IMG/VR virus record: IMGVR_UViG_3300025196_000011
Location: 1 to 64,000 of that record
Source of the DNA: a virus
Lineage: Duplodnaviria > Caudoviricetes
Reading direction: 5' to 3' (one strand)
DNA length: 64,000 bases
Shown here: positions 1-64,000 of the stretch, piece by piece
Layout: each line of letters starts with the position of its first letter
Numbering within the stretch: the stretch's first letter is position 1
Position numbers and translations under genes: made by a program
Notes under the pieces: model-generated
Seen by the model: only the letters and a program-made list of their open reading frames with translations
Databases searched by the model: none
What the model was told of the DNA's origin: nothing

Positions 1-498
1 ATGAGCGACGCAACCGTAACCCGTACCAAGTTTAAAGCCGCCATTACTGAGCTAGTGGTAAACCGTGGCCTAACTGTTGATATGCACAGCGACGGCGATT
101 TAATCGGCAAGGTGTTTGCTAAAAGCGGCATCAAGGAATTTTTAGAAACTTCACGCGAAGTTGAGTATTTTGAATTGACCGTGAGTAACGGCCAATGGCT
201 TTTATTTGTAAACGAAGCGGACGGCATGGAATTAAGCGACTTTACCGAACGTCATCTTGATATTGTCAATCTGTTTAGCAATGAGCTTGTCGAGCCAGCG
301 CCGGTAGTACACTTCCGCATCACAACCGATAATAACTCGACTTGGGGCTTGTATAGCGACACCATCGAGGGCGCTATCGATGAATCTAGCGAACTGGTCA
401 AAGGCGGCAACGTCGGCGCGATTATCAAAGATATGGCCGGCAATCCCTTGCGCCAAAAGATGACCGGCGTTGATGGCTGGTCAGTCGTTAGCAACTAA
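1..498 (+). CDS. hypothetical protein
   Basis: 165-aa ORF, first of four co-directional plus-strand ORFs; may be 5'-truncated by the window edge. Confidence 0.6.
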   Translation: MSDATVTRTKFKAAITELVVNRGLTVDMHSDGDLIGKVFAKSGIKEFLETSREVEYFELTVSNGQWLLFVNEADGMELSDFTERHLDIVNLFSNELVEPAPVVHFRITTDNNSTWGLYSDTIEGAIDESSELVKGGNVGAIIKDMAGNPLRQKMTGVDGWSVVSN

Positions 499-554
499 TC
501 ACCCCGCCGGCTTGCAATCCCGCAAGCCGGCAACCTACTTTCAAGGATTCCAAC

Positions 555-926
555 ATGACTGGCATGAATAAAGTTATCGCTAATAATGGCGAAAATGTCG
601 ATAAATTTTGGTGCGAGATTCAGCGCAACATTGAAATGATTTGCGCGCTACCTGATAGCGTCGTCATCACTGTTGGCGGCGGCTTGCATGATAGCTACGG
701 CAATATCAGTAACGCCGATATACATTGCGACGATAGCAAGGCGTGGATAACGCTTAGCAAACGCCATACGCTCACGTTTTTTGAAAAAAGCGATTATGTA
801 GCGCTCAATAGCAGCCAAGGTAAGGATTTGGCCGCCACGGCAAAAAGCGAGATTGAATATGTCTTTAGCTTCTCAAAAGCCATCACGTATGACCAACTGC
901 TCGGGGAGAATGGACAATGGAACTAG
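555..926 (+). CDS. hypothetical protein
   Basis: 123-aa ORF preceded by AAGGA RBS. Confidence 0.65.
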   Translation: MTGMNKVIANNGENVDKFWCEIQRNIEMICALPDSVVITVGGGLHDSYGNISNADIHCDDSKAWITLSKRHTLTFFEKSDYVALNSSQGKDLAATAKSEIEYVFSFSKAITYDQLLGENGQWN

Positions 927-1300
927 GTTTTAGTTTTGCCAAGTTTACCGAAGTCACGCCGCTTGCGTTCAAGGTAAACCCTGAGTATGAGGCCAACGGC
1001 TATACGCGCGTATTCGTCTGCGAAGATACGCACGTCTTTTGGGTGGCGCGTATCATGGCTGGCTTTGATGAAAATTATGAGCCATCAGCGGGTAGCTATC
1101 TTGTCGAGCGCAACCAAGTAGACAAAAGCCATAAAGGCGAAAAATTGACGGGATTAGTAACCCTTAAGCTGCTTAAGCATGATGAATTTGATAACTGGGA
1201 TTGCGCGGCTTATAGCAGCCTTGATGATGCCATTGAAAGCATCGACGGCGGTTACGGTATCCTATGCTTACAAGACAACCAAGGTGCAAACAATGAATGA
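917..1300 (+). CDS. hypothetical protein
   Basis: 127-aa ORF, GGAG RBS, overlaps both neighbours. Confidence 0.65.
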   Translation: MELGFSFAKFTEVTPLAFKVNPEYEANGYTRVFVCEDTHVFWVARIMAGFDENYEPSAGSYLVERNQVDKSHKGEKLTGLVTLKLLKHDEFDNWDCAAYSSLDDAIESIDGGYGILCLQDNQGANNE

Positions 1301-1724
1301 TATTATCGAGCAACTAGAAGCGGCCGGTTATCGCGTGATAATGGTCATTGGCGCGTCAGGCGGCAATCTATACCAGCTAAAAAAGGACGGTATCACCTAC
1401 CCGCAAGCTGAACCAAGCGACGAGGGTTACGTTAAGTCAAAAAATGGTAGCACTGGCATACCTGATATTGATATAGAATATCACTATAGCAAGCATGGCC
1501 TAGATGGCGTTATACGGCTGTTTAAGCCGCGTAAAAAATCAAAGCTACCAATCTATACCCAAAAGGCGAAATCGGCCTACCGTGAAAGAAATACTAGCGT
1601 TACGTTCACGATAAACGTCAATAGCGAGGCCGACGTTTTAGAATGGCTCAATCGCCAAAGCAATAAAAGCGGTGCGATTAAAAGCCTGATTCGTCAGGCG
1701 GCCGCAAGAGAAAAACATCAGTAA
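1293..1724 (+). CDS. protein with C-terminal ribbon-helix-helix-like DNA-binding motif
   Basis: Start re-assigned to ATG 1293 (AAGGT RBS, overlaps previous stop); C-terminus YRERNTSVTFTINVNSEADVLEWLNRQSNKSGAIKSLIR resembles phage RHH proteins. Confidence 0.55.
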   Translation: MNDIIEQLEAAGYRVIMVIGASGGNLYQLKKDGITYPQAEPSDEGYVKSKNGSTGIPDIDIEYHYSKHGLDGVIRLFKPRKKSKLPIYTQKAKSAYRERNTSVTFTINVNSEADVLEWLNRQSNKSGAIKSLIRQAAAREKHQ

Positions 1725-1736
1725 ATGCGAACAAAT

Positions 1737-1769
1737 AAAAAGCCCTATCGTTGCGATAGGGCTTTTTTT
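1737..1769. terminator. bidirectional intrinsic terminator
   Basis: aaaaagccctatcg-ttg-cgatagggcttttt perfect inverted repeat between convergent gene blocks. Confidence 0.9.
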
Positions 1770-1911
1770 ACAATAATGAATAACGAAGATTCCAATTCTA
1801 ATCAAAAACAGAATATGACGTAACCAGCGTCATAGCTCATTATAACCGGTTATTTCCATCATATAAAACTATTTACTATCATCATTGGTGGCCGGCTGTT
1901 ATGTGTAAAAA

Positions 1912-2358
1912 TTAATTACTCAAACTTTCTAACCTGTTGTAAGTGCGTATTCTATGGCAATTAGAACAAACTACCTCACATTTCTTAATCTCAACTTTGG
2001 CGGACTTGATGCTTTTCGCATTGCAAACATTAAATGATTTCTTTCCTGTTACGTGGTCGAAATCTAAAGCCGTATGATGTGCATTATAGCCGCAATCAGA
2101 ACAGCCAACAGCTAGCTTAAAATCCGCTAAAAAATTGCGTATCTTGGCCGCTCTTATATTGGCCTTGTCATTCAGGACTCTACGGTAATTACTGCAAGAG
2201 ACTCTTTTTGCATACAACTCTTGGCGTTTTTCATTTGTCATTCTAGCCCCATGTTTTGCATATCTATCCTTGTTTTTGCAACGAGGCGAACAAAATTTGG
2301 TATTAAGATGCCTGTGACTTATATCATTATTGCAATTAGAATAGCTGCAAATTCTCAT
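1912..2358 (-). CDS. HNH endonuclease with N-terminal Cys-rich (zinc-finger) region
   Basis: GCSDCG...LDFDH...CEVVCSNCHRIRT HNH signature plus N-terminal CxxxxC/CSPRC; AT-rich. Confidence 0.85.
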   Translation of the reverse strand: MRICSYSNCNNDISHRHLNTKFCSPRCKNKDRYAKHGARMTNEKRQELYAKRVSCSNYRRVLNDKANIRAAKIRNFLADFKLAVGCSDCGYNAHHTALDFDHVTGKKSFNVCNAKSIKSAKVEIKKCEVVCSNCHRIRTYNRLESLSN

Positions 2359-2407
2359 GTTACTTTATCCTAAACGGTTTTTATAATATATCATACCATG
2401 TAAGCCG

Positions 2408-2677
2408 TTAATTTACTGAGTTAAAGTAAACGCGCTCAATGCGCTGTATGATTTGCTTGCCGGTTGCCGCTTGATAGCCAAGTAAAAATAATTTTGCAAG
2501 CTGCACGCCCTTACCCTCTAAGCGTCCGCCAGTCATACGGCCGGCGACGGCCTCATTAAAGCAAAAGCGGTAAAACGCTATATCGCGCGGCAATCTAAGG
2601 CTATCCCAATGACGTTCGTTGATGACCGCCTCGTAAAAAGCATAAAAAGCCTTGTCGTACTCTTCTTTATCCATCAT
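2408..2677 (-). CDS. hypothetical protein
   Basis: 89-aa ORF in the darB operon with AAGGA RBS. Confidence 0.65.
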   Translation of the reverse strand: MMDKEEYDKAFYAFYEAVINERHWDSLRLPRDIAFYRFCFNEAVAGRMTGGRLEGKGVQLAKLFLLGYQAATGKQIIQRIERVYFNSVN

Positions 2678-2686
2678 AAGGCGTCC

Positions 2687-3115
2687 TTAATCATCAAACG
2701 TGCTTTGGGTAATGCTACTGCGATTTTCCATATCGGCGTCATAAAGAACAAAGTCAGGCCGGCGGTTATCGATTGTCCAACGGGTGTTATCAACCGTTAC
2801 CTTGTTGCTCATGTCAAGGTAAAATAAATCGGCGGCGACGATGGTTTCATCGTCGGTTGCGCCTTTATAGCAATTGGCCATATTAACGTCGGTTTCCTCA
2901 CCGACGTCGTAACCTTGGCGACGCAATACGTCTTTGAGCGCCCACCAATAAACGCCATACACGCGGTAGCGCTCAATATTGGTTTTTAGGCGCTCATAAA
3001 TCACGCCAGCGGCAAACTCGGTAAAGTTTGCGTTCGGCTCATTGACGGCTAGCGCCTTTTTGGTGTCCGCTGTCTTTTGGGCTAAAAAGTCAGGGTCAAA
3101 CAGATAGTTATTCAT
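2687..3115 (-). CDS. ulx: Ulx-like protein (P1 DarB-incorporation factor)
   Basis: RLKTNIERYRVYGVYWWALKDVLRRQGY matches the recalled P1 Ulx motif RLLKNPRLYRSYGPYWPEIKKLLLERGY; directly downstream of darB as in P1. Confidence 0.8.
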   Translation of the reverse strand: MNNYLFDPDFLAQKTADTKKALAVNEPNANFTEFAAGVIYERLKTNIERYRVYGVYWWALKDVLRRQGYDVGEETDVNMANCYKGATDDETIVAADLFYLDMSNKVTVDNTRWTIDNRRPDFVLYDADMENRSSITQSTFDD

Positions 3116-3124
3116 GTCATATCC

Positions 3125-6100
3125 TTAATTGTAATTGGTGCGCATGGTTAGCTCGGTTGCAAGGCTTGGCTTATCTTCAATCATTTTGCGCCACGCGCTA
3201 TGAGTGATACCCCAAACGCTTTGTCTGCCGTACCAGCGCGATTTTCTACCGCCTGAGACAACATGGCCATAGCTATCGGCATAGGCTTTGATGGTGTCTT
3301 TATTGTCCTTGGTGTTACCGCCAATAAAGACGACGGTTTTGTCATCAATGCCTGATTCATTTGCCGCGGCGCTATCACTGGCACTGCCATCAGCGGCGGC
3401 GGCCTCTTCAATAGCCTTGCCAGCCTCACGCTGGGCGTTGGTCAACGCTCTATTCATAGCAGAAATCACATCATAATCATTGCCAAAACGGCTTTTTACT
3501 GTACCGACGATGATATTTAAAATATCAATTTGAATATCATCATCAGTGATACCGGTAGTGTATTGGCTATGGCTGATATAATCATTATAAACTTTGACCG
3601 CTAATCTTTTGAACGTATTAGGGTCGCTATCGGCGGTTATTTTATTTAGAACCGCATTAACGCCGTCGTTCACATTGGCTGCATTGTAGCGAACCACGTT
3701 GACCAAAAAGCGGGCGTTATTCATCAAGTAAGTATCGCCGTCGCTCAGCTTCACGCCCGCGTCTTTCACTATATCGGCCACAAATTTAAAGTATTCGTCT
3801 CTATCGCTGGCGATATTTAACATCATGCGGCGCGGTGCAACGCGGACGTTTTCATCATCAACGATAAACTTGCCGGCGGCCACATCGACGGTAATGTTAT
3901 GTTTTTGGTAGAAGTCGATAGCAGCGGCGGCAAACGCTGTGCCCGTGCTCAATAGGCTTAGCGGCAACATATACTTGGCGTTAGAACCTTTGATTTCCGC
4001 TTGGCGGTCGTCCATGCCAGCCTCAATATCCCAAAGCGGTTTAACGCTAGCGTCGCGGTACTCAGCGACTATCGGCAAGGCGGTGCTATAAACGGCTTTA
4101 CCCTCACTCAATAAAGTACGTCTATGCCAGTCATCTTCAAGGGCGGCGGCTTTTTTAACCAAGGATAAATAGCGGCTGTCGCTTGGTAAGACAACTTCCA
4201 TTTTCCCCATGCGCAAATAGGTTAATCGCTCTTTTGACGGGCTAACATTACTAAAACCGCTTCTCATTGAATCCTCAGTCGCCTTAACGGCTTCAAGGTC
4301 TTTAGTAATCACGTAAAGATTATTGTTATCGGCCTCAAAGTCATAAAGAAAAGCATCAACGGCAAAAAACCGGCCGTCAACAACGGTCGCTTGTTTGTTC
4401 ACAATTTGCGCGCCGGCATCAGGCGGTAAGCTAACGCCATCGATACCCATTTCGTCAGCGATAAAATTGGCTGCAATCACCGATTGGTCAATCAAACTTT
4501 CAGCGGTGGCGCGGGCATCATCAAACGCCGCTTGATAAAAACTGTCTTTATCGACGGCCACTTCTTTGTAATCCCAATCGACGCCCTTGTTAAACTCTCT
4601 TCGCTCAAACATTCTGCGCCAATTTCTCGTCTCAGACGGCTTGTATTCCTTGCTATCCTCAAAAACACTGTCATACATTTGCTCAGCGGTTTTGCTCGCT
4701 TTAACCGTGTTGCCGGTTGGATTGTATCGATAGGTTTTTTCGTCGCGCGTCATTTCTGCAATGCTAACAGAATCTATGATTTCGTTTAGGCGGCCGATGG
4801 CGTTCTCTTTTTGCTGCTCATAAAGCGCCAAGCCTTTTTGCAAGGCGGCCGGCTTGATTTTAGGGTTTTCGTTTTTGGTCGCAAGCGCGCGGTTTTCGCG
4901 GATAATAGCAACAACATCAATAATCGCTTGCTCGTAGAAGCTCTCCGCTGACAGATTGGCAATTAAATTGGTCTGTTCTTGCATGACCTCAATGTTAATC
5001 CCTTGGCGTTTGATAGCAAGCGCGCGGGCGGCGGCGGCCTCGTTTTCGTCACGGGTTCGCTGATACTCACGCATGGCCTCTTTACTACCGCCAGCGGTGA
5101 TAAGGGCGTCTTTTTCGGTGTTGGTGATACTACCTGATACCTTGATGGTATTTTTACCATCACCTTTGAGCACGCCGGTTATCCATTCGTCTTTTTTATC
5201 AATCATGGTGCGCTTAAATTCATCAAACGTGCCGTCGGCGTCATAGTGATAAATCATAACCTTTTCGGTCTTGTTGCCTTGGCGCGCGCCGCGTCCGTTG
5301 CGCTGCTCTAAGCTGTCAGGCGTCCAGCCGGTCGTTAAATGGTGGATAGCCTGAGTACCGCGCTGCAAATTGATACCTACCTCGGCCTTTTCGTTGGCAA
5401 TGATGACTTGGTACTGATTGTCGTCACCGTGGGCGTTGAAGCCGTCTTGAATATCAATCATTTCGTCAGGCTCGTTATTCACTTGGCCGGTAATAATCGC
5501 AATCTTACTGGCACTCACACCGCCTGATTTGGCCAAAATCTTTTTAATCTTGTTATGCAAAAAGATATGGTCACAAAAAATGATTTGCTTAACGATATGG
5601 CTTGCCGTGCCATCGTCGGCCGCGCCGCGGGGGCTTGCTTGCTCAGCTTTAAAGTTTTCGAGCAAGGCGGCAATTTTGGCCGATACGGTCACATCAAGAT
5701 TAAGGCCGGCTTTGTCTGCCAACGCCTCAAAGTTGCTTTGCGTCTTGCCGCTTAAGGTGTCAATGACGATACGCTTGCGGCCACTGTGCAAAATAATCTT
5801 GGCCATGGCTTTGATTTTATAGCCTTTCAATACCTTTTCTTTGCCCTCAGTGACAAAAATCGGCTCAGCGTCGTCAGGGTTGGTATAAGGCGACGGCTTT
5901 TTGCGCTTCTCAATGTAGGCTTTGGCATTAAACGCATCGACAACCTTTTGCGCAATTTTCTCTTGGGCGGCTTCAAAGTCATAGAAGCTGGCACGTTCGG
6001 CAAATTCAGCATCAGCAATCACAACGTCCATTTTGCGTATAAGGTTAAACGGCGCGGCGATAAGGTCGATAGGTTCGCCATATTTGGCCATCACGCGGCT

Positions 6101-9100
6101 AATAGGGCTGTTTGGGTTGTCAGGGCTTTGCGGGTGCTCGGGGTTATTCAGCGCCGGATTAGGAAAGTCTTTAACCAGCTCTTTTGCGGTGGTGTAAGCG
6201 TCTTGAAACTCTTGTAGCTGCTGGCTTGCGGCACTGTCTAATACCACGCTGGTCGCGGTCAATTCGCGGTCAGGGATAACGACGGACATACCGACGTCTT
6301 GGGCGTCTTTAATAACTGCTTGCGAGTTGACCAAGCTACGCAAAATTTGCGCGTTTCTAATGCCGGTAAAGACGTTTTGCGAGCGCTCGCCGCCGTCGAT
6401 GGTTGGCAAGGTTTCTTCTTCAATTTGACACATGATTTTGATGAAGTCATCAGCGCCTTGGATGCCGCCACACATTTTATTGACGGTATCGCGGCCACTT
6501 GCCAGCGCCATCATTGAATAGATTTCAAGTGGGCTGTTGGTGATAGGCGTGGCGGTCAATAACTGAACGCCGTCTTTATTAGCGGTTAGGCTGCGGATAT
6601 ACCATAGCTTCGCTTGGGCGTCCTCACCGCGTTTTGATTTCTCCGGCTGCGACAAATAACGGATACCGCTATCGGTGGTCGGCGCGGTGATTGAGTTTTT
6701 AAAGGCGTGGGCTTCATCAATGACCACGCTGTCAATTTTCATATCTTCTAAAAATGGCGCGTTGCTGTTCACGGTCAATAATTTAATCATGCTGGCCGTC
6801 ATGCCTTTTGTGCGCTCGTCGTCTTTATGGGTCAATTTATCTTCATACGCGGCATCGGTGTCTTTCACGTACTGCGTATAGTCCGCGATGGTATCCTCTT
6901 TTAAGCGCAAGCGTTTGAACGCCTCAAAAGTCATAAAGATTTTGCGATACTTGCCATCAACGGCGGTCAATAAATCTTCGTCGTACTTGTTAGAAAATAC
7001 GCGGAATTTATCACCGGTTTCCCGTAGGCCGATAAAGATACAATCATCGGTGTTTTCATAGGCAAAGGTGGCCTCTTTACGCCAGTTTGACAGCACGCTA
7101 TTGGGTACGACAAAAATGGTTTTTTTCTTCACGCCGATATTATGGACGTGCTGCACGCTCGATAATGACGAAAAGGTTTTACCAAGGCCGACGCCCATGC
7201 CGTTGATACCGCCAAAAAAGCGCCCTTGGCTGCGAACGAACGCATTTTGATAGCCGTGTAAGGATAAGGCCGGATTCATGCCAGCAATATCGATAGGCGT
7301 TTCATCGGCGTTTTGGGTGAAGAATAAATTGGCTTCATCACCGGTTTTGCGTGCCAAACTTTCCATCACGCGCTTATCAGATTTCGCCCACGTATTAAAT
7401 TTAACGTTGGCCTTGTTGACCTCTTCGGTTATCCAGTTTAAGGCCTCGCGCTGGCTCATGGTTTCAAGTTTGACGCCGCCCAAGCTAATCGTACCGCGAT
7501 TAATCCAGTCGCCAATACGGTTGTATAACTTGCCTAAATCCTGCTCACGGCGGCCGCCGGTCTTATCTTTGACGTCAATATCAGCGATTGGATTGCCGGC
7601 GGTGGTCGTACCGACAAAGGCGTCACGGTGTACCGATTGCTTTAAGAAGCGCACTTTATCTTCGGGGCTGATAAGCGGGGTTCTTAAATCGAGCTGAATA
7701 TTCACAAGGTCAATACGGCTCACGTTGTCGCGCGCATAGTCTTTTTGACGTTTTAACTTGTCAATGATAGTGGGGTCGGTCGCTTGCTCAATCTGTTTGT
7801 CAATGTCGGCCAAACGGTCGGCTAGGCTACCGACTAAAAAGTCATTGGCGGAAATCACTTGGCTGCCATCAGCGTTAATAAACCACTCATTCGAGGTCAT
7901 CGGGTCGGCGCTCGGGTCAACCTTGGCCAACTGCTCACGGCTTAAAAATAGGCTTTTATTTTCATACTGCAAACGGCCTATAACACTTTGGTAGCTGCTG
8001 ACGTCGGCATTATCGGCTATTTCGGTGTTCACCTCACCGCGCCACGCGGCGTTATATTTCCCGCCAGCATAATACAAGGCAATGCGGTTATGGTCTTGTT
8101 TTGGGTCGCCGGTTAGCTTGGCATTTTTACCATCTAAAAACGCGGTTTTCATAAAGGCGGTTAGCTTGCGTTCGCCATTGACAAAATCAAAGCCGTATTC
8201 GTGGGCTTCGATGGCTTCTTGAATCGCTTGCGAGCAAATAACGCAATCCCACGCGGCGGCGCGTAGTTTTTCACTGACAGATTGCGTGCGCTTAATCAGT
8301 GCGACGGTATATTCGGGAATGAGGCCGTTTTGATTGGTCTTTTCGCTGTAGCTAATCACTTGCTCAACTTGCGCATAGGTCACGCCAGCGATGACCATAT
8401 CAAGGGCGTTACCCATGACGGCCAAACGGTCTTGAATTTCGCGGTCGGTGTCGGTGACTTCTTTGGCCATCACTTGCCATTGGCCATCTTGATACTGCAA
8501 CTGTTGGCCATTTTGAAAGACGGTATCGCCGTTTTTGTATTCGATAACCTCGGTTTCGGCGGCGTCCAGTGCTGACCAGTCAATGCGGCTTTTGCCAAAC
8601 TTGCGCATCATTTTAGCGATTTCGGGGGTTTTTTTCGTACCGGCGGTGGCGTTGGTGTCTTTGACCGTTTCGGCCATCTTGCCCCAGCGGTTTTTTTCCA
8701 TGACCACCTCACCTAAAATCAGCTTTTTATTTTCGGGCTGTTTAAAGTAATGGCCATCTAAGTAATCAGGCCATAGCACGCCCGCGCGATTCAAGGTGTC
8801 CACATCACCAGCGGCATATAAATCGTCTATCTTGTCGCTGACCTCGCGGCTAAATTTGCGGAATACAATCACGTCCGTCACCACGTCCGCGCCGGTCTGT
8901 TCAAACACGCTGTTTGGCAAGCGACAAGCGCCCAAAAGCTCCGCCTTTAAACTGGCTTTATGGCGCATTTTTTTAGACAAAGCATCACGGCCTGAGATAA
9001 CCGACGTCGGAACGATAAAGACAGCCAAGCCGCCATATTTCAGCTTCTCCAATGAGCGCAAAATAAAGTACGCTTGCAAGGTTTCTTTTTGGTAGCAATC

Positions 9101-9877
9101 GTCTTTATCGGCATTAGCGCCGCGCGTTTTATTGTCACCAAACGGCACGTTAGTTATGACCATATCAAGGCTGTTGTTTGGCATGGTTTTGGCTTGCACT
9201 TCAAACGGCGATATGATGGTATTGCTGCGGCTGCCATCGTTTAATATCTTACCGATACCGCCTGAGATACTATCAAGCTCAATGCTATCAACGACGGCGT
9301 TTTCGGGTGACATAGCGGCAAAAATGCCCGTACCGGCCGATGGGTCGAGCACCTTGCCGCCTTTAAAGCCAAACGCTTCGGCCACATCCCATAATTCGGT
9401 CGCTACTTCTTTTGGGGTGTAATATTCATACGCTGAACCGACGCGCTCGTCATCTGCTTTTAAGCCGCCGCCTGAGCCGGTATAAGTAACCAAGGTTTCA
9501 ATCTGTTCGGGGGTTAAGTCGTCGCGGGTAAGCTCTTTTAGCTCAATCTCTTTTAACAAAGCAATGGCGGCGTTATTGGCGCGCTGGCGGGCGGCTGGCT
9601 TGGCCGGAATAACAATAGTGTTACGGTCTACCATTTTGGTTGTGGGTAGATAGTCGGTATCAGCCGTCGTTAAGGGCGCTGAATCGGCCGCTGTGGGCGT
9701 TGTTTCTTCGTCCGGCTGCCCTTGGGTGTCGCTGCCCTTTAAAAAGCCAAGCTCAATCAATGCGGCGGTTAGCTTTTGCGCGCTCAGCATACTTTCAATG
9801 ACGGTCGGGGCGTTTTGCATATCCGCAAGCGCTGCCCGTAGCGCTTCCAGCTTCATCATTTTTTCAGCAATATTCAT
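3125..9877 (-). CDS. darB: DarB antirestriction protein (N6-adenine MTase-like plus SNF2 helicase)
   Basis: 2250 aa; EYYTP, VLDPSAGTG and NVPFG MTase motifs; GVGLGKT, DEAH and TPITN SF2 motifs; size and motifs as in P1 DarB. Confidence 0.93.
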   Translation of the reverse strand: MNIAEKMMKLEALRAALADMQNAPTVIESMLSAQKLTAALIELGFLKGSDTQGQPDEETTPTAADSAPLTTADTDYLPTTKMVDRNTIVIPAKPAARQRANNAAIALLKEIELKELTRDDLTPEQIETLVTYTGSGGGLKADDERVGSAYEYYTPKEVATELWDVAEAFGFKGGKVLDPSAGTGIFAAMSPENAVVDSIELDSISGGIGKILNDGSRSNTIISPFEVQAKTMPNNSLDMVITNVPFGDNKTRGANADKDDCYQKETLQAYFILRSLEKLKYGGLAVFIVPTSVISGRDALSKKMRHKASLKAELLGACRLPNSVFEQTGADVVTDVIVFRKFSREVSDKIDDLYAAGDVDTLNRAGVLWPDYLDGHYFKQPENKKLILGEVVMEKNRWGKMAETVKDTNATAGTKKTPEIAKMMRKFGKSRIDWSALDAAETEVIEYKNGDTVFQNGQQLQYQDGQWQVMAKEVTDTDREIQDRLAVMGNALDMVIAGVTYAQVEQVISYSEKTNQNGLIPEYTVALIKRTQSVSEKLRAAAWDCVICSQAIQEAIEAHEYGFDFVNGERKLTAFMKTAFLDGKNAKLTGDPKQDHNRIALYYAGGKYNAAWRGEVNTEIADNADVSSYQSVIGRLQYENKSLFLSREQLAKVDPSADPMTSNEWFINADGSQVISANDFLVGSLADRLADIDKQIEQATDPTIIDKLKRQKDYARDNVSRIDLVNIQLDLRTPLISPEDKVRFLKQSVHRDAFVGTTTAGNPIADIDVKDKTGGRREQDLGKLYNRIGDWINRGTISLGGVKLETMSQREALNWITEEVNKANVKFNTWAKSDKRVMESLARKTGDEANLFFTQNADETPIDIAGMNPALSLHGYQNAFVRSQGRFFGGINGMGVGLGKTFSSLSSVQHVHNIGVKKKTIFVVPNSVLSNWRKEATFAYENTDDCIFIGLRETGDKFRVFSNKYDEDLLTAVDGKYRKIFMTFEAFKRLRLKEDTIADYTQYVKDTDAAYEDKLTHKDDERTKGMTASMIKLLTVNSNAPFLEDMKIDSVVIDEAHAFKNSITAPTTDSGIRYLSQPEKSKRGEDAQAKLWYIRSLTANKDGVQLLTATPITNSPLEIYSMMALASGRDTVNKMCGGIQGADDFIKIMCQIEEETLPTIDGGERSQNVFTGIRNAQILRSLVNSQAVIKDAQDVGMSVVIPDRELTATSVVLDSAASQQLQEFQDAYTTAKELVKDFPNPALNNPEHPQSPDNPNSPISRVMAKYGEPIDLIAAPFNLIRKMDVVIADAEFAERASFYDFEAAQEKIAQKVVDAFNAKAYIEKRKKPSPYTNPDDAEPIFVTEGKEKVLKGYKIKAMAKIILHSGRKRIVIDTLSGKTQSNFEALADKAGLNLDVTVSAKIAALLENFKAEQASPRGAADDGTASHIVKQIIFCDHIFLHNKIKKILAKSGGVSASKIAIITGQVNNEPDEMIDIQDGFNAHGDDNQYQVIIANEKAEVGINLQRGTQAIHHLTTGWTPDSLEQRNGRGARQGNKTEKVMIYHYDADGTFDEFKRTMIDKKDEWITGVLKGDGKNTIKVSGSITNTEKDALITAGGSKEAMREYQRTRDENEAAAARALAIKRQGINIEVMQEQTNLIANLSAESFYEQAIIDVVAIIRENRALATKNENPKIKPAALQKGLALYEQQKENAIGRLNEIIDSVSIAEMTRDEKTYRYNPTGNTVKASKTAEQMYDSVFEDSKEYKPSETRNWRRMFERREFNKGVDWDYKEVAVDKDSFYQAAFDDARATAESLIDQSVIAANFIADEMGIDGVSLPPDAGAQIVNKQATVVDGRFFAVDAFLYDFEADNNNLYVITKDLEAVKATEDSMRSGFSNVSPSKERLTYLRMGKMEVVLPSDSRYLSLVKKAAALEDDWHRRTLLSEGKAVYSTALPIVAEYRDASVKPLWDIEAGMDDRQAEIKGSNAKYMLPLSLLSTGTAFAAAAIDFYQKHNITVDVAAGKFIVDDENVRVAPRRMMLNIASDRDEYFKFVADIVKDAGVKLSDGDTYLMNNARFLVNVVRYNAANVNDGVNAVLNKITADSDPNTFKRLAVKVYNDYISHSQYTTGITDDDIQIDILNIIVGTVKSRFGNDYDVISAMNRALTNAQREAGKAIEEAAAADGSASDSAAANESGIDDKTVVFIGGNTKDNKDTIKAYADSYGHVVSGGRKSRWYGRQSVWGITHSAWRKMIEDKPSLATELTMRTNYN

Positions 9878-9916
9878 ATCGTTTTGTCCGGTGTTGGTTG
9901 ATAATAGCGTTAGCTA

Positions 9917-9955
9917 ATTATGACAAACAAACAAAACGCGCCCGCGCGGTGTTCC
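9917..9955 (-). promoter_or_regulatory. putative late promoter (darB operon)
   Basis: GGAACACC then CATAAT, 26 nt after GGAACAC. Confidence 0.7.
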
Positions 9956-9970
9956 ATCTACGGTGGGCAT

Positions 9971-10004
9971 AAAAAAACCCCATCATTATCGACGGGGTTT
10001 TTTT
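9971..10004. terminator. intrinsic terminator
   Basis: A7-cccc...gggg-T7 hairpin. Confidence 0.7.
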
Positions 10005-10018
10005 GGGTTTGGGCGGGG

Positions 10019-10441
10019 TTACTCTGCTTCGGTAAAGCCGGCCAACTCTTCAAGCGATAAAACCATGCTAAAGCATTTTCTTCTGTCGGCGTCATTTTCC
10101 ACATGGTCGGGCACGTTTTGCAAGGCCAATAAACCTATGTCGTACCGGTTTTCCTCAGCTTGCATTTTATATTTCACCGTATCAACGACGTATTCACACA
10201 AGGCCGGCAATAAATCGGCGTGTTTATTGATGATAAAGCTACGCAATAAAGCGGCGGAACGCTCACTCATGGCATCGACGGCATCGGACGCATCGGCCAA
10301 AACTTTGGCGGTGCGCTTGGCTTTTTGCAATTCTTGGTGTAGGTCATTTTTAACCGCGCTAAGCTCAGCTATCTGCTCATTAAGGGCGGTTATTTTTGAG
10401 GTTAAGGCTTCGACGATAATGTCGTTTTTATCAGTGCTCAT
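10019..10441 (-). CDS. hypothetical protein with N-terminal coiled coil
   Basis: 140-aa ORF flanked by terminators. Confidence 0.7.
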   Translation of the reverse strand: MSTDKNDIIVEALTSKITALNEQIAELSAVKNDLHQELQKAKRTAKVLADASDAVDAMSERSAALLRSFIINKHADLLPALCEYVVDTVKYKMQAEENRYDIGLLALQNVPDHVENDADRRKCFSMVLSLEELAGFTEAE

Positions 10442-10566
10442 ATTTTTACTCGCTTAGTAAAACGCTGGTTTGGGTTGCCGGAAGCGCGCCAGCGTAGCGC
10501 GCCTTTGGGCATTAAGAGCGACTTAATGCCTACCGACTTGGCAATAATAACAGTTTTCTTTTAAAT

Positions 10567-10598
10567 AAAAAAGGCCATCTTTAAGACGGCCTTTTTTT
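10567..10598. terminator. intrinsic terminator after the lysis cassette
   Basis: aaaaaaggccatct-ttaa-gacggccttttttt. Confidence 0.8.
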
Positions 10599-10617
10599 AT
10601 GTCGATAGACTGATTTT

Positions 10618-11280
10618 TTAGGACAGAAATAGCGCCCGTTCTTTCTCACGGCGATTGGCCAAGCCTTGCGAGAATACCAGCCGGCCGTTTTCTGTAATCT
10701 TATTCCATGGCAAAAACGCATCAGCGGCGGCCTCTTTTTTGCCCGCTTTTAAGTGCTTGGCCACGCTTGAACCGGCAAGGCCACGGACGCCAATGTTATA
10801 AGACAATAAAATCAGCGCATCAAACATATTTTGCGTCACCTCGCCTTTTTTAATCTGCTCAGCAAACATCAGGTTTACAGCCGGCGCAAAATCCATGTTG
10901 ATGATATTATTCTTAAGCTCAGCGGCGCGCTTCTCACTGATTGGCGGGTCATACTTGGTGACAGCCTTACGATTTTCATAGTAAGTATTGCCGTAACCGA
11001 TTGTCCAAACTTTGGCAATATCAAGATAAGGCTTGCCGACAAAGCGCTCATACTCTTTTAGCCTCTCGTTGCCATTGCTTGAAAATTTCATGCCCTCGTA
11101 TGGTTTGGGGTCATGCCAGCCATTGACCAGCGCCAAGGCTTCTTTTAACTCTTCAATCGGCATCAGCGCAATCATTTGATTTGCGCCGTCCACCATATCT
11201 TGCGTTAATCGCTTATTGTCTTGATGGCTGCGCATCCATTCAAAAAACTGTTTTTCGGTCATTACTTGGGTATCACTCAT
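10618..11280 (-). CDS. lyz: endolysin, GH24 phage lysozyme
   Basis: E-x8-D-x5-T catalytic triad (YERFVGKPYLDIAKVWTIGYG); GLANRREKERALF C-terminus. Confidence 0.9.
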   Translation of the reverse strand: MSDTQVMTEKQFFEWMRSHQDNKRLTQDMVDGANQMIALMPIEELKEALALVNGWHDPKPYEGMKFSSNGNERLKEYERFVGKPYLDIAKVWTIGYGNTYYENRKAVTKYDPPISEKRAAELKNNIINMDFAPAVNLMFAEQIKKGEVTQNMFDALILLSYNIGVRGLAGSSVAKHLKAGKKEAAADAFLPWNKITENGRLVFSQGLANRREKERALFLS

Positions 11281-11669
11281 TTTGATTCATCCTTATGGGT
11301 TAGTTGAGTTTCAAGGCGATGGATAATGGCGTGTAATTGCTTTTTTTCTAACTGTAATTGGTTGTTTTTGGCGCGTAAAAAGCGGCTTAGGCGGGTGTAA
11401 TACCTCAGCTCATAGGCAATTAATAACGATATGACTAGCAAAATTACCCGCGCCCACATGGTTTGATACGACGCCACAAAAGACAAGCTGCCCCAATCCG
11501 CCCATGTAAGCATGAGCCAAAACATCAGCGACAAAGCCACGGCGGTTGATACGCCGACGCGCTTGGTGCAAGTTTTGCGGCTAAAAAACAAATAAGCGCA
11601 TGAAATAAGGCCAATAAATGGCACGGCTAGATTGATGAAGCGCCAGTCTAATAATGTATAAATACTCAT
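11277..11669 (-). CDS. membrane protein, holin/antiholin candidate
   Basis: About 3 hydrophobic segments and a C-terminal coiled coil; coupled to the lysozyme gene. Confidence 0.55.
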   Translation of the reverse strand: MSIYTLLDWRFINLAVPFIGLISCAYLFFSRKTCTKRVGVSTAVALSLMFWLMLTWADWGSLSFVASYQTMWARVILLVISLLIAYELRYYTRLSRFLRAKNNQLQLEKKQLHAIIHRLETQLTHKDESK

Positions 11670-12211
11670 TTGCTATGACCTCCGAAAATCAAGGCCAAAA
11701 ATAGCTTCCAGCGCTCAATAGCTATCTTTTTTGCAACTTCAAGGGCTTCGATTATCACGTCTTTAATAATTGTTTTTATGGATTGCCATAACTCAGCGCT
11801 GCGTAAAACTTCGCCTATATTGCGAACGATAACCGTACCTAGTAACGACATAGACAGCGCCGTTAATAGTAGCAATGGCATTGGTGGGGCGGCGGTTACG
11901 GACGGCAAAATAACAAACGCGCCGATAATGCCGGTTAAAAAACCTAACACTAGATTGATGGCCAGCCGTGCCGGTGAGGGCGGCGGCGTGGCCATCAGGT
12001 CAACAAACAGTGATACCAGCGAACCCATCATCGATAAGATGACAGCGGCGGCAAAAAACAGCCATATCGGCAAGTCTAGGTACAAAAACGGGTGGGTTTG
12101 GTTTAACTGTTGGGTTAAACCGGTTGCGGCGCTGGCAACGGCGACAATGTTAGCGCCGTTGCCAGCAAGACTTGTGACAGTCGCTTTTGCCGCCTCAATT
12201 CGATGGGGCAT
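11666..12211 (-). CDS. putative holin
   Basis: 3-4 hydrophobic segments, basic C-terminus, upstream of the lysozyme. Confidence 0.6.
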   Translation of the reverse strand: MPHRIEAAKATVTSLAGNGANIVAVASAATGLTQQLNQTHPFLYLDLPIWLFFAAAVILSMMGSLVSLFVDLMATPPPSPARLAINLVLGFLTGIIGAFVILPSVTAAPPMPLLLLTALSMSLLGTVIVRNIGEVLRSAELWQSIKTIIKDVIIEALEVAKKIAIERWKLFLALIFGGHSK

Positions 12212-12224
12212 TGTGTAGTCTCCT

Positions 12225-12509
12225 TTAACGCCGTGATTGGCTAACGCTTATAATGCTATCCAAGCGTTCAAGTAGACTGGTTTTAAACATGCGCTCACTT
12301 TCAAGGCGCTTAACCACTGTCTCAAAACTTGGGGATTGTTGGTACATTCTTATAAACGATAAACCCATTTTAAGCGCTTCTGCCAAGCTCATTTTGCCGT
12401 GTTCCACCATGATAAAGGCGTCCTCAAGCAAGGCATTGTGCAATTGTGCGGGCTGTCCCTTGTAAAGCATCAAGGCATGGAAATCGCGCGGGTTCGCCTG
12501 CGCCCTCAC
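12225..12509 (-). CDS. T4 gp51-like baseplate assembly protein (start uncertain)
   Basis: LLEDAFIMVEHGKMSLAEALKM resembles the recalled gp51 motif; follows a gp26-like gene. Confidence 0.35.
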   Translation of the reverse strand: MRAQANPRDFHALMLYKGQPAQLHNALLEDAFIMVEHGKMSLAEALKMGLSFIRMYQQSPSFETVVKRLESERMFKTSLLERLDSIISVSQSRR

Positions 12510-13158
12510 CTCCTTGTTTGATTAGGGTTAAGCCGCGATTTTCGCTGCCTAAAATAACAAAGTGTTCAAGCTGCACAACGCCGCTGCTATAGGCGTCCTC
12601 TAAATCGTTGAATTGGTCGGTCGTTAGGCTATTGATAAGGGTAATTCGGGTGCGGATAACCTCGCTTAGCTCTTCATTGGTCATGGTGGCCGGCAAGGCA
12701 TCCCATTTAAACGCCTCGTCATCACCGCCGATATAAAATGCCAAGTTGCCGGACAACTGACACGCCATTTGGCCAGCTACCCATTCGTAGACGTTTTCGC
12801 ATATCCCCTCTAGGGCGCATACGTGCGCACCTAGCAAGTGATTGACATAAGCGTCGCCCACGGTGGCCACGCTGGGCACGTCCGCTTGAATGGTATCGAT
12901 AAGATAATCGTCGTTGCCGACGTCGTGGCTGTAGGCATTTTGCATGGCGCTTTGATGGCTCAGCAAAATGTAATAGCGCTCCTGAGCGGTTAGGCGCGCG
13001 GCCAAGGTGTTATCGCCGCTTAAGTGGCCAATCATGGCGCTTAAGCGCTTCTCGTTGAACTCTTGTGATATTTGCGCAATGTCCATGGCATCGCCAATGG
13101 TTAAATCGGGCAAGGTTATGCTGTCGTTTAATAACTGCACTTCTACTGAACTATTCAT
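12424..13158 (-). CDS. baseplate hub assembly protein (T4 gp26-like)
   Basis: LPDLTIGD...RLTAQERYYILL pattern; start re-assigned to ATG 13158, just after the upstream stop. Confidence 0.4.
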   Translation of the reverse strand: MNSSVEVQLLNDSITLPDLTIGDAMDIAQISQEFNEKRLSAMIGHLSGDNTLAARLTAQERYYILLSHQSAMQNAYSHDVGNDDYLIDTIQADVPSVATVGDAYVNHLLGAHVCALEGICENVYEWVAGQMACQLSGNLAFYIGGDDEAFKWDALPATMTNEELSEVIRTRITLINSLTTDQFNDLEDAYSSGVVQLEHFVILGSENRGLTLIKQGGEGAGEPARFPCLDALQGTARTIAQCLA

Positions 13159-13160
13159 GC

Positions 13161-14033
13161 TTAACGTCTCATATTGGCTATGTTTTGCGCATCCCACGCG
13201 GTCAATGACAAAAAGGATATTTGCGCTTTGACTGCGATACGATGGCCGTCTTTATTCATGGGGGCGGTGATTGGTGCTGATACGCTCTCAATCACCATAG
13301 GGCTGTAGGTTTTGCCGCCGTACTGCAATTGCACTAAGGGCGGAATAATTGAGGGAAACATGGATTCGGAAAACCCATTTTTAATGCCGCCAACGATTAA
13401 GGATTCAGCCGATAACTTGGCGGCCGACGCCCATTTTTGTAGCTGCTGCAAGGCGTCCTCAACCTCGGTCTTAGCGCTCGCCCATGCTTGAAACACAAGG
13501 CTGCCGCTGATACGCACTGAGTTTGACGATGTAAAAATTTGCCGGCTATTCAATTTGGTAAAGTTTGACCGGCCTAAAAGTCCTTGCAATTGCCCCTCGG
13601 CTTCTTCAAAGATACCGCTTGCACTGATACCGGTGGCCTCGCCAACGGCTGCGCCAATATCTCCCAACGTACCAGTAAAGCCGGTTGGGTCATTGACAGC
13701 GGCAAAGAAGCTGTAATAAGCGGCCGATACTTGGCCGGATTGAATCATACCCATCAGGTTAGGCAAACGCCCCTCGGGGTTAGACGATTCAAACGGGGTG
13801 CTATATTGGCTCTCAATAGTAAATTCGGCGTCCTCAAACAACGATTCAACGACGGGCGCGGCGGGGTCAACGTTATACGTCTGCTTGCCTTGCCCGCCCT
13901 CAAAGTTGCCCTCAATCACCGGCCGTATCTTAACGATAAGGTTTTTGTTTAACCCCATATCGCCCCAATTGCTGCCTAGCTTTTTACTGCTAGGCGCGCG
14001 GGCTTTATTTTTGGCCGCTGGTGGCTTTTTCAT
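13161..14033 (-). CDS. baseplate/tube-cap-like structural protein
   Basis: 290 aa; SRQIFTSSNSVRISGSLVF...PPLVQLQYGG...MVIESVS pattern typical of tube-associated baseplate proteins; TAATG-coupled to darA. Confidence 0.4.
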   Translation of the reverse strand: MKKPPAAKNKARAPSSKKLGSNWGDMGLNKNLIVKIRPVIEGNFEGGQGKQTYNVDPAAPVVESLFEDAEFTIESQYSTPFESSNPEGRLPNLMGMIQSGQVSAAYYSFFAAVNDPTGFTGTLGDIGAAVGEATGISASGIFEEAEGQLQGLLGRSNFTKLNSRQIFTSSNSVRISGSLVFQAWASAKTEVEDALQQLQKWASAAKLSAESLIVGGIKNGFSESMFPSIIPPLVQLQYGGKTYSPMVIESVSAPITAPMNKDGHRIAVKAQISFLSLTAWDAQNIANMRR

Positions 14034-17000
14034 TACGCACCGCCGGCAAGTGAGGTCATGGCGGCCATGCTGGCGGCCACTAATTTTTGTTGATAAACGC
14101 TGCTAATGGCCATCACGCGCGCGGTTAGCTCAGCGTCATCAGCGGTGGCGGTGACAAGCTCAATAAAGCCTTTGGTGTCAAAGTCGGCGGGGTTAAAGCC
14201 CTCAGCATTGACCGCGCTTTCAAGGTCGGCAAGCTGCTTGCTTAACTCGCTATTGTCGTCACTTGAATTTGTAGGCGTAGCTGAACGCTCTATATAATTG
14301 ATAGCCTCTCTTATATCCGTATTAAACTCCCCTTTACGGTTCGCGGTTATTTCAGCTCTAAATTTTATATCTTCTTGCGATACGTTTAATATTTCAGCCA
14401 CGCGCTCCTGTATTGCGTAGCTAGCATTTATACCCTCATTAAGCGCTTGCTTTACGGCGTCAATAATTAACTGCTCTCTAGCATTAGGCTTGCGGTTTTT
14501 ATTCCACGCATCGTTATCATAAGAATCTGCTCGTTTGTAGGCGCTGCCATTCTCAGCCTTGGCGGCATCAGCTTTTGCCTTAATAACCTTATCCACGCCC
14601 GCAAATTCAGGGTAACTTTGTAAAAGGTCGTTTATATCGCTAAACTTAAACCCTCTATCGAGGTCGCCATCAAAATTAGGGTCAATAACCCAATATTGGC
14701 CGTATTCATCGTAACTCATAGTCCAATGGTCTTTTTTACTGGCGTCTTTGTAAGCGCGGTATCTATCGTTGTCCAGCTCTGTAAATAGCGGCCAATCTTC
14801 TTCGCTAACGCCCACAAGTTTATGGATATTTTTTATGCTTTGGAACGCGGGGTATGCTGCGATAAGCTCTTCATCCCACTTGTAAGTTTTACTCTTATTC
14901 TCTTCGGTCACGCCGCCCTCAAAGTTGGCCGTCACAGCAAAAGGATTTTTGCTAACGCCGTTAATCCTTGATGCTGTCCAGTATTCTTTTTTACTGGCGT
15001 CTTTGTAAGCGCGATAACGCCCCTCGCCTAAGTATTCAACTGGTGGATAGGTTTTTGGCTCATTGCTGCTGTTAGTCTGCACGGTATTTTTCATGTTTTC
15101 AGCTTCCTTTTTATCGATTTCGGCTTGTAGGGCGGCGGCATCAGCGGCCTTTTTATCGCTTTGGGCTTGAAAGGCTTTATCGATGGCGTCGATATAGGGT
15201 TGTGTGTTTTCGGTGTATCGGTGTTTGATGGTGGCCACAACGTCCTCACCGCTTGCGCCTTGCAATATCTCACAAGTGCCGTCAATGTCGATTTTGGCGC
15301 GTACTGTGGCGTCAAACTTAACGATTTGCACGGTCACGCCGTAAGTCGGTTTTGACTGACTGGTTAGGCTGTCAAATAGTGAATCTTGGTAAACGGTGGC
15401 GTTAAAGTCGGACACGGCCACATCCGCATACAAGCTTATAGCAGCGTCCACGACGTTACAAACGGCATCGGTATAATTTAGGGTTTTGTCTTTGAAGATA
15501 CCGGCTTCGACATACAAATTGTCGCTGTCATCGTCATGTCTGTATTGAATGTCGTCATCAGTAATGCCTAACGTCTGCAATTTGTCGGCGTGGCGCTCTA
15601 AAAACATCGACGGGAAACGGCTTGAATCGATTGATTCATAGTCGTCTTGCTCAGCCTGAGCGATAAGCGCCTTAATGCCTTTAAACGCGGGATAAGCGGC
15701 CAATAGCTGGTCTACGTTGTCAAAATACTTAGGATTCCATGAATTAAACGCGCGTGATTGTGCGTTGTCTGCCACTACCGCCCAGTCGCCGCCGCTCACT
15801 TGGTAGGCCGTCCACTTATCAACCTTTTTGTTATTCATGTAGGCGATATATTCGCGCTCTTCTTCGTCATACTCTACCGGTGGGTAGGTTTTGCCGCCGT
15901 CATCGCGTAAAAAGTCTTGGCCGGATTGGTGCTTCATTGAAGCATTGCGGGATTTGATGGCCTTTAATTTCTCGGTCACTTGGCCAACGTCGGCAAGGCC
16001 AAGGCTAGAACCGTCGGAACTCTTAATATCATAGACGCCCTCTTGCAAAAAGACTTCGGCCAAAACGCGGCCTTTGTTATTCACGTAAGTTGAGATTAGT
16101 TTGGTGTCCTCAAACTCACGCGCGGCGTCAATCTCGGGTTGCGTCAATCGGCGGGCGTCACCACGGCTTACGATGGCGTCCATTTCAGCGACGGTTAGAT
16201 TTACGCTATTAGAACCGCTTAGGGTCGCTAGGCGTAGCTTGGCCGCATCTTCACCGCGTCGTAAAAATAGCCATTCGGTAAACTCCATGATAATCGTATC
16301 ATCGGGTTCTACCGCGCTGTTGCCGAAAACGTCCTTGCGCTTCATTTCGTACACATCGCCTACGGTATAGTCGTCTGAGGTGAAGCCCTCGGGGTCGCTA
16401 TAATCAATCGTATAGCCCAGCGTTTCTAATTGGCGGGCAGCGGCTTGGATATTATCGGGAATATTGGCGGTCATCACGGTTTTCACGCCCGCTTCATACA
16501 AGTGCTTATTGGTAAAGCGCGTTTGTGCGGACTTGCTCGACGCCTTAATGAATGACCAATGCACTATGTCGCCAGCATCGTTCAAGGTATACATCAATAC
16601 TTTGTCGGTTTGGCCTTTGAATACATCGTTTTTAAGCACATCTAGGGCGTCACGGATAGCCACGGTTTTTGACGGGATTGTATCGTCTACTGTATCGTCT
16701 ACTGGTTCGGGCGCGGTTTGATTTGCCGCCTCCTTTTTAGCCTCATGGTGTTTCTTTGCTATATCTTTCCAATAGGCGAAAAGCTGCTGCGATTGACTTG
16801 GTTTATCTCCGTAAGGTGTGCGCTCATAAGCGGCATTTATTTGATTACCAAGGTCTTGTATTTCGTCGGCATCTTTTTTATAAGACTTATTGTGATATAC
16901 GTGGCCGGCGCGTTTTAACACTTCCTGCTTTTCATCTTCAAGCGCTTTTTCATCCTTTTGTCTAAGGGCAATCAAGTCGTCTGTTGACCAGTCTTTAACG

Positions 17001-19084
17001 TCCTCATAATTAGCGCTTGGCGTCCAATCTTGTCGAGCAAAATCGAGTAATTTTTGCATGTAGGCTATAGCGCTATTTTTAGCTAAACCCGCATGACTTG
17101 GTATATTATCGGTAGCTTGCACGGGCGCGGCCTCACCGTTTATCAACGCCCATAAGGCGCTGCGGCGGTCGCTCAATTCGGGCGTTAGGCCGGTTTTATT
17201 GGCGTCGTTAATGCTTTTTGCTTCGGCTATCCATTCAGCGTTACCGGTACGCATGGCGGCAAGGTATAAGTGCTCACCGTGCATATTTACATCTTCAAGC
17301 GCGGCGCTTAGTTTGTAAAACTGCTTTTCGGTTAAGGCTTTAACATCGGCCACGGTTGCGGTTGCAATCCAAAAGCTATAATCATCAAAATCTTCATTGG
17401 CCGCCTTGGTAATCATGGCATCAATATCGCTTTTGCCACTTGCCGGCGTGGCTTTTGGTGCGCTGTCATCGGCAAAAACCTCGGTCGCTGGCGCGCCCAT
17501 TTGGCCGTCGTCGGTCATAATGAAGATATTTTGGCCAACCATGCCTCTAAACGTGCCTTTCATTTCGCCAATCTCATTACGCCAAACAACGGGGTCGCCT
17601 ACTGAGAATGGCGGTACTTCATTGTTTGCGCTATTGCTCAGCACGTCCGGCGCTGGCTCGTCGTTCAGTAAGTTATAAGTATCGTAAGGCGCTAGATATT
17701 CGACAAATTCAGCGTTGGCGCGGATAGATTCCAAACGCTTAGCAAGCATTTTTTCGATAATGTCGTTAGCGGATGCGCTTGGCTCAGCGCCATTGTTTTT
17801 GTAGAACTGTGTTACCTCGTCAAACTGCATGGCCAAGACGCGCTCACGTTCGCGCTTCTCTTTTTGCTCTTTTTCAGTCATTTCGGGCGGCGTGGTCGGC
17901 TCTTCTGCTTTTTTGGCCATAGCGGCATCAATAGCAGCATTTAAGCCGGCAATGTCAGTATCGAGCTGGTTAATCTCGCCTTGTTTGGCATCAACCAGCG
18001 CTTGGGCGTCTTGCAACTCTTGTTCAAGCGCGGCGGCGCGGTCTTGCGCGGCTTTGAATTTCTTAGAATTTTTGCGGGCAACGCGCATGATACGGGCGGC
18101 CAAGACGGGAAGCTGTACGTTATCGCCTTGCTTTGGTGACAATACGGCGGTCACGTCACGCTTGTTTAACATCCATTTCCAACTAATCATCACGTCATCA
18201 GCTTTTAACTGCGATGGGGTGCTATCGGGGTTATGAAACCATATCGATAATTTTTGGCCGTCCGATAGGTCAAAAACAAACGCAATATTCGTCACGCCTT
18301 GGCGCTTAAATGGCTTTGTTTCGGTGACATTGGTAACAGATAGCTCAGCGTCGCCCGCGCGGCTCATGGCGTTAAATAAGCGGTCTTTTAGTAGCGTTAA
18401 ACGAACTTTTTTATCCATCAAGGCATCAAAGCTATGCTCTTCTGCGCCTAGTAATTCAAGCTCGCGCACAAGGTTTAACGGCTCTAATAACTGCTTATGG
18501 CCATCGGCGCGGATTAGGTCAAGAAATAGCGCTGAATCGCTGCCACCATGACTAACAAGGCCGTCCATGCTATCCCACTGCACGGCGTCAAACGTCACGC
18601 GCGCCGCCTCAAAATTTAGCTCTTGGGCGGTGACAACGGGCAAGTAAGATTTGTTTTGTGAGGGATTGGCCAATAACTTATTGATGGCGTCAAGTGACCA
18701 TGTATCAGGCTTATCATCGCTTAAGCTGTCAAACTGTGGATTGGTGACAATCACGCAATTATCGCCGCGCAAGCGGTGCAATTGACTGTCGGCTACTTGC
18801 TTGGCGTGTAGGCTGTCAAACGCGCCGCCAATAACCATCGTATCGACATAACGGCGGTTGCTGTCAAAAACGTTGGCAACGTGCCAGCTATCATCGCCGC
18901 TGCCAATTGACGCATCAAAGCCCATGCCATCAAAGCCGGCTTGGTCTGCAATCACGGCCAAAAGCTCGCGGTTTTTGCCATCGATAACGCCTGTCTCATA
19001 GCGGCTATAGCGGGCAATCTCACGGCCGTTGTCGTCGCGGCTCTTATGGTTGGTGTTGGCTTTATTTACTGGAATATACGTCAT
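14033..19084 (-). CDS. darA: DarA-like antirestriction/head protein with large multi-domain extension (~1683 aa)
   Basis: FDLSDGQKLSIWFHNPD...WKWMLNKRDVT...KNSKKF DarA-N motif then coiled coil; start re-assigned to 19084 because 19123 overlaps the -10. Confidence 0.85.
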   Translation of the reverse strand: MTYIPVNKANTNHKSRDDNGREIARYSRYETGVIDGKNRELLAVIADQAGFDGMGFDASIGSGDDSWHVANVFDSNRRYVDTMVIGGAFDSLHAKQVADSQLHRLRGDNCVIVTNPQFDSLSDDKPDTWSLDAINKLLANPSQNKSYLPVVTAQELNFEAARVTFDAVQWDSMDGLVSHGGSDSALFLDLIRADGHKQLLEPLNLVRELELLGAEEHSFDALMDKKVRLTLLKDRLFNAMSRAGDAELSVTNVTETKPFKRQGVTNIAFVFDLSDGQKLSIWFHNPDSTPSQLKADDVMISWKWMLNKRDVTAVLSPKQGDNVQLPVLAARIMRVARKNSKKFKAAQDRAAALEQELQDAQALVDAKQGEINQLDTDIAGLNAAIDAAMAKKAEEPTTPPEMTEKEQKEKRERERVLAMQFDEVTQFYKNNGAEPSASANDIIEKMLAKRLESIRANAEFVEYLAPYDTYNLLNDEPAPDVLSNSANNEVPPFSVGDPVVWRNEIGEMKGTFRGMVGQNIFIMTDDGQMGAPATEVFADDSAPKATPASGKSDIDAMITKAANEDFDDYSFWIATATVADVKALTEKQFYKLSAALEDVNMHGEHLYLAAMRTGNAEWIAEAKSINDANKTGLTPELSDRRSALWALINGEAAPVQATDNIPSHAGLAKNSAIAYMQKLLDFARQDWTPSANYEDVKDWSTDDLIALRQKDEKALEDEKQEVLKRAGHVYHNKSYKKDADEIQDLGNQINAAYERTPYGDKPSQSQQLFAYWKDIAKKHHEAKKEAANQTAPEPVDDTVDDTIPSKTVAIRDALDVLKNDVFKGQTDKVLMYTLNDAGDIVHWSFIKASSKSAQTRFTNKHLYEAGVKTVMTANIPDNIQAAARQLETLGYTIDYSDPEGFTSDDYTVGDVYEMKRKDVFGNSAVEPDDTIIMEFTEWLFLRRGEDAAKLRLATLSGSNSVNLTVAEMDAIVSRGDARRLTQPEIDAAREFEDTKLISTYVNNKGRVLAEVFLQEGVYDIKSSDGSSLGLADVGQVTEKLKAIKSRNASMKHQSGQDFLRDDGGKTYPPVEYDEEEREYIAYMNNKKVDKWTAYQVSGGDWAVVADNAQSRAFNSWNPKYFDNVDQLLAAYPAFKGIKALIAQAEQDDYESIDSSRFPSMFLERHADKLQTLGITDDDIQYRHDDDSDNLYVEAGIFKDKTLNYTDAVCNVVDAAISLYADVAVSDFNATVYQDSLFDSLTSQSKPTYGVTVQIVKFDATVRAKIDIDGTCEILQGASGEDVVATIKHRYTENTQPYIDAIDKAFQAQSDKKAADAAALQAEIDKKEAENMKNTVQTNSSNEPKTYPPVEYLGEGRYRAYKDASKKEYWTASRINGVSKNPFAVTANFEGGVTEENKSKTYKWDEELIAAYPAFQSIKNIHKLVGVSEEDWPLFTELDNDRYRAYKDASKKDHWTMSYDEYGQYWVIDPNFDGDLDRGFKFSDINDLLQSYPEFAGVDKVIKAKADAAKAENGSAYKRADSYDNDAWNKNRKPNAREQLIIDAVKQALNEGINASYAIQERVAEILNVSQEDIKFRAEITANRKGEFNTDIREAINYIERSATPTNSSDDNSELSKQLADLESAVNAEGFNPADFDTKGFIELVTATADDAELTARVMAISSVYQQKLVAASMAAMTSLAGGA

Positions 19085-19121
19085 GTCGCTGTACCTGTGT
19101 TTAAATGAATAAGATGGCTTC

Positions 19122-19161
19122 ATTTTGACAAGTTTTAGCGCTCACGCTTTAGGGGTGTTCC
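19122..19161 (-). promoter_or_regulatory. putative late promoter (darA operon)
   Basis: GGAACAC-N27-CAAAAT. Confidence 0.7.
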
Positions 19162-19176
19162 ATGGTGGGCGGCCAT

Positions 19177-19202
19177 AAAAAAACCCGCCGGTTAAGGCGG
19201 GC
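19177..19202 (-). terminator. intrinsic terminator
   Basis: CCCGCC-TTAACC-GGCGGG followed by a T-run on the minus strand. Confidence 0.75.
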
Positions 19203-19209
19203 AAAAAAA

Positions 19210-19827
19210 TCAGCGCTCAAACATCATCGGGCGCAATTTTTGAAAGCTGATTGTCTCCTTGATAATCTCACTGCGGCCGGCACTGCTTACCTCTGTCCGG
19301 CCACTTTTTGCGCACACAATCCACGAACGGGCAACCGGTGCAATATGGTTGTTTTTTTTATTATGAATAAGGCCTATCGTGACTTTAAACGCATACTTTT
19401 GCGGCTCGTTGACCGTGCCATCAGCGTTAAAAATCAGCTTATGGCACGCTCGATAAGATTTAAAAATATCGCCGTTCAATGTCTCAATAAACGTCATATC
19501 CATTTCACTATCGGTTTTTTGGGTCATATAGCCGGCCGGTAGCGCGCCCGCGTAAAACGTTTCCGCCTCGCCGCTGCCAAACGATAGCTCAGCTTCGGTG
19601 ACAAGATAGGTCAATGTTTTGTCTTTAAACCACGGTATATCGCCTTTGATATTAAAGATATTTTCAATCTTAACCATATACATACACTGCAAAAGCACGT
19701 CATGCGCTTTGGTTTCGCCGTAAATCTTTTTAAGCTGCATTAGGCCGGCATTATCAACGCCAAGGGCTTGCTTGGCGGCCTTGTTGGTGGCGTTGAGTAG
19801 CTCGGTTACTCTGTTATCAATAATCAT
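19210..19827 (-). CDS. tail-tube-fold protein (tube initiator candidate)
   Basis: Start re-assigned to MIIDNRV (19827); MDMTFIETLNG...EIIKETISFQ is tube-like. Confidence 0.45.
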   Translation of the reverse strand: MIIDNRVTELLNATNKAAKQALGVDNAGLMQLKKIYGETKAHDVLLQCMYMVKIENIFNIKGDIPWFKDKTLTYLVTEAELSFGSGEAETFYAGALPAGYMTQKTDSEMDMTFIETLNGDIFKSYRACHKLIFNADGTVNEPQKYAFKVTIGLIHNKKNNHIAPVARSWIVCAKSGRTEVSSAGRSEIIKETISFQKLRPMMFER

Positions 19828-21430
19828 CGTCGTCATCATCCAATAGGTCATCAGGTACGTCATCATCATGCGGCGCGCCCGCTGGCATAGCGTCGCCCTG
19901 CATTGGCGCGCCGTTGGCATCAAGCAATGGCTGGGCGGTGACTGAGGTGGCTATTTTTTCGGCCAATTCAATGTCATAACCCATGCTGTCCTCTAAAATT
20001 AGCTGGACAGTCTCTTTGTCAAGCCCTAATTCTTTTAACATTTGGATAGCCTGAGCTTGCACCGTGGTCGTATTGGCGCGGTTTTGCTTGTTATTGAGCG
20101 CCTGAGTAGCGGCGGCGTTTTGGTCGCTGTAGAAGTCAAATTGCCAAGGGTATTCATTGGAATTAAAGTATTCACCGTGCTTAATACCCCAATGAATAGA
20201 CATAAGGTGATTAAAGGCGTCGATACATGCTTGTCTAATCAAGGTTGACCGGCGCATGATTTGCGCTGACGTGTGAAAGGCTGCCCCATCACCAAGCCCG
20301 CCCGCCAGCATGTCCGCCCACCCCATCAATGATAAATCGATACCAAGCCCGCCCGCCAAGCGGCGCAAGTTGAGCATTAATAAGCCCTCGTTTAGCGGCA
20401 TATTGCGCTGCGATAAGTCACCAACGGATTGCAAAATCTGCTTTTCGCTCCATTGCGGCATGATATGGTATTTAGTGCCGTATAAGGCCTCGCCGCCCTT
20501 AAACGCCTCTTCAATTTGGCCGCGGTAATTGGTCAACATTTTAACAATGCTTGCGCGGTATTTCTTTTGCTGGTTTGGCGGCATACCCTCCATGTTGATT
20601 GTTAAAAACGCCTGTTTAACGCTGTCTGCAATCTGTTGGTTATTGAGGCCGGCGCGGCTAATGGTCACGTCCTGCCAAGGCTCTTCAATCGGGTATAAGA
20701 ATGAGCCGCCCACCTCGGCCGGTAAAATCGGGTTGTCGCTGCGCTTGTCGTAAATCAACGTCTTTTTGTCCTGCCATACCTGCATTGGCATTTGTGGCAC
20801 GGTTTCAATACGCGGCATACGAACCCGCAATAACTGCTTAGGGGTCAATTTAGCGATAGTACGCTCCCTGTCCTCTTCTTCTAGCGCATGAAAGCCCACG
20901 GTCGCGCCCGCCTGTTCAAACGGCATAATCAGCGGCGGGAATGTATGGCGGTTATTCATCAGGCCGACAACGCCTTTTTTGTCGTCGGTATAGATACGCG
21001 CATAGCTATCACCAAAGCCGATAGCTTGGCGGGCAAGTGAGAACGCATAGCGGTTGATAATGGGCGCGATGATACGGGCTTCGCGCTCTACCTTATCGCG
21101 CAATTCCTTAGCACGGCGGCCTTGCCCGCGCACGCGCTCATGCGGGGTTATAAAAATCATGTCGCCGGTTGTCTCATGGCCACCAAGCGCGGCGGTAACG
21201 TGCAAGCTCAGCGCCTCTGCTATCTGTGGGTCTTTTTGCATAATCTCCCACATGGTAAAAATTTGCTGACGGGTGCGCGGTAGCTTGTCCCTGCTGGTGA
21301 ACGTGCCAAGCTCCATCTGATTCATGGCCTCATACTGCGCATTGACGTCGTTAATCGTACCTGTCACCGCTGATTGTCTGCTTTGGCGTTCGTCAATGAG
21401 CAAGCCCGCCATGGTTTTAAAAAGATTCAT
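19817..21430 (-). CDS. prt: portal protein
   Basis: LRRLAGGLGIDLSLMGWADMLAGGLGDG matches recalled P1 Prt [28 protein letters not shown]. Confidence 0.88.
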   Translation of the reverse strand: MNLFKTMAGLLIDERQSRQSAVTGTINDVNAQYEAMNQMELGTFTSRDKLPRTRQQIFTMWEIMQKDPQIAEALSLHVTAALGGHETTGDMIFITPHERVRGQGRRAKELRDKVEREARIIAPIINRYAFSLARQAIGFGDSYARIYTDDKKGVVGLMNNRHTFPPLIMPFEQAGATVGFHALEEEDRERTIAKLTPKQLLRVRMPRIETVPQMPMQVWQDKKTLIYDKRSDNPILPAEVGGSFLYPIEEPWQDVTISRAGLNNQQIADSVKQAFLTINMEGMPPNQQKKYRASIVKMLTNYRGQIEEAFKGGEALYGTKYHIMPQWSEKQILQSVGDLSQRNMPLNEGLLMLNLRRLAGGLGIDLSLMGWADMLAGGLGDGAAFHTSAQIMRRSTLIRQACIDAFNHLMSIHWGIKHGEYFNSNEYPWQFDFYSDQNAAATQALNNKQNRANTTTVQAQAIQMLKELGLDKETVQLILEDSMGYDIELAEKIATSVTAQPLLDANGAPMQGDAMPAGAPHDDDVPDDLLDDDDDDY

Positions 21431-21447
21431 TATTGCCGCCTGATTGT

Positions 21448-22077
21448 TTATTGTGGGGTGCTTGTCGTACCGCCGCCGGTATCAACGCCGCCATGTTTAT
21501 GAGATTTTAGCGATATACCGCCGGCCTTTATGTCGCCTGTGGCGCTGATACTGCCGTTAATGGTTTGATTGCCATGTGACACGCTTTCACCGGTTACGGT
21601 ATGGCTGCCGTTAATGGCTTGATTGCCTTGTATGGTGGCGTGGCCGGTTTGGCTGCTGTCGCCCTTGTGGGTTACGTTGCCCTTGATTAAAACCTCGCCC
21701 TCAATGGTGACTTGGCCGGCCTTGATAAAAACTAAGTCGCTGGCGGTTATCGTCACCTTGGCGCGCGCCAATAGCTCGATATTTTCTTGCCTGATACGGC
21801 GCACGTTTACGGCCGCGCGGCCTTGGCCATGACGACGGTAAAAAGCAATGACCGGCATTGAGGTGTCGCCTTGCTCAAAAAACACCCACACATCAGCGCC
21901 GGCTATCAATTCGCGCTCAGTGTCTAAGTCATCATCACCGATAGGATAGGCAAGCATGGCGGTGATACCGTCCTCAACGCCGTCCGTTAGGCCGGCTATG
22001 CTGACCTTAGCGGTGCGATTGGTACTATCGTAGCTAACCAAGGTCGCGGGGTGCATGTAAGGGGTTATATGGCTCAT
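21448..22077 (-). CDS. baseplate central spike (gpV/gp5-like)
   Basis: N-terminal OB-fold VWVFFEQGD..P; beta-helix repeats; SLKSHKHGGV metal-binding tip. Confidence 0.85.
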   Translation of the reverse strand: MSHITPYMHPATLVSYDSTNRTAKVSIAGLTDGVEDGITAMLAYPIGDDDLDTERELIAGADVWVFFEQGDTSMPVIAFYRRHGQGRAAVNVRRIRQENIELLARAKVTITASDLVFIKAGQVTIEGEVLIKGNVTHKGDSSQTGHATIQGNQAINGSHTVTGESVSHGNQTINGSISATGDIKAGGISLKSHKHGGVDTGGGTTSTPQ

Positions 22078-22964
22078 TTGGTGTTCTCAATTTGTGCAAG
22101 CCATGCTTTTGTCGCCATGACGGTTTGGCCGCCAAGTGCGCCGGTATCGTATCGATGGGCGGCGGTTAAAACGACTAGCCGTTGGTCGTCTACTTCTATC
22201 AACTTGCCGGCGTCTAGGCGTTCATCAAGCTGGCGGGTTATGGTGGCTTTGGTGATTAAAATGCGGCGCAAATTTTGTAATTCGCGGTTATCGGCGCGGG
22301 GGTAGTAGCGGATAGAACGCTCAGCGCGCGCCGTGCCTAAAATGGTCGAGCCGTCATCATCAATCGATAGATAATTGGTATTGCTGTGTCTTACGGCGTT
22401 GGGGTGCTCTACCCACTGAACCGCGCTTTTATCAAATAAAATGGCCTCGCCGCTCATAAGCTCGTTAAGGCGGATAACTTCCATGCCATTGTCAGTGTGA
22501 CAAATAATAGCCGCTTCCTTTTGCAAGGCGGCGGCTATGGGGGCGGTTGGTAGCTGGCCTTTTAAGCAAACAAAGCTGCTCAGCTTAACGTCACGCTTGA
22601 TTCTGAGCTTAGCGCCAAGCGCGCGGTAAACCTCGTTAAAACTGGTGTTTTCTAAACTAACCGCCTTTTTGGTCACGCCCAAAAGCGGCTCGCAACCGGC
22701 CATGACAGCGATGATATGAATAGCGCCAATGCGGCGGCCGGCCTTAACGGATTGCTCGTTAATCACTTGTGACTTAACAATTACCAAGGGAACGCCTTTA
22801 GGGGTGGCCAATTGGCGGCCGATGGTAAATAATTGGCTCAAACGCTCGTCCGCCTTTACCACCGCCTCAAGCGTTACCGGTACGGGTACAAAGTCAGTGC
22901 GATAGATGGCGCTAATCAAGTCATCGCCGCCTATCGTGCTGCCGTCCTCTAACTGTATATTCAT
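22074..22964 (-). CDS. baseplate hub protein (gp27/gpD-like)
   Basis: 296 aa, coupled upstream of the spike gene. Confidence 0.55.
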   Translation of the reverse strand: MNIQLEDGSTIGGDDLISAIYRTDFVPVPVTLEAVVKADERLSQLFTIGRQLATPKGVPLVIVKSQVINEQSVKAGRRIGAIHIIAVMAGCEPLLGVTKKAVSLENTSFNEVYRALGAKLRIKRDVKLSSFVCLKGQLPTAPIAAALQKEAAIICHTDNGMEVIRLNELMSGEAILFDKSAVQWVEHPNAVRHSNTNYLSIDDDGSTILGTARAERSIRYYPRADNRELQNLRRILITKATITRQLDERLDAGKLIEVDDQRLVVLTAAHRYDTGALGGQTVMATKAWLAQIENTK

Positions 22965-23047
22965 GCTAGCGCCTGTTGTTGTTTTTACTCAAATAAGCCA
23001 TCGCCTAGCAATGGCTTAATTTAGTAAAATCAGTAATTGCTTAGTCT

Positions 23048-23521
23048 TTATGCTAGGTAGGTAATTAAAGCAAAGCATACTTTACCTACATGCTCTGAAT
23101 CTGGTATGTTTACGGTAAGGGTGTCGTTCAGCATGTAGGATTGACTGCCATAATACTGACCAGTTTGGTCATAGTTTTCGTTAAAAATCCCGCCATCAGG
23201 GTGTCGAAAACAAATCCGATAACCTAATATTTTTTCAAAATGAATACCGCTTATAGGGATATTGTTATTACCGGTTTGTGCTGTAAATTGAAGCAATCTA
23301 GTTTTAATCTCACGGCCATCATCTAAAAACGTGCCAGCGGCCGGCGCTGGGGTTGTACCGTCGCCCGCTTCCGGTTCGGTCGGTGCTGGCGGCGTTACCG
23401 GTTCAAGCGCGGCAATCTTATCTTGCACAAACTGCTTTAGCGCCTCGTTGCTATTCAAAATCTCTTGGCCAATCAAAGCGCCAATCTCGTCAATCTGTGC
23501 TTGGGTGTAATAAGCGGTCAT
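23048..23521 (-). CDS. putative head/collar fibre protein
   Basis: N-terminal IGALIGQEIL coiled coil, Pro/Thr linker, AT-rich C-terminal domain. Confidence 0.4.
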   Translation of the reverse strand: MTAYYTQAQIDEIGALIGQEILNSNEALKQFVQDKIAALEPVTPPAPTEPEAGDGTTPAPAAGTFLDDGREIKTRLLQFTAQTGNNNIPISGIHFEKILGYRICFRHPDGGIFNENYDQTGQYYGSQSYMLNDTLTVNIPDSEHVGKVCFALITYLA

Positions 23522-23533
23522 TTCTTAATCCTT

Positions 23534-23761
23534 TTATACTTCGGGGGTTGGTGCGACAAGCGCCGCGTTAAATGCCGCTTCAAACGACGTTATATCTGTA
23601 GCGGCGGTAATATTACTCAAGCCATCAAGTTTTTGCTTGTCGGCATCGGTGAATACGTTGGTATTTTCATTCGATTCATACTTGGTTTTAATGCTGGCGG
23701 CCGTTTCACTTGCGCCGCCGGTTGCCGTGGTAGGACTTCCAAAATCTTGCGACATAATCAA
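23534..23761 (-). CDS. small fibre-like protein
   Basis: SIKTKYESNENTNVFTDADKQKLDGL motif recurrent in phage fibre proteins. Confidence 0.45.
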   Translation of the reverse strand: MIMSQDFGSPTTATGGASETAASIKTKYESNENTNVFTDADKQKLDGLSNITAATDITSFEAAFNAALVAPTPEV

Positions 23762-23763
23762 TC

Positions 23764-24033
23764 CTATTTAACAATTATTACGGTTTGCTCTTTGTCTGCA
23801 TTGCTAGCATTTAAGCGCAACCACACCGGCGCGGCATGGTTAAAATTAATATGCTGGCTCAGCGACATACGGATAAAAACATCGGTATCATCGGCCGGCT
23901 CAGTGCCACCAATAACAACGTCAAACAACGCTTTGCTGTAATTATTCCTATCGCTTGCTGATTGCACGGTACAAGCGCCATCAGCAACCTTTATCCATGC
24001 GCCTGTAATCACTTGTTTTGTTGTATCTGCCAT
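23764..24033 (-). CDS. hypothetical virion protein
   Basis: 89-aa beta-rich ORF in the tube operon. Confidence 0.55.
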   Translation of the reverse strand: MADTTKQVITGAWIKVADGACTVQSASDRNNYSKALFDVVIGGTEPADDTDVFIRMSLSQHINFNHAAPVWLRLNASNADKEQTVIIVK

Positions 24034-24059
24034 AACTTACTCGCTGTTTTTTTAACTGG

Positions 24060-24545
24060 TTATAAAATCCATTGCCAAAATAAATCATCGCGCTTGCGCT
24101 CGGTGTTCGGCACTTCAACGCTAAATGGCTGGCACTGGAACGCCTCTTTTTTCATAACTTCAACGGCGTCCTTATAAAGCTGCAAAGCCTCGCTGGTCAT
24201 CATGCCGGTTTGCTGAACGCCAAGGCCTTGCGCGCCCTCCATGCGGCGGGCTTGCACAAGGTCGCAATGCGCACGTACCATCGGCTCAATAATCAGCCAG
24301 TCATCAACGCCCAAAACGGTATTGGCGGTTATGGTCAATAGCGGCTTGTCATCAGCGCTATCGCTTGGATAGTGCTGTAACTCGCCTGACCAGCCGGCGT
24401 ATTTTTTGGTATTGGTGATTAAGACTTTGACCACATCGCGAAGCCGTACTGACGAACCGGTCGTTAATAGCTCGTCGTACAACTCTTGGGCGGCGTCTTG
24501 TATCGTGCCGATAACGTGGGTAGCATCTGTATCGCTTGTGCTCAT
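24060..24545 (-). CDS. head-tail adaptor (P1 PmgC-like)
   Basis: Directly downstream of the tube gene as in P1; DWLIIEPMVRAH...AFQCQPFSV motif. Confidence 0.45.
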   Translation of the reverse strand: MSTSDTDATHVIGTIQDAAQELYDELLTTGSSVRLRDVVKVLITNTKKYAGWSGELQHYPSDSADDKPLLTITANTVLGVDDWLIIEPMVRAHCDLVQARRMEGAQGLGVQQTGMMTSEALQLYKDAVEVMKKEAFQCQPFSVEVPNTERKRDDLFWQWIL

Positions 24546-24556
24546 TACGTCACCTA

Positions 24557-25183
24557 TTAGCCGAAAATGGTTACATCGCCTGAGCCGGACACGGGCATAA
24601 GGCTGCCAAACTTATCAAGCGCATTGGTTAGGGCATTGGCAAAAATATCGGTTTTATTGCCATCGATACCCAACTTGCCGCCTTGGCCAAAATAGTTATA
24701 CCGGCATGACGCATTGACCTGCAAAATCTGACTACGGCTTGCCGCATCAATCTCACCGCCGCCATCTGAAAAGGTAATCGCACAGTCGATAAGCTCGTAT
24801 TCACGCAAGCCTTTAATGTTATCGCCATCATCGACAAAGCCGTCATAAACGCGGGCAAGTGGAATCACGCCGCCGTGCTTGTTTACTAAATCCTCAGCAA
24901 ACTTTGAGATAACGCCGCTTTCGGTTTCAATAAACGTCCATTGGCTCTCAAAATTGGTCTTACGCACACCAGCGGCATGAGCTTGTAAGCCGCGCGCAAG
25001 GTCTACGTCGGCGGTATCATGGTGCGTGGTAATTGGGCGTTGAAAGTTTTGAATGAGCATGTATAGGTTTTCATAGCCTTGGATAACCAAGACGGCGTTA
25101 CATGCCAGCATGGCCGCGCCTAGCGACTTCATGGTTTCATATTGCTTGCGATAAGCGGTTAGGCTTGGGGTACGGGTTTTCAT
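24557..25183 (-). CDS. tub: tail tube protein
   Basis: GYENLYMLIQNFQRP...FIETESG...LIDCAI...CRYNYF parallels recalled P1 Tub/BplB. Confidence 0.7.
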   Translation of the reverse strand: MKTRTPSLTAYRKQYETMKSLGAAMLACNAVLVIQGYENLYMLIQNFQRPITTHHDTADVDLARGLQAHAAGVRKTNFESQWTFIETESGVISKFAEDLVNKHGGVIPLARVYDGFVDDGDNIKGLREYELIDCAITFSDGGGEIDAASRSQILQVNASCRYNYFGQGGKLGIDGNKTDIFANALTNALDKFGSLMPVSGSGDVTIFG

Positions 25184-25218
25184 AAATAGGCCTTATCGGT
25201 ATGTTAAGTGATAGGCTT

Positions 25219-25258
25219 ATTCTGACAAGTTTTAGGGGGTAGGCTTTAGGGGTGTTCC
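25219..25258 (-). promoter_or_regulatory. putative late promoter (tube operon)
   Basis: GGAACAC-N27-CAGAAT. Confidence 0.7.
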
Positions 25259-25272
25259 ATCGGGGAATAAAC

Positions 25273-25303
25273 AAAAAAAAGCCCCGCCAGTCTCCTAGCG
25301 GGG
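25273..25303 (-). terminator. intrinsic terminator with GNRA loop
   Basis: CCCCGCTAG-GAGA-CTGGCGGGG followed by C and T8. Confidence 0.85.
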
Positions 25304-25385
25304 TTATCTAAACTAAGTCACCTATGCGGTGATAAAATTCTTAATGTCATAAACCACCTACGCGGCGGCAAGGTTATTATACCAC

Positions 25386-26015
25386 TTAATACGGCGAAAA
25401 GTTAGCCACTTGGTATAGCTCGCCGGCCACCGCTACCACAAAATCAAGCGGGCGGGTTTCAACGCCGACGGCCACTTCGGGTACAACGTGCCAAGGCACA
25501 AGGCGGGTAATGGTCGGCGCAAGCTCTGATAGCTCCGCAATGTCTACGCTTACGTCCATTTTGATACGCACGCGGCTGGTCAAAAAGCGGTTTTGGCCTT
25601 TGGTTTCAGCGACAAAACGCGGGTAGCTGGCGGCCAATTCTTTTGAGTGCCATAACGGGATAACCTTGTTTTGGTTGGGGTATAGCATATCGAGCACAAA
25701 TTGCAAAAAGCCCACGCCGCGCTCGCTGGCAATGGCCGTCCAGTTGGAATAGATGACGCCCATTAACTTATCGGACAAGCCGCCATCGTCACGCCTGAGC
25801 ACGGCAAGGCCGTTTAGCTTGGTGAAGCGCTCTACCACGTTGCGGCTACCTTGCCACGGTACGCCATAGTTATATATGTCGTTAAACTGCTCTATCTGTA
25901 AATCTTGCACGATACCGGTAAAAATACCGGCCATGGCGCGCTCTAATTCATTGGCGGCATGGCTGTGCAAAATTGGTGATAAAAAGTCATCGGCGTTTAA
26001 GGTTACATTGTCCAT
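25386..26015 (-). CDS. baseplate wedge protein (P1 gp16-like)
   Basis: Follows the baseplate J-like gene; RGVGFLQFVLDMLYP motif. Confidence 0.6.
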   Translation of the reverse strand: MDNVTLNADDFLSPILHSHAANELERAMAGIFTGIVQDLQIEQFNDIYNYGVPWQGSRNVVERFTKLNGLAVLRRDDGGLSDKLMGVIYSNWTAIASERGVGFLQFVLDMLYPNQNKVIPLWHSKELAASYPRFVAETKGQNRFLTSRVRIKMDVSVDIAELSELAPTITRLVPWHVVPEVAVGVETRPLDFVVAVAGELYQVANFSPY

Positions 26016-27466
26016 ATCGCATTACCACTGTCGGCCGTTCGGGTTAAGTTAATGGTGATACTATTGTCGCTCAAAAACGCCCATTCATGGGGTTTGACGG
26101 GGTTTTGTCCGACGTCCTCACCGCTCACGGTAAAATCACTGATACGGTCTTGAAAGGCCGATATACCGCCGCGCAATCGCGTTGATAATTCCTGCAAGTT
26201 AAAGCCATCGGCGTTATGGTGATTGGCGGCAAGCGAACCTTTGCCATAATCCACAAGCAATAGCTCTTTTATCTGCACGCGCACTGAATCTATATCGTGA
26301 ACGGCGGCCAAACGGCCAGTTATGGTGATTTTGTACGGCCGCTCAATGGCACTCATAACCCTAACGCGGCCATCAAGCAAGCTGTCGGCGCGCGCTACCA
26401 ATTGCTGAATATCGGTGATTAATTGCGCCCGCTCAAGCTCGGTGTTGAGCTTGGGTACAATCGCAAGGTTTAAGTGATTGATACTATCAAGCGACGCTCC
26501 GTAATAGCGTTCGTGGGCGGTTTCATTCCATATCGCCATGTAATTTAAACGGCTCATAAAATGCTGCATAATCAAAAAGGTAAAATTACCCATAAAAACG
26601 GCGTTACGGTCATACATCGACGGGAAACTAGCCAATAGCCGCAATTGATTAATTGTTAAAGGGTTCGCGCCCGCCCGCGTCATATCGCCGGCCTTAAAGT
26701 AAATATTTAACGCGCTTTCGTCGCTGTCTGCAATCTCACTGAGCGACGCTTGTTTTAGGCTGGCTGGGTCAACCTCGCCATAGGTTTGAGTGATGGCCAC
26801 CTCGTACACTTCGCCGGCTTGCACGGTTTTGCCCGCGCGGTCACTTGCCCCAAAAATCACGTTAATATTGCTTAGATTGTCGCTTTGTAGGGTGTAGATT
26901 GGCTGATTGATGCCGGCGTTCATAAATTTAGGGGTATGCTGGTAAACCTCACCGCTGGTCACGTTGGTTATGCCAATCGATGAAAAATAGGCGTCGTCGG
27001 TGGTGCTTAGGCTCATGGTATAAAACGGCTCATTTACCGGTATGGTGACACGGCCATAATTGACCGTGCTTTGCTCGGCCAATACTGTTTTGGTTGCGCC
27101 CGCGCCCACGGTAATCGCTGCCAGCAAGCGCCATTGTCTGCCCGTGCCATCTTCAAGCAAACGCCCTTGGGATAAGGTCAAGGTCTTAGCGGCGGCGTTC
27201 TCGATGGTTATTTTGTGCTGGCATGGCGTGGCTACCGGTAAAATGCCCTTGTTGATGGCGTCGGCTATGATGGTTCGGTTTTTGGACTTGATAAACGGCT
27301 CAATCGCGTTCACATCATTGTCACGTTTTAAGAATACGGCCGCCTCAACGATAGACGTTAGCATGGCTCTGACAGTAGGGTCGCCGGCGCGCCATCGCTC
27401 CGCCACTTCCGGATAATCGTTAATATGGCTGCCGATGCTTTCTAGTATGTTATTGCGCTCTGACAT
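26003..27466 (-). CDS. bplA: baseplate wedge protein (BplA/gpJ-like)
   Basis: 487 aa; pmgA-bplA-16 order as in P1. Confidence 0.7.
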   Translation of the reverse strand: MSERNNILESIGSHINDYPEVAERWRAGDPTVRAMLTSIVEAAVFLKRDNDVNAIEPFIKSKNRTIIADAINKGILPVATPCQHKITIENAAAKTLTLSQGRLLEDGTGRQWRLLAAITVGAGATKTVLAEQSTVNYGRVTIPVNEPFYTMSLSTTDDAYFSSIGITNVTSGEVYQHTPKFMNAGINQPIYTLQSDNLSNINVIFGASDRAGKTVQAGEVYEVAITQTYGEVDPASLKQASLSEIADSDESALNIYFKAGDMTRAGANPLTINQLRLLASFPSMYDRNAVFMGNFTFLIMQHFMSRLNYMAIWNETAHERYYGASLDSINHLNLAIVPKLNTELERAQLITDIQQLVARADSLLDGRVRVMSAIERPYKITITGRLAAVHDIDSVRVQIKELLLVDYGKGSLAANHHNADGFNLQELSTRLRGGISAFQDRISDFTVSGEDVGQNPVKPHEWAFLSDNSITINLTRTADSGNAIWTM

Positions 27467-27782
27467 TGTAAAAATCCTGATTTAAAGTTTCGGTTTCAGC
27501 TTCGCCAAGCTCGATATTAATACCGCCAATATTTAGATAGACATATAGCTTGTCAAAGTCGGCCGTTAAGGTGCTAACGCTCAACTGGTTTTCGTTAAGC
27601 TGATTTAATAACGGTATGTCCGCCCTGAGCTTCTTAAGTAAGCTGTCGGCGTTATCGGCGCTCAACTCTTTAAGCAGCATACTGCGCACGTCCGCGCCGT
27701 AGCTTTGGCCAAAATAGCCGTTTGGCGGCGTTGATAGCCAGTGCTCAACCATGTTTTTTATGTCTGTCGCTTCAATGCTCAT
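27450..27782 (-). CDS. pmgA: sheath initiator, gp25/gpW-like (PmgA)
   Basis: HWLSTP..YFGQSYG, KKLRADIP and DFDKLYVYLNI parallel recalled P1 PmgA. Confidence 0.7.
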   Translation of the reverse strand: MSIEATDIKNMVEHWLSTPPNGYFGQSYGADVRSMLLKELSADNADSLLKKLRADIPLLNQLNENQLSVSTLTADFDKLYVYLNIGGINIELGEAETETLNQDFYNVRAQ

Positions 27783-27791
27783 AAGTAATCC

Positions 27792-28175
27792 TTAGTCACG
27801 CCCGCCCGCGCTTACTTTATGAGCCAGTGCCACAAAGCCGCCACTACTGACAAAAATTAAGACGATATTTAGCCATATCAGCGTTATACCGATGGCAAAC
27901 AAGGCGACAAGCAAGCCCGCCCCGCCCGCGCCCCATGTTTGGCTGTCCACCATCAGGCCAAAAAATCGCCACAATAAAAAGATAAAGAACGCCCAAAAAG
28001 GCGTGGCCACAAGGGTTGCTCGTTTGGCCACGCTGGCCAATGCGGCCGACAATATATTAACGTCCATCAGCGCGCGAATGGCCATGACGCGGGCGCGTAC
28101 TTCAAACACAAGATAGGCGACGATAGCCCATAGCGCGGCACTCAAAAACGCATCGATAATGTATTGATTTTGCAT
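27792..28175 (-). CDS. small membrane protein
   Basis: 127 aa with about 3 hydrophobic segments. Confidence 0.65.
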   Translation of the reverse strand: MQNQYIIDAFLSAALWAIVAYLVFEVRARVMAIRALMDVNILSAALASVAKRATLVATPFWAFFIFLLWRFFGLMVDSQTWGAGGAGLLVALFAIGITLIWLNIVLIFVSSGGFVALAHKVSAGGRD

Positions 28176-28183
28176 GATAACGC

Positions 28184-28711
28184 CTATTTTGTATCGGTTA
28201 ATTGTGCCAATTGCGCTTGTAGTGTTTGCTTCTCAGCGGTTTTGGTGGCGATGACGGTATCAAGCTCTTTTGCGGTTTCAAAAAGCGCCGCCTTTTGCTG
28301 GGCTTTATTCATCGGCGGCTTGCCAGTAGTGGTAGGCCTTTTAACTTTCATCTTGGCGCGCTTGGCTTGAAATGCCTTTTGTCCGGTGTTGATGATATTG
28401 GCCACGCCATCGACGGACTGTTCAAACGAGGGTTTGTAGCTGTTATCAAAGTCACCGGTTAAGGGTACGTTTTTGCCGTTAATATCCATGCGGATTAAAT
28501 CAAGCGCGCCATCTTCTGCGGCTAAGCGTAAATAGATTTTGACGGTTTGGCCGTTTTCTAAAACCATATTGACCGGCCGAACGCTTGCGCCTGAGACGCG
28601 CTTCACTCTCTCAACCTCTAAGATGGCGATGGCCTGTTTGGTGCTTTTGGCCAAACGCTTAGAAAAGTCTTTGACCAGTGGGGTTTTTTCGGTAATGTCT
28701 GATAATTTCAT
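28184..28711 (-). CDS. hdf: Hdf-like (stand-alone DarA-N domain) protein
   Basis: RVKRVSGASVRPVNMVLENGQTV...MDINGKNVP...GQKAFQ plus C-terminal coiled coil, parallels recalled P1 Hdf. Confidence 0.7.
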   Translation of the reverse strand: MKLSDITEKTPLVKDFSKRLAKSTKQAIAILEVERVKRVSGASVRPVNMVLENGQTVKIYLRLAAEDGALDLIRMDINGKNVPLTGDFDNSYKPSFEQSVDGVANIINTGQKAFQAKRAKMKVKRPTTTGKPPMNKAQQKAALFETAKELDTVIATKTAEKQTLQAQLAQLTDTK

Positions 28712-28744
28712 AGGGATACGCCTTTAAAGATTTATTATAAATCC

Positions 28745-28784
28745 ATTGTATGCGGGTTCACGCTTGGCGCGCGGGCGGTGTTCC
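28745..28784 (-). promoter_or_regulatory. putative late promoter (hdf-baseplate operon)
   Basis: GGAACAC-N27-TACAAT. Confidence 0.75.
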
Positions 28785-28787
28785 AAT

Positions 28788-28819
28788 AAAAAAACCGCCC
28801 CATATTGAGGCGGTTTTTT
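28788..28819. terminator. bidirectional intrinsic terminator
   Basis: A7-ccgcc...ggcgg-T6. Confidence 0.8.
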
Positions 28820-28836
28820 AACACTGAGCGGCGGTA

Positions 28837-29739
28837 TTAGATACCAAGTGATTTTGAATGACGTTTTAAAGCAGCGGCTTGCAAGCCTTTGGTATTGCCT
28901 TTGTAGATATTGGCACGAATACCTTTACCTAATGAGCGCATTTGTTTGCGAATGGCTGTACCGGTCGAGGCTTTACGGCGGGCTTTTTTAAGCGCCGCTT
29001 TTTGGCCAGCTTTCAAAAACGGCTTGCCGCTGATACGCTTATTAATCACGACGCGCTTGCCGTTACGAATCGCTTTAACGGCTTTATAAACCAAGGTTTT
29101 GCCGTTTACTTTTTTAACGGTTTTCTTACCAACGCGGCGCTTGGCGGCGGCATCAAACATATATTCTGTGTCATTATTCATGCTGTCGAATACTTCGCCC
29201 TCGCCCTCGTTGTCATCTTCATCACCGTAAGCAAAAGCGGCGGCGAACTCTTCAAGGTCATCGCCATCATCAGGCATGTTTTCAAGCACGGTTTCAGCGG
29301 CCAAGGTCACGGCGGCGTCTGCGACTTCGACGTCGCTATCGAATAAATCTTCAATCACGGCATCTTCAACGCCAAGGGTAGACAAGGCATCAGCAACATG
29401 CGCCGAAAAAACAGTTTTTACCTTATCATCAACGTCGCCGCCGTCGTACTCTTCGTCGTCGTCATCAGCAAACGCTTCAAGCATCAGCGAATCTAGCAAT
29501 TCACTCGGTAGCAGCGCGTCGCTGTCGTATTCCGTATCATTCAGCATAGCGGCAAGTGAAAAGGCCACCGATAGCGCTTGAATACGCATTTGGCTGGTCG
29601 CCACCAAGGCCATACGCTCGCTAATCGGGTCGGCGTTTAGCTTATCGACGGCTTCTTGTGGGCTTAGGGCGTCAAACTGGTTTTGCGTGCGCTCAAAATT
29701 GCGGTCATGGCGGCGTTGCATGGTTTTAGGGCTTAACAT
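28837..29739 (-). CDS. prohead core/scaffold-like protein
   Basis: Acidic body and Lys/Arg-rich C-terminus (AGQKAALKKARRKA) as in prohead core proteins; four FD[S/A] motifs. Confidence 0.5.
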   Translation of the reverse strand: MLSPKTMQRRHDRNFERTQNQFDALSPQEAVDKLNADPISERMALVATSQMRIQALSVAFSLAAMLNDTEYDSDALLPSELLDSLMLEAFADDDDEEYDGGDVDDKVKTVFSAHVADALSTLGVEDAVIEDLFDSDVEVADAAVTLAAETVLENMPDDGDDLEEFAAAFAYGDEDDNEGEGEVFDSMNNDTEYMFDAAAKRRVGKKTVKKVNGKTLVYKAVKAIRNGKRVVINKRISGKPFLKAGQKAALKKARRKASTGTAIRKQMRSLGKGIRANIYKGNTKGLQAAALKRHSKSLGI

Positions 29740-29810
29740 ATCTCAATCCTTTTTAGGTTTGTAAAAAACGGTTGGGGCTTGGCGTTATTGGCTTAATAAC
29801 GCCTTACCGG

Positions 29811-31187
29811 TTATTTGGTAACGGTGCTTTCAAAGTACACTTGGCGCGCGCAACCTTGCGGGCGGCGGCTCAATTTAACATCGGCTTTGGTGAACGGGTT
29901 ATCGGCGCGCGGCGTGATTTGTAGCGCGTAATAACGGCCGGCAAGCTCTGTTGACTGCGTAAGCAAGCCCGCGTCTGCGCAAGCGTCTAAGAACTTGGTA
30001 CAATCATCGGTTGCATCAGTGATAAAGCTACTCATGCCTTTCAATAAATGCTTTTTGACGATGGACACAACGACGTTTGCCGTGTAGGTTTCAATCTCTG
30101 ACGAATTGATAAGCTGTAGCGCGCTGGTGGTGCTGTCATATTGGGTTAAGACGTCGCCATAAATCCAGCGGTCGCCGCCCTCAAAGCGTTCGTTAATAAC
30201 GACGTTCACGCCGGCCTTGGCAAGTGCGTTTTGCGCCTCTTCATCAAGGGTTAGGCCGCCAAACTTTTCGGTATCACGAAACGATAACGGAAAGTCGTAG
30301 CCAGCAATCGGACGGTGAATAGGCGGGATACCGGACGCGGTTGTTAAGGCGTTACGCAACAACAATTGCGCCAAGTAGTCACCAACGCACGGCCGCCATT
30401 TTTTACGGGCAAGCACGGTCGTTGCATTGCTTGGACGTGACTTGTTTGGATTCCAAAATACCCATAAGCGGTGGTCGTCGATATTAATGGATTCAGTGAT
30501 AGCAACGGCCGCTTCCCAATTGTCGATATTGCCAATATCTAGCAGTACGTGACAATTGAGCTTGCCCATCGTTTCGGCCAAGGCTTCAACATGCGGCAAG
30601 CTGCCAATCTCACACGTTGCGATATAACGTGGACGGTCGCGCATATCGAGCAAGGCGTTTTTCATTTCAATCGGGGTTAAGTCGGTTACGCTGCTGGCTG
30701 GCACGTCGATAACGGCTTCTTGAATACGATAAGCGCCAAGGGCATTTAATGCGCCGGCCGTTTCAATGGCCGTCTTAATTGCCTGAGCGTCACTGGTTTT
30801 ATAACTTGTGACCACGCTTTCAAAAAAGTCATATTGGCTATCAAGCGCACCGTAAAAATCCAGCTTACTTGTCATATAACCAAAATTGTCGGCGTGGGCT
30901 TCTTCCAGTGCTTCAACGCCGCCGCCAGTGTATAAACGGCCTTTTAATTCCGTTACTTTACTGCCGTCGATTTTGTCTGCAAAAGTCACTTTAAAGACTA
31001 AGCTATTGAGCGGGTCACTTGCCGGCGCAACGGTTTTTTCATCAACCACCATCACGCGAGCGACGACGTTTGAATCAAAAGCGTAATGCGTGACAAGCTC
31101 AATGCTTGCCAGCGCGGCGGGGTTAGGCTCTGCGCTTAGCGTCATAGATGACGCAAGGATACTGAGGTATAACGTCTGTGGGGTCAT
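29811..31187 (-). CDS. tail sheath, large subunit lacking the N-terminal domain (~458 aa)
   Basis: Sheath C-terminus (DVKLSRRPQGCARQVYFESTV, IAGYDFP, GDVLTQ); start re-assigned to MTPQ at 31187 by the shared 5' cassette. Confidence 0.85.
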   Translation of the reverse strand: MTPQTLYLSILASSMTLSAEPNPAALASIELVTHYAFDSNVVARVMVVDEKTVAPASDPLNSLVFKVTFADKIDGSKVTELKGRLYTGGGVEALEEAHADNFGYMTSKLDFYGALDSQYDFFESVVTSYKTSDAQAIKTAIETAGALNALGAYRIQEAVIDVPASSVTDLTPIEMKNALLDMRDRPRYIATCEIGSLPHVEALAETMGKLNCHVLLDIGNIDNWEAAVAITESINIDDHRLWVFWNPNKSRPSNATTVLARKKWRPCVGDYLAQLLLRNALTTASGIPPIHRPIAGYDFPLSFRDTEKFGGLTLDEEAQNALAKAGVNVVINERFEGGDRWIYGDVLTQYDSTTSALQLINSSEIETYTANVVVSIVKKHLLKGMSSFITDATDDCTKFLDACADAGLLTQSTELAGRYYALQITPRADNPFTKADVKLSRRPQGCARQVYFESTVTK

Positions 31188-31194
31188 AATAAAA

Positions 31195-31260
31195 TGCCTA
31201 TACTGTGTTGGTATCAACTCAGTATAGGCAAGGTTTGCTTTAGGCCTTTAGGGGTGTTCC
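31195..31260 (-). promoter_or_regulatory. late promoter with overlapping 16-bp inverted repeat (sheath gene)
   Basis: GGAACAC-N27-TATACT; IR 31195-31210/31215-31230 with one mismatch. Confidence 0.75.
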
Positions 31261-31283
31261 ATCAAAGCGGGCGGCGTTAAAGC

Positions 31284-31991
31284 CTATGCCGGTGCTGGGG
31301 TTACTGTCATAGTAAAGTCTGTTTTAAAGATGATGGTATCGGTCGCTTTATCATAAACCGCTTGCGATAAGCCGTTTTCATCAAGCGTTGGCCACTTACC
31401 GACTAGCATTTCTTTGACCGCATCAAAAACATCGACGTGCAAGTCATGGTCGCCTCTAAATAAATCCTCTATTTCTCGCGCCGTGCATCGGTGTAGCGTT
31501 AGGGTTGCCGGTTGATAATTAATGCGCAAATTTGCATAATCAAAGTTTGCGTCATTAAATCCGGCATTGTCATCAATCAGCGCTTGCAACTCATTGACCG
31601 GCGTTGCGTCTACCAATTCCCGCCAGTTATACGGCAAGTCGCCGTTTGAGCCAAAAGACTTTAAAAACTCTTTTAACGTGTACTCATTAAAAGCGGCCAT
31701 TGCCATTGTTGTCGGCGTAGTAATTAAGCCTCCCCCATTGTGTGGCGGGTAAATATTTGTACCGATAATGGTGTACGGGTCACTACTTGATAAAAAGCTC
31801 TTAGAGTACCAATTCCAATTGCCGGAATCACCGTTGCTGTACCCCATAAAATACGGGAATAACAAAGAGAATACCGCTATTTGCTCATACTGAATTTCTG
31901 ACGAATCATCATTATCCACATCGATATAACTTTGAATAACGGGTAAGTCATCGTTAATTTGAACCTTTAAACATGCTGCTGCGCCTCTCAT
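31284..31991 (-). CDS. hypothetical protein coupled to sheath-N paralog A
   Basis: 235 aa; ATGA overlap and own GGAG/AGGT RBS. Confidence 0.7.
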   Translation of the reverse strand: MRGAAACLKVQINDDLPVIQSYIDVDNDDSSEIQYEQIAVFSLLFPYFMGYSNGDSGNWNWYSKSFLSSSDPYTIIGTNIYPPHNGGGLITTPTTMAMAAFNEYTLKEFLKSFGSNGDLPYNWRELVDATPVNELQALIDDNAGFNDANFDYANLRINYQPATLTLHRCTAREIEDLFRGDHDLHVDVFDAVKEMLVGKWPTLDENGLSQAVYDKATDTIIFKTDFTMTVTPAPA

Positions 31992-32350
31992 ACACCTATC
32001 TCCGTTCGTCTAAAAATAATCTCGGTTACTGGCGTCACTTTTAGATAGCTGACGACGCCTTTCTTAGCGGGCGCGCTACCTGTGCTGCCCGTTCGCAAAA
32101 TAGACAGCTCATTCACGCCATTTTTAAAGGCGTCCTCTACCGCAAGGTAGCTTGGGTTTGATGGGTCATGGCCTAGCAGCGCTTTGTAATTGCTGGCGGT
32201 CACTTTAAACGGTTTGTCTAAGCGGCCGCGCTTAAAACGGCCAGTGATAACGCCATTGGCCAATGACGGTAGCGGGGTCGTTTCTGACTTATCGATGACG
32301 TCTTGCCGCTGAACGCCTACCGCCTCGCCTAATATCTTAGTTTCAATCAT
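31988..32350 (-). CDS. sheath N-terminal-domain protein A (120 aa, minimal)
   Basis: LGEAVG...GRFKRG...VTASNYKALLG...YLAVEDAFKNG...LR is the sheath N-domain motif. Confidence 0.8.
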   Translation of the reverse strand: MIETKILGEAVGVQRQDVIDKSETTPLPSLANGVITGRFKRGRLDKPFKVTASNYKALLGHDPSNPSYLAVEDAFKNGVNELSILRTGSTGSAPAKKGVVSYLKVTPVTEIIFRRTEIGV

Positions 32351-32357
32351 AATAAAA

Positions 32358-32421
32358 GCCTATATTGAGTTTGGTTTACTCAGTATAGGCTTGGTCTTGC
32401 TTATAGGTTAGCGGGTGTTCC
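32358..32421 (-). promoter_or_regulatory. late promoter with 13-bp inverted repeat
   Basis: GGAACAC-N27-TATACT; IR 32358-32370/32378-32390. Confidence 0.75.
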
Positions 32422-32422
32422 T

Positions 32423-33670
32423 TTACGAATCAAAGTCTCCATACTCAAAAATTATGCCGTAATTACCAAACTCATTAATAGCTCTTCCTATTAGCATTTG
32501 TGTATTAGTAACACCAGCCATATTTATCGCAAAGTTAGGGCTTTTGCTAGTAGTGTGACTGATACTTAAATAACCGCCTGAGTTGGCGTGATTGATTTCA
32601 TCAAAATCAATCGGGTTTGACCAATCTGACCAGCCATTTTCATTTATCCGTATAGTCGCGCCTTTCACTTGGCTGTCATAAGCGCTGTCTGCAAAAAAAT
32701 TGCCAAAATTGAGGTTATTTTCTCCGCCATTGCCAATGTTTTCGGGGTTATATTCATAAAGCACGTCTGCGCGTGAGGTTTCCGCGTCTCTTGTTCTAAT
32801 CCTACGGCCATAAGTTGGCGTAATATCGTCTTGCGGCGGCGTCACCTCTTTAGCTAGCACCGCCCTTGCGCAACTCTTAAAAAGAACGGGGTCGCCATTA
32901 TCATTAGCTCCATCAACGCCGTAATACATATCTTCATTACGGGGCACTCCCTCAGTTGGGTAAACCGCAAGTGTGGTTTGTACGGGCGTTATTTTTTCTA
33001 CGCCTAAAAGGACGGGCGGGCTGTCAAAATCTACCGCTCCTAAGTCCATTAACATTAAGTCTCTAAGGTCATAAGGTGTGTTGTCAAAAACAACCTTGCC
33101 ATCTGACGCAATGCCGGAAAATGCCATAAAAGGCTGATTATTTTCATCATCAAACGACGGCGAGCCATCACCCATAGAAGAAAAATTTTGACATATAAAG
33201 CCCATTGAGCCAGCGTTGTAGTCCGTGCCTAGCAATACAAGGTCTAGCAAAAACTGCATAGGGTTCTCTTGATATTTCGGGTCTAAAGTCGTTAAGGTTT
33301 TACGCTGTCCGCCATTCAATGAGGTAGTAATATGGAAGTTTGGACTTTCAGCTAAACGGACTTTTACCTCGTTCGGCATACAGTTGCCGCCCGCGCTGCC
33401 CGTTTGGCCAACGCGCAAAACAAAAAGCTCGCTCACGCCGTTTTTAAAGGCGTCCTCAACGGCTAAATAACTGGGGTTAGATGGGTCATGGCCTAAAAGA
33501 CTGCGGTAATTAGCACTTGTCACGGTAAACGGCTTATCCATGCGCCCGCGTTTAAAGTGACCAGCGATAACGCCGTTATTGAGCGAGGGTAAAACCGTCG
33601 TTTCTGATTTATCAATCACGTCTTGGCGTTGTATGCCTACCGCATCGCCTAATATCTTAGTTTCAATCAT
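32423..33670 (-). CDS. sheath N-terminal-domain protein B with cargo (415 aa)
   Basis: Same 88-aa N-domain, a ~170-aa C...SCA domain, then a distinct AT-rich C-terminal domain. Confidence 0.8.
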   Translation of the reverse strand: MIETKILGDAVGIQRQDVIDKSETTVLPSLNNGVIAGHFKRGRMDKPFTVTSANYRSLLGHDPSNPSYLAVEDAFKNGVSELFVLRVGQTGSAGGNCMPNEVKVRLAESPNFHITTSLNGGQRKTLTTLDPKYQENPMQFLLDLVLLGTDYNAGSMGFICQNFSSMGDGSPSFDDENNQPFMAFSGIASDGKVVFDNTPYDLRDLMLMDLGAVDFDSPPVLLGVEKITPVQTTLAVYPTEGVPRNEDMYYGVDGANDNGDPVLFKSCARAVLAKEVTPPQDDITPTYGRRIRTRDAETSRADVLYEYNPENIGNGGENNLNFGNFFADSAYDSQVKGATIRINENGWSDWSNPIDFDEINHANSGGYLSISHTTSKSPNFAINMAGVTNTQMLIGRAINEFGNYGIIFEYGDFDS

Positions 33671-33679
33671 AATAAAAAA

Positions 33680-33743
33680 CCTATACTGAGTGGATTATCA
33701 CTCAGTATAGGCTTAGCTTGGCTTGTGATTTTAGCGGTGTTCC
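33680..33743 (-). promoter_or_regulatory. late promoter with perfect 13-bp inverted repeat
   Basis: GGAACAC-N27-TATACT; cctatactgagtg-gattat-cactcagtatagg. Confidence 0.78.
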
Positions 33744-33744
33744 A

Positions 33745-36210
33745 TTATTCCACGTTTGGCGGTTCTACTGGTTCTACTGGTTCTACTGGCTCTACTGGTT
33801 CGACTGGTGGTTCGACTGGTTCGCCGGCCGCGCTAATCACGTTCTCTTCAAAGCCGTCATTATCAATAAAAGTGACACGAACGCTTATAACCTTGCCGGT
33901 ATCGGCCTCGGTCAATAGATAACTGTCTGCCGTGCCAGCTTCAAGGTCATCAGCCAGCCATTGATAAGTAATATCGGTCGGTATGCCGTTGTCATCGGTA
34001 ATGGTGGCGGTTAGCGTTTCACCTACTACCATAAGGCCATTGATGACAACGCTTGCCGGCTTGTTGCTTGGTTGTACCGGCGCGGTCTGCTCACTGGTCA
34101 CAGCTTCTTCAAAGCCATCATTATCGATAAAGGCTGCATATACTGACACGACGCCGGCTTCGTCGGCCTCGGTTAGCGTATAGCTGTCTTGCGTGCTCAC
34201 CTCAATGTTATTAACCATCCATTTGTAAGTCGCTTCCATGGGTACGCCGTTGGCATCAGTGATAATAGCGGTTAAGGTTTCACCAACTCTTACAATACCG
34301 TCGATGGCCACGCTGGCGGGATAGTTTAACGGGCTTACCGGTGCGGTTTGCGCACTGGTCACGCTCTCATTAAAACCCTCGCCATCGACAAACATAACGC
34401 GCAATGATACCCGCCCGCCCTTGTCGCGCTCAGTTAGCGTATAACTGGCGGACATGCCAACATAAGATTTATTGACTAGCCATTGATGGCTAACGCTGCT
34501 AGATACGCCGTTGGCATCACTAATGGTTGCTGTCAATGTTTCGCCTACCTTGACCACGCCATTGATAGTGACGCTTGCCGGCTTGTTGAGCGCTTGAATG
34601 GGTGCGGTCGGTTCGCTGGTCACGTTCTCTTCAAAGCCGTCATTATCAATAAAAATAACCTGCAAATTAACGGTTTTACCCTTGTCGGCTTCGGTTAGCG
34701 TATAGCGGTCTTGCGTGCCAATTTCAACGCCGTTTGCCCGCCATTGATAGCTAATATCGCTCGATATGCCGTTGGCGTCAGTGACTACGGGTATCAAGGT
34801 TTCGCCTACTCGCGTGATACCAACAATAGCCACGCTGGCGACTTTATTTAAGGCTTTGACCGGTGCGGTCGGTTCGCTGGTCACGTTCTCTTCAAAGCCG
34901 TCATTATCGGTAAATATCACGCGCAACGTAACGGCCTTGCCTTTATCGGCCTCGGCCAATCTGTAGCGGCTGGCGGTAGCAACCAACGTGCCATCTACCA
35001 TCCAGCGATAAATAATATTGCTCGACACGCCATTATCATCGGTAATGGTTGCGGTCAAGGTTTCGCCTACTTTGGCTATTCCATTGATGACCACGCTTGC
35101 CGGCTTATTGAGCGCTTTTACAGGTTCGGTTGTGCTTAAGACGTCCTCGGTAAAGCCATCGTTATCGGTGAAGCTAACTTGCACCGATAGGCGCTTGCCC
35201 TTGTCTGTCTCGGTTGGCGTATAACTGCTTGTATTACCTACCTCAGTACCATCAGCGAGCCATTGATAAGTAACATCGCTTGGCACGCCGTTAGCATCGG
35301 CAATCACAGCGGTTAAACGCTCACCTACTCGAACGTCGCCATAAATGGCCACGCTGGCGGGATTATTGAGGGCGGTTACTGGCGTGCTGGTCGTGGCCGT
35401 TGCGCTCTCTTCAAAGCCGTCATTATCAATAAAGGTCACTTGCAATGAAATACGCTTGCCTTTGTCGCTATCGGTTAGTTTATACGTGCTCGCCGTGCCA
35501 ACTTCGACGCCATCGGCCAGCCATTGATAGCGGATATTACTTGGCACGCCGTTGGTATCGGTAATAGCATTGATTAAGGTTTGCCCTACTCTGAGCGTGC
35601 CTTTGATGACAACGCTTGCCGGCTTGTTGAGCGCTGCTACTGGCTCAGTAACATCACTTGCCGCCGATTCAATAAAGCCTTTTTTGTCAGTAAAGACAAC
35701 TTGCACCAATAGGCGCTTGCCCTTATCGGCCTCGGTTACTCTATACGTGCGAGCCGTGCCAACTTCGACGCCGTTTGCTATCCACTTATAGGCTATGTCT
35801 TTGGGTAGGCCGTCGCTATCACTGACCACAGCGGTTAATAGCTCGCCCACCGTGGCTATGCCGGTAATTAAAACGGCGGCCGGATTGTTAGGGTCGTTTG
35901 GTTCTACTGGTACTTCTATTGAGGGCTTGCCGGCCAATGATGGGTTGCCTATGCGCATCACCATGACTTCACTTGCACCGGCAATAAAAGCGTCATCAAC
36001 GACGGTGTAACTTGGATTAAATGGGTCGTCGCCTAGCAAGGCTTGATAGTTATTGGCGGTCACTTTAAACGGTTTGTCCATGCGGCCGCGCTTAAAACGG
36101 CCGACAATGACCGATTTAGCCCATGCTGGTATAACCCTATCGGCTGACCGGTCGATGACGTCTTGGCGCTGAATACCGGCCGCGTCGCCTAGTGTTTTGG
36201 TGTCAATCAT
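33745..36210 (-). CDS. sheath N-terminal-domain protein C with 8 Ig-like repeats (821 aa)
   Basis: Start re-assigned to MIDTKTLG (36210); N-domain, then eight ~87-aa VGETLTA...YQW...YTLTEAD.G...F.D..GF.E repeats. Confidence 0.85.
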   Translation of the reverse strand: MIDTKTLGDAAGIQRQDVIDRSADRVIPAWAKSVIVGRFKRGRMDKPFKVTANNYQALLGDDPFNPSYTVVDDAFIAGASEVMVMRIGNPSLAGKPSIEVPVEPNDPNNPAAVLITGIATVGELLTAVVSDSDGLPKDIAYKWIANGVEVGTARTYRVTEADKGKRLLVQVVFTDKKGFIESAASDVTEPVAALNKPASVVIKGTLRVGQTLINAITDTNGVPSNIRYQWLADGVEVGTASTYKLTDSDKGKRISLQVTFIDNDGFEESATATTSTPVTALNNPASVAIYGDVRVGERLTAVIADANGVPSDVTYQWLADGTEVGNTSSYTPTETDKGKRLSVQVSFTDNDGFTEDVLSTTEPVKALNKPASVVINGIAKVGETLTATITDDNGVSSNIIYRWMVDGTLVATASRYRLAEADKGKAVTLRVIFTDNDGFEENVTSEPTAPVKALNKVASVAIVGITRVGETLIPVVTDANGISSDISYQWRANGVEIGTQDRYTLTEADKGKTVNLQVIFIDNDGFEENVTSEPTAPIQALNKPASVTINGVVKVGETLTATISDANGVSSSVSHQWLVNKSYVGMSASYTLTERDKGGRVSLRVMFVDGEGFNESVTSAQTAPVSPLNYPASVAIDGIVRVGETLTAIITDANGVPMEATYKWMVNNIEVSTQDSYTLTEADEAGVVSVYAAFIDNDGFEEAVTSEQTAPVQPSNKPASVVINGLMVVGETLTATITDDNGIPTDITYQWLADDLEAGTADSYLLTEADTGKVISVRVTFIDNDGFEENVISAAGEPVEPPVEPVEPVEPVEPVEPPNVE
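33761..33823 (-). repeat. 9-bp coding tandem repeat (PVE)n
   Basis: ggttctact/ggttcgact units encoding PVEPPVEPVEPVEPVEPVEPP. Confidence 0.9.
33820..35890 (-). repeat. eight tandem ~87-codon Ig-like domain repeats
   Basis: Read directly from the translation; diverged DNA units of ~260 bp; boundaries approximate. Confidence 0.9.
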
Positions 36211-36219
36211 AATAAAAAA

Positions 36220-36283
36220 GCCCATACTGAGTAGTGATAGCTCAGTATAGGCCTGATTGGCTTGATTTCTTTGCTGGTGTTCC
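36220..36283 (-). promoter_or_regulatory. late promoter with 12-bp inverted repeat
   Basis: GGAACAC-N27-TATACT; IR 36220-36231/36241-36252. Confidence 0.75.
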
Positions 36284-36290
36284 GGCGCGA

Positions 36291-37517
36291 TTAAACGCCG
36301 TACCACTGCCCTATAGCGCACGAACTCACGCTCATGTTACCGCCAAACAGTAATTGCACAAGGTCGTTTGTACCGCCGTCGGTTAGCTCAAAATCAACGG
36401 TTGTACGCTTAATACCTAAAACGCCATCTTGGCCATCTGCATACGGCTGTTGGTCGGACGCGCCGTTGAGATACCCGCCACGGTTATTTACTTTAAACTG
36501 AAAAGGACTAGCCCCGCCGCCGCCTTGGCTTTGCATAACGCCAGTATGGCGCAAAAATTCATCAGCAAGGTAGTAGCTTGCCGGCGCGGTATAATTTACC
36601 CATTCGCCGCCATCAACGCGGTAACGGCCGTAAACATCGCCCGTCGGCTCGTTATATCCCTCTTGATATAAAATCGCTGCGCCGGTAGGTATACAGACAT
36701 TAGGGTCGATATATTTTTCTACCACCGCGCAACTATGCACTTCAATCGTATCGCCGCTTGCGCCCATTTTATAGAATAAATCAAAATCGGGGTCAACGTC
36801 CGGCGTTGGCTTAAAGACTAGCCAATTGTGTTCGGCGCGTGTGATATTTTTATTAGAGGTAACTGGCATCCCTAACCCCTCGTTACTAATTGGCGGGTAA
36901 TAAATGCGTGTAGATTTTAGGTCGTAATTACCGGTTGGTGTGTTCAACATACCATTGCTAGCAATACCGCAAAACGTATAATAATAAAGCGATTCTCGTT
37001 CATAACGCCCATCAATCATCTGACCGCCGCCAATCACTTCGGCGTCGATTTCATACTCATAATCAAGGAACGCTAACGATTTGCCATCTTGACCTAAATA
37101 AGCGCTGCGAGCAAAAGAAGCGTAATCATTGTCGTTTAAATCAAAGCTCTTAAACTCACCGCCGTTACGGCTAACGGTTATCCATTTGCTAAACTCACTA
37201 TCTGGACTTTCGCTGATTAAAGCATAGCTTGCAATACAAGCCACTCCCGTACCACCAACGCGCAAAATAGACAGCTCGTTTACGCCGTTTTTAAAGGCGT
37301 CCTCTACCGCAAGGTAGCTTGGGTTTGATGGGTCATAGCCTAGCAGCGCTTTATAGTTGCTAGCGGTCACTTTAAACGGCTTATCCATACGGCCGCGTTT
37401 AAAATGGCCGGTTATCACACCATTGGCCAATGACGGCAAAACGGTCGTTTCTGACTTATCGATGACGTCTTGCCGCTGGATACCTACGGCGGCGTCTAAT
37501 ATCTTGGTTTCAATCAT
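36291..37517 (-). CDS. sheath N-terminal-domain protein D with two C...SCA cargo domains (408 aa)
   Basis: N-domain nearly identical to paralog A; cargo partly homologous to that of paralog B. Confidence 0.8.
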   Translation of the reverse strand: MIETKILDAAVGIQRQDVIDKSETTVLPSLANGVITGHFKRGRMDKPFKVTASNYKALLGYDPSNPSYLAVEDAFKNGVNELSILRVGGTGVACIASYALISESPDSEFSKWITVSRNGGEFKSFDLNDNDYASFARSAYLGQDGKSLAFLDYEYEIDAEVIGGGQMIDGRYERESLYYYTFCGIASNGMLNTPTGNYDLKSTRIYYPPISNEGLGMPVTSNKNITRAEHNWLVFKPTPDVDPDFDLFYKMGASGDTIEVHSCAVVEKYIDPNVCIPTGAAILYQEGYNEPTGDVYGRYRVDGGEWVNYTAPASYYLADEFLRHTGVMQSQGGGGASPFQFKVNNRGGYLNGASDQQPYADGQDGVLGIKRTTVDFELTDGGTNDLVQLLFGGNMSVSSCAIGQWYGV

Positions 37518-37583
37518 AATTTATACCTATGAGATAAGGCCAACGGCAAGCGGCCGCAATCACTTGCGGCCGCCAGTCATGGA

Positions 37584-38324
37584 TTATTTTTTAACGTGTA
37601 GCTTATTGCCGCGCGTATGGTTGTATTGCTCAATATTGCGCAAAATCTGCGCTTTATCGATGGTCGCTGTGGTATAGACTTTGGCGGTTTGTCTTGCCTT
37701 TATCATCGTACCGGTGGCGGTTTCATAAAAATTATAAGCGCCGTTATTGGTCACTTCGACGTACTGAGCGGCGGGCTTGTCGTCTTGCTTGTCGTCTTGC
37801 TTGCCGGCGGCGCGGGCTGGTTGCTCTTTTTTACGGCCATTGCCAGTAGGTGCGCTATTATCATTAGCTGATACCGGCGGCTTCGCGTCTGCATGGTCGT
37901 CGCTCCCTGTGGCCGCATCATCTACGGGTTTGTCATTGGCGGCATCGCCGGCTTGGTCGGTGCTTTCGCTTGGCTGCTCTGAATCATCAGCATTATCGCC
38001 AGTCTTGCTATCATCAGCTTGCGGCGTCTGTTCTGCCGGTACATCGTTGGTTGCATTTTTTTCGTCCTGTGGCTGTTCTGCTGGCTCGTCATGGCGCGCC
38101 GGCTGGTCGTTGTCTTGGTTATCAAAATCCATGCCTTTTGCGTCCATAAAGCGCCAAACAAGGGCGGCTTTGTTTTCGTCGCTGCCGTACTCAACCTCAG
38201 CTTCGATTAATTTCTCTTCTAGCTGCTCAACGGTATGCTGCTTGTAGACTTGTTTAAAGCGTGGCTTTTGCTCTAACTGCTTTAGGTTGTCCGGTAATTG
38301 CTTTTGTGTGCTCATAATAATCAT
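37584..38324 (-). CDS. capsid-operon protein with HeH/LEM-like N-domain, acidic linker and C-domain
   Basis: HTVEQLEEKLIEAEVEYGSDENKAALVWRF; long D/E/Q/P-rich linker; directly after the capsid gene. Confidence 0.5.
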   Translation of the reverse strand: MIIMSTQKQLPDNLKQLEQKPRFKQVYKQHTVEQLEEKLIEAEVEYGSDENKAALVWRFMDAKGMDFDNQDNDQPARHDEPAEQPQDEKNATNDVPAEQTPQADDSKTGDNADDSEQPSESTDQAGDAANDKPVDDAATGSDDHADAKPPVSANDNSAPTGNGRKKEQPARAAGKQDDKQDDKPAAQYVEVTNNGAYNFYETATGTMIKARQTAKVYTTATIDKAQILRNIEQYNHTRGNKLHVKK

Positions 38325-38347
38325 CCTAAGTTAAGGGAAATACATTT

Positions 38348-38384
38348 AAAAAAACCTTGCCGCCACATGACAACAAGGTTTTTT
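38348..38384. terminator. intrinsic terminator after the major capsid gene
   Basis: A7-ccttg...caagg-T6. Confidence 0.7.
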
Positions 38385-38404
38385 GATTAATAACCTATTG
38401 CCAA

Positions 38405-40222
38405 TTAAAGCGCTGGTAGGTTAATCATTTCAAGAATCATGCACTGGTTGCGATAGCGCGGGATTGGGTTTACGTCTGCTGCCATACGTGAGTAGATAGC
38501 AATATCTTCTTCAAACGCATCAGCTTTTGACGTAAGTACCATTGGTGGTACGGCAATCATACCGACAAACTGCGCTTGCGCTGGCTGGATAGGGCGCGGC
38601 ACGATTAAGGCAAAAGCGGTCGTAAGGTCTGCGCTTTCATTGAATACGCCCATTGACGCCGGCACGTAATAAACGTTGGCATTGCTGCTCTTTAAGCGGC
38701 CGATACGGTAAACGCTATACTGGTCGCCAAACGCAACGCCGGTTTCTTCGTAGTTTTCGCCACCAAGGCCACTAAAGAACGCCGCGCCACGGTCTGAGAC
38801 ATACAAGTCATAGCCGCCAATCGCGGTATTAATCTCGGTTGATAAGCGAGTACGCGCAAGGCCAAGCGTGATATTAACGTTAGAAAACGCATCAGCAATC
38901 TTGGTCGGTGAAATACCATCTTTTTTAAAGTCAAACGTGATAACGCGGCCGGTTTTAGGGTCTTGGTTCGCGTAACACATATTAACGGCGGTGCGTAACA
39001 AGCGTGAGGTCTGCTCAAAGTAGTAACGCTGCATGGCCACGGTCTGAGCGGCTGCATACCAGTTAATACCAAGCTCATTGGATAGCTGGGTAATGGCATC
39101 GATGGTCGCGGTTGAGCGTGAACGGCTTGGGAACGCATAAATAGAATGATGGCTGAACTCAATGTCGGTTGATGGCTCAGTCAAAATCTTTTTGTTATTG
39201 CTGTCTTTACGCTCATAGTCAAAAATAAGCTCGACGGTAACGTCGCCCGCTTCGGGGGTTGCGCCATCAATGGTATCAAACGTTACGGTTACTTCATGCG
39301 TATCAAGGTCGGCAACGCCGCTCTTAAGAATGAATTTATCCGCGCCTAATACTAATGGCTCGGCTGATTGCAAAATGCTTTTGCCTTTGTTGGTTGGGTG
39401 ATTGCGGTTTTTGTCATTGGCAATCTCAACGCCTTTGACCATGACCACAACGCGGCCACCTAAGAACGGGGCAATTTGCGAGCTTTTATCAACTTTAAAG
39501 CGGGTTGTTTTGTTTGCGGCCACTTCCATCGTATAGGCTGCATGAGATTCTAAGACGAACTCGCCAGCACCAGCGCCCGCTTCCATCATTAAGACGTGAC
39601 GGTTTTCAAGGTATGGCATACCGGCTTTGTCGCCGTCCATTCTATCGCCAATGCGCATAACGCCCATGTTTGTACCGGCAACGGTTGTACCATAGACAAT
39701 AGGTAGCTCGTTACTACCGGTCGGGTTTGGCAACATAGTCACAAGCGGCAAGCTGTTAGAAATACCGTAAGCAATAACGACTTGCGTTGCTGCTGGTACA
39801 ACCGATAGCGCTTCATGGTGGCCAAGGGTTAGGCTGTCAAACGTGTTCTTTTCGTTCGGGTCTTGCTTTGAGCCACCGCCAAACGGGATAGCTGCTGTAG
39901 ACAGTGCTGCTGCCAGTGCGTAAGCGCTTGGCTCTTCACCGCCGTTACGGTATTTAAACTCTTCGATACCCTCAGCGATACCATCAAAAACCGGCTGCGG
40001 GTTTTGCTTGATGTAGTCGTTTGACAAGATACGCTGCAAGGATTCGGGCAACTGCAAAAAGGCGGCTTCGCGGCCGTCTGCATTGCTGGCAAGCATTGAA
40101 TCGAACGCGGCGACTTCATTGCCGGCGGTGTTTTGGTCGTCCAAAAAGCGCATGAAACGGCGCGTTGCTTGAACTTCTTTGTAGGCTGCTTCGTTTAAAG
40201 CATTGGCTAGCTGTTTATCCAT
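38405..40222 (-). CDS. major capsid protein precursor (P1 gp23-like)
   Basis: 605 aa; N-terminal delta-like region, then a segment parallel to recalled P1 gp23; own late promoter. Confidence 0.85.
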   Translation of the reverse strand: MDKQLANALNEAAYKEVQATRRFMRFLDDQNTAGNEVAAFDSMLASNADGREAAFLQLPESLQRILSNDYIKQNPQPVFDGIAEGIEEFKYRNGGEEPSAYALAAALSTAAIPFGGGSKQDPNEKNTFDSLTLGHHEALSVVPAATQVVIAYGISNSLPLVTMLPNPTGSNELPIVYGTTVAGTNMGVMRIGDRMDGDKAGMPYLENRHVLMMEAGAGAGEFVLESHAAYTMEVAANKTTRFKVDKSSQIAPFLGGRVVVMVKGVEIANDKNRNHPTNKGKSILQSAEPLVLGADKFILKSGVADLDTHEVTVTFDTIDGATPEAGDVTVELIFDYERKDSNNKKILTEPSTDIEFSHHSIYAFPSRSRSTATIDAITQLSNELGINWYAAAQTVAMQRYYFEQTSRLLRTAVNMCYANQDPKTGRVITFDFKKDGISPTKIADAFSNVNITLGLARTRLSTEINTAIGGYDLYVSDRGAAFFSGLGGENYEETGVAFGDQYSVYRIGRLKSSNANVYYVPASMGVFNESADLTTAFALIVPRPIQPAQAQFVGMIAVPPMVLTSKADAFEEDIAIYSRMAADVNPIPRYRNQCMILEMINLPAL

Positions 40223-40274
40223 GATGAGATAATCCTATGTGGTCGGGGTTGGATAAGTTAAACTTATACGACTT

Positions 40275-40314
40275 ATAGTAATGGGCTTCTCAAACACGGT
40301 TTTAGGGGTGTTCC
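40275..40314 (-). promoter_or_regulatory. putative late promoter (capsid)
   Basis: GGAACAC-N27-TACTAT. Confidence 0.7.
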
Positions 40315-40320
40315 AAACAC

Positions 40321-40344
40321 AAAAAAGCCGCTTATTAGCGGCTT
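40321..40344 (-). terminator. intrinsic terminator
   Basis: AAGCCGCT-AATA-AGCGGCTTTTTT on the minus strand. Confidence 0.75.
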
Positions 40345-40377
40345 GGTAATGCGGTTTTGCACAATTTGGAATAAGGG

Positions 40378-40845
40378 CTATTTTTCTTGCATAAGGCTCA
40401 CAAGCAATCGCGCATCATGCAAATACGGGCTTTCTTCAAAACGCCGTTCTCGCCCTTGTTCATCGACATTGTACTTATAATTATTGATGACGGCTTTGAT
40501 ATGCTGGTCGCTAAACGGCAACATAGGCTCAACATCAAGCGTCATACTCCACATGCGGCGGCTTATCTTAAATACGCGGCTCTCTACGTGCTCACAAGTA
40601 AAGCCCTCATGGCGCAAAATGGTGATAAATTCGCGCTCTATTAAGTCCTTGGTCATATCGTCCAAAACCATATAAGGATTGTAACGCGCAACCGGCGTAT
40701 AATCCAAGCTGCCATCGGCGCGCCGTATCACCTCGCCGGCCGATGGGTTGTAAATATCCCAATCAATAATTCTTTTCCATGCCTCGTTATTGGCAACCGG
40801 TACGGGCTTGGCCTCTTTAACGTATGGCTCGTTGAAAATCCCCAT
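40378..40845 (-). CDS. hypothetical protein
   Basis: 155-aa ORF with AAGGA RBS. Confidence 0.7.
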   Translation of the reverse strand: MGIFNEPYVKEAKPVPVANNEAWKRIIDWDIYNPSAGEVIRRADGSLDYTPVARYNPYMVLDDMTKDLIEREFITILRHEGFTCEHVESRVFKISRRMWSMTLDVEPMLPFSDQHIKAVINNYKYNVDEQGRERRFEESPYLHDARLLVSLMQEK

Positions 40846-40887
40846 TGTGCAATCCTTGATAAGATAAATAGATTTCTTATTATAGAC

Positions 40888-41472
40888 TTACTTATAAGGT
40901 ACTGCCACGTCGGCTATATTTTCTTCTTTGAAAGCGTCTAAATAATTCAAGTCAAAGCGCTGCGCTAAGGCGTACTTAGCGCCATGGCCGGCCATCATGG
41001 ATTGCCCCATCACGCCGGTACACTCGTGATACTCTTTATGGCCATTCAATAAAAAGCAAAATAGGTCGCCAATTTTCGGCGTCCAATCCGGCATCATATC
41101 GACGCGCGCTTCATCATCTAGCGTTATGTCGTAAGGCTCAACCAAAGCAAGCGAACTTAGCTCTTCGGGCATAACCATCATGCCGCCATCATGGAAAGCG
41201 CCGCCGATACTGTCCAATATTAAAACCATGGCATGACCTAGCGGCTCATAATCGATGGCGTGCTCGTCGCTATCGCCAATTGTGCCAAGGCCTGACCATG
41301 TGACAAAACGCCTATCCTCTTCATCGTTTGCATCGAGCTTTAACACAGTACGACGAAAGGCAAACGTCGGTATAACTGACTGGCTGCGCATAGTGATAAT
41401 GCGGTTATTGAGGCGTTGGCCATCGGTGACTAAAACGTTTTCTATGCGTAAGCTCATTAGTAATTGCCCCAT
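40888..41472 (-). CDS. putative neck/head-completion protein
   Basis: ~190 aa (start 41472 or 41457); WTPKIGDLF motif; position among virion genes. Confidence 0.35.
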   Translation of the reverse strand: MGQLLMSLRIENVLVTDGQRLNNRIITMRSQSVIPTFAFRRTVLKLDANDEEDRRFVTWSGLGTIGDSDEHAIDYEPLGHAMVLILDSIGGAFHDGGMMVMPEELSSLALVEPYDITLDDEARVDMMPDWTPKIGDLFCFLLNGHKEYHECTGVMGQSMMAGHGAKYALAQRFDLNYLDAFKEENIADVAVPYK

Positions 41473-42614
41473 TTGTCTTGATAATTATTGATTTCATCTT
41501 GGTAAATCTTTTTGAACGTGTCCGGCACGCCCTTTCTGCCTAGCTGCTTTTTGGCGTACTGGTAGCTGCTGCGCTCCGCTTGGGTCGGCGCGTTTGGCTG
41601 CTTGGCTCGCTGGCGTTTTTGCTCAGCTTTAACCTGTTTTTGCGCATCGATGGCCGCTTGCTTGATTTTCTTACTCCAATGTAGCCGGCCATTCCAATTG
41701 TTTAAGGCCTCTGTTTGCTTCATGGCTTCGCGTTCTAGCTGTTTGGCGGTCTTGCGCTGTGGTCGTACCTGATTGCTTGCCCGCGCTATGTCATCACGCG
41801 CATATTTGCCAATCATGGCTATCATGTGCGGGCTGGTTAGGTGCTTCATCACTCGCAAGGTATGCTTGCAAGCCACGCCGGTAAATTGCGGGTTACGGGT
41901 CGATGGGTAGCGGGTTTCATCAATGCCATAGTTATACTTGCCAATACTGGCAATATATCGATACCAATAGCGATGACGGCCACAATCACAATCAAAGCGG
42001 ATTTTGCCATCAACTACCGCTTTTTTAACTTCTGTCATGGCCGGCGCACGGGTACGGCCTAGCAGTAATTGCGGGTATTCGAGCAACTGCACCGCGACAT
42101 AATGATGGGTGTCTTTACTGCCTATGCCGGCATTGGTGACAAAATGAATAACGTTACCCTTGCGCTTAAAAACACTGGCTAAAAATATCTGAGTATTGGC
42201 GCGCTTAACGTCCTCTAATCGTGAATGATTAATCACGTCTTTTGGGGTTATGCCACCTAAAAACTTGTTTGACGCCGCGCGGACGTTTTCAAGATAGGCC
42301 TTAAGCGTGGCCGCGTCCAAGGTCTTTTTTAGCTCGCGGTTGCGCTTGGTGTCGCCCAAGGTGAACTCTAATAGCTCAGCGGCATCAATACCGGCCTTGC
42401 TTTTGGCGCTGGCTACCAATTTTTCTAGTTTTTTGGTCGTGATACGCTCGCCGCTTTCAATATCCTCAATGGTGTCCTTAAGATAGCGATTGTGCGTGCT
42501 GGCGTGTTTGCGCTGGCGGGTTACGTCCTTAGTGCTTTCAATGCGCCACTGTCTAAGCTCTTCAAGCGTTAGATTGTTGGTTTGGCGGTCTTGCCAACTG
42601 GTGTTATCGCCCAT
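41457..42614 (-). CDS. SWIM-type zinc-finger protein
   Basis: FDCDCGRHRYWY...ETRYPSTRNP...ACKH; basic C-terminus; start re-assigned to MGDN at 42614. Confidence 0.65.
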   Translation of the reverse strand: MGDNTSWQDRQTNNLTLEELRQWRIESTKDVTRQRKHASTHNRYLKDTIEDIESGERITTKKLEKLVASAKSKAGIDAAELLEFTLGDTKRNRELKKTLDAATLKAYLENVRAASNKFLGGITPKDVINHSRLEDVKRANTQIFLASVFKRKGNVIHFVTNAGIGSKDTHHYVAVQLLEYPQLLLGRTRAPAMTEVKKAVVDGKIRFDCDCGRHRYWYRYIASIGKYNYGIDETRYPSTRNPQFTGVACKHTLRVMKHLTSPHMIAMIGKYARDDIARASNQVRPQRKTAKQLEREAMKQTEALNNWNGRLHWSKKIKQAAIDAQKQVKAEQKRQRAKQPNAPTQAERSSYQYAKKQLGRKGVPDTFKKIYQDEINNYQDKWGNY

Positions 42615-42900
42615 AAGCCATACCCTCATTGGTTAAGTGCTCGCGCTTCAATGCGGCCACGCTTGCCGGCGCTGGCAAGTAGATAATGCGGCGCGGTAAA
42701 GGCTCGCCAATCCGGTTCGTGCCAGCGCATAGCATGACTATATCGGCGTCATCACGGCTGCCATAAACGCGCTGCGCGATAAGCGTGGGGTCGTGCTCTT
42801 CATCTTGGCCAACATCCCACGCAATCAGCTTGTCGGTACGCGCGCGGCGTACCAATAGGTCAACGTGAGTACGAACGGCGTTTAAGTAAATGTTTTTCAT
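42604..42900 (-). CDS. LysM/gpX-like baseplate protein
   Basis: DPTLIAQRVYGSRD...IIYLP. Confidence 0.6.
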   Translation of the reverse strand: MKNIYLNAVRTHVDLLVRRARTDKLIAWDVGQDEEHDPTLIAQRVYGSRDDADIVMLCAGTNRIGEPLPRRIIYLPAPASVAALKREHLTNEGMAYGR

Positions 42901-42908
42901 AAAACCCC

Positions 42909-43457
42909 TTACGCGGTGCGTAACCAGTAACCGGCGACAATAGACGGCTGAATATTGTTATGCGGCTGGTCGCCGCCCGCGCCCCCAGTCGTAATATTTG
43001 CGGCGCTGGCGCTGGTGTTTTGTGTGGCCGGCCTTGTATTACCTGAGATATTGCCCTTATGAAAATCAACCTCATGCGTATGATTGGGTATTTCCTCAAT
43101 CGTTAGTGTGTGCTCGTTTTCACCAAACGTATTACCGATAGTTTTATAATCATCAGGGTCGGCCGCTTTGGTTGATTGACCTACCACCGTGCGCCCCTCT
43201 GCATAGCGCACCCATGTGCCATATCCATGATGGGCGGCCACGGCGGCGGCGCTTACATGGTTAATCGTCGTGGTATAAATATCACCTACCTTGTACGCCT
43301 CAACGCTGCCTATTTGCTGCTTTAACCATAAGATATTCTCGGCAAGCTGGCGGCTCGCTAGATTGGCATTACCACCATCACCGCCGACGATGGGTTCGGT
43401 TACGTCCACTTGATTGATATTGTCATGCCATTGCGCGGTTAGATTTAAGTTGCTCAT
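42909..43457 (-). CDS. short fibre/baseplate wedge-tip protein
   Basis: VGDIY...GTW...GRTVVG...GENEHTLTIEEIPNHTH...PHNNIQP tail-collar-type motifs. Confidence 0.75.
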   Translation of the reverse strand: MSNLNLTAQWHDNINQVDVTEPIVGGDGGNANLASRQLAENILWLKQQIGSVEAYKVGDIYTTTINHVSAAAVAAHHGYGTWVRYAEGRTVVGQSTKAADPDDYKTIGNTFGENEHTLTIEEIPNHTHEVDFHKGNISGNTRPATQNTSASAANITTGGAGGDQPHNNIQPSIVAGYWLRTA

Positions 43458-43478
43458 ATATAAATTCCTATCGATGAA

Positions 43479-44327
43479 TTATTGGTAACGGGCTTTGCCG
43501 TCGTATTTGTGTTTGCCGTCATACTTAACGGCGTTAGGGTCTAAGCGCTCCCATATATGCGTTGTCTGCAATGGGTAGGTATTTGGCTGCTGACTGATTG
43601 GGTCGCTCGTCATGCCTCTTTTGCCTAGATTAAACTGCTCACTTTCGACAAACGGGTCGGCGGGGTCAGTGGCGACGATAATCTTACCGGTGACACGCTG
43701 CCAAAACGTTTCAACGCCAAGCAATTCATCAAATAGCGGCTTTGGGTTCATATCGATATGGGTATGGTACAAATAACCGATAGGAATAACCGCCCCTAGC
43801 AAGGCTTGAAAGTGGGCTTTGTCCACGTACTGCGCATGGGCGTTTAGGTCGTCAAGGTGGGCGCTTGATAAGTATTGCGGGTGCGGATTTGGTGCGGCCA
43901 AGTGCGCTTCCATGCTGCTTAAGGCTGGGCTAGCATTGCCGCTTTGTACCTTTACGCGCGCGGTATCAATGCCGGCAAGCGCGATGCCAAACGAGGCGGC
44001 AAAATTACCCGCGTTTAGGGTAAAAAATGGCTGGCTACCGGATAAGGCCACGGCAAACAATACGCCGGTACTGGTCTTAACGCCTACCTCATGCACGTTG
44101 ACAGTCGCCTTTGATGCCAGCATGGCGCTAAAGCGTAAAACCTCGCTTTTAGGCTCAATGCCCGCGCTAATAATATCGGCGCTGTCAATCTCGATACTGA
44201 GCGCGGTTTCATTACCGGTTACGGTATCCCTGCCCTCACCGATGGCCACTTCTGATAGCGTGATATTGCCGCTGGCAAGCGCTTGCTTGCCGGCCTTGGT
44301 CACGGTAAAAATGATTTGCTTGGCCAT
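43479..44327 (-). CDS. tail fibre protein, short paralog
   Basis: gpH-like N-terminus, HLAAPNPHPQY motif, C-terminal YDG repeats. Confidence 0.75.
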   Translation of the reverse strand: MAKQIIFTVTKAGKQALASGNITLSEVAIGEGRDTVTGNETALSIEIDSADIISAGIEPKSEVLRFSAMLASKATVNVHEVGVKTSTGVLFAVALSGSQPFFTLNAGNFAASFGIALAGIDTARVKVQSGNASPALSSMEAHLAAPNPHPQYLSSAHLDDLNAHAQYVDKAHFQALLGAVIPIGYLYHTHIDMNPKPLFDELLGVETFWQRVTGKIIVATDPADPFVESEQFNLGKRGMTSDPISQQPNTYPLQTTHIWERLDPNAVKYDGKHKYDGKARYQ

Positions 44328-44329
44328 GA

Positions 44330-46717
44330 TTAACGCCCCTTGGTTGAGCCGCCGGCTAGGTTGTTAATGGTTACGCTGCCCTCTTTTACTAAACCCGCTT
44401 GCCCGCCGTTTGCTGGTGGTACGGCGTAAACTTTTTGATAGACGGTGTTAAAGCGGCCTTTTAGTTTCTTAAGCGTGGTTTTTTGGCTGTTCACGCCATT
44501 ACCGCCGCTTACGCCTAAATCTCCGCCCGCGCCGCCATGGTGCAAGCTCACGTCTAGCGATTCAAAGTAGTTTGGCATGACCAACTCGCCATCCGTATTA
44601 GTGCCATCGGCCGCCATACCGCCATAACCATACGCGCCGCCTACCGTGCTGCCGCCATTACTAGATTGTTTTAGCGTGACACTGTAATGCTGATACAGCG
44701 TATAACCCTGATAGACAAGCGACGGGCGCGTCTTGTCAACTGCTGCCGTTTCTGACACGTAAGAAATAAGATTGTAATGCAAGCCGTCGCTATGATAGTT
44801 AGGCAAAAAGAATACCGGTGAATTGAGCTTAAAAGCGGGGTCTTTAAACGGTATGGTCTTTTCAATCCGATTATGCGCCGGTGAATACCATGATAGAAAG
44901 TCCGTAGCGCCGCTTTTTGGCTGCGTTTGCGTCATATACATTGGCTGCGGCTCTTTGGTGTAGTCAAACGGCGTATAACCGCTTTCAGCATGATACTGAT
45001 AAAAGCTCTCTATCGTGTTGCCGTTAGGTGCGCGGCGGCCATACGGCGCACCGCCGCCCGCGCCAGCCCCGCCTATCGTTTCAAAAACGCCATCAGGGCT
45101 AAACTCACTTGGCGCGTTAAAGATGACCACGCCACCGCCACCGCCGCCACCGCCGCCGCCCGCAATCGTGCCGTAATTTTCTACTATCATTTTCCCCTTA
45201 ATGGCCGTGCCGCCATCTTCTCCATCTTGCGGCAAGGTTAAACGGGTGGTATCAGTCCAATTATTTATTACAATACCTACGCCGCTTAGCCATTCGGACG
45301 CCCGCCCGCCCGCGCCGCCGCGTCCTAAAATACGGCCGCGATTTTCAACGGTTATTTGCGAGCCTACCGGCCATTTTGTGCCGTCTAGTATCGCTGGCTG
45401 CGTGGTATCTGCTGCTATAACGTCTACGCCCTCGTTGATGATAAAGCGCACCTTATCGGTCGATACCGGATAAGCGCCGCTATGCTGTTTAAAATATTCA
45501 TCGAGCACAATACCGTTTAGCGTGCTGCTGGTGATATGTATGAATTTCTCGGTACGTCCAGCGTCCATAATCGGTACATTCATCGATAGATTTGCTGGCG
45601 CGCCTACGGTTAGCCGTACATGCTTTTGCGCTTCTGCGATATTGTCATCAGGCGTGGTCGTATAGTCGATAATAGCGCTGCCATTCTTTAAAATGACTGA
45701 GCCGGACTTGGTGGCATCAGGCGTGGTTACGTCATTGCTGGCGCTGTTTAATGCGCCCTCTTTAACCGTCCATTTTAGGATTTGGCCATCAGGCACGTTG
45801 CTTGCGGTTAAGGTAAAGCGGATAGCTGCGCCCTCGTCAATGGCCGTCTTATTGGCGATTACTTGCCAAACGGTTTCAATCACGTCATCAGGGTTATAGC
45901 GCTCAAAAACGTTGGTCGTATAAAGCGGATAGGTATGCGGACGGTTCACGCCCGCGTCGCTGGTCATGCCCTTTTGGCCAATCGTCAATCCAACGTCTTT
46001 AATAAACGGGTCGGCGGGATCGGTGGCGACGATAATTTTGCCGGTGAGGCGACGCCAAGCGGTTTCAATGCCAAGCAGCCTGTCAAAATCAGGCTTAGGA
46101 TTGACGGCGCTATGGGTATGATGCAAATAGCCGATAGGGATTAGCACCTCTAGCAGCAATTGAAAGCGTTTAAAATCCAAGTATTGCGGGTGCGGGTCTT
46201 TGGTCACGTCTAAATGCTCAAGCCCTAAATATTGCGGGTGCGGATTTGGTGCGGCCAAGTGGTTTTGCATGATGGTCGGCATCAAGCTGGCGTTAGGATT
46301 GATTGTGACCGTTACCTTATCGGCGCTGGCTTCATTGAGCGCCAAGCCGAAAGCGACGACAAAGGTTACGTTCGGGTATAGGGTGAATAACGGCTCATTG
46401 ATGGCCGCCGCAATAGCAAATAGCGTGCCGTCCTCACTCAGTAGGCCAAGCTCATAAACGGGCGTGATTTTATCGGCGTAAATGGTGGCACTAAACTGCA
46501 AGGTATTGGACGCATCAACCTCACCGGACGCGGTGGCAATCTTAGTAATAAGGGTTTTGATTTTGGTTTCTTTGCCGGTTGGCGTATAACGGCCTGAGCC
46601 GATAGCAACATGCGTAAGATTGACAGACAAATTGACCGCATCGCCGGTCGTGTTTAACGCGCCACGTTTGCCGGCGTCGGTTATTTTTAGAATGATAGGT
46701 TTGCTAGGTGTGGCCAT
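44330..46717 (-). CDS. long tail fibre with glycine-rich adhesin-like tip
   Basis: gpH-like N-terminus, HPQY repeats, Ig/Calx-like middle, GRGGAGG, poly-G and GGGAPYG motifs as in gp38-type adhesins. Confidence 0.85.
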   Translation of the reverse strand: MATPSKPIILKITDAGKRGALNTTGDAVNLSVNLTHVAIGSGRYTPTGKETKIKTLITKIATASGEVDASNTLQFSATIYADKITPVYELGLLSEDGTLFAIAAAINEPLFTLYPNVTFVVAFGLALNEASADKVTVTINPNASLMPTIMQNHLAAPNPHPQYLGLEHLDVTKDPHPQYLDFKRFQLLLEVLIPIGYLHHTHSAVNPKPDFDRLLGIETAWRRLTGKIIVATDPADPFIKDVGLTIGQKGMTSDAGVNRPHTYPLYTTNVFERYNPDDVIETVWQVIANKTAIDEGAAIRFTLTASNVPDGQILKWTVKEGALNSASNDVTTPDATKSGSVILKNGSAIIDYTTTPDDNIAEAQKHVRLTVGAPANLSMNVPIMDAGRTEKFIHITSSTLNGIVLDEYFKQHSGAYPVSTDKVRFIINEGVDVIAADTTQPAILDGTKWPVGSQITVENRGRILGRGGAGGRASEWLSGVGIVINNWTDTTRLTLPQDGEDGGTAIKGKMIVENYGTIAGGGGGGGGGGVVIFNAPSEFSPDGVFETIGGAGAGGGAPYGRRAPNGNTIESFYQYHAESGYTPFDYTKEPQPMYMTQTQPKSGATDFLSWYSPAHNRIEKTIPFKDPAFKLNSPVFFLPNYHSDGLHYNLISYVSETAAVDKTRPSLVYQGYTLYQHYSVTLKQSSNGGSTVGGAYGYGGMAADGTNTDGELVMPNYFESLDVSLHHGGAGGDLGVSGGNGVNSQKTTLKKLKGRFNTVYQKVYAVPPANGGQAGLVKEGSVTINNLAGGSTKGR

Positions 46718-46756
46718 GGTGATAAGTACCCGCTTGTCTAATGTGGAATGAGTACC

Positions 46757-46795
46757 ATTTTAGCGCTTGCCAGCTTGCGGGCGGGCGGGTGTTCC
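46757..46795 (-). promoter_or_regulatory. putative late promoter (fibre operon)
   Basis: GGAACAC-N26-TAAAAT. Confidence 0.72.
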
Positions 46796-46844
46796 ATACA
46801 GGGTAAGCCTAGCTTTATGCGCAAAAAACAATTACCCGTTATCC

Positions 46845-48812
46845 TTATAACAAGTCGGCCATCGCGTCTAATTCGTTCCACTGCTCTTGCTCTTTTGCCG
46901 TGCCAACAAAAGCGACTTTATTGGCCGGTGAATAGTTGATGTTTTCCATGTGGATAAAGGCGAACGTATCGGCAATATCGGGCGATGTGATACCCTCTTT
47001 GGCCATATCCTTTTTGCTAGTAACGCCCCAACGTGACCGGTCATCAAAGAAGTACGGCAAGCGGCTCATTTGCGTTTCAAGGTTGGTCATTAACTGGTAC
47101 ATACGGCGCACTTTTGGCGCAAGACTAAATATGCCGCGCTCAACGGCCTTGGCCATACCAACGTAAGCATGAGCACGTTTATTATAATAAAGTTTCTTAA
47201 GGTTGTTATTGAAACACGGTACGCCCCAGTTTACCGTCTCAAAATACAAGCCCTCGGATTTAAGCGACTGACAAAGCCCCATGCCCGCGCCTATGGGGTC
47301 AATAACGACGGTCGCGCCCGCGTACTCAGCAACGGCGGCGTATATCTTGGCCTTAAGCTCATTGATATTGGCGCGGTTACTAAATAGCGGTATGTCGATA
47401 ATGTGAGTATGGCGCTCAATACGCCCTTGGTACTCCTTATCAACGACTTTGGCCACGGTTATAACACTGTGGTCGCGGCCAACGTCACCGCCAACGTCCA
47501 CGGTAATAATATAACCGTATTCGTCATCCTCAGTGACAACCGGCCGCCTATTCACCATTTGGGTTATTTCTGAGCGCGTGAGTAAGAATTTGCCCTTTAA
47601 TTCGGGGAATTTGCCACGTATGCGGATTAAATAACCGGCATGGTCGCGGCTGCCGTACTGGTAAAGCGCTTCGATTAGTTTTGACTTACTGACCAGCGGG
47701 GATAATTCGCCGTTAAATTCAAGCGCAATCCATATACCGCCGTTTTTGTAGCTCAGCTTATGATGGGTGTCATAAAAGAAGCCGGTATTCGTGGCCGGCT
47801 GGCTGGTCAATACGGCGCGGTTGTTTTCATGGGTCAATGCGCCGATGGCAACTTCCATTACCGCGTCATCAATACCGCAAGCCTCGTCCGCCCATACCAT
47901 GTAGTGGTCGCCATGCTGACCGGCAATATTGGTCGGCTGGTGCTTAGGCGCGGTCTTAGCAAAAACGAACCACGTATCTTTAAAGTTTTTGATGTAAATT
48001 TTTTCGGCCAAAACGACGATAAAATCGGCAAGCCAGCCTAAAATGGGGTTGTTGCGCAAGCGCTGAATACAGATATTAATTTCTTTCCATACGACGGTAC
48101 GCAATTGGCCAATTTGCGGCGCGGTGAATAACATTACCGATTCGGGGTAAAAAAGCAGATGCCATAAAGCGATAATACCGGCCGAACGTGATTTACCAGT
48201 ATTGTGCAATACCATGCCATCAGCGCCCAAAAACTGACCATTACCATCGAGCGTAAAGCCGTAATAATTGCCCTCACCTAACGCTTCAACGGTTTGTATT
48301 GGCATGTCAACGATAACGCCGCCAATATTGCGATAGCAGTAAAAACCAATGCCCGCGCCATGCTCGACAAAATCCTTAACCGTCATGGTCTTATCAATGC
48401 CGGCGCGCTTCAAACACAAAATATGGCTTTCATTGAACGTGTAGCTTGTACCGTCACAATAGATAAAGCGGTACATATTTTCACGCCCGCGTACAACATC
48501 CATGACCTCACGCGGGGTTATGCCATCATCACCCATCAAACGGTCATTCATACCGATATTTTGCACAAATTGCTTGCTACCGTCTGCAAGCATGATTTCA
48601 GTATTAAAACCAAAACAACCGTGGCCGGATGCAACCGACGTCCGGCTACTTGGTATCTCAATCGACTTAAATAATAATTCCTGCTGCCATGTCACCGCTT
48701 GGCCGCTCTCAAACGTCATGTCTAAGGCTTCCACGGCAAAGCGGGTTATGTCATAACGGTAACGGTCGCATACCTCTAACCATTCCGGCAATTCAAGTAA
48801 ATTGTCTATCAT
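46845..48812 (-). CDS. pacB: terminase large subunit containing an intein
   Basis: SVASGHG|TGKS Walker A, WADEACG Walker B, VDVGG...D and SPDIAD nuclease motifs. Confidence 0.92.
   Translation of the reverse strand: MIDNLLELPEWLEVCDRYRYDITRFAVEALDMTFESGQAVTWQQELLFKSIEIPSSRTSVASGHGCFGFNTEIMLADGSKQFVQNIGMNDRLMGDDGITPREVMDVVRGRENMYRFIYCDGTSYTFNESHILCLKRAGIDKTMTVKDFVEHGAGIGFYCYRNIGGVIVDMPIQTVEALGEGNYYGFTLDGNGQFLGADGMVLHNTGKSRSAGIIALWHLLFYPESVMLFTAPQIGQLRTVVWKEINICIQRLRNNPILGWLADFIVVLAEKIYIKNFKDTWFVFAKTAPKHQPTNIAGQHGDHYMVWADEACGIDDAVMEVAIGALTHENNRAVLTSQPATNTGFFYDTHHKLSYKNGGIWIALEFNGELSPLVSKSKLIEALYQYGSRDHAGYLIRIRGKFPELKGKFLLTRSEITQMVNRRPVVTEDDEYGYIITVDVGGDVGRDHSVITVAKVVDKEYQGRIERHTHIIDIPLFSNRANINELKAKIYAAVAEYAGATVVIDPIGAGMGLCQSLKSEGLYFETVNWGVPCFNNNLKKLYYNKRAHAYVGMAKAVERGIFSLAPKVRRMYQLMTNLETQMSRLPYFFDDRSRWGVTSKKDMAKEGITSPDIADTFAFIHMENINYSPANKVAFVGTAKEQEQWNELDAMADLL
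48201..48617 (-). mobile_element. 139-aa mini-intein in the terminase Walker A (no homing endonuclease)
   Basis: Starts CFGFNTEIMLADGS, contains FNESH block B, ends VLHN followed by Thr(+1). Confidence 0.92.
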
Positions 48813-48822
48813 TTACCATGCC

Positions 48823-49440
48823 CTAGATGCTAAACGGCAACATATCGTCATCGTCGCCGTCGTCATCGTCGTTATTTGCCTCGTCAGGCTCTTTTGTGAT
48901 TGCATAGCCCCCATACACCATACGCGCCGCCCAAACGGCTAGCAGTACGGCAATATGGCCGTTATTCATACCCATGCTGTCAAAGTCCAGCGCGCGGCCT
49001 CTATCGTCAATCTTGCGCGTTTGGATAACCTGAGCGGGGTTATAGCGCTGCAAGGTGTCATCGAGCTTTAACAAGCCGGCGGCCGTGACCGCTTTGTATG
49101 ACGCCATGACCGACTGCATTTGCTCACGCTCATTGAACGATAAGCCCCAATGATTGAATACTTGCGGCGTATCGGTGACAACAATGGTGTTATCGGCTGG
49201 CACGGGCTGTTCACGCCAAGCGCGTTCAACCTTAATGTTGATCATGCCGCTGTTGGCGTCAGTGACCGCCATAATACGCGCGGGGTCGCCATCGTAACCG
49301 GCGGCGCGGGCGTCGATGATAACGATGTTGGGCTTGGCGGCGGGCTGGGCGGGCTTGTCAGTCTTGCCGGTGGCTAGGTCGCTTAGCTTGCTGACCAGCT
49401 TAACGGCCATCTTGGCCGCTAGTGTTTGGGTGTCGCTCAT
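48823..49440 (-). CDS. hypothetical protein with acidic tail
   Basis: 205-aa ORF coupled in the operon. Confidence 0.7.
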   Translation of the reverse strand: MSDTQTLAAKMAVKLVSKLSDLATGKTDKPAQPAAKPNIVIIDARAAGYDGDPARIMAVTDANSGMINIKVERAWREQPVPADNTIVVTDTPQVFNHWGLSFNEREQMQSVMASYKAVTAAGLLKLDDTLQRYNPAQVIQTRKIDDRGRALDFDSMGMNNGHIAVLLAVWAARMVYGGYAITKEPDEANNDDDDGDDDDMLPFSI

Positions 49441-50333
49441 GGGCTGTCCTTAATATCTTGCTCAGTAATGACGCCGGTATCAGGGTCGATATTAACGCGG
49501 GTATGGCGCGCGCCCTTTTCCATCACGTCCGCTTCAATGACAAACGCATTTAATTGGTCGGCGGGGTCACGGCTGCCATCAATCGGCGGCAAGTTTGGCG
49601 GTATGCTGCCATCAGGTTCGCCGGTATCGGTTAAATCATCATCAGCATGGCCAAGGCCAACGACGTTCGGTTCAAGGCCTACAATAGTGCAATCGACGGT
49701 CACGCCATGCACGGTGTTAATATCAAGACTGACTTTATCGGGATAAATGGTGTTCTCGGCGACTTTAAAATTCCATTGGTCTTTGATAATGGCCGTGCCA
49801 GCAAAGCCAAGCTCATATTCGACGTCAAAGCTACGCTTGCGCTCATGTTTAAAATAATTGACAAACTGATTGGCAATCGACGACGCGGCGTGAATGTCCG
49901 GCGCAAAAAAGGCGATTTGGCAACGATAGGCCACGGCGGCGGCGCGCATTTGTACCACGCGCTGTAACGGGTCGTTATCGACAACCACGTTTACCCAATT
50001 CGGGTTAGGCTTTACGATTTCATATTCCGGCGGCGCTTCAATGGCGCTGATTGCCGTTACCATAACCGGCAAAGCAACGCTTGTGCCGGTGTTGGTGGTA
50101 TTGCCACCGGCGCGGGCGTTGTCTGTACGCTGAATGGCACGCAATAGCGCTTCGGCGTCATCAACCATATTGGTTTTAGCGACGATGATAGCGCCCTCAA
50201 CGCGGCGCTTTTTCCAGTCTCTTATGGATTGCTGGCCGGCGGGCGAGCACCACTGGCGAAAATCACGTAACCGATAGCCCCATGCGTCTTGCACGGATTC
50301 AAGCGGGGATAACAAACGATTAACCTTGCTCAT
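49437..50333 (-). CDS. tail terminator/completion protein (P1 gp24-like)
   Basis: LPVMV...YRCQIAFFA...ANQF pattern; position among late genes. Confidence 0.45.
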   Translation of the reverse strand: MSKVNRLLSPLESVQDAWGYRLRDFRQWCSPAGQQSIRDWKKRRVEGAIIVAKTNMVDDAEALLRAIQRTDNARAGGNTTNTGTSVALPVMVTAISAIEAPPEYEIVKPNPNWVNVVVDNDPLQRVVQMRAAAVAYRCQIAFFAPDIHAASSIANQFVNYFKHERKRSFDVEYELGFAGTAIIKDQWNFKVAENTIYPDKVSLDINTVHGVTVDCTIVGLEPNVVGLGHADDDLTDTGEPDGSIPPNLPPIDGSRDPADQLNAFVIEADVMEKGARHTRVNIDPDTGVITEQDIKDSP

Positions 50334-50344
50334 AAAAACCCCTA

Positions 50345-51274
50345 TTAACGGCGTTGACGGCCAAACAGTGATACGCGCTCTTCACGACGTTCGGTATTTA
50401 CGCGCGCTTGCTTGGCGCTCTCAGTGGTCAAAAGGTCGCGGTCGCTTGTACCGGATTGAGCAAAGCTATCCCATTGCGCGGTTGCCTCTTCAAACGATAC
50501 GGACGGACAAATAAGGCTATCGTAAAGCTCTTCTTTACGGGCTTGCTGGCGGGCTTTCACATTGGCCATCTGCTGCTGGCGTTCGATAAGCAACTCTTGC
50601 GCGCTTAAGGCTTCTTTTTGGTAATGGCCAATCATCATTTCTGAGTGAATAGCGGTTGCCATGCTGTCGTACTGGTGAATAATCGCGGTTTCAAGTGCGG
50701 CCATGATGGCGGCGCGTTCGGGCGTTACATGGGTCATGCTGTCAAAAGCCATTTCTTCGGCTTCATCAATCCAAAAAAGGCTATCAAACATGCCGTCACC
50801 GCGGTTGGTGTTGTAGTTTGGCTGGCGGACATAATCAAAGCCGGCAAAACCGGTCACTTCGTACTTGCCAGTCTCATTCATGCGGCGCACCATGGCGCTA
50901 CTAAAGCCGCCCGCGTTATTGGCATATAGGCGTTCTGAGTATTTACCGCTGTCGGTGTCTAAAAATTCATGGCGCGTGGTCACGTTGCCATCGTTATCGG
51001 CCGATAGCTCAATGGTGCGTAAGGCGGGTTCAATGCGGATATTTTCGCCGGTCTGCGGGTTCACCCAAACGTCAGGCGGATTCATACCAAAGCGGGCGCG
51101 TAATTCATGGCCGTAATAGCCGTATAAATCGCCGCTACTGACAAGCTCTTGAACGTCCGGCGCGTTAATGCGGTTCACCGCTGACCGTATATCAAGGTCT
51201 GAGCGGTCAACGCCGTTATGCGCACGGCCACGGTCGGCTAGGTTGTAGGTGATTGTGCGGGTTTTCTTTGACAT
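50345..51274 (-). CDS. pro: prohead maturation protease
   Basis: GDLYGYYGH, AGGFS and GFDYVRQPNY parallel recalled P1 Pro GELFGYYGH, AGGWS and GVDYVTTPNY. Confidence 0.88.
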   Translation of the reverse strand: MSKKTRTITYNLADRGRAHNGVDRSDLDIRSAVNRINAPDVQELVSSGDLYGYYGHELRARFGMNPPDVWVNPQTGENIRIEPALRTIELSADNDGNVTTRHEFLDTDSGKYSERLYANNAGGFSSAMVRRMNETGKYEVTGFAGFDYVRQPNYNTNRGDGMFDSLFWIDEAEEMAFDSMTHVTPERAAIMAALETAIIHQYDSMATAIHSEMMIGHYQKEALSAQELLIERQQQMANVKARQQARKEELYDSLICPSVSFEEATAQWDSFAQSGTSDRDLLTTESAKQARVNTERREERVSLFGRQRR

Positions 51275-51312
51275 AAAAATGCCCCTTAAAATAAACGGTT
51301 GTTAATACGTTT

Positions 51313-51352
51313 AGTTTAAAGGGCTTGGGCTTACTGGCTGGTGGGGTGTTCC
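51313..51352 (-). promoter_or_regulatory. putative late promoter (pro-pacB operon)
   Basis: GGAACAC-N27-TAAACT. Confidence 0.72.
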
Positions 51353-51392
51353 TATGGCCTAATCTAGCACTGTATAGCGCTAAACATGCTAT

Positions 51393-52259
51393 TTAATACG
51401 CTGGCTCTTCAACTATGACTGCATCATCCTCGTCATAAGCAATATTCTCGGCATCTAAATCATCAGATTGCGCACTTTCAATGTTATTTGAAATTTCACT
51501 TTCAGCTCTTAGATTCTCCGCTCTTACTTGGGCATCTTCAATTGCGATACGCTCCCTCATTGCTTTCAGTCTTGCTGGTGCTTGCGCTCTATATTCTTCT
51601 TGGTCTTGAGTATATTGGTCAAACGCTACAATACTTGCCAGCATGGTCGCTGCTGAACCAATCTGAGCATTATAAGTTTCGCTTTCCTCGCCGCTTTCAG
51701 AATATGTTGAGCTAATCTCATAATCTACATTAACCGAAAAAGCATTCCCGTTCATTCTTCTAAACTCATCGATATTATATGCAGTAATACCCATATTCAT
51801 AAACGAATGCAAAGGACTTCCATTGTTGATTAACCTTGCTGCTTTAGATACTATCGCGTCAGGCGTACCATCATTGCCAACATAGGTAACATTTGCTTGC
51901 GCTGAACATTTTACAATATCACCTGTACTTACATCAGGGTTTGAAATGAAATCAAACTCTATTTTAGAGCTATCTAGGAGCGCTTGGTATCTATCATCGA
52001 ACCCTCGTTGATTACTTAGTAATTCAAAAGCATTTTCAATGATATTTTCCTTCATACCCTGAATAACCCACGGATTTAAACATGGGTTACCTGTTATCTC
52101 ACTAGGGTCGTCTGCCATCACATCCGAATCGTAAATAGAAGATGCCATAGCATCTTCCCCTTCATCGTTATTAGGCTGACTATCGCAAGCGGTAATTGAT
52201 AGCACCCCAATAACGCTAGCTATAACACTTATTTTCCTTAAACTGACTGATAACTGCAT
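51393..52259 (-). CDS. lipoprotein, possible superinfection-exclusion moron
   Basis: Signal peptide RK-hydrophobic-ITA^C; AT-rich relative to flanks; extended -10 TGTTACAAT upstream. Confidence 0.7.
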   Translation of the reverse strand: MQLSVSLRKISVIASVIGVLSITACDSQPNNDEGEDAMASSIYDSDVMADDPSEITGNPCLNPWVIQGMKENIIENAFELLSNQRGFDDRYQALLDSSKIEFDFISNPDVSTGDIVKCSAQANVTYVGNDGTPDAIVSKAARLINNGSPLHSFMNMGITAYNIDEFRRMNGNAFSVNVDYEISSTYSESGEESETYNAQIGSAATMLASIVAFDQYTQDQEEYRAQAPARLKAMRERIAIEDAQVRAENLRAESEISNNIESAQSDDLDAENIAYDEDDAVIVEEPAY

Positions 52260-52329
52260 TTAACAACCCTCTATCAGATAATTTTTCAAGATTGTAACAC
52301 TACTGTATCTCTAGGGGATATATTTATTG

Positions 52330-54813
52330 CTAACCCCACTGTCTTGATTGGCCAAGTCCGCCCGTAATGGCATGGGCTAGGTCACGGTCTGATACGTTCT
52401 GATTGATGGTGTCGTTATTGGTCTGCACAAATAGCGGCTTATCGCTGCTGCCACTGTCTAAACGCTGGGCTATTTTTGGCATTGAGGGGATATTCAACAT
52501 CGGCGTTGGCGCAAAACTTGCCGCCCCGTAACCCATTGCCGCTTTACTTGACGCTGCAATATTGTTAGTCATTTTCATATCACCTAAACCAACGCGAGCG
52601 GGGTTGCTGGCTGGCGTGTTAGTAGATGACTTAAATATCAATGGCTTATTGTCTGCAAACTGATTGTTCACGCTTTCAGCGGCTTTGCTTGGCCGCATGT
52701 TGCCAACCTGAACACCAAGCGCGCTGTTATTATTTACCGCTTGACTGGCGGCGGACTTGCCCGTCTGCTTCGTGCTAGGTTGCTTCTGAGTGACAACATC
52801 CTTGGCTTTATCAATCACCTTGTCTGCGGCCTCTTTGGTCGTATTCTTAACGCCCGATACCTTGCCTATAGCGAGCACGTCCGCTTTTTCTGCTTGAATA
52901 CGTTTTGCTACGCTTGCCCTTACGCTCGGTGAGCTACTAGCAAAGTCTTTATTAACATAGGCCGCTTTATCTGCATACAATGCTTTCAATACAGCTTGAT
53001 TGTCTTTCATATCAACGCCGCTTTCTGCAACGCGCTTGAAACGCGACTTATGGTTAGCGCCGTATTGGGTTGAATGAGAATAGATAGCCTCTTGGATGCC
53101 GCGATTGGACGTATCAAAACCATAGCTTTCAGCGATTTTTTTGGCTGGCATGTAATGAGTACGGGTAATATAGTCTTTTTGTGCTTTCTTAAATTCATCA
53201 CCGCGCCTATTGGCAACGTCTTTATACTTGGCGCTAAAAGCGGCTGAACCCGCCGATAAGCCTGCAAACTCGCCAGCAAACGCTTTACCGTCAGGGCTTT
53301 TTAAAAAGGCCGCCATCGTGCCAGTTTTTGACGATAGTTGATGCGTACCATAAGAAACACCGCCCCTATCACCCGCGCCGCTTGATACTGTACCAACGCC
53401 GCGGCCACCGGATTCGTACTTTTCTGAGACAGAACCTAACCCGCTAAGCCCTAAAGCCTCCGAAAGCCCTGCCCCCGTTGCAGAAACGCCATTGCTGATA
53501 TTAGTCGCCTGAGAATCTATCCAAGCGCTCATTTTTCCCGCGAGTGCATCCATTCTCGTAAAAAATGACCGGATGCCACTAATCCAAGTTTCGTTCATTC
53601 TTCTAGGTAGGTTATAAGCGCGCACTTCATCAGTCCATTTGCTGATATGAGGCTCAACGGTTGTGGCAATAATCGCCCCGCCCTTAGCGCCAAGATAGCC
53701 GCCTACCACCGCGCCGATGGCCGTACCCACTACCGGTACGACTGAGCCAATCGTACCGCCAACAAGCGCACCGGCTGCACCGCCGCCAACTTGACCTACG
53801 CGCTCGGTTTTCTCTTCTTTGTTTAGGCCTTTCCAGTCCATGCCAAGGCTTGCCGCGCCGGCCACTGCACTGATTGCACCAAGGGCTTTAATGCCGCCCA
53901 CAGCACGTAAGCCGCGCCCGCCTAAATCTCTTAGTCTGCCAAGCGCACCACGGCCACGCCGTCCGCCGCCACGTCCACCAAGCAAGCCGCCAAGCATACC
54001 GCCGCCCGCTTCGCCTGTTTTTCTAATCGCTTTCCATATCTTATCGAGTAATTTTTCATTCTCGTTATTGTGCCGGTCTTGGTCAATCGGTAAGGGTTCG
54101 CGGCGCTTCATGGCCTTTAGTTTGGACACGCTAAACTTAGCAGCACGCCCGCCAAGTTTGGCCGCCCGTCCAAGCGGGGATAATAAATCCTTGGCTTCTT
54201 TTAGGCTGTCTAATACGGGGTCAACGCCGCCGATATTGCCGTTACCGGTAACGCCTTTAAAGCCATTCATCATGCGCGCAAACGCCGCTTGGCTTGCTGA
54301 CTGGCTGCCACCGGTGAAACGGCCGTTTTCATCACGTTCGCGGGCGGGGTTGTTGCTGCCACCGTTTGGATTGTTTGATGGTCTACGGGTTCGCGCGCGG
54401 TCGGCGGCATTATCGCTGTCACCGCTAATGGTTGGCCGGCGGGTATTGCTACGGCGGTTATTGCCATTGTCATTGGTCGGACGCGGGTTATTGCTGCGAC
54501 TGGTACGGCTGGCGCGTCGATTGGCGCTACGGCGCGCGGCGCGGTCTTGTGGGGTTTCATCACTGAGCGGTGAATCCGGCGCACCGTTTGGGGCTTGCTG
54601 GCGGTTTAAATGCGGATTGCTTCGAGCGGCGGCGCGGGCGCTGGCATGTCGCACGGCGCGCGTTAATTCGCTCATTTTGGTGTTGGCAATCTGATTTTGG
54701 CTTTTAAGAATTTGGACAATTTCTTGCGTATCGTCGTGGACGTTATCAATGCCTTGGCTCATGCGGCGAACGCCCATGATAAAGCCTTGATTGTCATAGT
54801 CTAAGATGGTCAT
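52330..54813 (-). CDS. tape-measure-like protein with lysozyme-fold domain (P1 Sit analogue)
   Basis: Gly/Ala-rich hydrophobic middle; SEKYESGGRGVGTVSSGAGDRGGVSYGTHQL muramidase-like motif. Confidence 0.7.
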   Translation of the reverse strand: MTILDYDNQGFIMGVRRMSQGIDNVHDDTQEIVQILKSQNQIANTKMSELTRAVRHASARAAARSNPHLNRQQAPNGAPDSPLSDETPQDRAARRSANRRASRTSRSNNPRPTNDNGNNRRSNTRRPTISGDSDNAADRARTRRPSNNPNGGSNNPARERDENGRFTGGSQSASQAAFARMMNGFKGVTGNGNIGGVDPVLDSLKEAKDLLSPLGRAAKLGGRAAKFSVSKLKAMKRREPLPIDQDRHNNENEKLLDKIWKAIRKTGEAGGGMLGGLLGGRGGGRRGRGALGRLRDLGGRGLRAVGGIKALGAISAVAGAASLGMDWKGLNKEEKTERVGQVGGGAAGALVGGTIGSVVPVVGTAIGAVVGGYLGAKGGAIIATTVEPHISKWTDEVRAYNLPRRMNETWISGIRSFFTRMDALAGKMSAWIDSQATNISNGVSATGAGLSEALGLSGLGSVSEKYESGGRGVGTVSSGAGDRGGVSYGTHQLSSKTGTMAAFLKSPDGKAFAGEFAGLSAGSAAFSAKYKDVANRRGDEFKKAQKDYITRTHYMPAKKIAESYGFDTSNRGIQEAIYSHSTQYGANHKSRFKRVAESGVDMKDNQAVLKALYADKAAYVNKDFASSSPSVRASVAKRIQAEKADVLAIGKVSGVKNTTKEAADKVIDKAKDVVTQKQPSTKQTGKSAASQAVNNNSALGVQVGNMRPSKAAESVNNQFADNKPLIFKSSTNTPASNPARVGLGDMKMTNNIAASSKAAMGYGAASFAPTPMLNIPSMPKIAQRLDSGSSDKPLFVQTNNDTINQNVSDRDLAHAITGGLGQSRQWG

Positions 54814-54848
54814 AATTTAGCGCCTGTTTGGTATCTATAGGTCACTAA

Positions 54849-54887
54849 ATTATGTCATCTTGCGGCGGTTGCCGGCTTTGGTGTTCC
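54849..54887 (-). promoter_or_regulatory. putative late promoter (tape measure)
   Basis: GGAACAC-N26-CATAAT. Confidence 0.72.
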
Positions 54888-54893
54888 TATTGG

Positions 54894-55178
54894 CTAATGG
54901 ATAAGGCTATTTATCGGTTCGGCCGTCCAAAGTATACCTATCCCTAGCCAAGCGTCTAGCTGTGCTTTTAGCTCGTTTGCGACGGTGTGGGCGTCATAAG
55001 CCTTGATAAAGCCTATCGGTACGCACGCGGTAAAGCCATCGGGATTTTGCGCAAATAGCTCGGTGTCAATCTCGTTGGCCACCGCTTCACACTTGGCAAG
55101 CTGTGGGTACTTGCCAGCGTTAATATCGGCCACCAATGCGGCCAATAGCTCTTTATCGTTGATAGGTGCTTGCGCCAT
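54894..55178 (-). CDS. hypothetical protein
   Basis: 94-aa ORF with AAGGA RBS. Confidence 0.65.
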   Translation of the reverse strand: MAQAPINDKELLAALVADINAGKYPQLAKCEAVANEIDTELFAQNPDGFTACVPIGFIKAYDAHTVANELKAQLDAWLGIGILWTAEPINSLIH

Positions 55179-55201
55179 CGGGTCATGTCCTTAAGGGTAG
55201 T

Positions 55202-55519
55202 TTAGTCGTCTGTATTATACCAAGCGCCGGTCGTCTTTTGGTCTTTTAGCCGCTGCAATCCTATCAAAAGTAAGCGCTGCACGGTCTTAAGCTCGGCGTA
55301 AACCCAATTGCTTTTGCGCATGTGTTTGACGTGGTTTTCAATGGCCAATTCAAGCTCCATTAATTCCTGAGCGCTCAGCTCCATCGTGAGGGTTATTACC
55401 CGCTCGTCAGGCTCATGCTGGTGCTCATGCTTAATGGTTCTTATGTCGCCTATGCTGACAGCTCTATCGGTTCTAAGCTGGCTGGCGACGTGCTTGGTTC
55501 GTCTAAATTGCAATGTCAT
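55202..55519 (-). CDS. hypothetical protein
   Basis: 105-aa ORF with AAGGA RBS. Confidence 0.65.
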   Translation of the reverse strand: MTLQFRRTKHVASQLRTDRAVSIGDIRTIKHEHQHEPDERVITLTMELSAQELMELELAIENHVKHMRKSNWVYAELKTVQRLLLIGLQRLKDQKTTGAWYNTDD

Positions 55520-55539
55520 TTGCTGTCCTTAAGTGGGCG

Positions 55540-55938
55540 TTATGGGGCAATGTCAAAAAGGCGGATAGGTTCGATTGGCCGGATTGGCGGCGCTGAATCT
55601 TCTTTAGATTTAAACAAGGTTATCTCTTCAGCGAAAATAGCCCTATTTTCAAGGGCTTCGGGCGAAAATATCGGCCAATTTGTGGTTTTCTCTTCAGCGG
55701 TTTTTGCTGTGAAATTTGGTTGATACATCGCTATATCGTCGGCCAATTCATCGTCTATCATCACTAGGTTGGTATCAATCATCAACGCGCCCATTGCGGC
55801 ATTGTAATAAACTTGCGGATTGGCGCTATTTTTTAGCGCCTCATAGTTGCGGCGATTGACTTTGATTAAGCCGATAGGGTCAATATTGGCGCAATGGCCA
55901 AAGCTAAAGCCAAAAGGCTCATAAGGTCTAGTTTGCAT
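55540..55938 (-). CDS. hypothetical protein
   Basis: Start re-assigned to MQTRP at 55938 using the AAGGATGG RBS. Confidence 0.6.
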   Translation of the reverse strand: MQTRPYEPFGFSFGHCANIDPIGLIKVNRRNYEALKNSANPQVYYNAAMGALMIDTNLVMIDDELADDIAMYQPNFTAKTAEEKTTNWPIFSPEALENRAIFAEEITLFKSKEDSAPPIRPIEPIRLFDIAP

Positions 55939-56545
55939 GGCTACCATCCTTTTGTTGGTATATCTTATTATCACCAACCACCTTAAATTCAATCACCCAA
56001 ACCCAAGGGTTTTTAAACCATGCAACCTCGCCATGCTTTGGCATCCAGTAGTCAGCTGCGAAATCCATTAACCCATCGCGCGCCTCTTTTAGTAAATCGC
56101 CAAGCGTTATGTCTTGCACACGCTCAATGCTAATATCGGTTATTTCTAAGAGTAGGCGACTTGCTATACGGTGCATGTCCTCAGCCTTTCTAAACCTACC
56201 TGTTCTAATATCCTTGCTATCAGCGATATAATTGATTGAAATTACTCTTGATAAGCTAGCTAAAGGCTCATTATCAAACACACTATTCGTCGTCCAATCC
56301 TCTTGCACCCACAATCTATTGCCAGTAGCACCAAACGGACAATCGATAAGTAAAGTATCTTCGACACTATCGCCGTCATTTGCACACTTATGAAAAATAG
56401 CAGCATCACCATCTGCGGCAAAATCCCATTCATAGCCAGCGCTTACCTGCTCACTGGTCAATATAGGTATCCTATGTTGCGTCTTATTACCCGCCAATAT
56501 AGCGTTGACTTCGTTAGCATCAAAAATAATAGGTTTTTCGGTCAT
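55928..56545 (-). CDS. ASCH/PUA-like phage protein
   Basis: KPIIF...AILAG.KTQ.R...CPFG...LWVQE...SRLLLEITDISIERVQDI...NPWVWVIEF family signature. Confidence 0.75.
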   Translation of the reverse strand: MTEKPIIFDANEVNAILAGNKTQHRIPILTSEQVSAGYEWDFAADGDAAIFHKCANDGDSVEDTLLIDCPFGATGNRLWVQEDWTTNSVFDNEPLASLSRVISINYIADSKDIRTGRFRKAEDMHRIASRLLLEITDISIERVQDITLGDLLKEARDGLMDFAADYWMPKHGEVAWFKNPWVWVIEFKVVGDNKIYQQKDGSHAN

Positions 56546-56575
56546 TAGGTTAATCCTTTTTTTTGGTAAAGTTTT

Positions 56576-57532
56576 TCAATCCTCAACGTCGGTATAGTCT
56601 ATTTCTTCGGCTTCGTCGGGGTCGTCTTTATACTCCGCACCAAAGCTGGGGCTTGCCTCAACGTCCATAATTTCAAGTAAGCGCGCGTGAAGTTCGGGTA
56701 CTAAGCGTTCGCGGGCTTCGCGTTCTTTATCATCAATATCCCCAAGGGCGGCCAATGCACCCAAACGACGGTCTTGCTCTGATTGCTTAAAGTCGTCGGC
56801 GGTGATACCAAGCATCGGCATGTCTACCTCTGAGATTGCCTTAAGCGCAATGGCTAAGCTGGTCGTCGTATCGGTTAGCGATTTGCTCAATACCATGGCT
56901 TTTTGCACACGCTGGGCGGCGACTTCAACGTCGTTTGACGGCTCAGCATTGGTATTTTCGCCTATCTCAAAGTTTGCGCCGTAATTGCCGATTAATGCCG
57001 CCTCTTCTGCACGGGTAACGTCGTCGGCCAAGCTCTTAATACTGAGCGTTATATCGAGCGCTTGGTCGAATAAATCGCCTAAATTTTTGTAGCGGCGGCG
57101 GTACTTTTGAATGACTTTGGCACGGTCGGCGGCGTTGACTACGACACTTTCCGAAATATCACCAATAACCGCTTGTCTTGCTTCCTCGATGGCGCTTGCT
57201 TCCGTGTTTTGTGCTTTATTAGTTTTCGATGGAATCAAAGATTTTTTTTGGGCTTTTTGCTTCCTCGTTTGCTTGCTTCCTGCCCCTCTTGCTTCCGCTT
57301 TTGCCCCCGTTTTGGTGGCTGTGCTTCCGCTTTTTGACGGTTTTATGAGGTTGTGTTTTTTCCATGCTTCTTTTTTCCGGCGCTTGCTGATTGTGCCGCT
57401 AGATTTAGGCGCTTCCTCACCAAAAGCATCGGACAATTGCTCAATCAATTCACGGTCGGTTATGGTGGCGGTGTTTTCCCATATCAGGCGGGCGGCCTCC
57501 CAAACGTCGGTCGGTAGCGGCCTATTATCCAC
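56576..57532 (-). CDS. terminase small subunit candidate
   Basis: N-terminal WEAARLIWE...TISKRRKKEAW HTH typical of TerS; acidic C-terminus as in P1 PacA. Confidence 0.6.
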   Translation of the reverse strand: MDNRPLPTDVWEAARLIWENTATITDRELIEQLSDAFGEEAPKSSGTISKRRKKEAWKKHNLIKPSKSGSTATKTGAKAEARGAGSKQTRKQKAQKKSLIPSKTNKAQNTEASAIEEARQAVIGDISESVVVNAADRAKVIQKYRRRYKNLGDLFDQALDITLSIKSLADDVTRAEEAALIGNYGANFEIGENTNAEPSNDVEVAAQRVQKAMVLSKSLTDTTTSLAIALKAISEVDMPMLGITADDFKQSEQDRRLGALAALGDIDDKEREARERLVPELHARLLEIMDVEASPSFGAEYKDDPDEAEEIDYTDVED

Positions 57533-58226
57533 AATTCACCCCCACCGCAATCTCTTCGTCTAACTCTTCGGGCGCAATCAACGGGATGCTGTATTGGTAA
57601 TGCTTATCCATGTCGCGCAATAGGCGGTGTTTGTCCTCCTTATCGACGCGCTCTTTTATCTGCATCATTTGCGTATCAATAGCATTGACCTGCCTTGCTT
57701 GGTCAACGTCTATTTTTCTAATCACACCCATAGCGCGGTTGACCGTATGAAGCACGGACGGCGACAATTGCACGCCTTTGCGCTGCTCTTCTTTAATTGC
57801 GGCGCATAAATCCCTAGTTTCCTGTAATAGCGCGGCGTGGTCGTTTTGGTTAATGGCTTTCATGTGGCCAACAACGACGCCGGCAAGCTCGCTGGCCATC
57901 ATTTCAATAAGACAATGGGATTGCGTGACAACGTGGTTAATCGTGCCAGCCAGCATATCGACTTCGGGTTCAGTAGATAGGCCGCATATATAATCTAATG
58001 ATTGGCCGTATAAGTTCTGAAAAATAAGCAAGTCAATGAGCGTTAAATCCTTTTTACCGTTCTCGATTTCACTAATTCTGTTTCGATTATTGGATACACC
58101 CCATACCGCTTGCATGACTTCGGTTTGTGTCATGCCAGCATTGCGCCGTGCGGCGGCTAGATTCAATCCTACGGTGACATTGATGTTCTTTACGTCACGC
58201 TTTGTATACCCTAAACGTTTGGCCAC
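57525..58226 (-). CDS. XRE-family HTH regulator (late-activator candidate)
   Basis: NLAAARRNAGMTQTEV...ISEIENGKK...LDYICG; start likely GTG 58226 after an AGGGGG RBS. Confidence 0.8.
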   Translation of the reverse strand: MAKRLGYTKRDVKNINVTVGLNLAAARRNAGMTQTEVMQAVWGVSNNRNRISEIENGKKDLTLIDLLIFQNLYGQSLDYICGLSTEPEVDMLAGTINHVVTQSHCLIEMMASELAGVVVGHMKAINQNDHAALLQETRDLCAAIKEEQRKGVQLSPSVLHTVNRAMGVIRKIDVDQARQVNAIDTQMMQIKERVDKEDKHRLLRDMDKHYQYSIPLIAPEELDEEIAVGVNCG

Positions 58227-58249
58227 TTTTCCCCCTGAGCATCCCGTCA

Positions 58250-58350
58250 TTGCAATACACTTGCAATGTTTATATAATCGATTTGCTATCTGCTCAGTTC
58301 ATATCCTGCGGCAAACTAAGCGCCAATGCGTCCAACATTGGCGCTTTTTT
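58250..58350 (+). ncRNA. putative antisense sRNA unit (promoter, ~65 nt RNA, terminator)
   Basis: TTGCAA-N17-TATAAT (58250-58278) and an 11-bp stem plus T6 (58318-58350), all on the plus strand. Confidence 0.6.
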
Positions 58351-58358
58351 ATTGCTTT

Positions 58359-58586
58359 TTATTTATCTCTTCTCACTTCGTTAATTAATCTGATTAACTG
58401 CAACAATACCGCTAGGATTATTGCTGCCAATAGCGCCTTATGAAAAACATTAGCCCAACCATAGAAGCGGCCGCGCTCTTCACTCAAAATAATTAAAACT
58501 AGCTGGCAAAAACCTAATATCAATATTCTGTCAAAAGGCAATGGCGGTTTATTAAAGAAGTTTGCAAGGCGTTTCATTTTCATCAT
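58359..58586 (-). CDS. small membrane protein
   Basis: 75 aa, two hydrophobic segments, AT-rich. Confidence 0.5.
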   Translation of the reverse strand: MMKMKRLANFFNKPPLPFDRILILGFCQLVLIILSEERGRFYGWANVFHKALLAAIILAVLLQLIRLINEVRRDK

Positions 58587-59463
58587 CCGTTAATTGTTTG
58601 TAGTCGATTTGATTAACTTCTTTCCAGTCGGTTATTAAAACGTCTTTAACCCGCTGGCCTTTAATTAATAGTATCTCTTTAATATTTTTTGATAACCGCT
58701 CGATACTAAATATTTTATTGCCAAAAGTTCTTACGCAAATATAGCCGCGCTTAAATCCTTTTTTGCCGCCGCCATTGCATGAAAAAGTGACATAAAAATA
58801 ACGCTTGCCATCACTTGCCGGCGCTGGTGCGTCCGCCTTTGGTTTGGGCGCGGGCGTAGGCTCAACCGCCTCTACCGGCTTGGCCTTATATTTCTTAGCA
58901 AAATCAGCTAACTGCATATCCAAAAAGCCCATGCGCATATTAGATAAGAACGTAACCCATGCTGAACCGTCCGGTTTTTGCCATGTCTTTTTGATTGTCA
59001 CTTCTTCGGCATAGCCGCCATCGCAAATATAGGCGTTTTCATTTCTAATAAAAGTTTTACTGACTTCGTAACCCTCAAAAATAGCGGGCGACTTTATTTT
59101 CATGTCGTCACTATTTCTTCTGTGCTGGCACGCCGCGCAATCACAGCTATTATCAATCTCAACGCTATTCAATTCAGCGACGTCAACGTTTTGAATACAG
59201 TTATTCTTAATCGCTATTAAACCTCTCGCCTCTTTTGTGCCTAAATCAAGCCCCATAAAAACCCCTTTTTTAATCTTGTTTTTTAGCTTGGCATTTTTGC
59301 CTTTGGCGGCTATCAATTCATCAATCTGCTCTTGTGTTTTACCAAGCACGCAACGCAAGCAAGCGCCGTTGTTTTCAATCAAGCCGCTACTGGTAGAACC
59401 CGCTTGGCATTTACGCTCACACAGCGGACATATTGTTTTTGTGCAATCTTTTTTAGCGGTCAT
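58552..59463 (-). CDS. multi-domain hypothetical protein with CxxC motifs
   Basis: Start likely MTAKK; CPLCERKC, CLRC and CDCAAC motifs. Confidence 0.6.
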   Translation of the reverse strand: MTAKKDCTKTICPLCERKCQAGSTSSGLIENNGACLRCVLGKTQEQIDELIAAKGKNAKLKNKIKKGVFMGLDLGTKEARGLIAIKNNCIQNVDVAELNSVEIDNSCDCAACQHRRNSDDMKIKSPAIFEGYEVSKTFIRNENAYICDGGYAEEVTIKKTWQKPDGSAWVTFLSNMRMGFLDMQLADFAKKYKAKPVEAVEPTPAPKPKADAPAPASDGKRYFYVTFSCNGGGKKGFKRGYICVRTFGNKIFSIERLSKNIKEILLIKGQRVKDVLITDWKEVNQIDYKQLTDDENETPCKLL

Positions 59464-59716
59464 CAGCGGCGGCCTCTTCTTGGTCTTGGTGAAAGAATAT
59501 GTCGGCACGAACAAGGGCTATTTCGGGGTTTAATTCAAGCGCGCGGTCAATCAGTAATTCTTCGCGCTTCTGCTGGGTGTTGGCGTCCTCACTGTTGGCG
59601 GCAAACTCCGGCACGGTAAATCGGCACTGGCCGACGACGACTTGGCCATTGATATACAATGTGCCCTCAATCTGATTTTCTTTCATTGTCACCATAGCGG
59701 CGCGGGCATTGCTCAT
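59453..59716 (-). CDS. hypothetical protein
   Basis: 87-aa ORF coupled to neighbours. Confidence 0.6.
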   Translation of the reverse strand: MSNARAAMVTMKENQIEGTLYINGQVVVGQCRFTVPEFAANSEDANTQQKREELLIDRALELNPEIALVRADIFFHQDQEEAAADDR

Positions 59717-60189
59717 AATCTGTATTCCTTAAGGTGGTTTCTGTTGGTTTCGTAAATCTCAATGCCGTGTACGTCGAGCATTGCCTTGCTTTTATTGATG
59801 TAATCCTGAGTGCGTTTACCCTTAAAGTCCTCAACGACTTCTTCACCGGTTTCATTGTTGATATACACAAAATCGGCTTTGTAGACGACGGCGCGTACCG
59901 CTGTGCCGTCTTTTTTACGCCCTTTTGGGGTCAACTCATACGGCACTTGTAAGCGTAAGTCTTTAATGCGGCCAAGGCTTTGCGCGTACTTTAAAAACTC
60001 ATAGCGCAAGCCCTCGCCTTTACTGTCAAACTTGATACCGTCGATGATGGTTTTCACGTTGCCGTACTTGCTTTTTTTGGCCGCATTGGTGGCCTTGGTC
60101 GGCCATACGTCCGCTACTTTGTGCGCGTTCATGCGTCCAACGTTGGTGTTTGCTATATCCGCCCACTGAATACCGCGCGTCTTAGCCAT
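59713..60189 (-). CDS. DUF1064-family PD-(D/E)xK endonuclease
   Basis: KYGNVKT..DGIKFDSKGE...LQVPYEL...YKADFVY...VVEDFKG. Confidence 0.85.
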   Translation of the reverse strand: MAKTRGIQWADIANTNVGRMNAHKVADVWPTKATNAAKKSKYGNVKTIIDGIKFDSKGEGLRYEFLKYAQSLGRIKDLRLQVPYELTPKGRKKDGTAVRAVVYKADFVYINNETGEEVVEDFKGKRTQDYINKSKAMLDVHGIEIYETNRNHLKEYRL

Positions 60190-60209
60190 AATCTAGCCCC
60201 TGTGGCGTT

Positions 60210-60512
60210 TTAAATAGTTCTAATACCCGTTTGTACCGTTGATAGGTCTAAGTCACTTAGGCCGTCCATTGAGTGCCCCTGTAATGTCCATCGGCGGCTA
60301 TCGCTAAAATCGCGCTCGCTTGGAATACCGGTATAAGTGCAAGCGTAGTAACCGTTGGTTTTACTATAGGTCATGCCGATACATAGCTCGCCCGCCAGCG
60401 TTAAAGCGCTACTGTTAAAAACCCCATGGGCGTTTGGCCGGTTAGCATTGGCGGCGGCTTGGCGGCGCGCATACTCGATTTGGCCATTGGTTTTGACTTG
60501 GTTGTTTGTCAT
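60210..60512 (-). CDS. hypothetical protein
   Basis: 100-aa ORF in a dense operon. Confidence 0.6.
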   Translation of the reverse strand: MTNNQVKTNGQIEYARRQAAANANRPNAHGVFNSSALTLAGELCIGMTYSKTNGYYACTYTGIPSERDFSDSRRWTLQGHSMDGLSDLDLSTVQTGIRTI

Positions 60513-60513
60513 G

Positions 60514-60816
60514 CTATGTCACCTCACGGTTAATAGCTGAATTGAGCCAATTGCTAGCATCAAACTTGATGGCATCGGCATAGCTGGCAGTCATCTTTTC
60601 GCCAGTCATAACGCCCATTACATAATGGTTATAATCGATATGATTTTTTGGCCACCATTGACCACGGGTTGTAGTCAACTCTTCTGCGGTTAAGCTGTGA
60701 TAGAAGCCAAGGCCGCTTTCATCAACGGCGGCGCATTTAGCCCAATCAGGTGCGTATTTAAAGTCCGCTTGCGTTAGCTGTATTAATTCACTCTTAGCGC
60801 TTTTTTTAATATCCAT
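60514..60816 (-). CDS. hypothetical phage protein
   Basis: APDWAKCAAVDESG motif seen in small phage proteins. Confidence 0.65.
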   Translation of the reverse strand: MDIKKSAKSELIQLTQADFKYAPDWAKCAAVDESGLGFYHSLTAEELTTTRGQWWPKNHIDYNHYVMGVMTGEKMTASYADAIKFDASNWLNSAINREVT

Positions 60817-61142
60817 TACTGCCCTCTCTGATTTAAGTGGTACACGCCAGCGCTATCAAAATATTCGTCACAAGCCTCTGCATCAGCCCTGTTATCCTCA
60901 CCAACGACGGCAACGGTTTTGTAACCAACTTCTAGCGCGATAGCATCCATAATCATCATCATCACGCCAAGCGGTGCGCGGATAGACAGACTGTCATCAC
61001 CAACGTTTACTTTAAGTTCGTGGTCATCACCGCTAAAAGTTTTCAGCGTGGCTGTATCGTTGTGCCAGTGGTTGTGCCAGTTTGAATAATCGCTTGAATC
61101 GCTTAGGTCTATCACGATGTTATCTAGTAAAATTGCGGCCAT
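60816..61142 (-). CDS. hypothetical protein
   Basis: 108-aa coupled ORF. Confidence 0.6.
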   Translation of the reverse strand: MAAILLDNIVIDLSDSSDYSNWHNHWHNDTATLKTFSGDDHELKVNVGDDSLSIRAPLGVMMMIMDAIALEVGYKTVAVVGEDNRADAEACDEYFDSAGVYHLNQRGQ

Positions 61143-61145
61143 GCC

Positions 61146-61595
61146 TTACTCCTTAATTACCATCCAGCCTGATTCATCACCTAAAAAGGCGTAGTAATCC
61201 GCTTCATTCATTTCATAAAAGTTTGTTATCTCAATGCTTTGGGCAATTTGCCATGCTTGTTTGGCGGTGGCCATCACGTCATCAAGCGACGGTTGCAAGG
61301 GCTGCTCAAACAAAAAGGTTTCATTGATGGTGCGTGGCCATAAGTGAAGCGGCGCTGTTGAACGCGGCATAGTCAGTACGGCAAAAGCGACAAAGTATCT
61401 GTCCGGATTGGCCGCCTTGTCTTGAATAGCGTCTTGCTCAGCTTTGCTTTTTTGCTCATAAAGCCATCGGTCAAACTTCCATGCACCATCGCCATCAAGG
61501 GTTATACGTTCGGCTGAATCCATCAAAGGACGCTTGGCCGATTTCTTTGGTTTGGCGGGCGTAAATTTACCGCCTTTAATCAATCGCATAACCAC
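61146..61595 (-). CDS. hypothetical protein
   Basis: 149-aa ORF. Confidence 0.6.
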   Translation of the reverse strand: MVMRLIKGGKFTPAKPKKSAKRPLMDSAERITLDGDGAWKFDRWLYEQKSKAEQDAIQDKAANPDRYFVAFAVLTMPRSTAPLHLWPRTINETFLFEQPLQPSLDDVMATAKQAWQIAQSIEITNFYEMNEADYYAFLGDESGWMVIKE

Positions 61596-61598
61596 CCC

Positions 61599-62507
61599 TT
61601 ACAAACTCATAACGCGGCCGGTTGCATACCGGTAGCTTTTCCAATTACAGACAATCTCAACCATGTTTTGGCGCAAGCGGTCGGCGGCTCGGTGGCCAAC
61701 GTGGGCGTAAAAATCATTTGGCGGCAAGTTGGTTGTTATGATGGTCGGCAAGCCGTCTTTGTAACGCTTGTCGATTAAGTCCGATAGGCGCTCACGGTCG
61801 GCGTCGGCGGCCTTGTCACTAAAGCCCGTGTCGCCCTCACCCACTTCATCGATAATCAATACGGTGGCGCGGCCAAGGCGGTCAAGATAGGCCTTATCGC
61901 TTTCAACCGATGCCTTGTTCCAGCACTCTTTAAACTCACGCTGAATGTCCGCTGAACGCTTAAAAATAACGGTCATGCGCGGGGTGTAATTACAGCGGAT
62001 AATCTCATTAGCGATAAGACAAGCCAGCTTGGTTTTACCCGTGCCCGTGTTACCGGTTAATAAAATATTGGCGTGGCCGCGTCGATAGGTGGCCGCGTAG
62101 TTTTGGCCAAAGTTCACGATGTTTTGAATACGGGTAGCCAATTGCTTATCACCGCCGCCAATCGCTTGCCAGTTAGCGAAATTAGCGCCGATATGCTCGG
62201 CGGGCATGGCCACGCTGGCAAGCATGTTTTGACGGTTGATGATTTTCTTTTGCTCAGCCGCTTCAATCTCCCAACGGCATTTTTGGCAACCGGTCTTACC
62301 GGCGGCTAAATCTTTACTCGTGATAAACCAAGTTGCCTTACCGTGCATTGAGCAAGTCACGCTGATTTTTTCTAAGGCCATGCCGGCCGGTATGGTGCTG
62401 ATAATCTTGGATAGCTCACCGTTTGGCGTGTTCACATGGTCTTTACTAAAATCGGCGGCGCTTGGTGCGCGGCGGTCAAGTGTGTTTACAGTGATTAAAT
62501 CGCTCAT
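61599..62507 (-). CDS. DnaC/IstB-like helicase loader ATPase
   Basis: C..HG/C..C zinc motif, GNTGTGKT Walker A, IIDEVG Walker B, PTIITTN. Confidence 0.9.
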   Translation of the reverse strand: MSDLITVNTLDRRAPSAADFSKDHVNTPNGELSKIISTIPAGMALEKISVTCSMHGKATWFITSKDLAAGKTGCQKCRWEIEAAEQKKIINRQNMLASVAMPAEHIGANFANWQAIGGGDKQLATRIQNIVNFGQNYAATYRRGHANILLTGNTGTGKTKLACLIANEIIRCNYTPRMTVIFKRSADIQREFKECWNKASVESDKAYLDRLGRATVLIIDEVGEGDTGFSDKAADADRERLSDLIDKRYKDGLPTIITTNLPPNDFYAHVGHRAADRLRQNMVEIVCNWKSYRYATGRVMSL

Positions 62508-63568
62508 AGCTGGGTCACTCCTTGGCTAGAAAAATCAAACGCTGGTTGGCGGTAATCATCGTTGCTGTCAAGGGCTGGCAAGTTTAGGTATTCGCGGCGC
62601 TCGGCGTCAGTCATAGGCGCGTCATAACCCCATGCGTCGTTTACGGCTAATGGGTCGGCTGTTTTGCGGTAGTTTGTGAATTGGCTATTGGCTTGCTGTA
62701 GGCGCTCTTTTGGCTCAAAAACGCCCGCCCATTTACCGACAATGGCGTTTTTAAGAGAATTATTGACGTCTAGGCCTTTGGCGTGCCATTGCTCAAAGTC
62801 CTTAAGTATGAGTTTGCAAGCGTATTCAGTGGCGGCCTTTTTAATATCGGCGCGCATTTGGTGATAACCCGCCCACATTTCTGTATCAACGTAGTCAGGT
62901 AAATTTACTTCTAAGGGATTGAATTTAACTTCGGTTTTTTTCTTAGCGGTTTTTTTCTTAGCTGGGGTTTTAGGTTTTTCTGTTGCTTCAACCTCAGCTT
63001 CACTAGCAGATAAATCGGCGTTATCTGTTGTATTAGTATTTATTGTATTAGTATCTTTTGTATAGTATCTATTGTGTACGTCAATTTGACGGGGCTTGTC
63101 GGACAAATTGACGGGGCTTGCAGACAAATTGACGGGGCTTGCAGACAAATTGACGGGGCTTGCTTCATCTAAGCCTAGACAAATTGACGGGGCTTGTTCG
63201 TCTAAGCTAAGACTTTTTGACGGGGCTTTCTCACCACATGCCAGCGCGCGGATAGTGTCAAAATTTAATGAATACTCGCTCATATTGTTAAAACTTGGCG
63301 TCGCATTGATTATTTTTTCTTTGATTAATAACTTAACGCCGCGCTCAATTGTTTTGATACTTGCGCCGCTACCATGAACGGGGTCATTCTTAAACTGAGA
63401 ATAAGAAAGCGTATCGCGGCCTTTATTCCAGCCACCGGTTTTGTACCATACAAATTGCAAGCATAAGTACGCACTAGGGTTTTTAAGTACCTGTTGCATT
63501 TTCAAAACCATGTGCGGAATCCGCAAATAATCGGCCATCAAAACCTCTTGTAAATCATCTATTACCAT
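62504..63568 (-). CDS. phage replication initiator (lambda O-like)
   Basis: N-terminal wHTH, internal iterons, conserved C-terminal LPDYVD..MW..Y..MR domain; upstream of the DnaC-like gene; alternative start 63538. Confidence 0.85.
   Translation of the reverse strand: MVIDDLQEVLMADYLRIPHMVLKMQQVLKNPSAYLCLQFVWYKTGGWNKGRDTLSYSQFKNDPVHGSGASIKTIERGVKLLIKEKIINATPSFNNMSEYSLNFDTIRALACGEKAPSKSLSLDEQAPSICLGLDEASPVNLSASPVNLSASPVNLSDKPRQIDVHNRYYTKDTNTINTNTTDNADLSASEAEVEATEKPKTPAKKKTAKKKTEVKFNPLEVNLPDYVDTEMWAGYHQMRADIKKAATEYACKLILKDFEQWHAKGLDVNNSLKNAIVGKWAGVFEPKERLQQANSQFTNYRKTADPLAVNDAWGYDAPMTDAERREYLNLPALDSNDDYRQPAFDFSSQGVTQL
63021..63230. repeat. replication origin: six TGACGGGGCTT iterons plus an AT-rich stretch
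   Basis: Cores at 63087, 63109, 63130, 63151, 63185 and 63218 (spacing 22, 21, 21, 34, 33); AT-rich tgtattagtat repeats at ~63025-63075. Confidence 0.85.
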
Positions 63569-63644
63569 GTCAAAATACCCCTGTTGATTGTCTGTGATTA
63601 GTTGATTAACACCACGCCGGCCACCCCAAGTAGCCGGCTTTTTT
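63548..63644 (+). ncRNA. putative OOP-like antisense sRNA unit
   Basis: TTGTAA-N17-CAAAAT with extended TG (63548-63576); gccggc...gccggc-T6 terminator (63616-63644) on the plus strand. Confidence 0.5.
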
Positions 63645-63648
63645 GTGC

Positions 63649-63996
63649 CTACGCTTTTTGTACGTCGGCCATCGTGAAAAATTTGTTTTCAGTAAGCCCA
63701 TTTAGGGCACTTGGAATAATCCAGCCAAGCGCTTGAACGTCTTTATTCGGATTGCGCACAGTACACACCACAACGCCCTCTTTTCTTAATGCTGATACCG
63801 CGCCCTTGATACTGGTAATAGCGGCATTAATATCTTCCACTTGCACGAAATAGCCTTGATTGAGCATGTCTAACATAATGCGCATAAGCTCGTTACGGCT
63901 GGTGATAGGCTTCTCACTGTAAGGGTGCTTAGGTAGACGCTTAAAGTTGTCAATACCCCATAATGACAAGGGCGCGCCCGTAGCTTCGTAACTCAC
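63649..63996 (-). CDS. winged-helix-like DNA-binding protein
   Basis: 115 aa; SIKGAVSALRKEGVVVCTV wHTH-like segment; GTG start. Confidence 0.5.
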   Translation of the reverse strand: MSYEATGAPLSLWGIDNFKRLPKHPYSEKPITSRNELMRIMLDMLNQGYFVQVEDINAAITSIKGAVSALRKEGVVVCTVRNPNKDVQALGWIIPSALNGLTENKFFTMADVQKA

Positions 63997-64000
63997 ATTG

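Follow-up and report, generated by a model that had tools for sequence, protein, structure and literature searches.

In descriptions of phage tails the sheath is a homopolymer of a single protein, and a sheath made of two subunits is treated as a peculiarity of the T6SS. There the protomer has two subunits, TssB (VipA) and the larger TssC (VipB); the N-terminal linker strand and part of the conserved core come from the smaller one, and VipA accepts C-terminal fusions, for example to sfGFP. Tail polymers that are partly decorated, being composed of a plain and an Ig/FN3-extended subunit, are known from SPP1 (gp17.1/gp17.1*) and lambda (C-terminal Ig-like domain of gpV). A literature search of incomplete coverage, which does not prove absence, returned no published split phage sheath. 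More than one sheath gene product per sheath has been described for AFP and PVC, in which two or three paralogs (Afp2-4, Pvc2-4) are used (PMC10304247). The P1 sheath protein gp22 (529 aa; 8JAJ, 8JAN, 9AY3; PHROG 1036) is one polypeptide with an arm (residues 3-34), domain II (35-99 and 243-425) and an outermost domain III (100-242) (PMC10304247).

Organization of the Sheath Locus

The DNA analyzed here (the window) is a stretch of 64,000 nt, corresponding to positions 1 to 64,000 of IMGVR_UViG_3300025196_000011, and belongs to a P1-like Psychrobacter prophage of which the whole provirus measures 73 kb. The locus gave no match to phages in a megablast search. The genes follow the P1 order 23-22-21, the sheath genes lying, like gp22, between the counterparts of the capsid protein gp23 and of gp21. 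The features are as follows, all on the minus strand:

28837..29739 (-), P1 gp21 counterpart (PHROG 1053; C-terminal match to P1 gp21, E 3e-9), downstream of the sheath
29811..31187 (-), sheath large subunit, 458 aa (PHROG 1036, tail sheath, positions 112-531, E 2.6e-57)
31195..31260 (-), predicted late promoter and hairpin of the large subunit (GGAACACC box 31253-31260, inverted repeat 31196-31229; hairpin -21.5 kcal/mol, z -7.8)
31284..31991 (-), p235, 235 aa (ATGA overlap with small subunit 1; upstream frame closed)
31988..32350 (-), small subunit 1 (par1), 120 aa (88-aa module and 32-aa tail with SYLKV motif; N-module HMM E 2.3e-50; PHROG 1036 positions 7-87)
32356..32421 (-), predicted late promoter and hairpin of small subunit 1 (RNA hairpin -17.0 kcal/mol)
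32423..33670 (-), small subunit 2 (par2), 415 aa (module and ~325-aa cargo of unrecognised fold)
33677..33743 (-), predicted late promoter and hairpin of small subunit 2 (RNA hairpin -24.4 kcal/mol)
33745..36210 (-), small subunit 3, 821 aa (module, eight ~87-aa Ig-like repeats and (EPV)n tail)
36218..36283 (-), predicted late promoter and hairpin of small subunit 3 (RNA hairpin -20.6 kcal/mol)
36291..37517 (-), small subunit 4 (par4), 408 aa (module and ~320-aa cargo of unrecognised fold), behind a GC-rich hairpin after p246
38405..40222 (-), major capsid protein, P1 gp23 counterpart (PHROG 1014, E 8e-78; weak BLASTP match to P1 gp23), upstream of the array

The initial annotation, made from the sequence, had described four adjacent genes that open with one 88-aa domain and then diverge, and had noted that this domain is missing from the sheath gene (31187-29811). 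Both observations hold: the four modules align without gaps and are 63-91% identical, divergence begins after residue ~90, and the 458-aa product lacks the domain. For small subunit 3 the ORF lister had proposed a GTG start at 36321, giving 858 aa; the start was set at 36210 because both the promoter cassette and conservation point there. A search of the whole 73-kb provirus identified four module copies and one sheath C-part and no further sheath gene, and none of its ORFs joins the module to the large part.

The Large Subunit and the 88-aa Module Cover Complementary Parts of the Sheath Fold

Searches of PDB sequences with the large subunit using phmmer and profiles gave no match, and its link to solved sheaths came from structure comparison. 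An AF2 model was built from a 66-row alignment (pLDDT 87.9), and its best match in the PDB is P1 gp22 (9ay3_A; Z 20.5, rmsd 5.8, 385 aligned), with model residues 1-447 falling on residues 99-518 of that chain. Over the P1 gp22 structures the values are similar (Z 19.3-20.5, rmsd 5.8-6.0, 375-386 residues, chain 97/99-518), and the domain order is the same. The model likewise aligns with T4 gp18, phi812, phiKZ and Lin1278 only from their residues ~86-101, and ~50 other sheath entries were found at Z >=12.7. It contains the sheath core fold (domain I, domain II and the outer inserted domain). At the C-terminal end the model, which is a monomer model only, reaches gp22 residue 518 of 529 with ~11 residues (448-458) beyond, and hhalign places residues 394-450 of the large subunit on gp22 465-521. 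Compared with a canonical sheath protein, the large subunit comprises domains III and I, the second part of domain II and a putative C-terminal arm; the N-terminal (handshake) arm and the first segment of domain II are missing from it. A complete fold with its own N-domain, which would have spoken against a split sheath, was not obtained, as the model starts at gp22 ~97.

The missing part is matched by the 88-aa module. The module's matches to PHROG 1036 span positions 7-95 (E 1.7e-8 to 1.5e-6) and complement the positions 112-531 covered by the large part. The module profile falls on gp22 residues 9-71 of PDB 8jaj (E 0.32), and hhalign places its positions 36-61 on gp22 41-66 (E 4.7e-5). The N-terminal motif that the initial annotation had given for P1 gp22 proved correct, and the combined length of 88 and 458 aa is indeed near that of gp22. 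Sequence-level matches to gp22 are weak and identity is only 12-13%; homology to gp22 rests mainly on the PHROG profiles and on structure. This locus does encode a handshake arm and the initial strands of domain II, but on separate genes: module residues ~1-30 correspond to the N-terminal arm by which subunits are linked in the lattice, and residues ~30-88 to the first domain II segment, with which the large-subunit fold becomes complete.

A complex prediction, as had been proposed for the sheath and each paralog, was carried out for the large subunit and the module. The predicted 1:1 complex reached an ipSAE of 0.84, compared to 0.00 for the best control; the mark applied is reached by 58/80 solved complexes and by 2/110 mismatched pairs. 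Contact agreement between runs was at least 72% and the partner pLDDT at least 69. On the module side the predicted contacts fall within residues 30-88, and residues 1-29 make none, as expected of an arm that is free to join the lattice. Resemblance to intact sheaths of solved structure may be enough for such a prediction to pass, so the result shows complementarity of the folds and not binding in vivo.

Homologues in which the module is present in cis were also found: P0104 and P0105 (545 and 544 aa) and P0197 (657 aa), in the last of which ~230 aa are inserted at the point of the split. No extra module genes are present at these three loci. In a tree of the large subunit, drawn with no outgroup, the fused forms are one side of a single branch, a topology that fits fission and re-fusion equally. 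The break lies at the domain II/III junction. Since the canonical chain runs outward at this junction, a C-terminal fusion to the small subunit should project from the tail surface. The complementary PHROG coverage, the gp22 alignment starting at ~97, the fused homologues, the predicted heterodimer and the split found in all relatives (see below) bear out the proposal that the sheath is divided and completed in trans, and the protomer is very probably a split heterodimer.

Cargo of the Small Subunits and the p235 Family

The eight Ig-like repeats of small subunit 3 span residues 96-789. They match Pfam PKD_3, IG_AIR9 and Ig_3 and the Hoc-like PHROG 4069, each match being a sum of weak repeats, and at the DNA level the repeats were not seen by TRF. 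The ~320-aa cargos of small subunits 2 and 4 are weakly related to each other (26% identity, E 4e-4). No recognisable family was found for the cargo of unknown fold, and the look-alikes of the 408-aa paralog's cargo in the ESM Atlas, all <0.9, were uninformative. The possibility that this cargo duplicates the sheath's own domain III was rejected, as there is no similarity between the two.

The 120-aa paralog carries the 32-aa tail that was originally noted, and it is not simply a tail-less copy: the tail has a conserved motif, and a translationally coupled p235-family gene always follows. The p235 protein has no Pfam or PHROG match. Its family has nine members in relatives, each directly 3' of a gene for the N-terminal module, and the SYLKV motif is common to all module genes preceding a p235-family gene. 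p235 is a candidate non-covalent cargo, for which the tail of small subunit 1 would serve as a short adaptor in the scheme proposed below. Two other origins of this gene pair were considered and rejected: p235 shows no similarity to the par2 or par4 cargo of which it might be a frameshifted remnant, and a programmed frameshift between par1 and p235 does not fit a frame that is closed 7 codons upstream, the absence of a slippery site and a spacing that varies in relatives.

Promoter Cassettes and Conservation of the Module

As previously described, a promoter-hairpin cassette is common to the sheath gene and three paralogs; the 408-aa paralog is without it. In this cassette GGAACACC is followed after ~26 nt by a TATACT -10 that lies within a 13-bp inverted repeat, and a T-run and the ATG come next. 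The GGAACACC box was counted 12 times, each time on the minus strand, compared to 1 expected by chance, and the arm has 8 matches within two mismatches compared to 0.57 by chance. In relatives the cassette of the large subunit is kept with compensatory changes in the inner stem. Judged from sequence, these predicted late promoters are common to capsid and tail genes. With the -10 lying within a terminator-like hairpin, each gene would be insulated as its own unit.

The module is conserved at the protein level (dN/dS about 0.06-0.23), with similar arm identity in cargo-bearing and short copies (0.59 vs 0.60) and a core identity of 0.69 in cargo-bearing vs 0.58 in short copies. These values, the arm and interface being conserved alike in both kinds of copy, and the three own late promoters give indirect support to the view that all four small subunits are competent partners of the large subunit. 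At positions 69-81 of the predicted interface the Ig-bearing lineage has a different sequence (YTVVDDAFIAGASE vs YLAVEDAFKNGVNE), so that it may bind the large subunit with different affinity.

Split Sheaths and Varied Cargo in Related Elements

The survey of relatives that had been suggested showed a split sheath in every one of the ~20 distinct Moraxellaceae loci, each of which has 1-4 genes for the module. Among them is the cultured myovirus ABMM1, for which a contractile tail has been seen by EM and which has split genes of 431 and 92 aa. A complete A. oleivorans phage-plasmid of 82.5 kb has one large subunit and a single module gene (217 aa, ~125 aa cargo); it is the one element for which we claim that the only copy is cargo-bearing. 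L039 has a 538-aa LRR-bearing copy in the slot of the bare 92-aa gene of ABMM1. Orthologous lineages were recognized for the Ig-bearing small subunit, common to L014 and the window, and for small subunit 4, which has an ortholog in L006 with 57% identical cargo. Cassette turnover was observed among near-identical strains, and exactly the small subunit 2 unit is missing in some metagenome contigs.

A census identified 312 protein clusters that carry the module. In the best 150 of these 312 clusters the module is always N-terminal; 29 are short, 118 cargo-bearing and 1 fused, and the cargo falls into about 46 similarity groups that are unrelated to each other. The recognisable cargo types are of the extracellular adhesion type, namely Ig-like repeats, BspA/DUF285 LRR and fibre repeats.

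Proposed Function of the Split Sheath and Alternative Explanations

The explanation that we favour, and hold to be reasonably probable, is a two-gene sheath consisting of a core subunit and exchangeable, decorated small subunits. During late infection each large subunit would pair with whichever small subunit is present, and the tail would polymerise as a mosaic showing a mixture of adhesin-like domains; such co-polymerisation of all four versions with display of their cargo we consider slightly favoured. An alternative that keeps the split is a sheath with a single structural partner, in which the short copies (here the 120-aa one) pair stoichiometrically and the cargo-bearing copies are rare or sit at the baseplate ring or neck as anchored fibres or adhesins. 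To our knowledge, a protomer with the 821-aa or a ~410-aa small subunit at full occupancy would be larger than that of any known sheath, and steric limits might bar these copies from most lattice positions, a load that speaks for this alternative. So does the short copy (91-130 aa) kept in nearly every locus seen in full; the retention of at least one short copy in most genomes would fit a sheath whose bulk is made from short copies alone. The P1 sheath, in which the terminal rings adopt altered conformations and interact with special partners (PMC10304247), is a further point in favour. However, the complete A. oleivorans element, which counts here if it is a functional phage, encodes a cargo-bearing copy only, an LRR-bearing copy occupies the slot of a bare gene in L039, cargo-bearing copies and the large subunit have the predicted late promoter cassette in common, and the arm and interface of cargo-bearing copies are not relaxed, and we regard a single structural partner as rather unlikely.

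It is improbable that the cargo paralogs stay outside the virion, either as by-products of recombination between the repeated promoter and module sequences or as soluble proteins (regulators, chaperones or decoys) that would bind unassembled large subunit to control assembly or to interfere with related phages. The recombinational instability of the array and cargo without a recognisable family would fit such a role, but the ORFs are intact, the module is under strong purifying selection, lineages such as the Ig-bearing one are old and orthologous, and cargo is present in 118 of the best 150 clusters; moreover, the cargo that can be recognized is of the extracellular adhesion type, and the predicted late promoters are those of capsid and tail genes. 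That the split is unreal at the protein level, through sequencing or assembly error, a pseudogene, or rejoining by frameshift, splicing or a split intein, was considered because split genes are often artefacts, and no support for it was found. About 20 independent loci from isolates, MAGs, plasmids and a cultured phage have the same split, a separate promoter and start serve the large subunit, and in some elements the two pieces are 1-35 kb apart or in reversed order. The bare small subunits of 91-93 aa lack intein blocks, and between par1 and the next gene there is neither a slippery site nor an open frame, leaving this explanation a near-negligible chance.

Comparison with Described Systems

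The sheath differs from P1 gp22 in that the part equivalent to the first ~97 residues is encoded on its own, in four versions that bear C-terminal cargo. Because the whole protomer is not on one polypeptide, we count it as a variant and not as an ordinary member of the gp22-type sheaths. Like TssB/TssC, it has a protomer of a small and a large subunit, and the large-subunit model aligns with VipB/TssC residues ~122-476 (Z about 13). The two-piece sheath works like TssB/TssC in architecture only and is not a member of that family: neither the large subunit nor the small subunits gave a Pfam match to TssB or TssC, the ClpV-recognition domain is absent, and so is the T6SS gene context (Hcp, VgrG, TssE-M, ClpV) at this locus, which sits between capsid and tail genes. 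As known from its genes, it belongs to a phage virion and not to a recyclable cytoplasmic organelle, and several alternative small subunits with display domains take the place of the single TssB. The fission is probably independent of that in the T6SS.

In contrast to the complementary fragments found here, the AFP and PVC sheath proteins are full-length paralogs with complete folds. SPP1 gp17.1 and lambda gpV are tube proteins of non-contractile tails, in which the variant arises by frameshift or is constitutive in one gene, unlike exchangeable split-fold genes. T4 Hoc, like other Ig-like decoration proteins, displays several such domains in a row on the virion surface, and the repeats of small subunit 3 weakly match Hoc (PHROG 4069) and resemble it in their predicted location; Hoc is an accessory on the finished capsid, whereas the Ig string is covalently linked to what is, in the model, an essential structural tail module.

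For the Moraxellaceae phage and phage-plasmid family as a whole, we see an even chance that the split sheath is a natural display scaffold, with an invariant core that co-polymerises with exchangeable small subunits whose cargo (Ig, BspA-type LRR, fibre-repeat, unknown-fold and docked p235) coats the tail and alters virion adhesion, with cassettes that recombine at the repeated promoter and module, and with a fission at the topological point of TssB/TssC that arose as a second, independent origin. A conserved, functional fission of a phage sheath at the equivalent point would be a second natural case for studying how and why sheaths split. If the proposed scheme is true, exchangeable small subunits are a new way to vary the virion surface with the contractile core untouched, which could affect adsorption, host range or surface adherence, and the junction offers a ready-made, tolerant fusion site for protein display on the tail. 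The analysis also suggests a role for PHROG 14345, 5283 and 24956 and for hundreds of proteins annotated as 'hypothetical' or 'BspA family surface' proteins.

Organization of the sheath locus

We identified a sheath region in which every gene lies on the minus strand, in the following order.

40222-38405, minus strand, capsid gene
Between the capsid gene and 37517, minus strand, gene for a 246-aa protein
Start at 37517, minus strand, par4 (408 aa)
Start at 36210, minus strand, par3 (821 aa)
Start at 33670, minus strand, par2 (415 aa)
Start at 32350, minus strand, par1 (120 aa)
31284-31991, minus strand, p235 gene (235 aa), with an ATGA overlap with the end of par1
31187-29811, minus strand, sheath large-subunit gene (458 aa)
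After the large-subunit gene, minus strand, gene for a 300-aa protein

The gene order around the large subunit matches the P1 order 23-22-21, and the 300-aa protein has its C-terminus in common with gp21 (E 3e-9). The four small-subunit genes par1 to par4 start with the same 88-aa N-terminal module, which aligns without gaps at 63-91% identity. The module is followed by a 32-aa tail in par1, by a domain of ~325 aa in par2 that is weakly related (E 4e-4) to the ~320-aa domain of par4, and by eight Ig-like repeats of ~87 aa and an (EPV)n tail in par3. The longest open reading frame of this Ig gene (33745-36321), which opens with a GTG at 36321, extends into the end of the 408-aa gene; judged by the promoter cassette and by conservation, the true start is predicted to be at 36210. 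The source record is a 73-kb provirus rated as complete, which contains the C-terminal part of the sheath once and the module four times; no other sheath genes of the same or common Pfam families were found in the 73 kb. A 175-aa protein (28184-28711) adjoining the gp21 counterpart matches Hdf-like antirestriction proteins (PHROG 1620) and DarA_N, and the neighbouring gene in relatives L050 and L039 encodes a 1300-aa DarA_N protein.

The sheath is split at a domain junction

On the tail sheath profile PHROG 1036 (531 positions), the module aligns to positions 7-95 and the 458-aa protein to positions 112-531. An AlphaFold model of the large subunit, built from an alignment of 66 homologues, was confident (pLDDT 87.9) and its best structural matches were entries of the P1 sheath protein gp22: 9ay3_A (Z 20.5, rmsd 5.8, 385 residues aligned), 8jan_m (Z 19.6), and 8jaj_a (Z 19.3). 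In all three, model residues 1-447 overlay gp22 97/99-518. For the sheath proteins T4 gp18, phi812, phiKZ, phiCD508, Lin1278, and DSY3957, too, the match begins only at residue ~86-101. The published domains of gp22 are an N-terminal handshake arm (3-34), domain II (35-99 plus 243-425), domain III (100-242), which "extends outside the sheath", domain I (426-516), and the C-terminus (517-528) (PMC10304247). The profile of the module covers gp22 9-71, and hhalign pairs gp22 41-66 with module positions 36-61; the module therefore corresponds to the arm and the initial domain II segment. The large subunit starts exactly at domain III, and the break point is the domain II/III junction, where the chain goes outward. 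The initial annotation had proposed that the module is a sheath N-terminus and that the large protein lacks an N-domain of its own, and both proposals agree with these alignments. The sheath is very probably a split heterodimer.

Modelling of the large subunit together with the module gave an ipSAE of 0.84, compared to 0.00 for the best control; 58 of 80 solved complexes attain this mark, as do 2 of 110 mismatched pairs. Contact agreement between runs was at least 72% and partner pLDDT at least 69. Because intact sheaths have already been solved, this result may mirror likeness to them; the prediction shows that the two pieces would fit as one fold, which is not proof of binding in the cell. 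The predicted contacts fall within module residues 30-88; residues 1-29 make none, as would be expected of an arm destined for the neighbouring protomer.

Fused forms also occur. Two large-subunit homologues (545 and 544 aa) carry the module at their start, and the homologous protein P0197 (657 aa; L053:1427-3400) consists of the module, an insert of ~230 aa and the large part, showing that the split site takes extra domains in cis too. No free module genes were found at the loci of fused genes. The P0197 insert lies exactly at the split site and carries the Pfam domain E217_gp31_N.

In fold and context the sheath agrees with P1-type contractile sheaths, but it lacks their single-polypeptide feature. 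It would work similarly to TssB/TssC, although it is not a T6SS. It also differs from siphovirus tubes, which are known to mix plain and decorated tail subunits, and from AFP/PVC, which are known to have several full-length sheath paralogs. In the literature searched, no account was found of a split sheath that is completed by alternative small subunits bearing cargo.

Small subunits in related elements

Large-subunit homologues were found in Psychrobacter, Moraxella/Faucicola, and Acinetobacter. The sheath is split in every one of ~20 distinct loci, and the number of module genes per locus ranges from one to four, the window having the highest number. Small subunits are of three kinds: bare (91-95 aa), tailed (110-130 aa, with SY[LIV]x[LIVM] within the last ~30 residues), and cargo-bearing, with Ig repeats, DUF285/BspA-type LRR, fibre-like repeats or several unknown domains C-terminal of the module. 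In some elements the small gene is located downstream of the large gene. One of these is Acinetobacter phage ABMM1 (large gene 431 aa, small gene 92 aa), a myovirus that has been cultured and has a contractile tail; its authors list both genes as "tail sheath proteins" and do not remark on it. Elsewhere, tens of kb separate the small gene from the large one. An exhaustive profile search recovered the module in 312 representative clusters (264 with E <= 1e-10). Among the best-scoring 150 of these, the module is always N-terminal, in proteins of 69-1106 aa; 29 are short, 118 are cargo-bearing (46 similarity groups), and one is a fused sheath. In Acinetobacter phage-plasmids, a serine recombinase gene of the resolvase/invertase type (L037:9242-9943 and L041:8238-8942) lies directly upstream of small-subunit genes, beside ParA/Rep. 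The recombinase may rearrange the cargo genes, as Cin does with the tail fibres of P1.

Cargo-bearing copies as candidate sheath subunits

The module is under purifying selection, with dN/dS of 0.06-0.23 between paralogs and orthologs. Conservation of the arm, which has importance only within the lattice, is 0.59 in cargo-bearing copies compared to 0.60 in short copies, and conservation of the core is 0.69 compared to 0.58, i.e., there is no loss. The Ig-bearing copy is an old lineage, found also in another phage. A six-frame HMM scan of a complete 82.5-kb A. oleivorans phage-plasmid detected one large subunit and one module ORF (217 aa, cargo ~125 aa), and a metagenomic contig of 74 kb that is syntenic with ABMM1 has a 538-aa LRR-bearing copy in place of the bare gene. 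Selection, conservation, lineage age and these cargo-only cases favour, but do not prove, that cargo-bearing copies are competent subunits. Mosaic display of cargo on the sheath is slightly more likely than not.

A p235-family gene comes after every tailed small subunit. Members start or lie at the following positions.

Window, 31284-31991
L006, 9207
L007, 6607 and 8254
L008, 9177
L016, 8355 and 9152
L025, 8171
L033, 5295

These genes directly follow a small-subunit gene, the sole exception being the second of the two tandem copies in L016, and the small subunit ahead of them has SY[LIV]x[LIVM] among its ~30 C-terminal residues. A p235-family gene never comes after a bare 91-95-aa subunit. This pattern suggests that the small-subunit tail may be a docking strand for non-covalent cargo.

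Promoter-hairpin cassette and turnover in the array

The GGAACACC box occurs twelve times, only on the minus strand (9948, 19154, 25251, 28777, 31253, 32414, 33736, 36276, 40307, 46788, 51345, and 54880), compared to a chance expectation of ~1. Each box precedes a gene and is followed ~24-27 nt downstream by a -10-like hexamer; the genes behind the boxes are capsid, tail and other late genes. The box is probably a late-promoter element of the phage, and probably the counterpart of the P1 Lpa-dependent late promoters, although its layout differs. Four of the twelve boxes, those before the sheath gene, par1, par2, and par3, have their -10 sequence (TATACT) embedded in a 13-bp inverted repeat, within its left arm; a T-run and then the ATG come after the repeat. 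RNA folding of these four hairpins gave -17 to -24 kcal/mol (z -6.6 to -8.3). Every Psychrobacter relative keeps the cassette before the large subunit, and its inner stem shows compensatory changes. The 408-aa par4 is the one paralog without the cassette and is preceded by a GC-rich hairpin located behind the gene for the 246-aa protein, so the earlier statement that three of the four paralogs share it is correct. The hairpin would terminate transcripts arriving from upstream, and transcripts of the embedded promoter would begin in the hairpin loop, so that each gene would form an insulated unit.

Turnover was followed in public metagenome contigs with flanks matching at 90-99%. One junction (32353 to 33675) runs from promoter cassette to promoter cassette, with exactly the par2 unit lost, and another (32120 to 33441) lies inside the module. 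These junctions indicate that the repeated module and promoter sequences are recombination points for gain and loss of cassettes. Within the Ig array, 1302 nt corresponding to five of the eight repeats are missing at 34218/35521, and in some near-identical strains the 3' end of the Ig gene is replaced by 1241 nt of other sequence.
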